NCBI RefSeq assembly: GCF_964204645.1
Contig: NC_134031.1
Location: forward strand, 14,495,807-14,559,806
DNA: 64,000 nt
Origin: Tubulanus polymorphus
Taxonomy: Eukaryota; Animalia; Nemertea
Reading direction: 5' to 3'
The stretch's first letter is position 1, and the number at the start of each line of letters is the position of its first letter. Position numbers and translations under genes: made by a program. The notes under the pieces are model-generated. The model saw only the letters and a program-made list of their open reading frames with translations. It did not search any database and was not told the origin of the DNA. Positions 1-64,000 of this stretch are shown here, in pieces.

Positions 1-1189
1 TAATCAATTCAATTCGAAAATAAAGCTTTGCACGCAGTATATATATACGCATCTATATTCATAGTCCCGTTGAGTCGTAGATGCTCAGCTTTTTTATGTC
101 ACTTATAGTTCCGTTCAGTAGGACTCATACACTACTCATTGTAGGCAAACTTGGTACCAACTGCAGCATCCCATGACGAAGAAATCAATATTCATTAGAG
201 CTGTACCGTCGATGTCACTCGACTATACTTTGAATACCAGAATCATACCCTCATCTGGATAATTTGCGTTTTGAAATGTGCTTTCCTTTCACCTAATCAA
301 CATGCGGGACAATCAACTTACACGACATCTACATCAACATCTACCCGAGAAAAAAAATTATCATAAATTTTAATCGGACTACTTACACGTGGAAAACGAT
401 TTAAAAAAATAAGAATATAGAAAACATCTTCAACCTTGCGATATAGTTATTTCCAAAATCTCGATATATACAATTAGGCAGCCGACAAAATGAACCCCAA
501 TCAGTCGCTTTCCGGTTACGGCTGGTTGCTCGATTGTTTGACTGAACCGGGAACGAAAATTTGATTATGTACTTCGATTAAAACAAGAAATTCTGTAATC
601 TTGACCGCCGATCACACAACTATATCCGTACTTCAATTTCTGATTTCAAAATCAAACCCCCTGTTTCGCTCCCGGCAGGTGCGGAAGGTTTGTAAGGGAC
701 ACTGACTCAAAACAAAAATCAAACGAAATCTACCGATCGAATAACCACGTCAATCCCTGTATCAAATTTCTAAAAAAGTTTTTAAGAAAACATTGAAAAA
801 ACATTGTAATCAGTCGAAACTTTCAAATCTCCAAATACTCCGTTTGCTCCGTTAACAATAACTCACTGGCTCTCAATCTCATCTGCGACGTTCAGTGGTC
901 ATCTCTTTAGTCAGTTTTCGTTTTTGACGCGTATCAACTCTGACTGAAGAGGTGATGAGCTGCGAGAAGGGAGTGGTTATGAGAGGAAATTTTAAAGCCC
1001 TTACAAGGAGGAACCGTGTCGCTGCCGTTCTGGTAAATTATAGCGAAACTTTAATTGGTCTTGGCGTCATGTGATGGAGGCTACAGTGGAACGGTATATA
1101 CGAATCATGTTCAAACAATTATTTCCACTGAAATTGACAAGCGAACATTTTTTCATTCTCCGGTAGAATTATAATTCGAATCACATTGA

Positions 1190-2215
1190 CTAATCTGCGC
1201 TCGTATTGTAGGTGTCACATAAAACGCGAGCAATTGATGAATACAAACAATGATTAACAGGTGGTGGTGGAAATCGGTCATTGTGTTCGTGAAGGGTGTT
1301 GGTAGAAACCGTATTTTTAAGAGTTGCAGATTTTGTCGATTATTAGCATCATTTTCTAAGGTGAGCACCAAATGCACTCGCATTGAAAATAGCTAGGTGA
1401 TGAATACAAACACTGATAAACAGGTGGTGGTCATTGTTTTTGTGAAGAATGGTGATGAGACCTCTGAGAACTGATTATTGGCATAATTGTTTTTAAGTGG
1501 TGCCCCGAATGCACCCTCATTCTAGGAGTAGCCACACCACCGAACGTGAACAATGCTCAATACAAATAACACTAATAAACAGGTCTACGGGAACCAGTTA
1601 TTGTCTTTATGAAGAATGGAAAATAGGACCTGTATATCCGACAGTTGATGATTTTGCAGATTATTCACATCGTCAATTATTGTCTTAGTTTGGCGTATTT
1701 TGCTCAGCGAAAATACATTTTCTAAGAGCATAGAAAGAATTACAATTCATGTGTATAAGTGCATACATGGATTGGCAAATTACATATCTAATTACTTATT
1801 TAAGGTGTGGTCGCCAAACGCACCCAAGCAGTCACGTACAACGCGGTGAATTGTTGGAGACAAATAGCGCTGATAAACAGGTGACGGGAACCAGTCATTG
1901 TGTTTGTAGAGAATGGCGTCAGCATTCTTCACAAACACAATAACTGGCTCCCGTCACCTGTTTATCAGCGTTATTTGTATTCATCACTTGTTCACGTTTT
2001 GTGTGGCTGCTCTAGAATACGAGCTTATTTGGCGCATGTGCTTTAGACAATTACACCAATAATCTGGCAATCTTCAACTCTAAGAAATGTAGTTCTCATC
2101 ACTATTGTTTACGACCACAATAACTAGCACCCGTCGCCTGTTTGTCAGCACTATTTATATTCAGCAGTTTTTTGCATTTTGTGACTGCTTTTAATGCGAT
2201 TGCATTTGGTGGAGA
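1190..2215. repeat. Decayed ~160-170-bp tandem repeat folded into a large imperfect palindrome centred near 1920
   Basis: Motif 'aatacaaa..ctgataaacaggt...gtcattgt..tt.tgaagaatgg' recurs at ~1240, ~1403, ~1559 and ~1860 on + and in reverse complement at ~1925-1980 and ~2110-2160. 1861-1916 pairs almost perfectly with 1923-1978. Confidence 0.7.
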
Positions 2216-3733
2216 TAACTTTGACGACAACGAAAATAATCTAGAAAAAGGTAATTAATTTGTATTTCGGATTTTTACCCCTCTGGCAGAAAACCCTATT
2301 TATATTCTCGTTATTATTAGTATATTTTCGTTAATCATTTGCTTAAAAATTCTCCAATCAAATTCGATTACATATGTGTAGCAAACGACTGTATTAAACC
2401 AGTATAGCTGTCAAAATGTAAAAGTTTATCTGCAACCGTAGATTTCCTGTATAATCTTTTTAATTTGTGATCAATTTCTGCTTTCTCATTCTATCTCGTG
2501 AGAATCCCGATCCGAATGAAGTGCTTGTTTGAGTACGAATAGTTTCATAAGATACCTATCTAGTCAAAATACTGACAAATAATTGCTACGAAACGCAATG
2601 CTACATGCTTTTTAAGATATACGATTCTATTCAGTCTGCGTAGATTTACTGCGCGTACTGCCGCTATTAAAAACTTAAAATCTGAGACCGATCTTAATTG
2701 ATACCGATCATTCAAATCATTAGATCTTTCATGTAACGATTCAAAGTATAAGAAGGTAAAATCCCCCAACTTTTGAATGGATTGCAATAGATACCATTTT
2801 AAGGCCAATTTATTCGTATTATATGTAGTATATTCAATTTATTCTAATTGCTTGCCGTTGAAATATCATGAAATAATTATTTTACAACTTGAATAAGAAA
2901 TTGCAAATTGATAGTTCATCAATACTAATAGGTATCGCACAGTTTGAATTACAAGTTTAAGATAGTTCTTCGCACAATTCACATATATCTTTTCTCTTGT
3001 TACTTGGTTCGGCCATAGACTCTAAAACGAAGTTTTAGAGTCCATGGTTCGGCGCATCGACACATAATCAGGAGGTTGCTAGTCGGTCGAATCAATACAA
3101 ATTCATTTAGTAACGCAATTGAGTGTCTTTGTAACCAGCTCGGTGTTGTATCGGCAGGCTGGTTGGGGAATTAGCATTTACACCAGCGGTGCAGGATACC
3201 ATCCATCAGGAACAACAAGGCAGTTAAACCTTATATGTACAATTTCTATTGCATCCCGGAATGAGACTGATTATCTTAGTTTCACATACAGTCATACATA
3301 CATTACATACTAAGTCTTTATGTACAGAATCATGAGTATAAAGTGAGAACTATGTGCCAGACAAGTTGTAGACATCAGGACTCACAAACTAACACCTACG
3401 TAGTTACATGTTTGAGAGATTTATTCATTATTGATGAGCACCGACTAGAGCTAATTACTATGAAAACATATTGAGTAATGTGACATGTTGATAACCACAT
3501 TAAAGCACATATTGATACTATATTCATAAGTTATATTACATGTTATTGGTTTTGTTATCGTCATCGTCATCAGCAGCATCATTATTATCATTATTATTAT
3601 TATCATAATTAAGCATTTCATGTAGTAAGAGACATGAAATATGATGAACCGTTCGATATGAAATTGTAGATATACAATATACGATTATAAAATATGTTAC
3701 TTATGGTTCGTTACTTATATACGGGTGGAATCC

Positions 3734-5962
3734 AGGTAATAATGCCTGAAGTAAAAATGCCACAGGTGAAAATGCCAGAAGGAAATGTGAGGAAAATTAA
3801 GCAAAGAATTTTTATTAACATTGGACCTCATTTATACTATATTTTACGTATTGAATGCACAGTTTAGATATATAAAACATAGAACGATAACCACACTCAA
3901 ACGTGGTGAACTAATAATAATGTAACAACTAGAATTTTCAGTGCACTCGGGAACTAGCTCGTCAAAATTAATCCAAAGTCAACAATTCCAACTTGATAAA
4001 ATATCTTTTATTCAAATGCTTGGTCGGCAACTGCTCAGTACAAACTACCAACCAAAAGTGTGCGTTGTGTCCCTCATTCTGTTTCAACTGACTCTTATAT
4101 CTATATATATATTCCTGCATAGTAACAAAAACTTAGGTATGAAAAACAAAGGTGACAGACAGTGAGTAGACAATTTGAGCAACAACATGCCATAAACAAA
4201 GACAGAAAGAACATATGACTAATTACTTTACAAACACGACTAACAAATACATTTCTAAACAAAACAACAAGTTGCTATAATAAGACAAAAACCCACTATC
4301 TACAGATTAAAAGAATTTAAAAACAAAAATTCATTTATTAAATCTAAAATATATATAAGACACGTCGACGTTTCGATCTCACCCTAGAGATCATCGTGAG
4401 GTGTGAGATATTGACAAAAAACGGGTATATATACAGAGGAGAACAGGTTAATTGAGTAAATTGGTGAGTGAGTAAATAATTAGTGTTTGGCAAGGCATGA
4501 AGTAATATACTTAGAAAGAAGGGAATTGTGCGGAGAAAAGCCATTATTCAAATTGGCGCTAATATAAGAGTGACGAGTAATTACGGAAGACTCAACTATG
4601 TGGTGTTTAGTGTAATTGCTGGAAGTATAAATAATTTCGGCTTTATCAAAATTAAAACGACCAGTGACCAGTGTTCCGAACGTGATTTGCTACGCCACTA
4701 GCCGGTTTTTTTTTATTTATTATATCCTTTTTGTGTTCCGAAATTCGAGTTTTTAATTCACGACCAGTTTCTCCAAAGTAAATTTTATCACAGCCAAAAC
4801 AAGGAATTTTGTAAACTCCGCAGTCCAAAGGTTTAGATTGATTGTTTTTAACCAAAGCCTTACTAATTTTGTTTTCATACGTGAAAATGATTTGTTTATC
4901 CAGGGAGAGAGTGACGAAACTTTTCCAAAACAGGTACATACGGAATAACAATGAACTCTGAAATGTGTTTTTTTATTTTCTGGAGGTTTAGAATTGAAAG
5001 AAAGTACGTTAAGCGTTAGAAATAGCGATTTTCAAAATGTGATCAGATACGTCTGATTTTCTGAAGTATGATTTTACATCAGACTTCCAAATCGTGTATA
5101 CATCCGCCATTTTGACCGAATAATCCGATTTACTCATCATTTATATTTATGCCTGCCGCTTGCGATATGATCATATATCCTCTAATGATATTCAATGCAA
5201 TATGACATTTCGACGTTCAGAGAGAGCTCGTTATATGATCATAGGAAGCCATTGGACATCTTTATCAATAATATTTTGCCAAATAGCTTGTATGTGTTCA
5301 CATATACCTGTGACGTTTTGCACATCGATTTACAGTTTTCGTTTGTAAAATGACGCTGAATGGTTAACATTGTTTAGGTTTCATAATGGTAACGTTTTGT
5401 AAGGCGTCAAAAAACTATTCATCGAATTGTTGCTTTGATGTTATGAAATTGAGCAAACTAACTCGTCAAAAACTTCTTGATTTTAATCATCATACCTATT
5501 ATTATACCTAGAAATATGCTTTATCTAAACTGTGCATTCAATATGTAAACTCTGTGCATTCATTAGTACATTTGTTAATATTCATTTATTTAGAAATGTG
5601 TTACATATCATGACTATGTTCCCGTTTTGATTACAATTATATAAGAATATGTGTTAATTTTCTAATTTCCAATGATCTCAAAATAAAAATATCAATAATT
5701 TTAATGCTTATGTTTTATAGATTTGTGAGTTTACAAATTTGTCATTTTTTTATTATCATAGGCCAGAATATGTTCAGAACTGTGCATTCATTACGTAAAA
5801 TCTAGTGTAAATATGAAATTTCAGGTCCAATGTTAATAGATTCTTCACTTAATTTTCCTCATATTTCCTTCTGGCATTTTTACCTCTGGCATTTTTACCT
5901 ATGGTGTGATTTTTCCTCTACCATTTTTACCTCTGGCATTTTTACTTCTGGTATTATTACCT
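3734..5962. mobile_element. Non-autonomous DNA transposon with long (~140+ bp) imperfect TIRs built from AGGTAAAAATGCC subrepeats
   Basis: Left 'aggtaataatgcctgaagtaaaaatgcc...gaggaaaattaag...attaacattggacct...tgaatgcacagtt' is the reverse complement of right 'aactgtgcattca...aggtccaatgttaat...cttaattttcctc...ggcatttttacttctggtattattacct'. TSD not resolved. Confidence 0.65.
4360..4951 (-). mobile_element. Penelope-like retroelement 3' fragment (GIY-YIG endonuclease remnant plus hammerhead-like motif)
   Basis: ORF 4652-4951(-) reads 'CGVYKIPCFGCDKIYFGETGRELKTRISEH...SGVANH...TGH', the typical PLE GIY-YIG with the CCHH pattern. Downstream on the same strand is 'ctcacga-t-gatctc..gagatc-gaaa-cgtc' (~4365-4400). 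Confidence 0.85.
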
Positions 5963-6183
5963 ATGGCAATTCAAATTTGATCGAAAATTAACTCGTTTTC
6001 GGTAAACTTAGATTATTGCAGGTTTTTTATCTAATTTCCAGAACCACAGGTAGCACATTGAGGAATACAATAATAAAGGTCAAAACAATTTCTATAAGTA
6101 GTACAGATAAAATCAAATAAGGTCAAGTACACAAACTGAATTTTTCGTAACGTAAGTAGTAAGAATTGTGTCTATCATTTCAG

Positions 6184-7588
6184 ATGAATTATTTCATTAC
6201 CCTGGGAACCATGTTGCTGTTGATAACGTCATACGTGACGTCATGCCCGACAAGGGATAACAGTGGTAAGTCTTAATGTACTGCCATGCGCCCGAGTGTT
6301 ATGCATATTCTTTATCTGATGCGCTCAGTAAGACCTACCGACCGTTATCATATCCAGAAACCTCAGATTAAACTGAATTTTGATGGGACTGTTTTCACAA
6401 TACGTAATTAACCCTTAATTATTATCAAATCACTTATCATAACTAAATTATCATGATTAAATCAAGTTAGGTTTTTCACGAAACGTCACTTACGTTAATT
6501 ATAATCCAGTTAATTACAAAATTTGATTATCCCTTAGAGCATGAACAAATCATTTCATGGTTATAAGTTGCAGTTATCATTTATGAAATTTGATGTTTGA
6601 AAACAGACGAAGGCAATTTCTACAGCGTATTCAGTTTTCAGATTGTTTGTCTGAATAATTTGGATTTCATGCCTTATGTAAAGGATGTCAATACCAATAC
6701 TCTAGATTCTATTCATTTATCTTCAAACATAGATATGATAGATTTTTGCCGGTACTAGAGTACATATTTATGGAATTATATTGCTAAAAAGTCACCGCTT
6801 GGAAACCCCATTTACGACGATTGCTTTTGCAAACTTGAACAGCAAATCGGCTGTTGAATGTGCCGCCATTTTGATACACTTATATTGTGTAATGAAATCC
6901 CCTATGTAATAACAATTAGTTAATTATGTAATAAACGCTTTCGTGAAACCGAATTTCAATCGTAAGTAACTAAATCACGATTAATGAAATTTGATTATGA
7001 TTTAAGTCCTAATTATAATTAAAGTTAATAACGCTTTGTGAAGCCGGCCCCTGGCCCCTTTGCATCCATGGGTCAAGTGTAGATTCATTTACAAATCTAT
7101 TCAACTTCAATATTTGCGCTATTGCGCGATTGGCCTTGCAAAGTTTTAAGGGCCGCATGCTGAATGAAAGTGGGAGAATTGAGAGAAGAGAAAAAGAAAC
7201 AGAAGAGCTCTTCGATGAAACACATTCCAATTTTAGAGAACGTAAAACGACTAAGTTCTGTAGAGAATACAGAGGAACTTTGAGTCAAGCGCGATCCGGT
7301 AAAACGTGTCCAGGCCTGTGATTCTGAAACACTTCATCAACATATACCCGTTACAACCCGGACTTGGAATTATTATAGAAACCCTGACGACTGAGAAGGG
7401 CCTTGGAATACTTTTGTCTAATTACCCAACATCTAATTACACAGCAATCTTGTCATTTAGGGGGCACCACTACAGCTACGACGACAGCAACATCTACAGC
7501 CGCGCCTGACTCAACGCCTGCCGCGCCTACAACCGCGCCTACAGCCGCGCCTACAGCCGCGCCTGCAGCCGACTGCGACAAACCTTAG
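6184..7588 (+). CDS. Small secreted Thr/Ala/Pro-rich (mucin-like) peptide, 69 aa; coding exons 6184-6265 and 7461-7588
   Basis: Exon A follows a 'tttcag' acceptor and encodes MNYFITLGTMLLLITSYVTSCPTRDNS-G, ending at a GTAAGT donor in phase 1. Exon B starts after 'catttag' in matching phase and encodes GGTTTATTTATSTAAPDSTPAAPTTAPTAAPTAAPAADCDKP*, followed by another GTAAGT donor at 7596. The N-terminus is hydrophobic and signal-peptide-like. Confidence 0.75.
6385..7049. mobile_element. MITE (PIF/Harbinger-like ends) in the intron of the small secreted gene
   Basis: Ends 'gggactgttttcacaatacg' and 'cgctttgtgaagccggccc', with an inner inverted pair 'tttttcacgaaacg' / 'cgctttcgtgaaac' and TTAATTAT subrepeats. 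Confidence 0.5.
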
Positions 7589-8656
7589 AACGTCGGTAAG
7601 TAAAATTTCAGAAACTTCGATACGCTCAAAAATCGAACTTCCGAAAAGCTAAATTTATTACAAAAGGTTTAGATAGAGCGCTGCCTCCTGTAGTGTATTG
7701 GAAATATGATGACAATTACCGCTTCGCTGTCGGGCTATCTACATCCTCCCTCGACATCGATAGAAGTTGTTAAAAGGCGTGAAAATTGGCCTGGTAATCT
7801 CCAAAAACGAGGGTGGATGAATTTTAGACGTAAATCCGAAAAATATGTGCAATTTAATAGAAAATGTTTCTCGTCACCAACAACATTAGCTTGGCATTTG
7901 ATGCAGTATTATTAATGAGCCACGTTGATGCAATTCTCAAAGCAAAAACAGCAGTCTTTTCACTGCGAGTGATGCAACATGTACATGTTACATAGAATTT
8001 AGATAGAAAATGAAAAAAGCAAAAAAGTGCTTCACAGTCTTCAAAAAATATTCCCCAACGAGAAATTGTCTAGTTCATTAAATAAAAAAAAAAATTTCAG
8101 AAATGCCTGCAGCAATTCAATAACGAACCTTACGACGCGTTGCTTTCTGAAGACAATGTGGAAATCAAGGCCACAGGTGAATGGGATGATCTAAATTGCC
8201 TGTAGTCAAGTATTGCCGTCTGTTCGAAACCGTGCAAATAGCGATGCAGTACAAATTGCAACTTCTTATACAACTACACATAGATTACCAATACGTGGCT
8301 AATTTGAGACGAATTGTTTCCGGATACATCCGTCGAGTAAAACGACGGGCTACTGGCACGCCTACCATCCCGCCAGATGGCACCACTACGATGTCAGACT
8401 TTTAACACTCGAACGAAATTAGCTCGACTGCGCAGTCGACTGTGGCAATCGAGGATTCATTTTTAGGCCAGAGCGACATTGACATTGGCATCATGGCATT
8501 GCACGTGAGAATTATTACACCACTTCTTTGTTTGCAGTGAAATCTTTCGTTTGCTATTGTAGCGATGCCGGCGACACGTAAAAACGAAAAATAAATCATC
8601 GGCGACATTCGGGTCGTTTTACGATAAATGGATCTTCCAATTTTTCGTAAAACGAT

Positions 8657-8755
8657 CCCATCTTCACCCGTCAAGGGATTCGAACCCACTACGCTAAAGC
8701 TGTTCCCCGAACCCCTTGACCTCACGAGTCGTTGGAGTCGTTACTAGCTGACCAG
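8657..8755 (-). mobile_element. tRNA-derived SINE-like element
   Basis: The minus strand carries the Pol III B-box GGGTTCGAATCCC followed by 'gggtgaagatg', like the copies at 48005-48102 and 53803-53900. Confidence 0.5.
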
Positions 8756-10934
8756 AATCAGGTCGTACCAATCACAGCGCTTGTAACAAACCGGCAGTAG
8801 ACTTCTGTTGGTTTTCCCGTTAAATGGACCAATCAGCGAACGTTTTACCGAACAAGGAAGTATTTCGCAAATCGATATATGACGTCATGCGCAACAGTGC
8901 CAGTAATGAAATCACGCTTCGTGAGGCCAGGGGGCTGGTGGAAGCGAGTTCGGGAGTGATACTGGACCCCTGGCAAGATCCCGAATTAGAAATAACGTGT
9001 GATAGCCGCTTCAATCTCATATTTCAAAAAAAAAATCAATGCGTCTCATTTATAGCCACGGTTTTGGGTCCTCTCTGAAATAATGCTTATAATATTCAAT
9101 ACAATATTTACTGATAGAATAAATCTTTACCCGCATCACGGGCTTTCTGCTGCACATTACGTCGTTTGTATTTTTTCTTAACTTGTGTGACACAACTCCA
9201 GCAGTAGTGGTTTCCTGGCTTAACTCCGAAACACGAAAAAAACTGTTACAGTATTTCTGAGCAAAACGCGCATTGACCACGAGCAGGAAAAGAGTTTCTG
9301 CCTCGGCCTTACTGCGATGCGCTTGGCTTAAGTCACTTGTGCGGAGATAAAGTTCGTTGATTCGTATTGGTGTACCCCTTGATCTTCAGAACTCCGCGTA
9401 ATGACTAGAATCCCTTCGAAACTCAACACGGTTTTAACTGAGCTTTTATTTCTTCATTCATTCATTATTTTCTCTACACGAATTCCACCTGGGACTAGCG
9501 AACCACGCCGAGGGATTGTGGAAGTAAAAATGTTTGGTGGCGCCGGTTATGTTTATATACTCGTGGTATACCAGTGCCGCTCTCTGCGATTATTCCACCG
9601 TGCGAAAAATATCAGAATAATCCCCGATGCGGTATTATGCTGCTTTTCAAAACTGATGTTGGATTTCAAGTATGAAAATACCAAAGGCGTGATCAATCAA
9701 ACTTTCTTGGTTTGGTACACTGGGGTAACGTTGTGCTGTTTGTCCCGTGTTTATCACGTTTCTGGCAATACAATAAAAGTCTTAGAGTGTCTACTAGTGA
9801 CCGCTGAGATTGGACGCATATGTTAAGACCGAGGCCTCAGAATTTAATCCCTTTTTGCCACGGCGCTGGAGCATTTCAAGTGACCCAACCTCTACCATCT
9901 GGTGGGCACTATTCAAGTTCAAATATTCGTTCAATAAATGCAAATACACCATCGGATATCCGCAATAAAGAAGAAAGTACAAAGAGAATTATTTTTGATT
10001 TAGATAACAACGTATAGATTCGTCAGACTCGGTGGGGGGTATCTTATTTTTCATTTGTCAACTTGGAATTTCAATGGAATCTGAAATCTTTTGCAACAGC
10101 ACGGATGCGCATTTTCCTCCTTGACGGGGGCTGCTGATGCCTCATGCCTGAAGAATGAATTGCTGACTCGACGTGTCCCGCGAATGTTGCTATTTTTAGA
10201 TCTCCGATTACAAAAAAAAACCTAAATAAATAGATTGATATGAATCTTACATTCTTGTGCTTGATAAATTATTCAAAAGCAAGACCATGTTACATTTGCG
10301 TCTATTTTTCTACATCACCAGCGTTCTGCTCCGAGATTGCTAGGATCAAGTTTAACGAGACGAGTGACTATACCCGGTTAAAACGGCTAGTCATCGAACC
10401 GGAATGACGGTCTATCAATACGCATAGAACTGTCTGACCACTTGTGTTTTATATCACCACATACGCATTAGTTTACTGTTTCTGATGTTTTGACTGTAAA
10501 CTCAGTCTCATCGCCGCGATAGCTGGAAAGAGAAACAAATAGAACCCGATGAAGACTGCAAATAGAACCCGATGAAGACTGTATATACGTAAGTGTACAA
10601 ATATGTATTCAATATTCACGTGCCTGTGCCGCTTTCTTACTGACGGTCTATCAATTCGCATAGCACTGTCTGTTTGATTGCGACGCATCCACGGACCTAA
10701 CTATGCACTGTATATTAGAAACACAAAACTGCTCCCCGTGTAAAAACTTTTACTTTTAGGCAAACTCAGCACCAGATGTGAAGTACCGATTGTGCACCCC
10801 TTGGCGGAGAAACCCATCCTCATCGGAGCTGCACCGTCGAGGTCATAAACTACACTTCGGATACCACCGACCATACTTTCATCTGGAAAATTTGCGTTTC
10901 GAAAAACTACAATAAACTATCGGACTATTTACTA

Positions 10935-11174
10935 CGGAAGCCCCTAGGTGACATACGAGAAATTCTTTTCACAATTTCGACTTAATAAGTCGAATTTCGA
11001 CTTAATAAGTCGAATTTCGACATAATAAGTCAAATTTCGACATAATAAGTCGAATTTCGACATAATAAGTCGAATTTCGTGTTAATCAAGTCGAATTTCG
11101 ACTTAATAAGTCGAAATTCGACATGAAAATAAAACTCGAAATTCGACTTAATTAACTCGAAATTCGACTTAATA
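10935..11174. mobile_element. Partial copy of the CGGAAGCCCC MITE family (21-bp palindromic subrepeats)
   Basis: TA|CGGAAGCCCCTAGGTGACATACGAGA followed by a (TTCGACTTAATAAGTCGAAT)n array. Near-identical to 21150-21438; only one terminus found. Confidence 0.75.
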
Positions 11175-12020
11175 AAGAAGTTTCAAGTTTCTAGGCGCCA
11201 TTTTGTGGCGGTCCCTCGAGGTCCCTATTGTTGCGATAATTTGCGCTCATTTTTAAAACATAAGTTTAGATTGAATATCATATAGTTCTGCAGTCCCTCA
11301 CTCGACGAAATCGATTTATACACCATTTTAAAGGTAATGAAATGCAGATATTTGCTGGCGATTCTTGGAATTTTTGAACGCAACAATTGAGAACAGTGAC
11401 GATGTGAAACCAAGGACCGCATATCTTAACCGTGCGTAAAAGAAATCGCAATATTTATTAATTTCAAAATATCTAAGTATCTCTTCAAGCTATATTTCCT
11501 ATTTTCACTGAAGTTAAAGAGGGTTATTTGCAGTTTAAGCCTGCGTTAAAATCTTTTGAATATCTTACCTGACGACTGATCTGTACCCGCTTGAGTTTGA
11601 GATTACGCGCAAAAGGGGTCTCCCACTGCGCATTGCAATTTCACTGAACATTGAGATTTATCATATCAACTGTAGCATTAGTTTATTTTCATTCAATTTT
11701 TCATTATTCATGATTATGTAATACAGTCAATCTACTGCATTCTAAACTGCGGTGCTTCTTCTAAATTACAGCATGCCGCCGGTCGTCTTGATACTCTACT
11801 CGTCGATTAATCATGGCTTACATTGTTTTTGACTTCTCCCTCCATGACCGGAAGAATTATATCTCTAGATGCTTTTAATCTTATTTTTCAATGATGAGGC
11901 AAAATCACCTGTCGCAGTACATTTCCTTTCAGAAAATATACCTTGTTACACCATACTATACATACTGTATAGTATAGCTAAACGACCGGCGCGCGTTGCA
12001 TCATGGGTAAATTTATTATA

Positions 12021-12031
12021 AAACATGGCGG
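12021..12031 (+). promoter_or_regulatory. YY1-type motif (AANATGGCGG) upstream of EXOC8
   Basis: 'aaacatggcgg' lies ~260 bp upstream of the ATG; motif match only. Confidence 0.35.
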
Positions 12032-12286
12032 ATCTATTAAAGAAGGATTAACGTATCGCTGGTAAATTATCAAATATTTATCCATTATCAAAGCCCATAT
12101 TCAAGTGCCTGTGCCCCGGCCCGCTAAATCGCACTAGTTTCTAACCACAGGTATCGTAAACACACCTACGCCACCAAACATTGTATATTCATTAGGGTTG
12201 TCGGGCTTATCTGGAATTACGTCATAGCATTTGACTTTAGACGGGAATTCCGGAGGAAATCCTCGTATATGTCAATGAAATAGAAA

Positions 12287-14437
12287 ATGGCCTCCACTTC
12301 GACTATCGAGAATTTGGGGCGTACTTTATCCAGAGAAGATTTTAATGCGGAAACGTTTGTTTGTAAGATCGCGAATAGTGGAGGTGAGGATGATCTGATC
12401 GATATACAGCGCACTGTGCAGCAGATAGCAGACGAGACCGCCCTCAATCTGAAAAAAAATGTCTACAAAAACTACACTCAGTTCATCGAAACGGCGAAAG
12501 AGATTTCGATTCTGGAGGGTGAGATGTATCAGTTGAGTCACATGTTATCGGAACAGAAACTGCTGCTGGATGAAATGAAGGAGATGTCGCTAGTAAGCGA
12601 CGAAGTCGATGCCCGACAGTCGGCCCCTGGGCTCGAAGACGAGTCGGATGGTAAACCGGGCGAGGGTGCCGCCGAGACCCGTCAGAACGTGGCGTCGTTA
12701 CTGGAGAACGTAGAGGGGTGTTCACGCGTAACTGAGGTCCCCGGTCGACTCCTCGTCCATCACGGGGATCTGATGGAACTCGACCCTGAAACGTTTTCCA
12801 ATATCGAACAAATTCACGTTTATTTACTTAATGATAGTTTATTGTTCGCTACGTTGTTACCGCACGGGATAGGACCAGTTAAATTCAAATTTCAAAATCT
12901 GTACGAGTTGGACAGCCTAGCGGTGGTTAACGCGCGGGATATCGGTCACGTTAAAAACGCGTTCAAGATTCTAATGTTTCCCGATACTCGCATGCTTAAA
13001 TGCGACTCTGCGAAAGAGAAACGATTCTGGTTGGAAATTCTGGAGGAAACGAAAAAAAAGAAATCAGCACTCGAATCGCGTAAACGAGAGTCGGTCGTCG
13101 ACTTGCGGGAACAACGTAAATCAGTCGTCGACCCGCGGGTCAATAACCGAAAATCGATCGTCGACTCGCGCGCCGCCGATCGGCGGACGGACGAACCGGA
13201 TTCGAGTCCGGCGTTATCGTCCGTCATTGATCTATCCCTGTTGCACGAGGACTGGGTTCGGGAAGTCCCCGAAGATTTAGACGTTTTCGTCGCTCAGCGA
13301 GATTTCGAAAGCGCCGTCGAAAAAATCGCCGAAATCAACGAACATTTGAAACGCGTTCCGAAATCGGTGGCGCTGACGGAATATCGAGCTCGCATCGATC
13401 ACCGCGTGAAACATCTAACGGACGCGCTCGTTCAGGAGTTACGGGTTTCCCCGGAGCGATCGATGAGGGGCGGTCCTCGTGCAGCTCGTCGCGCCGTTAC
13501 TCAACTGATTAAACTCGGTCAGTCGGCGCGAGCCTGTCGTCTCTTCCTGCTCAATCGCGAGGCGATCATCACGTATAATTTGAAGCAGTTGAAACTAGAG
13601 GGCGCTGTCACCGTGTTCGTGCGTAAATTATGCGAGGTTTTTTTCTCGAGTTTGATCGATACCGGGCGAGAGTTCGATAAAGCTTTCGAAGGTCACTACG
13701 GCTGTTACTCGGAGTTCGTAGTTTGGTGCGAGGGTCAGATACGAGGATTCGTCGCGATCTTCACCAGTCAGATCCTGCAACCCGACACGAGCGAGATCAA
13801 TAAGAGCGTGTCGCTAGGGGCGATCGCCGAGTGCGTGCGAGTCGCGCGTCGTCATAGCGACCGGTTGATCGAGCTCGGTTTAGAGTTGACGTACATTCTG
13901 AACGATCACCTGCGGGTGATCGCGGAGAAAGCGATCACGGAACATCGCGATCAGCTACTCGAGGCGGCGAAGCACCGCGCGGCGGACGACACGTGGCGTC
14001 CGGAGAATCTATCGACGCGGGACGACGTCGACGCGTATCTGACGGAGCTCTCCGAGTCCGGACTCGTTACCATACGAGATTACGTCGATTCCGATTGGCT
14101 GTCGCTGACGACCAATACGACGCAATTCAGTCGCGCATTTTTAATCTACGTCGATAATTTGTGTAAGATCTACACGGAGGAGTTGCACTGCGCGATCATC
14201 GACTCGCTCGCCGACGTCTTGAAATTTCAACTGAAACACGTCGAACGAGCGTTGACGACGCAACAATTCATTAAAGAGCACGCGTTCGTGCTTAGCAACG
14301 GAGGGTTCATCGTCGACGTCGTGTTGAGGCGAACCGAGGAGAAACTCAGCGCCTGTACTGGTAACCACAGTTACCAGTTTTATCAAATTCACGCCGCGTA
14401 TAAACGTATAAAACAAAACGCCGCTCAGAAAGTTTAA
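12287..14437 (+). CDS. EXOC8: Exocyst complex component 8 (Exo84), intronless, 716 aa
   Basis: N-terminal Vps51-like segment 'LKKNVYKNYTQFIETAKEISILEGEMYQLSHMLSEQK', a PH domain ('YLLNDSLL..LAVVNARD..KNAFKILMFPDTR') and Exo84 C-terminal motifs 'PEDLDVFVAQRDFESAV', 'SPERSMRGGPRAARRAVTQLIKLG'. Confidence 0.96.
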   Translation: MASTSTIENLGRTLSREDFNAETFVCKIANSGGEDDLIDIQRTVQQIADETALNLKKNVYKNYTQFIETAKEISILEGEMYQLSHMLSEQKLLLDEMKEMSLVSDEVDARQSAPGLEDESDGKPGEGAAETRQNVASLLENVEGCSRVTEVPGRLLVHHGDLMELDPETFSNIEQIHVYLLNDSLLFATLLPHGIGPVKFKFQNLYELDSLAVVNARDIGHVKNAFKILMFPDTRMLKCDSAKEKRFWLEILEETKKKKSALESRKRESVVDLREQRKSVVDPRVNNRKSIVDSRAADRRTDEPDSSPALSSVIDLSLLHEDWVREVPEDLDVFVAQRDFESAVEKIAEINEHLKRVPKSVALTEYRARIDHRVKHLTDALVQELRVSPERSMRGGPRAARRAVTQLIKLGQSARACRLFLLNREAIITYNLKQLKLEGAVTVFVRKLCEVFFSSLIDTGREFDKAFEGHYGCYSEFVVWCEGQIRGFVAIFTSQILQPDTSEINKSVSLGAIAECVRVARRHSDRLIELGLELTYILNDHLRVIAEKAITEHRDQLLEAAKHRAADDTWRPENLSTRDDVDAYLTELSESGLVTIRDYVDSDWLSLTTNTTQFSRAFLIYVDNLCKIYTEELHCAIIDSLADVLKFQLKHVERALTTQQFIKEHAFVLSNGGFIVDVVLRRTEEKLSACTGNHSYQFYQIHAAYKRIKQNAAQKV

Positions 14438-15131
14438 ACAGCGACATTTCGAGAGAAAAAAAGAAACAGTCGAAATCGTTAGAAATATCAAATATATGAA
14501 ATACATTCTAAACACCTTAAACTATTAATATTTCAATATTTCAAATCAATAATATTTGAATTTTTGAAAAATCCATTAAATTTAGCGTTTCTCATGTCAT
14601 TCTTACCAATATGTATTTAATGTTACTATTTGTTAAAACGTATGAAAACGATTTAATCAGCTTTTATTCTTCAACACAGCGCAGGATGATGATAATTCCG
14701 TAACGAAATGTTAATCGATGCTTTTGCAACATATGTTTATTGATTTCGACGTTAATAGTGCAATTTAATAGGATTAAATAAAAAATTATCCTATCGTTAA
14801 TCATTGTCGCTTTTCATTGTAATTTCTTGGACGGTGCTGTTTTTTTTAAATGAGATTTGGGGGAAAATTCTTGTTGATGAATGGAATTCTTTGACCCAAA
14901 ATATGGCGTTGAGACTTTCTACAGTGCTGCCTAGTACAGAGGGACGATATTGGACTGAACTTGTTAAGTGCAAAGTGTATATATTTGCTGTCACAATGCA
15001 ATACTTTTTTAAAAATAAACTGGTAGTATTCAGTCGCGCTTCGAACGAGCCTGTCAGACTCACTACTACTCAGACTCACTACTACTCTGAATGAGTGATC
15101 AGCAATTACTAGGTACGAACCTGGGACACCC

Positions 15132-15397
15132 TTAGTTACTTACCTAATCGTTGGTGGTAAGCTTTTTATTATCGGATGTGGTTTGTGAAAATATCCGATC
15201 GTGAAACTAAACCACAGACAGGTTACTGACTAATGTCTGTCTCAGTCCAGTTTGCCGCGGCATTTTTGTTAGGCAAAGGATATCAAATGTACACATTTTA
15301 ATTGGTACTGACAGCTGATAGGGACCCTCAGTAACCTGGTTGGTATAAGCCCATCCGATTATAAAAAGCTTACTACCAACGATTAGGTAACTAACTA
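15132..15397. mobile_element. Composite of two inverted TAG...CTA MITE copies flanked by 9-bp direct repeat GGGACACCC
   Basis: Forward copy 15132-15232 and reverse copy ~15328-15397 of the family also seen at 26356 and 31338. GGGACACCC lies at 15123-15131 and 15398-15406. Confidence 0.7.
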
Positions 15398-15713
15398 GGG
15401 ACACCCCAATTTCAACGTCGTAGGAAAAATACTCGTACAGTAAGCTTAAACCTTGCATAAGTCGGATCCGCAAAAGTCGGATAAACGGACAAGTCGTATA
15501 AATTCAGAGGTCCCGTTTTTTTCTTAATTTCAAGTACATTTCTGTCCCAAAGTCGGATTCTACTAATCGGAAACTCGCCTGTCGTAGTGTAAAGTGTGGT
15601 CCCAAAATGTAAAATCCATTCAAATTGTTGTCTCGAAGTCGGATCATTTATTAATGATGTATGAAATTACGCTATTCTTTCATTCAGATGTTAAAAATAG
15701 GCTTCATCATAAC

Positions 15714-15873
15714 CTGGGTTCGGTTTCATACACTGGTATCAAAGTTATCCCTAGGGATAACTCCTAAGTCTGGTTAACAACCACCACAGTAACAATGAGA
15801 AACCATGGCTATGACAAATTTCAAAATGTTCCCAGGGACTATTTTGCTTGCACATCTATGAAACCCAGCCCAG
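15714..15873. mobile_element. MITE (second copy at ~49728-49900) abutting the Polinton-like insertion
   Basis: 'tttcata.actggtatcaaagttatccctagggataact...acatctatgaaacccag.ccagg' is present at both loci. Confidence 0.7.
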
Positions 15874-16177
15874 GCATTAGTAATAGGGGTTTAGTTGTTC
15901 TAGATCAAAGGTCGAACGGTCGAGCTCGTAAAAATGAAAAACATGAAAATAATAACAATTTCTACTTGAATTAGTCGCGAAACTCATAAAAATGAACATA
16001 ATTTACATGAATTTCATATATTTTAAAAACATTTATATGTTAATTACAAAAGTGTGAGTAATAATTCATATTTTAACAGATTTCGAGTAAAAATATAAGT
16101 AAAATAAATGGACAACTAAAAGAGTATAAAAGTGTGAGTAAAGTGTGAGTGAAATAGTTTATATTTTAAACATATTT

Positions 16178-16550
16178 CAATATTTATATGTGTTAAATTC
16201 TTATTTTCAATATAAAAAGTAACGAGTAATTAACGAGTGAAATAATTCATGTTTAAATCATTGAATATTTATATTTATATGTGTTAAATTCTTATTTTCA
16301 ATATAAAAAGTAACGAGTAATTAACGAGTGAAATAATTTATATTTAAAACAGTGAATATTTATATTTATATGTGTTAAATTCTTATTTTCAGTATAAAAG
16401 TAACGAGTAATTAACGAGTGAAATAATTCATATTTAAAACAGTGAATATTTATATTTATATGTGTTAAATTCTTGATTTTTAATATAGAAAGTAACGAGT
16501 AATTAACGAGTGAAATAATTCATATTTTAAACATTGAATATTTATATTTG
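16178..16550 (+). repeat. Four ~91-bp subterminal tandem repeats (mirrored at ~20303-20675)
   Basis: GTAACGAGTAATTAACGAGTGAAATAATT starts at 16219, 16310, 16400 and 16492. Confidence 0.9.
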
Positions 16551-16551
16551 A

Positions 16552-17170
16552 ATGAGTTTTAATAAAAATTTTGTTATAAAAATGAGAGCCCAACTTTAAA
16601 ATCGAAATCAATGAAACCAATAAATCATTTTCACAGTTTAACATTAGAAATTATATTTCAGCGACAAATTTAGTGTCCGCCAGACATTATAAAATCGATA
16701 ACATAACTATGATTAATCAAATATTATCAAATGAAACATATTTAATTACTGAACTAGTAGATACTTTTGATAATGGCGTTAAAAATCCTAAAATGTTCAA
16801 GACAGTTTTAAATTTTAAAGGAATTTTAGATGAAAACATAATAAATATTCTTAAAACTCCTTTTAATAAAAGAGATAGTGATTTGATACTTTCAAAAGAT
16901 TATAATGATTTGATTAACTTAAGAATTGAAAAAAGACAATTATATTATTTCAATTTTGATAATAAACAAATTATCTATAATGAAAATTCATCAAATATTG
17001 GTATTCAATGTGAATTAGATAATGAAAAATCATTTAAAGATATTGTAGATAATGAAATTGTTGCGCCTAAATATAATCCTAATGAAAGCGTTTTATGTAA
17101 TTGTGGAAAATATTATACTCGAAGCAATAAATCACACCATCTTAAATCAAAATATCATAACACATATTAA
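16552..17170 (+). pseudogene. Frameshifted left-TIR copy of the 209-aa zinc-finger gene
   Basis: Same sequence as 19672-20301(-), but 'atgaagaaagaagaagagccc' is reduced to 'atgagagccc' (11-bp deletion; 619 vs 630 bp). The 165-aa GTG-start ORF in the track is only the remainder. Confidence 0.85.
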
Positions 17171-17264
17171 AGATAAAAACTAATAACATAACTGATGATT
17201 TAAAAACATTAAAACATCATTTTGATTTCAGTAACTATCCTAAAGATCATGAATTGTTTAGCAT

Positions 17265-17606
17265 GAAATGATAAATTGTTTGACAGTTGAAATGATAAAT
17301 TGTTTGGTAGTTGAAATGATAAATTGTTTGACAGTTGAAATGATAAATTGTTTGACAGTTGAAATGATAAATTGTTTGACAGTTGAAATGATAAATTGTT
17401 TGACAGTTGAAATGATAAATTGTTTGACAGTTGAAATGATAAATTGTTTGACAGTTGAAATGATAAATTGTTTGACAGTTGAAATGATAAATTGTTTGAC
17501 AGTTGAAATGATAAATTGTTTGACAGTTGAAATGATAAATTGTTTGACAGTTGAAATGATAAATTGTTAGACAGTTGAAATGATAAATTGTTAGACAGTT
17601 GAAATG
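17265..17606 (+). repeat. 24-bp tandem array (GAAATGATAAATTGTTTGACAGTT) x~14; inverted partner at 19273-19578
   Basis: Directly visible; it produces the (MINCLTVE)n ORFs in the track. Confidence 0.95.
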
Positions 17607-18575
17607 AGTTAGTTAATCAAAAATAGGGGTTTAAGTATTAATTGACTTGGATTCTTGTTAACCAATAGCGTGAATAGAAATCAAAAAGATTTAAATAAAA
17701 AAAACATAAGTTAAATAAGTTAGTATTAGATAAAGTAACTTATTGTTTTTTTATTTAAATCTTTTTGATTTCTATTCACGCTATTGGTTAACAAGAATTG
17801 ACTAGAATTCAAATAGATTTAACAAGAAATTCAATAACTTTAACTGTTAGTATCACTCTTGTATTATTTCATTGTTTCTCTTATTGAATAAGCCAACCAA
17901 CTAATATCACTCTTGTATTATCCTAGTCAAATGTAAAGAATTTACAATATCATATTTGAATGAATTAAAACATAAATTACTTCTGTGACTTCATTTTCAG
18001 AAATAAAGCATAATATGTATTTAATACATTAATACGTACTTAAGTACGTAGTTAAGTATGTACTAAATACCTTAATACTTAAACCCCTTTTTTTGATTAA
18101 CTAATATTTCATACAATATTTCATACATTTCAGCTAATTTAACAGTCTTATTCTTAATTTGTAATTTAGTTTATGAGTATACAATCTACACAATTTAATA
18201 CTTAAACAGTTAAACAATCTAGCGGATTCATTGTAATCCTCTTTTATTAATGATAAATGTAAATATATAATTGAATATGATTTATACTTTTCCAAATATT
18301 TATAATGTAATCTATTTTTTATTTTTATTAAGTGAAAACATATAATTTATTCATTTTTATAAAACTAAGTAAGACAGGTACGAGTAAGAATCCAAGAAAT
18401 CTTACTTTCTTGGCAAGAATCTTGGATTCTTACTTGTACGTCTAGTGCATAGATATATAAATTAGTTTTTATAAAAATTAAAAACATAAATTATTAATCT
18501 AAGTATAGAAATAGTTAAATTAGTTAGAAAATATAATCTATTTTTATATTTTCAACCAATTTAACAGTCTTATTC

Positions 18576-18881
18576 TCAATTTGAATTATGTAATTTTTCA
18601 TCAAGTTCATGAATATATTTATGATTTCTCAAACTCTTTTTATTTTTATATCTTTTATTACATATTTCACAGCATTTAATATTATTCAATCTATCTGAAA
18701 TATAATTTATGTTATCTTTCAATTCTGTATATCTTATTTTACAAGAATCATAAAATTCTAACAACTGTTTTATAGTATAAACTGAGAATGAAAATAAACC
18801 TGAAATCATAATAATTGATTTAGTATTTTGTTGATTTTTGTATATTAGATGTAATATTTCTAATACCTTATTTTCACTCAT
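18576..18881 (-). CDS. Element ORF, 101 aa: hydrophobic segment, coiled region and C-terminal C2H2 zinc finger
   Basis: Hydrophobic stretch 'IIMISGLFSFSVYTI'; canonical C2H2 finger 'CEICNKRYKNKKSLRNHKYIH'. An open frame with a canonical finger in such AT-rich DNA is unlikely by chance. Start context TATAAAAATG. Confidence 0.75.
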   Translation of the reverse strand: MSENKVLEILHLIYKNQQNTKSIIMISGLFSFSVYTIKQLLEFYDSCKIRYTELKDNINYISDRLNNIKCCEICNKRYKNKKSLRNHKYIHELDEKLHNSN

Positions 18882-18928
18882 TTTTATAGTTAAAATATAT
18901 AGAATAAATTAAATTAAAAGATGCTGTT

Positions 18929-19147
18929 TTAATCCTCTAATTCTTTTAAATCATTAACTTTTTTATTGTTATTTTTTCTGTGATTGTTTCCATTTAACTT
19001 CTTTAATTTCTTGCTCAATTTTATATTTTCATTAATCAAATCCTTACTGATATTTTCATAATAAAAGAAAAGTGCAGCCAATATTAATCCTCCTGCTACT
19101 GAATAATGTTTCAAATCACTTTTCCCAGTTGAGATGAAACCATTCAT
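18929..19147 (-). CDS. Element ORF, 72 aa: single predicted TM helix plus Lys/Asn-rich coiled tail
   Basis: Hydrophobic helix 'SVAGGLILAALFFYY', then a heptad-like 'LINENIKLSKKLKKL'. Start context TAAATG; head-to-tail with the 101-aa ORF. Confidence 0.6.
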   Translation of the reverse strand: MNGFISTGKSDLKHYSVAGGLILAALFFYYENISKDLINENIKLSKKLKKLNGNNHRKNNNKKVNDLKELED

Positions 19148-19272
19148 TTATTTAAGAGAAAAATTAAACAGTTTATAAAATATTTGCTAGTTTTTAATTA
19201 AATATTTTATAATCATTTTTAAAATATTAAACTTTTAAATGATTAAATCAAATAACAATCAAATTTACAGCC

Positions 19273-20985
19273 AAACAATTTAACATTTCAACAGTCTAAC
19301 AATTTAACATTTCAATAGTCAAACAATTTAACATTTTAACAGTCGAATAATTTAACATTTTAACAGTCAAACAATTTATCATTTCAACTGTCAAACAATT
19401 TATCATTTCAACTGCCAAACAATTTATCATTTCAACTGTCAAACAATTTATCATTTCAACTGTCAAACAATTTATCATTTCAACTGCCAAACAATTTATC
19501 ATTTCAACTGTCAAACAATTTATCATTTCAACTACCAAACAATTTATCATTTCAACTGTCAAACAATTTATCATTTCATGCTAAACAATTCATGATCTTT
19601 AGGATAGTTACTGAAATCAAAATGATGTTTTAATGTTTTTAAATCATCAGTTATGTTATTAGTTTTTATCTTTAATATGTGTTATGATATTTTGATTTAA
19701 GATGGTGTGATTTATTGCTTCGAGTATAATATTTTCCACAATTACATAAAACGCTTTCATTAGGATTATATTTAGGCGCAACAATTTCATTATCTACAAT
19801 ATCTTTAAATGATTTTTCATTATCTAATTCACATTGAATACCAATATTTGATGAATTTTCATTATAGATAATTTGTTTATTATCAAAATTGAAATAATAT
19901 AATTGTCTTTTTTCAATTCTTAAGTTAATCAAATCATTATAATCTTTTGAAAGTATCAAATCACTATCTCTTTTATTAAAAGGAGTTTTAAGAATATTTA
20001 TTATGTTTTCATCTAAAATTCCTTTAAAATTTAAAACTGTATTGAACATTTTAGGATTTTTAACGCCATTATCAAAAGTATCTACTAGTTCAGTAATTAA
20101 ATATGTTTCATTTGATAATATTTGATTAATCATAGTTATGTTATCGATTTTATAATGTCTGGCGGACACTAAATTTGTCGCTGAAATATAATTTCTAATG
20201 TTAAACTGTGAAAATGATTTATTGGTTTCATTGATTTCGATTTTAAAGTTGGGCTCTTCTTCTTTCTTCATTTTTATAACAAAATTTTTATCAAAACTCA
20301 TTCAAATATAAATATTCAATGTTTTAAATATGAATTATTTCACTCGTTAATTACTCGTTACTTTCTATATTAAAAATCAAGAATTTAACACATATAAATA
20401 TAAATATTCACTGTTTTAAATATGAATTATTTCACTCGTTAATTACTCGTTACTTTTATACTGAAAATAAGAATTTAACACATATAAATATAAATATTCA
20501 CTGTTTTAAATATAAATTATTTCACTCGTTAATTACTCGTTACTTTTTATATTAAAAATAAGAATTTAACACATATAAATATAAATATTCAATGATTTAA
20601 ACGTGAATTATTTCACTCGTTAATTACTCGTTACTTTTTATATTGAAAATAAGAATTTAACACATATAAATATTGAAATATGTTTAAAATATAAACTATT
20701 TCACTCACACTTTACTCACACTTTTATACTCTTTTAGTTGTCCATTTATTTTACTTATATTTTTACTCGAAATCTGTTAAAATATGAATTATTACTCACA
20801 CTTTACTCACACTTTTGTAATTAACATATAATTGATTTTAAAATATATGAAATTCATGTAAATTATGTTCATTTTTATGAGCTTCGCGACTAATTCAAGT
20901 AGAAATTGTTATTATTTTCATGTTTTTCATTTTTACGAGCTCGGCCGTTAGACCTTTGATCTAGAACAACTAAACCCCTATTACT
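19273..20985 (-). repeat. Right terminal inverted repeat
   Basis: Mirror of 15879-17606. Confidence 0.93.
19672..20301 (-). CDS. Element ORF in the right TIR, 209 aa (199 aa from the second Met at 20271), with C-terminal CxCG...H-x5-H zinc finger
   Basis: Intact 630-bp ORF ending 'ESVLCNCGKYYTRSNKSHHLKSKYH', a finger type common in large-DNA-virus and polinton-like-virus proteins. The N-terminal domain is not recognised. Confidence 0.8.
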   Translation of the reverse strand: MSFDKNFVIKMKKEEEPNFKIEINETNKSFSQFNIRNYISATNLVSARHYKIDNITMINQILSNETYLITELVDTFDNGVKNPKMFNTVLNFKGILDENIINILKTPFNKRDSDLILSKDYNDLINLRIEKRQLYYFNFDNKQIIYNENSSNIGIQCELDNEKSFKDIVDNEIVAPKYNPNESVLCNCGKYYTRSNKSHHLKSKYHNTY

Positions 20986-21149
20986 GGCATTACCAACTAT
21001 TTCGGTCATAATAGTGTAATATCTGACCGCTGCACGGACTGCCATTGATCTGTTTTCAATTGTTGCGGACCTAGTAGCGTAGCAACAATGGTCCGTTATT
21101 TTTCAAAATGGAGTGATTGTTTTTTTAGAAAGAATGTGACTTAAAAATA

Positions 21150-21438
21150 CGGAAGCCCCTAGGTGACATATGAGATAATTTTTTTCATAATTTCGACTTA
21201 TTAAGTCGAATTTCGACATAATAAGTCGAATTTCGTGTTAATTAAGTCGAATTTCGACTTAATAAGTCGAAATTCGACATGAAAATAAAACTCGAAATTC
21301 GACTTAATTAACTCGAAATTCGACTTATTATGTCGAAATTCGACTTATTATGTCGAAATTCGACTTATTATGTCGAAATTCGACTTAATAAGTCGAAATT
21401 GTGAAAAAGTCTTCTCGTATGTCACCTAGGGGCTTCCG
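21150..21438. mobile_element. Complete MITE with TA TSD and 21-bp palindromic subrepeats
   Basis: TA|CGGAAGCCCCTAGGTGACATA...TATGTCACCTAGGGGCTTCCG|TA. Confidence 0.85.
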
Positions 21439-23275
21439 TATAAAAACGTTCACCAGCGTGAAACTTTTTTTATTTTCAAAGATACAGACCATCACAACCA
21501 GCGAGAAACTTGTCGGAAATGTTCTGAAGTTTTGATTCATATAAGATATGATAAACGGAATCTGCTGTCTTTGAGTGAATTTCCAATTTCTTCCGACTTG
21601 ACAGGTTTTCGTCAAATCTGCGAAATTGTGTTTTGAGAGCTAAAAAGTAAAACATTTTTTTCCAAATCCAGTCAATATTTTTTGGTTTTTCTCTATGGCT
21701 TATATTTTCGCCGTTTGATGACAATTTTTTGATTGGTAGTTTTATTTCCTATCGTCGGAATATGGAGAAACGGGTGATTTTTACCATGACATATTGACAA
21801 TCGATGGCGAAAAAAGCTAATTTTTGGATTGGAAAAAGTACAACGATTTTTTTAAAGCTACCCATACTTATTTTATATCATCGATTCGCAAATTTTTCAA
21901 ATAAAATGATGGTAACGACAAAATTTTGATTTTACTTATGATATTTTAATAATAACAGTTAGAAGATGTTACGGCTTCAGAAATGCAGTTAATTGTTGCC
22001 AACGATAATTATCAGAACTCGCGCGTGCGTAATTTTCGTTCAGTTCGACTGATAGTCGAACTCGTTTTCCGATTTTCTCGACTACCCAAACTGGCGGGGT
22101 AGTCTAGGAATAGGCCAATGGAAACGCCGCTTGATCTCATTACAATAGGAGTCGGGCAAAGTTTCTGTTTGCCACGGCTGCGCGGTGACTCCACCGACAC
22201 AACATGCGGTTAATCGCACTAGGCAGTTACGTGCAAAACGCACAGAAAACTGCGCGAATTATTATCTGAAAATGAATTACCAAATCGTATTAGCTGGGAA
22301 AATTCGTTTTGGATATTACAGAAATCCGCGCGACGCAGAAGGTTACAAGAAAATACTATAGAACTCAAATCAAATTGATTTGAGTTCGATGAAAATACGC
22401 AGCTTTTCAGCAGCGTGGCACTCGATCCTTGGTAAAATATCTATATGCTTTTTCAGTTTTTTTTTTCTCGAGCAGCGCAGCGGGCACATCGAGTCGATAA
22501 CAGCACCGATTCAAAGAAATAACTATGATAATCACAGGAAAATAATCACAGGACGTGAAAATTGCCGCCACGTTTGTGTGGACCCGCATATAAATATATT
22601 CTATCGATTTAACAATTGCAATTTCACAAGAAGACAAAATTACCGAGTATGCTGCTCAGAGTTAAGCTGCTGCTGCGGAAATTGACTCCATCCCTATGAT
22701 AGAGCGTCCAATGCAATGTTATATTATATATATATTTTAAGTATATATTTGAATTTCAATTCTTTCTTCACAGATGAGTTTAGGCCTACAATTTGAACAT
22801 ATGTTCAGTTCATTCCAAATCTCATAACGAATTTTATTCATGAACTTTTAAACCAGTAAACCAGAGTCCGGACTTTAAATCGATTTTCTGTTATATCTCA
22901 TAAAAATACCTGAATCTTTTTTTCTTTTTCTTAATGCATAAATCAGAAAGGAATCTTTTTTTCTCAGGGCGCTTCCGTACCAATCATCAGACGCAATCCT
23001 CGAAAGTTTTACTATATATTTAAAATTATGAGAGTGGTTTTATATAAGGAAAATAGTAACGCAACGTGTGCTAATAACTTCCAAATCGACAAATCAATTT
23101 GCGAACGTAATTTCACCCGGGTAAAGCATTGGTTAACGGGAAATGCTTTTGATTCGTTCGAAATCAATGTATCCTGAAACAACAGAGCTTTGGACATAAC
23201 TGGTGTCCGTGTACCGTCTTCATTTTTGCCAGTTTGAGTTTGCATGATGAAAGCATACGTTGATATTGAGATGTG

Positions 23276-24259
23276 ATGGCTGCAAAGAACATAAGCCGCG
23301 AAGAAGCGTGTGCACAACAATATGACGAATGGTCTGTTCGGTTCTATATCAATGTCTTCGTACTGCCGCCGATTATGGCAGCGGGTTGGGCGATGAACTG
23401 TTTCGTAGTCGCCACCTTAATTCGGCTGAAATCTACTCACCCGTCGATTCATCTGTTAAAATGTTTGGCTGTTGCAGATATGGGTTATCTATTTGGACAT
23501 TTCCTTGCCGATACTTTACGATATGTGTTGTTTTATATTTACTATGGTGATTTCGTATTCATCGACCCCTTCCACATTTACCCTAAAATGTACATCTATG
23601 GCACAATTCAAATTCGCAATGGATTTATGAATATTCGTAACTGGTTGACAGTTTTTATACAATTTGAACGATTCATAACGATTTTATTTCCGTTAAAGGC
23701 AGGTCGATTTTGGACTAAATCTCGTATGAATCGCATAATTTTCTCTTATTCTGTGTGTGCCTTTTTGTGGTATATTTACTATCCTATAACTTTAAAGGTA
23801 GAAAATTACATGGACCCTTGTCATGGGTTGAACAATCGACTTGTGAGAAGATATCCCAAGGAATATGTTACATTGAACAAACTGTTAGATCCTATCATCA
23901 GACTGGTTGTTCCTGCTTTGCTAATTCTTATTGTAAATACATGTCTTATTTTGACCCTTTATATCAAATTCAAACAGCGGAATGAATTATCGACCACACA
24001 AAAACAAGTGAGTGTCGGTGACTCTAAGGCAACGCGTATGGTGATATCGATGAGCATTACCTTTCTGATTATGGAACTGCCTGGGACATTTTCGAAGCTG
24101 AGGTCATACATTAGCCCAAATTCTGTAATATGGGAGGTAGCAATGGATATTGCTTACGTAACAAGTGACTTAAATTCATGTTTTAATTTTATTCTTTATT
24201 GTGCAGTTAATAAACAATTTTTACAGACGTTACGACGAATTTTGATCGCCTGTACTTAA
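23276..24259 (+). CDS. Intronless rhodopsin-family GPCR, FMRFamide/sex-peptide-receptor-like (possibly chemoreceptor-type)
   Basis: Seven hydrophobic segments; TM2 'LKCLAVADMGYL', TM3 'FERFITILFPLKA', TM6 'FLIMELP', TM7 'NSCFNFILYC...F'. The first ATG is at 23276 (the track starts at GTG 23273). Confidence 0.88.
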   Translation: MAAKNISREEACAQQYDEWSVRFYINVFVLPPIMAAGWAMNCFVVATLIRLKSTHPSIHLLKCLAVADMGYLFGHFLADTLRYVLFYIYYGDFVFIDPFHIYPKMYIYGTIQIRNGFMNIRNWLTVFIQFERFITILFPLKAGRFWTKSRMNRIIFSYSVCAFLWYIYYPITLKVENYMDPCHGLNNRLVRRYPKEYVTLNKLLDPIIRLVVPALLILIVNTCLILTLYIKFKQRNELSTTQKQVSVGDSKATRMVISMSITFLIMELPGTFSKLRSYISPNSVIWEVAMDIAYVTSDLNSCFNFILYCAVNKQFLQTLRRILIACT

Positions 24260-25086
24260 ATCAAAGCTTTTTTGCTTTTTCTGCAATTTATATGGTTTCA
24301 GATCAGACCTAGACCCACAGTTATGTCAAATCCCATTGGTTTACCTCGGAGTTAGGGTCGTGAAACCAAGTCACAGTTTAAAGTAGTTAGTTGAAGATTA
24401 ATTATAATCAAAACTATCAAATAATCGGTCCTATTAATAAGATTTTAAAACATGTACTTATCCAGCAATTTGCTGACATAATAAACCAGTCTAAGTCTTT
24501 AGTCGCTAAAAAGTATAACAACATAACAGCTTAAGAGTAAGCTTATCACCCACAGCATAACTCGACTGGAAGTTCTGTAAAAACAAATTCTCAGTTTTTT
24601 GACAATTTAGACGAACATGAATTTACACGCACAGCTATGTTCCTATTTCATTATATGATTTTCATCAAAGACAGTCTGCTTATTGAAATGCAACATTTTT
24701 CCACAGGAGGCATGTCGAACATCAAAAATGAATACGACGGTACATCCGGCCGGTACCGGCGTAGGCAAAAAGCCCTAAACGTGGTACCGTAGCAGGGTGG
24801 AGATCGGCATCACTAAGTTTATTTTTCTAGGGAAATCAAATGAATACTGGTTGAACTGTGACACTGGTACGGTACCGACAGTAGAATCACTTATCCTGAT
24901 TTTGTGCGTAGACTAGTGACATCCCGCCCAGCGGGTGCAGAAGAGAGACCACGGTGCCGGTGGGGGGACTAAAATCTCACGAGACTTTCCGAGCCAGCCA
25001 ACGCCGTTGGGGTAGTAATCTAATATCTAGCCGTTCTTCCTCAATCAAGGGGAGTAACAACGTGATATAGGGGACCGTAGTTAGTT

Positions 25087-25450
25087 AGTAATAGGGAATA
25101 AGTTGTTTCAGGCCAAAGGTCGGGTTGAGCACACTCTCCCCATAACAACCTTTGACCTGAAACAACTTATTCCCTATTACTCTTGAAATATTCATATATG
25201 AACATTATTTAAATGAATTTCATATATTTTGAAATAAATATTCATGTTTTAAAAGTGAGAGTAAAATGTTAGCATAATAATCTAGAAAAATAAGATCATA
25301 TATAGATTTCAGCAATAAAAATTCAATTTTAAACATAAGTGTGAGTAAAGTGTGAGTAAGATAATTCATATTTAAAACATTGAATATTTATATTCATATG
25401 TGTTAAATTCTAACACACGTGAGTTTCGTTCATTTTCATGTTTTATTTTT
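25087..25450. mobile_element. Relic of a related Polinton-like family (paired termini plus subterminal sequence)
   Basis: AGTAATAGGGAATAAGTTGTTTCAGGCCAAAGGT at 25087 with its inverted copy ending at 25181, then 'atgaatttcatatatttt', 'aagtgtgagtaaagtgtgagta', 'ttgaatatttatattcatatgtgttaaattct', all shared with the TIR at 16007-16300. Confidence 0.7.
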
Positions 25451-26169
25451 ATTCCATTCAGTGACGTTTTTCTATAATGGCCATGTGAAAATCCGACTTG
25501 CCCATAGTCGGATTTTTTCTAACTCGGATTTTTTGCTGGTTCCAAATGATCCAGCTTATGCGAGAATTAATCTCGGGGTAGATGGCGCATGCGAAATGTG
25601 GTTCAATAAGATCTCCTGTTTTTGAAAATAATTGTAAATACTGTTTTTCCTCCATATACCATGGAAATAGTTGAAGTTTAATAAATAGTTGTCGCATTGC
25701 AATCTTTCAATCACGGAAATTTAATAGTTCAACCAAATTCCAAAAGGTGGCGAACACATCACTACGAGAAATCTTCATATTTTGGTATTATGACCACTCT
25801 GAATCAGTATCACACCAAGGACACTCCAGTATATCTTCTATTCAACATCAGCATAAATCTGATCGAATTAGTATCAGCAATTACGGGGTTTGAACCAAAA
25901 CACCCCAGTATTCAGGTTAGAGGGCAGCACCTGCGGGTAACCCAAAAGTGACATTACGGTACAATTTGGGGCCGTTTAACTTTCTCGGTTTTGTTACGGT
26001 ACCTTCCTTTAGGTTAAAATAACAAATGGTGGCTTTTTGAAACGCGGAAATTAGGATCGAGACGGTTTGTTACATCTTACATCAGTCTTTTGACAGCTTT
26101 TGCGTTTCGTTGAAATAAGACGTCATTTGGAACCGATTTTTCTACAAGCTGAAATTGATAATTAGGATA

Positions 26170-29100
26170 ATGAGTGAATTTTGGAGGGGAAGAAGAGGTA
26201 GAGGAGGAGGCTCTGGCAGTCAAGGAGGAGGAAGAGGGAACAGATACTATCATTCAACAGGTAATCACCACACACAGACCCTGGACTGACCTGTTGGAGT
26301 AAATACTGAATAGACCTAAGCATGCCACGACTACATCTTCTATCTACTCCACGACTAGTTAGTTACCTAATCGTTGGTGGTAAGCTTTTTATAATCGGAT
26401 GGGCTTATACCAACGTTAGGGATGACAAGGACCAAAACACGGTTGAAAAAAGTAACACTTCAAAAATATACTTTCTATTCACTTCAGTCTACAATTAATG
26501 GCTTAATTCACAAACTAACACAGGTACCTTTCGAAATAATCCAATTTTATGTATGTTTCGAGTGATTAATCAACATTATTTTGAGAAATTAATTAATTTC
26601 TCCACAAATTTCGCCATTGGCCGCCATTTCTCTGTATTGCACATGTGGCATGATAAGACAAGGGGACCTACAAGGATTTATATAAAACTTCTAAGACGAA
26701 ACGACAATTTTTATTTTTGATGGTTTTCCAACTTACATTTCAAATCTTCGTGTTTTCCAAGATAAATAATGAAGTAATAAATTTTGGTAAAAGAAAAATG
26801 GGAATAAGTGTTGATTTCTTAATTTTTTCAATTTCGTCGTTTCGCTTCGTGAGTTTGTGCTGTTGTCCTGGCCTCAGTCCACAGGTGCCAGCACCTCCAG
26901 TAATTTTCAAAATGGCAGCTGTTGACTGGACGGAAATTTACTCTCACTTTACGGCCGATTTGCACATGGATTAAGATCGTCAGGTGAGGTGTTATAGGTA
27001 TCAGACAAACTACGAATCTGTTGTGCGTCGATTACAGCAAAAATTAGACGGATATCTTAAGAGACAATGAAATGCCAGGCAAATTACTCGTCAGTCAAAT
27101 TGGCTGACGAAGATTTCATACAAAAATGACCTTCCCATTCCTGACTGTGGTTTGTGAAAATATCCGATCGTGAAACTAAACCACAGACAGGTTACTGACT
27201 ACTCCACGACAGACCACAGGGGCTCGTCACGATAGCTGGGGGTCCAAAATCAAAGATTTGACCCAGTATCCTAGGTATCCTAAAATAGGTATTCTTTTTT
27301 GATAGGTGGTACCTAGGATAGGGATTTCAAGTGAAAATTTTCCAAACACTATAGAAACAATTTAAAGGGCCTAAATGAAAGAAGGGTTTAATATAAGATC
27401 ATAGCAATTTACAGAACTAAAATCGGTTGAGCCGTTCAAAAGTTACGAAGGAATTTGTCGGCTGAAAATCGCACTTCTCAGCCATAGAGTCTTCATTAGG
27501 AAATGAACTAAAGGTCATAAGGTCAAATGGTGACCAAATGATCAATTTCTTAGTTAAGAAACAATTGAAAGTAGAAAAGAAACTTGTATATCTTTGGGAA
27601 TTGTCATCCGATTTCAATCAAACTTGGGGAAAAATCAGAATAATAGTTTCCCTATTGATTATAAAACTTAAACTAATAATTAATTAAGCCAATTAAGGGT
27701 AATTAGCTTAATTAATTGGCTCATTGCCAGATCCAGGTATTCATCAGCTAAAAGCAGAAGATAAATGTTTACTTATTTGTGTTACAACTTTACAGGGATA
27801 AATATATGCGACCATAAATTGTTGCAGACCTCGCAACACATAGAAATTGGTTGCCATGGTAACCACTATAGCAACAATTGATTCTTGGGATCAATATGGT
27901 TGCCGGCGCTCGGAAAGTATTTCAAACCCAAAAACGCATCATGATTGGTATCAAAATGACCGTATTTATCCCAGCTTCCTCTATTTAATCAGGATTCATG
28001 CATTCAGTTGATTGGTAAGAAAATATTAGAGATCGAATAAGAATTCTTGAATTTCAAATTTAGGCCAAGTTGCGTTAGGCCTATAGGATCTTCATAGCTG
28101 AAGAAGATCCAGAAGGAACCTTTATGGTATATAAAGTACTCGAAGAAGGATTTATTAATTTACACTTTTATCTTTTGCAGGTGACTCCAAGAAATATGGT
28201 GAAGTTAAATAAGCCGAACCCATGTTGAAAAAATCATTATGCGAAATGTAGAATTGTAGGCAAATCCCTTAAAGCTTAGGCCTACCACTGGCTGAAGGGA
28301 GTAATTTAAACTGCAACCTTCTTATCTGAATAAGCTTCAATAGATAAGTTAATGGATTTGTGGATTGAGAATTTGATTGCTTGTAATTAATAAAATACAG
28401 CAATTAGAAATTTTGTGGCGGCCCAAGTCCAAAGATGTTCATAAGAGTTTGGCCATTTCAATTGTAGCTTATAGTTGATTAGTAAAACATAAATAAATTA
28501 TTATTTGATAAATAAATATTGTATTTTCATTTCAGTTTAGTTGTTATATGGTCAGTTTTATTGGGGAGAGGCAGGGGGCTCATCTAGCTGCTTTTTCAGT
28601 GTGATTGATGAGCCGAGCGAGGTAGGCCTAAAAGGCCTTCAGAATAACACACGGGATTTCTTTAGCTTCATCGGTTACATCAACCCCAAAGTTGCTCAAA
28701 ATAAAATTATTATCATAAACTTCATTGATCCTGGGAGAAAATGACTTAAAACAACTTAAAACTAGCGTAAACAGCTGATTTACACATGTAAACAAACGCT
28801 AACGCGAACCCGGAAGTGAATGAAAATGCCCGGATGTAGCAATTTTTTCGATACTTCCCAACTTTACAGCAATTTCCGGGGAAGACGGCTTAACGAATCA
28901 AACTAAAACCTTTTGCTATATACACTAAAACTACTATATTTTTACACCTGGGGGAGAACTAATTTCTAAATTTCATAATTTGATGAAATATATTGCATTT
29001 AAAACTTTATAGTGTCGCAAAATCGGTCAAATTGCCGGTACAAACAAGTACGGCATACCTGGATGTCAATCAAGAACTTTTGAAAACACCTGTGAAGGTT

Positions 29101-32100
29101 TCGTGATCCTCAGTCCCGCCCCTTTTTTGCGAGATCGCCTAGAGGTTGGGCATCTCAAAACTGCATTTTTCGAAATCCGCGGTGAAGAGTACACGCGCAC
29201 CTGTCAATCAACAATCTATAGTTGGCTAGAGTCCAACAGCTTGTAACTCGCGAACTACGCCGCGCATCAACATCGAATTTTCAACACAGTACAAGATGCT
29301 TATTATCTTCCCTCGAAAATTTAGTTCAAGTAAATCGGATGACAATTACTGAATTTATCAAGTTCATAACTTTTGAAGTGGGAAAAAACGGCACTATGGC
29401 CGGTTTTGATCACGTGATCTGAAAACCCTACCTAGGATACTGGGTCAAATCTTTGATTTTGGACCCCCAGCTATCGTGACGAGTCCCTGTGCGACAGACA
29501 GGACGAGAGCAGATTCACCTATACCTGTTGAGAACGACATGTGTTGGTTCTCCTATTTGATTCGTTGTTGTACCATCCCAGCTAGATTAATACATGGCTC
29601 GTGACTATCGGGTACCCAAATTCTATTTTTCTCTTGTTTTATATTAAAAGGAGGAGAAGAAAGTGCAGGTTCTTCTCACTGGAGCAGTCGCGGAGGAGCA
29701 GGAGGTCATCGGAAAGGAAAGAGAGGGTCAGCTGACCGAGATGGTGGAGGGGGTAGCAGTCGAGGCAGCAGGGGTCGGGGTAGAGGCAGGTATGTTGTTA
29801 GTTTGAATACCAGTCGTTGTTACGGGTTCATGAGGAACAACGGCTAAGTACTATGTGTGATGTCCCGGCCTGTCTACTGAACCCAGGACACCTTCCTGGC
29901 TGCTGGGCTGGGGACAGCTTCCTGTCTGCTTGGCCGCGGACACCTGCCTGTCCACTTCCACTGTGCCGGGGTTACCTTCCTGGCCGCTGGGCTGGGGACA
30001 CCTTCCCATCCGCTGGGCCTCGGACACCCTCCTGTCCGCTGGGCCTCGGACACCCTCCTGTCCGCTGGGCCTCGGACACCCTCCTGTCCACTGGGCTGGG
30101 AAAACTAATTACCGGTAAGTTTGATAAATGAGTGTAATTGATTTTTTTGCTAAAGGCCTCCCCCTGGACTGACTGGACGAGAGATTGGAATGTGGTATCG
30201 CGATCAAGGTTTAGCGAAACGAGCTGAAAATGATATCAAAACTGTGAGTAGTGATGAATTTCTTTTCAACTAGCTCCAGTACAATAATAGTCAAACTGGC
30301 TTGCAGTCTTCATTGGATCAGTCAATGCTTAATAACGGTACCGAAGTCATCTCTTAGATATTTTTGGTCTCAATTTGAGTATTTCCGAGTGTATCATTGG
30401 ATAACTTGTCAACATAGGGGCCTAATGATCGTCCCTACTTCAACGAAGCAGCAAGTTTAACTGTACTTTATAACAGCAGCATTTGCTGGGTAACCCTTTC
30501 AGTGCGTCTACACCGCAGTACGGTGTATGAATCGGTGATGGGTTTTGCTAGTACACCGCACTGCGGTGTATTGATGTAATTAGTAATTAGTAATTATCTC
30601 TCTTGAAAAATGGCAGCACCAGTCAAACATAGTGAAATATTAGTAACTAACGATACACCACACCATGGTGTAGACGCACTATAGAGGTATTCCCATTATT
30701 CAACACACTAGGGTGGAATTTCTCAAAATATTCAAATTATCTCCAGCACTATAAGGTATCAATTAGTCAGCACTGAAAGGGTTAATTGTTGATCAGATTA
30801 TTATAAGTTGCTGATCGTGTATTTTATTTCACAGCGTGTTGAAGTCAATATGGATTCGAGGGTAGAAAAACGTTTGCAGACGATAATCCGAGATATCAAA
30901 ACAGCGGAATCGGTACCGAAACAGGATTACCTCGGAATGCCACCCCCGCCTCGAGACTCCGACTCCTCCGAGGACGACTGGTGGAATAATGATTCTACGA
31001 CGCCCCCTAATGAGCGGAAACAACGACTGGTTCGGACAGAAACTCAAACCCGGGCGAACGCTTCAATGGAAGATGATTCTCACAGCGATGATGAAGATTT
31101 GGGGGAATTCGTCGATTTTTATCAATTGCGTTCGGAAGATTTATCGATTTATGATAAAGAGAGCATTGATATCTCACATATAGGTGCGTACGTCATACAG
31201 TCCCTGCTCGCTGAACCTCGTTGGTCCAGAACCTCGTCGGTCCAAAACCCTGTAAGTCCCGAACCCTGTTGGTTCAGAACCCTGTCATTCCAGTTTCAAT
31301 AAAATATAAATAACGAGACAAGTAGTACTATATAGGTTAGTTAGTTACCTAATCGTTGGAAGCTTTTTATAATCGGATGGTTTGTGGTTTGTGAAAATAT
31401 CCGATCGTGAAACCAAACCACAGACAGATTACTGACTATATATAGGTTATCTATTTATTTGATACACAAGCTTTCGTTGCTAGTGTATAGAAGCTTCATC
31501 AGGTGAATGAAAATTAAAAGTTAACCTATATAGTACTACTCGTCTCGTTAGTTATTCTAAACCCGGTTGACATGGCTACTCTATGAATCTTCTCAATGCA
31601 AAAGAGATTAACTCACTATTTCTGGTTCAATTGCTATTAATTACTTCACTGTTTCAAGTTGTCATAAGTTATTTGTCATTTGTACTGAAAATGAAATTTG
31701 AATTATTCTAAACTTTTACTTAGTCTAAAAGAAATTTTGAATTTGATGGAAATTTTCATTGTTTCTGTCCATAAATTTTGAGGAAAACTCTCAAACCGGA
31801 TTCTCTTCCTGTTAATGCAATTTTTCACGAGACACTTCGGCCCTGCAGTCTTCATTCAAGAACTCGAATGTTCGCTCTTGAATGAATTGCCTTTTTTTAT
31901 ATATAATGCACCTTCAGGACACTTTTTCTGCCAATTTCAACTTAATTAGGTGCGGGAGGCCTCCCGACCATAACTGATCGAACTGTCATAACTGTTCCTG
32001 TCGACTGGACCTCCTTCTATAAATATGTTGAACGAATTTGTTTGCTATGTATTAGAAACGGTTCAGAAGAATCCGAAGTTGGACGAAAAATTGAAAGTAG

Positions 32101-35100
32101 AATTTGAATTGAAGCGTAGCGAAGACCGCGGTTATCAGCGGATGCAAAAAGTCAGATCGAAGTTACCGTCGTTTCAAATGGCTGAGGTATGACTTCGAAA
32201 CTTGTTAATCTGTTCTAAATGATTTTACTAAACTGAATTTTACGAAGACAAATTTTCGTTCTGAATTTTTCCAGGATGTTTTATCGACCGTAAGAGAAAA
32301 TCAGGTCACGGTGATCAGCGGGGAAACAGGGTGTGGCAAAACTACACAGGTATCAAACTTTTTATATAAGCAGCAAATTCTTTATTGAAATCGCTCTTTG
32401 TCGCCTCCCCTCCCCATCATCATTTCATTTGAAAAATATGAAAATCCATTTTTTAACTGAAGGAAATTTTTACTAATCATTATCATTTCGGTACAAGACG
32501 AAATATTCAAATTGATAAGAAAAATGAAATGTTCCCTTTGAATTCAAACTGGATTGAATCTGGTTTTTTTTTTTAGGTGTCTCAGTTCATTTTGGATGAT
32601 TTTATAAAACGTGGCGAAGGATCTTTGTGTAAAGTGATATGTACTCAACCTCGTAGAATCAGTGCTATATCTGTGAGTATTATCTATAGGTGATTCTAAG
32701 CATAAACTGTAGAACTAGAATGTGCTGATTTAGAACTGGAATGACAGGGATGGATCTAGGGGGTGATCTCGGGGGTGGACCCCTGCCTTTCCACTGAGGT
32801 TGCCCTTTTCGTCATGACAAAGATTGTCAAAATCTGCAAATTTGACACTTCGGAAATTGCAAATTTTCGCATGAATTTCTTCAAAAATATCTAACACCGA
32901 TGGCGGGTCCCTGCTAGTAGACTGAAAATGCCTTTTCTTGTCTGGACCCCGGCCATCCAATTTTTCTAGGTCCGCCCCTGAATGTACTGATGTAGAACTG
33001 GCTGAGGCTCATGTTGTATTTTGTATTTTCTGGTCAGGTTGCTGAACGCGTTGCTGATGAACGATCTGAATCTTGCGGTGATGGAGGAAGTGTTGGATAT
33101 CAAATCAGATTAGACTGGTAACATGCACCATTACTCTTCTCTATCTCTCGTTCTCTCTCTTCCTCTCTCCTCTCTTATTTCTTCATTACCTTCCTCTTCG
33201 GCTTAAGATTGAGATTTCAGTTTTATTTTTCAGTAAGTTGCCCAGACAAAATGGTTCTATATTGTACTGTACGACTGGAATAGTTTTACAATGGCTTCAA
33301 TCGGATCCGTAAGTATTGACCAACACCTTCCCTTTGCAGCCAACCTAGGGGGGGGGGGGGGGCAGGATGGGGGCAGAAAAATCTTGAAAATATCAGGGAA
33401 AAACTCAGAGAATTTGACAAATTTTACCAGAAACCTGAACTTGGATAATTTGGATAATTCTATTAACTACAATTTCTTTACCAGTACGTGATTGGATGAA
33501 AAATAAATGAATTGTTACATTTTAAACCTGGAAGGGTTTCAGTCTAGTCCGCACCCTGCTGATACTACCCTCTATTGATTATGTTTATGAATTTAATTAC
33601 AGATTATTGAAGAGGGTCAGTCATATAATCCTCGATGAGATTCATGAGAGAGATTTACAGTCTGATTTCCTGATGATTATTTTAAAAGATCTGCTACCGC
33701 TTCGACCTAAACTGAAACTCATTTTGATGAGCGCTACTTTAAACGCTGAGAAATTCTCACGATATTTTGGTAAGTCAAGAATTTGATGATAATTCAATCA
33801 AATTCAGTTTAAGATCCTTTACCGTTACTATTTGTGTTGTTCTAGGCCCAGTTTCACAAGAAAGTTTAACTCAAATTTTTGTCGAAATTGTTATTGGTTA
33901 CTTCGTATTTTCAATGAGGACAACAATTCAAATTTAACCTTTTTTAGGCTCACACTTTTTCGTGAAACTGGGCCCCGGCGGTCAAAATTTCAAACTTAGG
34001 TGACAACTGTGTGGAACTGTCGAGAGCTGTGGAACTGGGTCCATAACTGTGGAACTGGGCCCATAACTGTGGAATTGGATCCATAACTGTGGAACTGGGT
34101 CCAGTGAAACTTTGTAACTGGGTCTAGTGGAGCTGGGTCCAGTGGATTGTGGAACTAGGTTCTGATTATGGGATTTGGGCAAAATCATGAAACTGTTAGA
34201 ACAAGATATTTCTTTCTTTCAGTTGTGCCGGGACTTTTATTTCAAATCTTAATAAACGCAATAAATGTTGTTTGTTTTATTCTAACAGGAGATTGCCCGA
34301 TGTTAAACATCCCTGGTTTTACCCATCCCGTTAAAGAGTACATGCTCGAGGACGTTATTCAGATGATCAAGTAAGATTTCAAAATTCAACCCGATCGTAT
34401 TGTTTCACTATTGCAAAAAAACGGTTACCGCAGTAACCGATGGTGTGATTATTTTTTTCGTATCAGTTACGTTCCGTCGGAGAAGAAAACTCGTCAATCG
34501 AAATTACGTGGAACTCGAGAAGAGAAACAAAAACAAATATTAGAAATGGAGAAATATCATCATTGGATCGATTCATTGAGGTTTGATTTGATTAACCCTT
34601 TCAGTGCGTCTACACCACAGTGCGGTGTATAAATCAGTGATAGATTTTGCTAGTACACCGCACTGCGGTGTATTGATGTAATTAGTAATTATCTCTCTTG
34701 AAAAATGGCAGCACGTGTCAAACATAGTGAAATACTGGTAACTAACGGTACACCGCACCGCAGTATAGACGCACTATAGTGCTATTCCTGTTATTCAACA
34801 CACTAGGGTTGAATTTTTCAGAATTTTCAAATTATCTCCAGCAACTATAGGGTATTAATTAGTCAGCACTGAAAGGGTTAATTGTTTGATCGATTAACTG
34901 ATTGATTAATGAAATGATTGGGCAACTGATTGAGTGATTGATTGATCAATCGATCGATTGATGATTGATTTTGATGACTGATCGATGATTGATCAATTAT
35001 TGATTCAGAGTTAGAATTGGGTGTTTTTTTTTTTTAATTTCAGAGGTTCAAACTATTCTGCTCAAACTGTCGAAGTTTTGCACAGATTGGATATTAGTTT

Positions 35101-38100
35101 ACAAGATGATATGATTCCAATAATAGTTGATTTAGTTGAACATATCTGTCGTACTGAACAGGTACGTGTAACCTGTTTTAATTAACACCTTTAACAAATC
35201 CTGCAACGTAAAGCTACAGATTACGATGTGAACTCTGCTGGGGTGAATGACTGCGGTAGGAATAGGGTAAGGGAGGTGCGAGATGCTTGCTGCGGTTGGA
35301 CAGGGGATCAAATGCAGTGCTGTGGAAGCAAGGGTGGTAAGGAACATATGCCCGAATTCAGCTGAATCTCTTGTTGTGAATATTGTTTTTGCTGGTAGGA
35401 AGGATCAATACCTTATACTTACCTTTTTGAAAGAACATATATTTTAAACTAATTTCTTTCTAACTTGTATTTTGTTACTCCTGTTGCTTTACTATAATGC
35501 TTAATTATATTTATCAACTGTGTATTTTTATTTGCAGGGCATAGATTATTATCGGTTATGCACTTTATAAGAAATAAGTTATTTCTATTGTTATTATGAT
35601 ATACTAGTGTTTTAGCCGGTTGGACCGATATCATTAAAACTAAAAGTAACAACTCCTGAGTCAATCAGTCTGACTGAGTCACAAATGTATCAATATTGTT
35701 ATTGTTTTTGCTTGTAGGAAGGTGCGATACTAGTGTTTTTACCGGGTTGGACCGATATCAGTAAAACTAATGATATGTTAACCAGTAGAGCGTTGTTCAG
35801 AACCGGTCTATTCCGGATTATCCCGTTACACAGTCAAATGCCGACTATCAACCAGCGAGAAGTATTCGAAAGGCCACCGCTTGGTGTGAGAAAAATCGTC
35901 ATAGCGACGAATATCGCGGAGACCAGGTAAAAATATCTGATCGTCTGTGGACAGTCAAACTCGTGTTAGTCGTAGCTGGGACGACGTACCTTTAACTAGA
36001 ACAAATCTGATCATATCTACAAATCTCTAAACAGATGTGCATACGATACTATGATGGCTTAGTAACAAATTCCACATGTCCAGGATCCAGTTAAAACTTT
36101 GCGCAATGGGGCCAGATTTGTAGAACTGAATGTACGATACCTGAATTGCGAAGCTAGGTCTACGGTCCCTGAATTCATGGTTCCCACAGAACACGGAAAT
36201 TGGGAAAAACTTGGGAATTTTGAAATAATAATTCCCGGTTTGGAAATATTTGGGAATTTGAAAAATTTTCCTCAAATCAGGGAAATATTTGGGAAATTCA
36301 TTACATTTCACATATAGCATTTGCCAAGGGCGATTTTCTTCAGCAATTTCCCTTGAAAATCACCTTTATCAACCAGTCACCGCTACAATGTTTACTGTAG
36401 CATGACGATATGTGTTCATTTGCATTTGGGAAAATTGAAAAATCCCCCATGAAATACTTGGGAAAAACTTGGGAATTTTGAATTCATATAACTGTGGGAA
36501 CCATGCTGAATGGTAAAACTGGGTCTATGATCCCTGAATTGTAAAGTAAAGCTGGGTCTTCAGTCCCTGAATTGTAAAACTGGGTCTATGATCCCTGAAT
36601 TATAAAGCTGGGTCTACGATACCTGAATTGTAAAACTGGATCTACTCCCCGAATTGTAAAGCTAGGTCTACGGTCCCTGAATTGTAAACTGGGTCTATGA
36701 TCCCTGAATTGTAAAGTAAAACTGGGTCTACAGTCCCTGAATTGTAAAACTGGGTCTATGATCCCTGAATTGTAAAGTAAAACTGGGTCTACAGTCCCTG
36801 AATTGTAAAACTGGGTCTATGATCCCTGAATTGTAAAACTGGATCTACTCACCAAATTGTAAAGCTAGGTCTACATCCCTGAATTGTAAAACTGGATCTA
36901 TGATACCTGAATTGTAAAGTAAAGCTGGGTCTACGGTCCCTGAATGTAAAACTGAGTCTATGATCCCTGAATTATAAAGCTGGGTCTACGATACCTGAAT
37001 TGTAAAACTGGGTCTACGGTCCCAGAATTGTAAAACTGGGTCTATGATCCCTGAATTGTAAAACTGGGTCTATGATCCCTGAATTCTAAGGTAAAACTGG
37101 GTCTATAGTCCCTGAATTGTAAAAGTGGGTCTACGGACCTGAATTATAGAATTGAGTCTACAGTGCTCGGACTCTTTTGAAAGTTTTTCTTCTGAGTGCT
37201 ATTTTAAAAAATGTTTTGTATATATTTTTTTCTAGTATAACAATCGATGATGTTGTGTTCGTTGTGGATTGTGGTAAAATCAAATTGAAGCAGTACGACG
37301 CCGAGAGGAATATCACAACTCTATTACCAGAATGGAACAGTTTAGCAAACTCTAAACAGAGACGAGGCAGGGCTGGAAGGTAATACAACCACCGGATCAC
37401 CATCTAGTGGAATTACGATGAACTATCAAATTTCTGGATGCTTTCAACACTTTTTAGTCCACGATATATCCCTTTGTACAAATGACAGAGTTCATCTATT
37501 TCAATTCCAACCCGAAATGTAATTTGTTATTTTCAGAGTTCAGCCTGGAGTTTGTTATCATCTGTATACAACATTCCAAGGAAGGAAACTTGAACCTTAT
37601 CAACTTCCAGAAATGTTGAGGACTCGATTAGAAGAACTATGTCTCAATATAAAAGTAAGTCCGTCGCTTTTCTCTCGGACCCAGTTCAGGCCTCAGTTCC
37701 ACAGTTCAGGACCCAGTTCCACAGTTCAGGACTCAGTTCCACAGTTCAGGACCCAGTTCCACAGTTCAGGACTCAGTTCCACAGTTCAGGACCCAGTTCC
37801 ACAGTTCAGGACTCAGTTCCACAGTTCAGGACCCAGTTCCACAGTTCAGGACTCAGTTCCACAGTTCAGGACTCAGTTCCACAGTTCAGGCCTCAGTTCC
37901 ACAGTTCAGGCCTCAGTTCCACAGTTCAGGACTCAGTTCCACAGTTCAGGACTCAGTTCCACAGTTCAGGACCCAGTTCCACAGTTCAGGACTCAGTTCC
38001 GGACTCAGTTCCACAGTTCATGACCCAGTTCAACAGTTCAGGACTCAGTTCCACAGTTCAGGCCCCAGTTCCACAGTTCAGGACTCAGTTCCACAGTTCA

Positions 38101-41100
38101 GGCCTCAGTTCCAAAGTTCAGGTCTCAGTTCCACAGTTCAGGCCTCAGTTCCACAGTTCAGGACTCAGTTCCGCAGTTCAGGACTCAGTTCCACAGTTCA
38201 GGACCCAGTTCCACAGTTCAGGGCTCAGTTCCACAGTTCAGGAATCAGTTCCACAGTTCAGGACTCAGTTCTTGGCTTACCGGTAGATCTTACTCAAGAG
38301 TTGACATGAACTGAGTCAGTCCGATGACAGTCAATTGAAAACTGTTGAACTAGCCCCAGAAAAATAGAAATCAGCCCAACTATGTCACACCCCTCGGCCA
38401 CCCCTCATTGGTGTTGAGAGATTTTCTGGTTTATTTTTCAGTTGTTGAAATTAGGTAGAATTTTACCGTTCGTTCAAAAGGCGATGGAACCTCCTTCACT
38501 GCAGGCGCTAGAAAATTCTGTCGAACTTCTCAAACAACTAGTAAGCAACTAGTAGGCAATATATAGGCCGATACCCCGTGTGAATCTCTAGAGTTAGCCC
38601 TAACCTGTGTCAGTCCCGGGATCCAATTCCTCGGTTACTGGGTTAAGATTTGACTCGGAGTTAGCTCATTGAAAAAAAAAACGATTTCATCTCTCAAGAG
38701 TTAACTCGAACTCACAACCCTGGAACTTGATACGGAGTCTACGATGAAATTTTGAATTATTTCACGTGAATTTCTATATTTTCAGAATGCGTTGAATCAC
38801 GAAGAGAATCTAACGTCGCTCGGGCACCATCTAGCCCGGATGCCCGTCGACCCGCAGATCGGTAAAATGATCCTATTCGGAGCGATATTCAGTTGCTTGG
38901 AACCGATTTTAACGATCGCCGCAAGTCTAAGTTTTAAGGATCCGTTTTTTACGCCGTTGGTAAGAGCCGATTTTAAACCCGCTCTATTCGCCGAAACTGG
39001 TTCAAACTTCATCTTTGGAATTATCTGAAATTTGCGCCGATATAAAAATCCCACAAAATCTTTTAGTTAATGATTTATTTTCAACGTTTCGACTCCCGGT
39101 ATATCCTGATAGCCATCTTCAGGGATACTGTAGTTTTTATTCCCTGAGATACAGTATTCATAGTAAGTCCCAGTATACTCGAAGATGACTACAGTCGGCC
39201 CCTGATATACCGCCCAAATCGGTGCAGAACTATTTTGGCGGTATAGCGAGTATGGCGGTTTATTGGGGGTGTTTGACTATGTATTTGTATATTGAGAAAA
39301 CCTGGCGGTAGGCAGGGGGCGGTATCGGGGGTTGGCTGTAGTCATCTTCAAGTATACTGGGACTTGTTGTGAATACTTTATCTCAGGGAAGTTTATGTAG
39401 TGGTTTAAGGATAAAGTTGAATTAACTACTAGCTAAAGGAAACATTTCCAGCTATACCAGAGGCGCCCGAAAGGAATTGGATAAACTCGTTTTAAGAACT
39501 TGATGATAGAAGTTTATTTAACTCGATACGGTTCCTGGAAAATAAGTAAGAATGTTCTTAATCTATTGCTAATTAAACAAACAATTATTGATACATAATA
39601 GGAGAAGCAGTAATTTAATGACAAACAAATTGTCGTATTTTGCAAGTTTATCGTAGATTATATAAATATTTGACAAGCTAAGTATGGCCAAGTACTCAAT
39701 TTACTAAAACAGATACAAAAAAATCATGGAAAAAATTAACACTTACAACACATTATTCCTTATATATCGTTTGGCTAAACTCGCTCCGTCCGCGAACAGT
39801 ATTACGATGACCACGAAATATCGCGGAAAATGTCATTTATAGCTATATCTACTGAAGCGAACACGAATGCAAATATTCCAAAGATTTGAGATTAAACTAT
39901 TGTATACATAAACCCAAAAATGCCTGAGCGGGTTTAATATCGTGAATATAACATATATACACGAAAGAAATTGTAGAACATATTTGTTCTCTTATTTCGT
40001 TCAAAAACACCAGCCTTTATTTTTATTTTATATCTTTACAACACTTTATCGATGGTTATATCATCAATTTGTATTGTATTTTAGGGTAAGGAAAAGGAGG
40101 CTGATCAGGCCAAAAGGAAACTTGCTAATGGTTCGATGTCTGATCATATTCTGCTAGTGAACGCTTTCAAGCAATGGGAACGAGCTAAATTTGAAGGTAG
40201 AGCCAGGAATTTCTGCTGGGATCATTACATGTCATCGAGTACATTAGAGGTATGTTCAGGCGTCTGCCCTGTACTCCAGTCCAGGTTAGTCTGGACCCAG
40301 TTGCACCGTGAAGTTTGACTCTAAAGCATTGAAGCAAATGAAATAACTATTATGGTCGGATTTAAACTTTATTTCATTTTCAATGTTTCAAATCTTATTT
40401 AAGATGCTGAAGAAAATGAAACGACAATTCGCTGATTTACTTCAAGAGCTCGGATTCATCGAATCAAATCATTCTCAGGCAAATGTGTTTTCAGGTAGGG
40501 CTAGGGTTTACAATAGGGTAGAATTTAAGCTTAAAACAGTTAAGTTTGAAATGTTGTGCTCATTGAAAACACCGATCGCAATTAAACCAAAAATTTGGGA
40601 TCACATTCTTTCTAAAGCTGGACCCAGATCTCGCTGACTCCTCACTAGATCATTGAGAATGTGAATTGATTCCCACTATTCCTGAACGGGGGCAGATCCA
40701 GTCTTGTCCCGTCTTTTCAAAGACGGTCTAGAAAACTGAGTGCCCTGATTATTGTCTGAAACAAGGCTGCCAACTGTTCCTGATTGTCAGGACTCATTAC
40801 TATTATATGACAAGAAATATTGATTTGATTTGTTTGATGTATACAGATATATGATATGATATATAAGGTTTTACTGAGAGCCTTACTGTTGATTATAGAT
40901 TAATTTGAACATTTTATTTCATATTTCAATGAAATGTTACTGAAAAAATTTCAATTTGTTACTGATAGCACTTTTCAGAGGTTGGCAGCCCTGCTGAAAT
41001 GTGTGTTGATTAGTAGCAAAATGCCTGTTTGGTTTATCTTGGGAAGGACCCCGAATAGTTCTGTAATTGCATCTGCAAGTATTGGAAATTCAAAAAATCG

Positions 41101-42931
41101 CCTCCCTGGCCTACGTGAAAAAGTATTTTGGACTCCGGCATGAGGGGGGGCCACATCCTCCGGTAATACTGGGGTTGTATAATTTTTTATGAAGTGCCCC
41201 TCTAAACTGAAAAGACTGTCTAGACTTACAGCTGGACCCGCCCCTGATGAAGATGACAATTTCAATAAACAACCGGCACTAGTTCAAGGAAACATTTCGG
41301 ACTCTTTTTATTCGCAGTGTGCAGGGATTTATTATTATCTTTATACATCCAATATGAATTGATTATTTGCAGGTAATACCAAACTAGTAGAAGCTATAGT
41401 CGCTGCTGGGCTTTATCCAAACGTAGCTAAAATATACGTTAAAGAAAACCACAGCGGGAAACAACATTTTAAGCACGGCAAAACAGCTTCAGATAGGTAA
41501 CTAAATATGCCAAAACAGCTTCAGATAGCTAACTAAATATACCAAAACAGCTTCAGGGGCCGGTTCCTCAGTTGAGACTTAAGTCCGAAGATGGTCTTAA
41601 ATTTTAAGACTGGTCTTAAGTTGTTAGATTGGTTATAGAACTAAGACGGTCTTAAATTGGTCTTAAGCCTAAGCCATGACTATGGAACTGGGCCCTGATA
41701 GGTAACTGAATATACTAAAACAGCTTCAGATAGATGTACCAACTAAAACGATTCTTTTAGAAAAATATTTAATTCCTGGAGTAAAACAGTGGAACTGAGT
41801 ATATTTTGATCAGTGGTCCATGGTTTTTGGTTAAAATTTGACTCCGTCAAAAATGAATTTAGTTTAGTAACTGGTGTTGATTGTTTTTGTTTCTCGAAGG
41901 CCTCCCGCGTTGTTCGGAAGTAAAAATGAACGAATGAAGCTTCACCCGAAGTCGATTAATTCAAATGCAAATAGCTCACAGTATAAACATCAGTGGATGG
42001 TTTATCATCTGAAAATGAAAACAACTAATGTGAGTATTACACAAATTACCCCCCCTTCCCCAACTACCCCTCACTTCGAACTATCCCCTCCTAGACCCGG
42101 TTCTACAGCTCGCAGCTAAAACTTGATTCTTATATGGTCAAAATATTGTAAATGAACTAATTTAACTTGGAATCAAATTCATCCTAGAGCTGTAGAACTG
42201 GATCCTCGTCTTAACTTCGAGGTCTCTTACCGAAGCTGTATGTTTTTATACGTATTTCAGATATTTATATTCGACTGTACCCCTATCGCCCCCTATCCGC
42301 TACTGTTCTTTGGAGGAGCTATCACTATGTTACGGGTTCGTACGAAATTGATAAAGACTCGTAGACCTCAGAAGAGTTCAACAGATAATAGTATTTGTTT
42401 TCTATGATTGTAGGAGGGTAATGTTCAATGCGTGGCTGTCGACGACTGGATTAAATTTAATGCATCTTCAAAAACAGTGAATCTCGTTAAAGTGAGTACC
42501 ATTAAATACAATAGATATCCTCCAGCAGAGAGTTGAGGGCTCTGTCTTTGTGTCCTCCAGGAGATGGTTGATGGATGTGCGTGTGTCCTCCAGGTGAGGG
42601 TTGAGGGATCTGCGTGTGTCCTCCAGGAGAGGGTTGAGGGATCTGTTTGTGTACTCCAGGAGAGGGGAGTGTTTGTACATGTATAATCTCGAAAAGGGAC
42701 TAAGGGTATTTGTATAAGAATTTGTACCATATGATTTTACTTAGATACGCACGTAGATGCACGAGGATCTTTCAATCTATTCCTATTTCTATTTTTACGC
42801 AGGATTTAAGGCATCAGTTTGAATTAGTTTTGGAGCAGAAAGTTCTTAAGCCAGGAGCCACAGACTGGGATCCCTGCAGTAAGGAAGGCGCCGTTATACG
42901 AGCAATAATGGATCTTATAACCACGGATTAA
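26170..42931 (+). CDS. DHX36: ATP-dependent DNA/RNA helicase DHX36 (RHAU/G4R1), multi-exon
   Basis: RGG-rich exons 26170-26260 and 29651-29788; DHX36-specific motif '[16 protein letters not shown]' (30156-30243); motif I '[10 protein letters not shown]' (~32320); '[10 protein letters not shown]'; 'DEIHERD' (~33634); 'SAT'; 'FLPGW'; 'IATNIAET'; 'QRRGRAGR'; HA2 '[19 protein letters not shown]'; last exon 42803-42931. Splice phases are consistent where checked. Confidence 0.95.
26356..27201. mobile_element. Long (846-bp) member of the TAG...CTA family with 9-bp TSD (Mutator-like TSD length)
   Basis: CTCCACGAC|TAGTTAGTTACCT...AGGTTACTGACTA|CTCCACGAC. Confidence 0.8.
27215..29491. mobile_element. 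2.28-kb non-autonomous TIR transposon, 63-bp TIRs, 8-bp TSD (P-element- or hAT-type)
   Basis: CGACAGAC|CACAGGGGCTCGTCACGATAGCTGGGGGTCC...GGACCCCCAGCTATCGTGACGAGTCCCTGTG|CGACAGAC; one TIR mismatch. CANAG ends favour the P superfamily. Confidence 0.85.
30494..30781. mobile_element. piggyBac-type MITE
   Basis: CCCTTTCAGTGC...GCACTGAAAGGG|TTAA; same family as 34596-34877. Confidence 0.8.
31338..31438. mobile_element. 101-bp TAG...CTA MITE with 9-bp TSD
   Basis: TATATAGGT|TAGTTAGTTACCT...ATTACTGACTA|TATATAGGT. Confidence 0.85.
34596..34877. mobile_element. piggyBac-type MITE with TTAA TSD
   Basis: TTAA|CCCTTTCAGTGC...GCACTGAAAGGG|TTAA. Confidence 0.88.
36177..36505. mobile_element. CATGGTTCCCACAG MITE (inverted sister copy at 44964-45242)
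   Basis: TIR CATGGTTCCCACAG / CTGTGGGAACCATG; flanked by CTGAAT, with one extra T on the left. Confidence 0.75.
36506..37161 (+). repeat. ~29-34-bp minisatellite (AAACTGGGTCTATGATCCCTGAATTGT)
   Basis: About 20 imperfect units visible in a DHX36 intron. Confidence 0.9.
37676..38271 (+). repeat. 20-bp minisatellite (CAGTTCCACAGTTCAGGACT); related inverted array at ~34006-34160
   Basis: About 29 units; the source of spurious ORFs 37613 and 37639. Confidence 0.95.
39192..39338. mobile_element. Tc1/pogo-like MITE with TA TSD
   Basis: TA|CAGTCGGCCCCTGATATACCGCCC...GGGCGGTATCGGGGGTTGGCTG|TA. Confidence 0.7.
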
Positions 42932-43992
42932 ACAGTTTAAACCTACGGGATACTGCAACTGTAGAGGTCGATTTTAGTAATTCGTTAAATCATGGTTAAT
43001 AGTAATTGTTGCATTTACCATCAGTATGTTTATGTGATATCTGATAAAGATAAATTCAATCAATTGTTACATAATGTGTTTCTTCCACCAGTTTGGAGAG
43101 CATCTTTGAGGATGAGGAATTAGGACCCAACTACAAAGGGTTAGTTAGCCTCCTCCTGCTAAACCCGGCTGACACCTACATCTCCTATTGAATGGAACAA
43201 GAAAAGAGCGCAGATACAAAATTTTCTCACTTTTATTTGTCAATTAATAATTCTGATAATTCAATATACAATATCATCATCATACACTAAGAGTTCATGA
43301 GTATAAAAGAGTGTTTCATTCTACCATGGGTACGTTGATAGTACTACAGTAGCCCCCAGTTGGATAGTACTACTATAGGTACCCCTAGTGCCCAAGGTAG
43401 TACACCAGGTGGATAGTACTACGGGAACCCTACTATGGGTACTCCCAAGTACGCAAGGTAGTTATGCCAGGTGAATAGTACTACAGGAGCCCCCAGTTGA
43501 ATAGTACAATGGGTAGCTGCTAGTTGGATAGTACTACGGGTACCTGCTATGGGCTGTGGGTACCTGCTATATAGGCTATGGGTACCCCTATATTCTGAAT
43601 TACCAGCCCCCCCTCGAATATTGTTCTATCGATAATTCTAATGAAGGCACTAGTTTACACATAAACTAAAACTACAACTTAACATAATATTTTTTTTTCT
43701 TTACAAAATACAAGGTTTCTCTCGGGCTAAGCCTAGTGCACTCTAAACTAGGTTTTTTCTCGGAGCCTACCTACACGTTCCACGCGCGTAAGGAGTCCAT
43801 CTTAAACCCCTCATTCTTTAATTACAACACGATGAGCTATATTAAACCGGTTTAAAAAGTTCGCAGATCAAAAAGTATGAAATACTCCAGTAAATCTGTT
43901 AGTTTACAGTTCAATTAACGTCATAACGTGTTAATATAACCGCAGAGAAACTCCTTCTAGTGAGTGAATATATAGCTAACTGGCCGCCGTAT

Positions 43993-64000
<20,008 letters not shown>

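Follow-up and report, generated by a model that had tools for sequence, protein, structure and literature searches.

We describe a 5,107-bp insertion within a 64-kb window (the whole stretch of DNA that was analysed), which is probably best explained as a defective, helper-dependent snap-back (fold-back) derivative in which a single end of a multi-copy Polinton/Maverick-type element was copied. The insertion shows the snap-back hallmark, its two halves being reverse complements of each other with a 22-bp spacer between them (Table 1): of the 1,835 bases left of this spacer, 1,825 have a mirror counterpart on the right, arranged as three collinear blocks, and 1,439 of the 3,250 bases of the right half have no mirror on the left. 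An independent core is nearly absent, and the element reads as a 3.25-kb end joined to an inverted copy of itself, the left copy having suffered deletions; no part of it would need a second, different end.

An exact GGCATT TSD on both sides, AGT...ACT termini and an extreme AT richness (21.7% GC compared to ~33-45% in most flanking kilobases) were all present as stated in the original prediction, which is thereby partly confirmed in that the element itself is a real insertion. The near-identity of the inverted arms also held (99%; 12 substitutions and two indels of 11 bp separate them), their predicted length of ~1.7 kb did not, the arms measuring 1,598 and 1,620 bp and 1.7 kb being reached only with the degenerate part of the 24-bp array. 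The insertion looks young, as proposed earlier, since the arms are 99% identical and the window copy is likely absent from another animal, sampled by the raw reads of another study, in which the window letter occurs in 0 of 105 reads at 18823 and in 0 of 112 reads at 19101. An assembly artefact, i.e. the collapse of repeats or a fold-back chimera among the reads, is extremely unlikely: palindromes are prone to misassembly and no long read or contig spanning the element was found among the read data, but 12 sites and two indels set the arms apart, internal deletions occur in the left half, the TSD is present at both ends next to differing flanks, and the ends as well as the inner region were found in the raw reads of the other study.

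Table 1. Features of the element and of a related remnant, in window positions.
Feature	Position	Strand	Description
TSD, left copy	15873..15878	.	6 bp, GGCATT; chance ~2e-4 at given ends
Whole element	15879..20985	.	5,107 bp, 21.7% GC, ends AGTAAT...ATTACT
Left arm, near-identical part	15879..17476	+	1,598 bp
Subterminal 91-bp tandem array, left	16147..16549	+	4.5 units
ORF209 mirror copy in left arm	16552..17170	+	Frameshifted by 11-bp deletion after 16584
24-bp tandem array, left	17264..17607	+	14.3 units, 98% matches
Second collinear mirror block of left half	17609..17641	.	33 bp, copy of 18072-18104
Central hairpin	17651..17798	.	63-bp arms, 22-bp spacer 17714-17735; symmetry centre of the element
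Second hairpin	18356..18461	.	42-bp arms, 79%; ~115 bp downstream of ORF101
ORF101	18576..18881	-	101 aa; weakly hydrophobic N-terminal part, sub-threshold C2H2 finger
ORF72	18929..19147	-	72 aa; short hydrophobic stretch, basic tail
24-bp tandem array, right	19272..19578	-	12.8 units, 92% matches
Right arm, near-identical part	19366..20985	-	1,620 bp
ORF209, inside right arm	19672..20301	-	209 aa; N-terminal domain without a name, C-terminal Cys2-His2-like finger
Subterminal 91-bp tandem array, right	20304..20706	-	4.5 units
TSD, right copy	20986..20991	.	6 bp, GGCATT; exact match to left copy
Related remnant, 4 kb from the element	25087..25411	+	95-bp hairpin: related end motif and its inverse

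The hairpin at the symmetry centre was computed at -58.9 kcal/mol as ssDNA. At the outer junction of the 33-bp mirror block both sides share a TGAAAT stretch, the left 24-bp array stops abruptly at the first left-side deletion, and the repeats of the right array degenerate inwards. The element has no match in Rfam. We propose a model according to which an excised parent was replicating when a strand from its right end folded back at a short inverted repeat, now located at 17651-17798, and copied outwards; a template switch at the arm boundary would be an alternative to fold-back at this site. The product would be a molecule with two proper ends carrying the genes of one end only, which a helper integrase would insert, resulting in the 6-bp duplication, with polymerase and integrase both being supplied by an intact relative. 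The left half would have lost the mirror of ~1.44 kb, a stretch that comprises ORF72 and ORF101, through deletions, and these deletions and the frameshift in the left ORF209 copy may have occurred before or after insertion. The three ORFs would represent accessory genes carried by the parent family, probably coding for small nucleic-acid-binding regulators. Fold-back would be possible because the proposed Polinton cycle includes a single-stranded excised form, according to PMC11131425, which also states that Polinton replication has so far not been observed directly. Snap-back defective genomes of AAV are alike in that one linear end, with its genes alone, is copied back on itself and in their helper dependence (PMC8235507); they differ in being packaged, in not integrating with a TSD and in their unrelated replication proteins.

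Copies of the family were quantified as copy-equivalents in the raw reads of the other study, with a single copy corresponding to 5.0x and the ORF209 region and both arrays left out. The inner region amounts to ~8-24 copy-equivalents, showing that the sequence is not single-copy, in agreement with the earlier reading. The ends reach ~350 copy-equivalents at 15908-15991, dropping to 45 and then 25 further in, and opposite-strand joints are present at 15974/15979 in 116 reads and at 15996/15996 in 156 reads, i.e. these ends also give rise to short fold-backs at other places. The left junction of the window copy (17608-17663) is found at 0.4 copy-equivalents compared to 8-24 for the other inner region. 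Its privacy, the abundance of the short fold-back joints and the extent of the mirrored bases argue for snap-back copying. A ~5-kb structure conserved across the copies, as had been expected, is not supported because the left junction and the private alleles of the window copy are missing from the reads. The region 18056-18559 is a mosaic among the copies, with loose ends and joints, no empty site with a single GGCATT was found among the read matches listed, and no insertion site of another copy was observed. Full palindromes were rejected as a model of the relatives, fitting the read depth near the apex poorly (RMSE 14.0, compared to 4.1 for homology starting near 17686, an edge that was itself fitted); this misfit of full-palindrome relatives around the apex counts against the snap-back explanation.

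The distribution of the arm substitutions, with 9 of them in the outer 706 bp against 1 in the inner 679 bp (Fisher test, p 0.02; boundary set post hoc), also counts against it, as uneven divergence would not be expected from a single snap-back of one end; the parent's left TIR may survive as the outer 0.7 kb, to which an inward extension was added later. The more similar inner arm would suit a history in which a longer element was inserted first and was reshaped in place by fold-back repair, gene conversion and deletion, the 5.1-kb form never having moved. The left junction being private to the window copy and the fact that a TSD persists regardless of internal change fit such a history as well. 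We consider it improbable, since several rearrangements would be needed in a short time, given arms of 99% identity and the likely absence of the copy from the other animal, and since the reads contain many short fold-back forms that have these ends.

The likely link of the snap-back copy to Polintons/Mavericks is based on the ends and the TSD, with no autonomous parent found. No pPolB or RVE integrase was detected in the element with Pfam, the longest ORF comprising 209 aa, and no capsid, packaging ATPase or protease gene with Pfam or PHROGs; the earlier statements that the core genes are gone and that the element is non-autonomous, encoding no replication, integration or capsid gene, are thus both borne out. 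Mavericks carry (AGT)2//(ACT)2 ends and a 6-bp TSD according to PMC8097293, the TSD rule for the family being also given in PMC10045372, and genes inside ~2-kb TIRs are reported for butterfly polintons in bioRxiv 2025.02.07.637071. The element has the 6-bp TSD and the long TIRs, and its end hexamer AGTAAT//ATTACT agrees with AGTAGT in 5 of 6 letters, the published motifs, (AGT)2//(ACT)2 or (AG)3//(CT)3, being from vertebrates. Compared to Polintons/Mavericks (polintoviruses, adintoviruses), as described in PMC8097293 and PMC6431247, it shares the 6-bp TSD, AGT...ACT ends, long TIRs and intronless genes, and differs in its size of 5.1 kb instead of 15-25 kb, the absence of the core genes, AGTAAT in place of AGTAGT and a left half that mirrors the right almost throughout. 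Scans with the end motif returned chance matches only (two metagenome loci and one IMG/VR locus); both metagenome loci share just the 19-mer with the element, loci L002 and L003 carry prokaryotic or phage-like ORFs, and no relatives of the element were found in IMG/VR contigs.

IS3EU/GingerRoot elements were ruled out because the ends of the element are AG..CT and not TA..TA (or TG..CA) despite the 6-bp TSD, and Ginger elements because these have TG ends with a TSD of 4-5 bp. Long, internally repetitive arms also characterise Foldback/Galileo elements (PMC3573991); these arms and the lack of any Polinton gene would be accounted for if the insertion belonged to another TIR superfamily, as a Foldback-type or non-autonomous element without Polinton kinship. 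We regard this as very unlikely, as the other groups with a 6-bp TSD that were compared have TA..TA or TG..CA ends and as dense, intronless, very AT-rich small genes would rather suit virus-like elements. The non-autonomous Polinton derivatives of Kapitonov and Jurka and of Repbase reportedly keep their ends, lose the core genes and need a helper, and are said to be internal deletions with both parental ends; the element differs from these in that it mirrors a single end, with gaps, and carries accessory genes. In the literature, we found no snap-back or gene-carrying non-autonomous Polintons described, and Kapitonov and Jurka 2006, Pritham 2007, Repbase or supplements may hold one.

The three intact minus-strand ORFs of 209, 72 and 101 aa were found as predicted; only ORF72 and ORF101 are unique, as ORF209 lies within the arm and is therefore present once more, in frameshifted form, on the plus strand of the left arm. 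Start of translation of ORF209 is likely at the second ATG at 20271, resulting in 199 aa. A 209-aa ORF in the arm was obtained in 0 of 2,000 first-order Markov simulations, and 2,000 such simulations of the core gave the 101-aa and 72-aa ORFs together in 0, the 72-aa ORF alone in 80 and the 101-aa ORF in 7. The TM segments postulated for ORF72 and ORF101 are weak, the best 19-residue hydropathy being 1.24 and 1.52, respectively, both below the usual cut-off of 1.6 for a membrane helix. The C2H2 finger proposed for ORF101 is seen as a match, which stays below the Pfam cut-offs (best E 0.0012). ORF72 has no family match in Pfam or PHROGs, and the one candidate in the homologue search for ORF101 was not confirmed.

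The searches gave no named homologue for ORF209: 0 of 448 candidates were confirmed in a homologue search, IMG/VR contigs held none (0 of the 170 and 0 of the 18 candidate stretches), and phage records, PDB (best E 0.055) and the Atlas (weak best value, 0.86) gave no match. Among 1.84 billion representatives there are nine matches, with the C-terminal finger matching best in all and the N-terminal part clearly as well in one of them. P0002, from another data set, is one full-length homologue (N-terminal score 77, compared to 65 for the best of 500 shuffles), and a profile of the two sequences matched solely P0002 itself among 2,648 candidates. AlphaFold predictions had low confidence (pLDDT 32.6 and 29.1). 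It is conceivable that ORF209 is a very diverged small virion protein; it may resemble KilA-N and a minor capsid protein.

The motif TATAAAAATG occurs four times in the 64 kb, always within the element, and three of these copies are at the starts of ORF209 (both arms) and ORF101; the motif was chosen after the ORF starts had been seen, and one of the four copies opens a frame of 8 codons only. A fourth gene at 18134-18354 was rejected, as the motif opens those 8 codons and as, counted by hand, 2 of the 10 differences listed for the neighbouring 70-codon frame fall on third positions; this frame has no Pfam match.

ORF72 and ORF101 are real genes as judged by their differences across the copies, which are mostly synonymous (10 of the 18 listed, compared to 17% expected), the excess being strongest in ORF101; 13 of the 18 listed sites are third positions (p 9e-4). 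Across the family, these differences form a pattern of purifying selection. Of the listed differences, those found in at least 93% of reads (a threshold set after seeing the data) are non-synonymous in 4 of 5 cases and are probably private to the window copy, and those shared among copies are synonymous in 9 of 13. The pattern belongs to the family, and the window copy, as it stands a single decaying copy, may have no need of these genes.

Selected micro-genes would also be expected in a stable helper-dependent satellite family of small copies (5-6.5 kb, possibly fully palindromic) of which the window copy is a damaged member. The depth of ORF72/ORF101 (24 copy-equivalents) equals that of the subterminal arm (25) and is about twice that beside the hairpin (14), as if these genes were present in both arms of ~12 elements, and the third-position excess, the placement of TATAAAAATG and the existence of P0002 as a full-length ORF209 homologue elsewhere point in the same direction. 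We nevertheless judge such a family unlikely: selection is equally predicted for copies that are termini of full-length Polintons, the read depth around the apex is poorly matched by a full palindrome, 18056-18559 is a mosaic, and TATAAAAATG was picked post hoc with one copy opening 8 codons. The original prediction of a gene-carrying satellite mobilised in trans thus stands for its non-autonomous and multi-copy nature and falls for the conserved 5-kb architecture. More simply, the gene set can be read as those genes that lie together at one end of a larger element and were copied back with it.

The proposed likeness to transpovirons failed on the helicase, which all known transpovirons encode according to PMC11788076 and which is missing here, the longest ORF comprising 209 aa. 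Transpovirons share with the element, according to PMC11788076 and PMC5499653, the small size, TIRs, an internal tandem repeat and zinc-finger and possibly membrane micro-genes, but they encode an SF1 (Tlr1-like) helicase and travel with giant viruses, whereas the element is chromosomal with a TSD. It is a doubtful, more far-reaching idea that a snap-back-born family of palindromic 5-6.5 kb mini-replicons parasitises a Polinton virus as an animal counterpart of transpovirons, with self-selected genes in two mirror copies starting at TATAAAAATG, and shrinks into hundreds of 0.2-kb hairpins. If the small genes were selected within the minis, Polintons would have true gene-carrying satellites. 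Under the preferred snap-back reading, mirror derivatives from ~0.2 kb to 5 kb would document, in nature, how strands fold back in strand-displacement copying; should the short forms turn out to have TSDs of their own, the cis need for copying and insertion would be bounded at ~100 bp for each end. The related remnant 4 kb from the element, for which no TSD was found, consists of its hairpin followed by subterminal sequence with ~71-73% identity.

The inserted DNA at 15879-20985 (5,107 bp, GC 21.7%) is flanked on both sides by exact GGCATT hexamers as target-site duplication (TSD), an exact match at given ends having a chance of ~2e-4, and it has the termini AGTAAT...ATTACT, both as proposed in the original prediction. 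The proposed near-identity of the inverted arms was also found, but they measure 1,598 and 1,620 bp instead of ~1.7 kb, differing by 12 substitutions and two 11-bp indels, and each contains a 91-bp array, a 209-aa ORF and a 24-bp array. By BLAST, 1,825 of the 1,835 bases left of 17714 are covered by the reverse complement of the sequence right of 17735, in three collinear blocks comprising the arm, a 33-bp block and a 63-bp block (see table), and a TGAAAT stretch is common to both sides of the first left-half junction. Of the right half's 3,250 bp, 1,439 bp are without mirror in the left half. From this three-block coverage it follows that the element consists of a single 3.25-kb end joined across a 22-bp spacer (17714-17735) to a gapped copy of that end. 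It does not consist of two ends surrounding an independent core.

Coordinates of the features in and around the element
Feature	Position	Strand	Remark
Exo84 (exocyst) gene, intronless	12284-14437		single-copy control for read depth
33-bp block	17609-17641		mirror of 18072-18104
63-bp block	17651-17713		mirror of 17736-17798
Related hairpin-ended remnant	25087-25411		inside window
Exons with Ig, TSP1, G2F domains	43993-60773	minus	domain matches

The mirrored 33-bp block contains AATAGGGGTTTA (17622-17635), which matches bases 4-15 of the element's terminus exactly, and the right-half partner of this block differs in one letter.

We propose a model according to which one strand of a Polinton-type parent, once excised, would fold back at a short inverted repeat and be copied out to the second end or, alternatively, a template switch at the arm boundary would precede this copying; a helper integrase would then insert the fold-back product, and deletions and a frameshift would degrade its left half. 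An excised, single-stranded form is part of the Polinton cycle as proposed (PMC11131425), and snap-back genomes are known for AAV (PMC8235507). Among the papers listed by literature searches, none dealt with snap-back Polinton derivatives. Arm divergence is uneven, with 9 differing sites in the outer 706 bp versus 1 in the inner 679 bp (p 0.02; boundary chosen afterwards), which counts against one clean snap-back and suggests that the left TIR of the parent itself may make up the outer part.

Copy number was estimated from about 12% of run X5, raw genomic DNA of a separate study. The single-copy depth used as reference, 5.0 +/- 1.8, comes from 17 of the 30 bins, those at 13640-15067, since the remaining 13 fall within repeats or the element. 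All X5 depths may be too low owing to AT bias and hairpin dropout. The element belongs to a multi-copy family: at 88% likeness, the terminal stretch 15908-15991 reaches a depth of ~350 copy-equivalents, followed by 45 for 15992-16075 and 25 for 16076-16140. Many short fold-back elements consisting of the terminal 100-120 bp are indicated by two opposite-strand joints among the 15 listed of 212, one at 15974/15979 with 116 reads and one at 15996/15996 with 156 reads. Further inside, the depth was 14 copy-equivalents for 17720-17999, 8 for 18056-18559 and 24 for ORF72 and ORF101, the 72-aa and 101-aa minus-strand ORFs, but 0.4 for the left junction (17608-17663). That the element represents a selected palindromic satellite family appears unlikely. 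Its relatives may or may not be palindromes: the equal depth of ORF72/ORF101 and the subterminal sequence speaks for it, whereas the depth profile close to the apex speaks against it (RMSE 14.0 versus 4.1 with a fitted edge at 17686). Likeness was >=99% for 41 of 1,303 reads, 95-99% for 441, 90-95% for 601 and <90% for 220. The window letter was present in 0 of 105 reads at 18823 and 0 of 112 at 19101, so the window copy is likely absent from the X5 animal, the probability of missing a heterozygous copy at one site being 0.08. In the remnant listed in the table, a related end motif pairs with its inverse in a 95-bp hairpin, and subterminal sequence of about 71-73% identity follows directly; sequencing run X1 has a similar join before 15984 in 4 contigs; hairpin-capped relatives may thus form a subfamily.

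Comparison with known systems showed the element to be neither an autonomous Polinton nor a transpoviron; it carries no autonomous genes and behaves as a non-autonomous derivative of a putative Polinton parent. Non-autonomous Polintons were reportedly described by Kapitonov and Jurka in 2006. Mavericks of vertebrates combine 6-bp TSDs with (AGT)2//(ACT)2 or (AG)3//(CT)3 ends, 96% of their copies being defective (PMC8097293), and nematode Mavericks carry cargo genes (bioRxiv 2022.07.12.499685). The TIRs of butterfly polintons measure 2 kb and hold genes in duplicate (bioRxiv 2025.02.07.637071), so that long gene-containing TIRs are already known. IS3EU/GingerRoot share the TSD length but end in TA..TA (PMC10045372), and Ginger elements have TG ends and TSDs of 4-5 bp (PMC2836005). 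The suggested likeness to transpovirons was not upheld, since these always encode a helicase (PMC11788076, PMC5499653), which the element lacks. Excerpts of the accounts defining the Polinton family mention no small derivatives (PMC11296320, PMC6431247, PMC11131425). Overall, the original observation was partly confirmed and its interpretation partly supported.

The three predicted minus-strand ORFs are present, but the 209-aa ORF had been counted once: besides ORF209 in the right arm, the left arm has a + strand copy frameshifted just past its likely start, and ORF72 and ORF101 are the only unique ORFs. Their supposed membrane segments correspond to hydrophobic stretches that are marginal (1.24 and 1.52, respectively). 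Among the 40 listed of 288 differences in the reads, 18 fall within ORF101 or ORF72; 13 of these are at third codon positions (p 9e-4) and 10 are synonymous versus 17.5% expected (p 3e-4), sites being taken singly in both cases. The synonymous signal stems mainly from ORF101 (8 of 11 listed differences; ORF72, 2 of 7). Four of the five listed differences present in at least 93% of reads, a threshold set after seeing the data, are non-synonymous, as expected under private decay of the window copy. For ORF209 there is a single full-length homolog, the unnamed protein P0002 from another data set (24% identity over 254 columns; N-terminal score 77 versus at most 65 across 500 shuffles), besides eight further matches sharing mainly the C-terminal finger. 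No family, structure or fold was assignable. All 4 copies of the motif TATAAAAATG in the 64 kb lie within the element, at ORF209 in both arms, ORF101 and one 8-codon frame; none of 3,000 simulations attained its 3 non-redundant occurrences, the motif having been picked post hoc. The motif may represent either a start signal common to these ORFs or only an AT-rich start context. Within 120 bp past the stops of ORF72 and ORF101 there is no AATAAA/ATTAAA; downstream of the minus-strand genes, two further hairpins occur at 18014-18069 and 18356-18461. Hairpins are known to define 3' ends in mimiviruses.

The element sits between the Exo84 gene, whose coverage by runs X2 and X3 reaches just beyond the stop codon, and a GPCR gene. 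The Ig, TSP1 and G2F exons, presumably hemicentin, a name consistent with these domains, are also in the same animal genome. The left flank is the extreme end of a high-copy repeat (15723-15874; depth about 700x at 15740-15823) with a second place at 49738-49900, 86% alike, the homology stopping within the first letters of the TSD. A repeat of very high copy number (thousands-fold depth) is represented by two oppositely oriented pieces, 15177-15232 and 15339-15397, and a weak GIY-YIG match at 4652-4972 (E 0.0013) is probably a retroelement remnant. A palindromic element of 20-bp TTCGAC/GTCGAA units has two copies, 10928-11174 and 21142-21445, one beginning ~160 bp from the element's right end.
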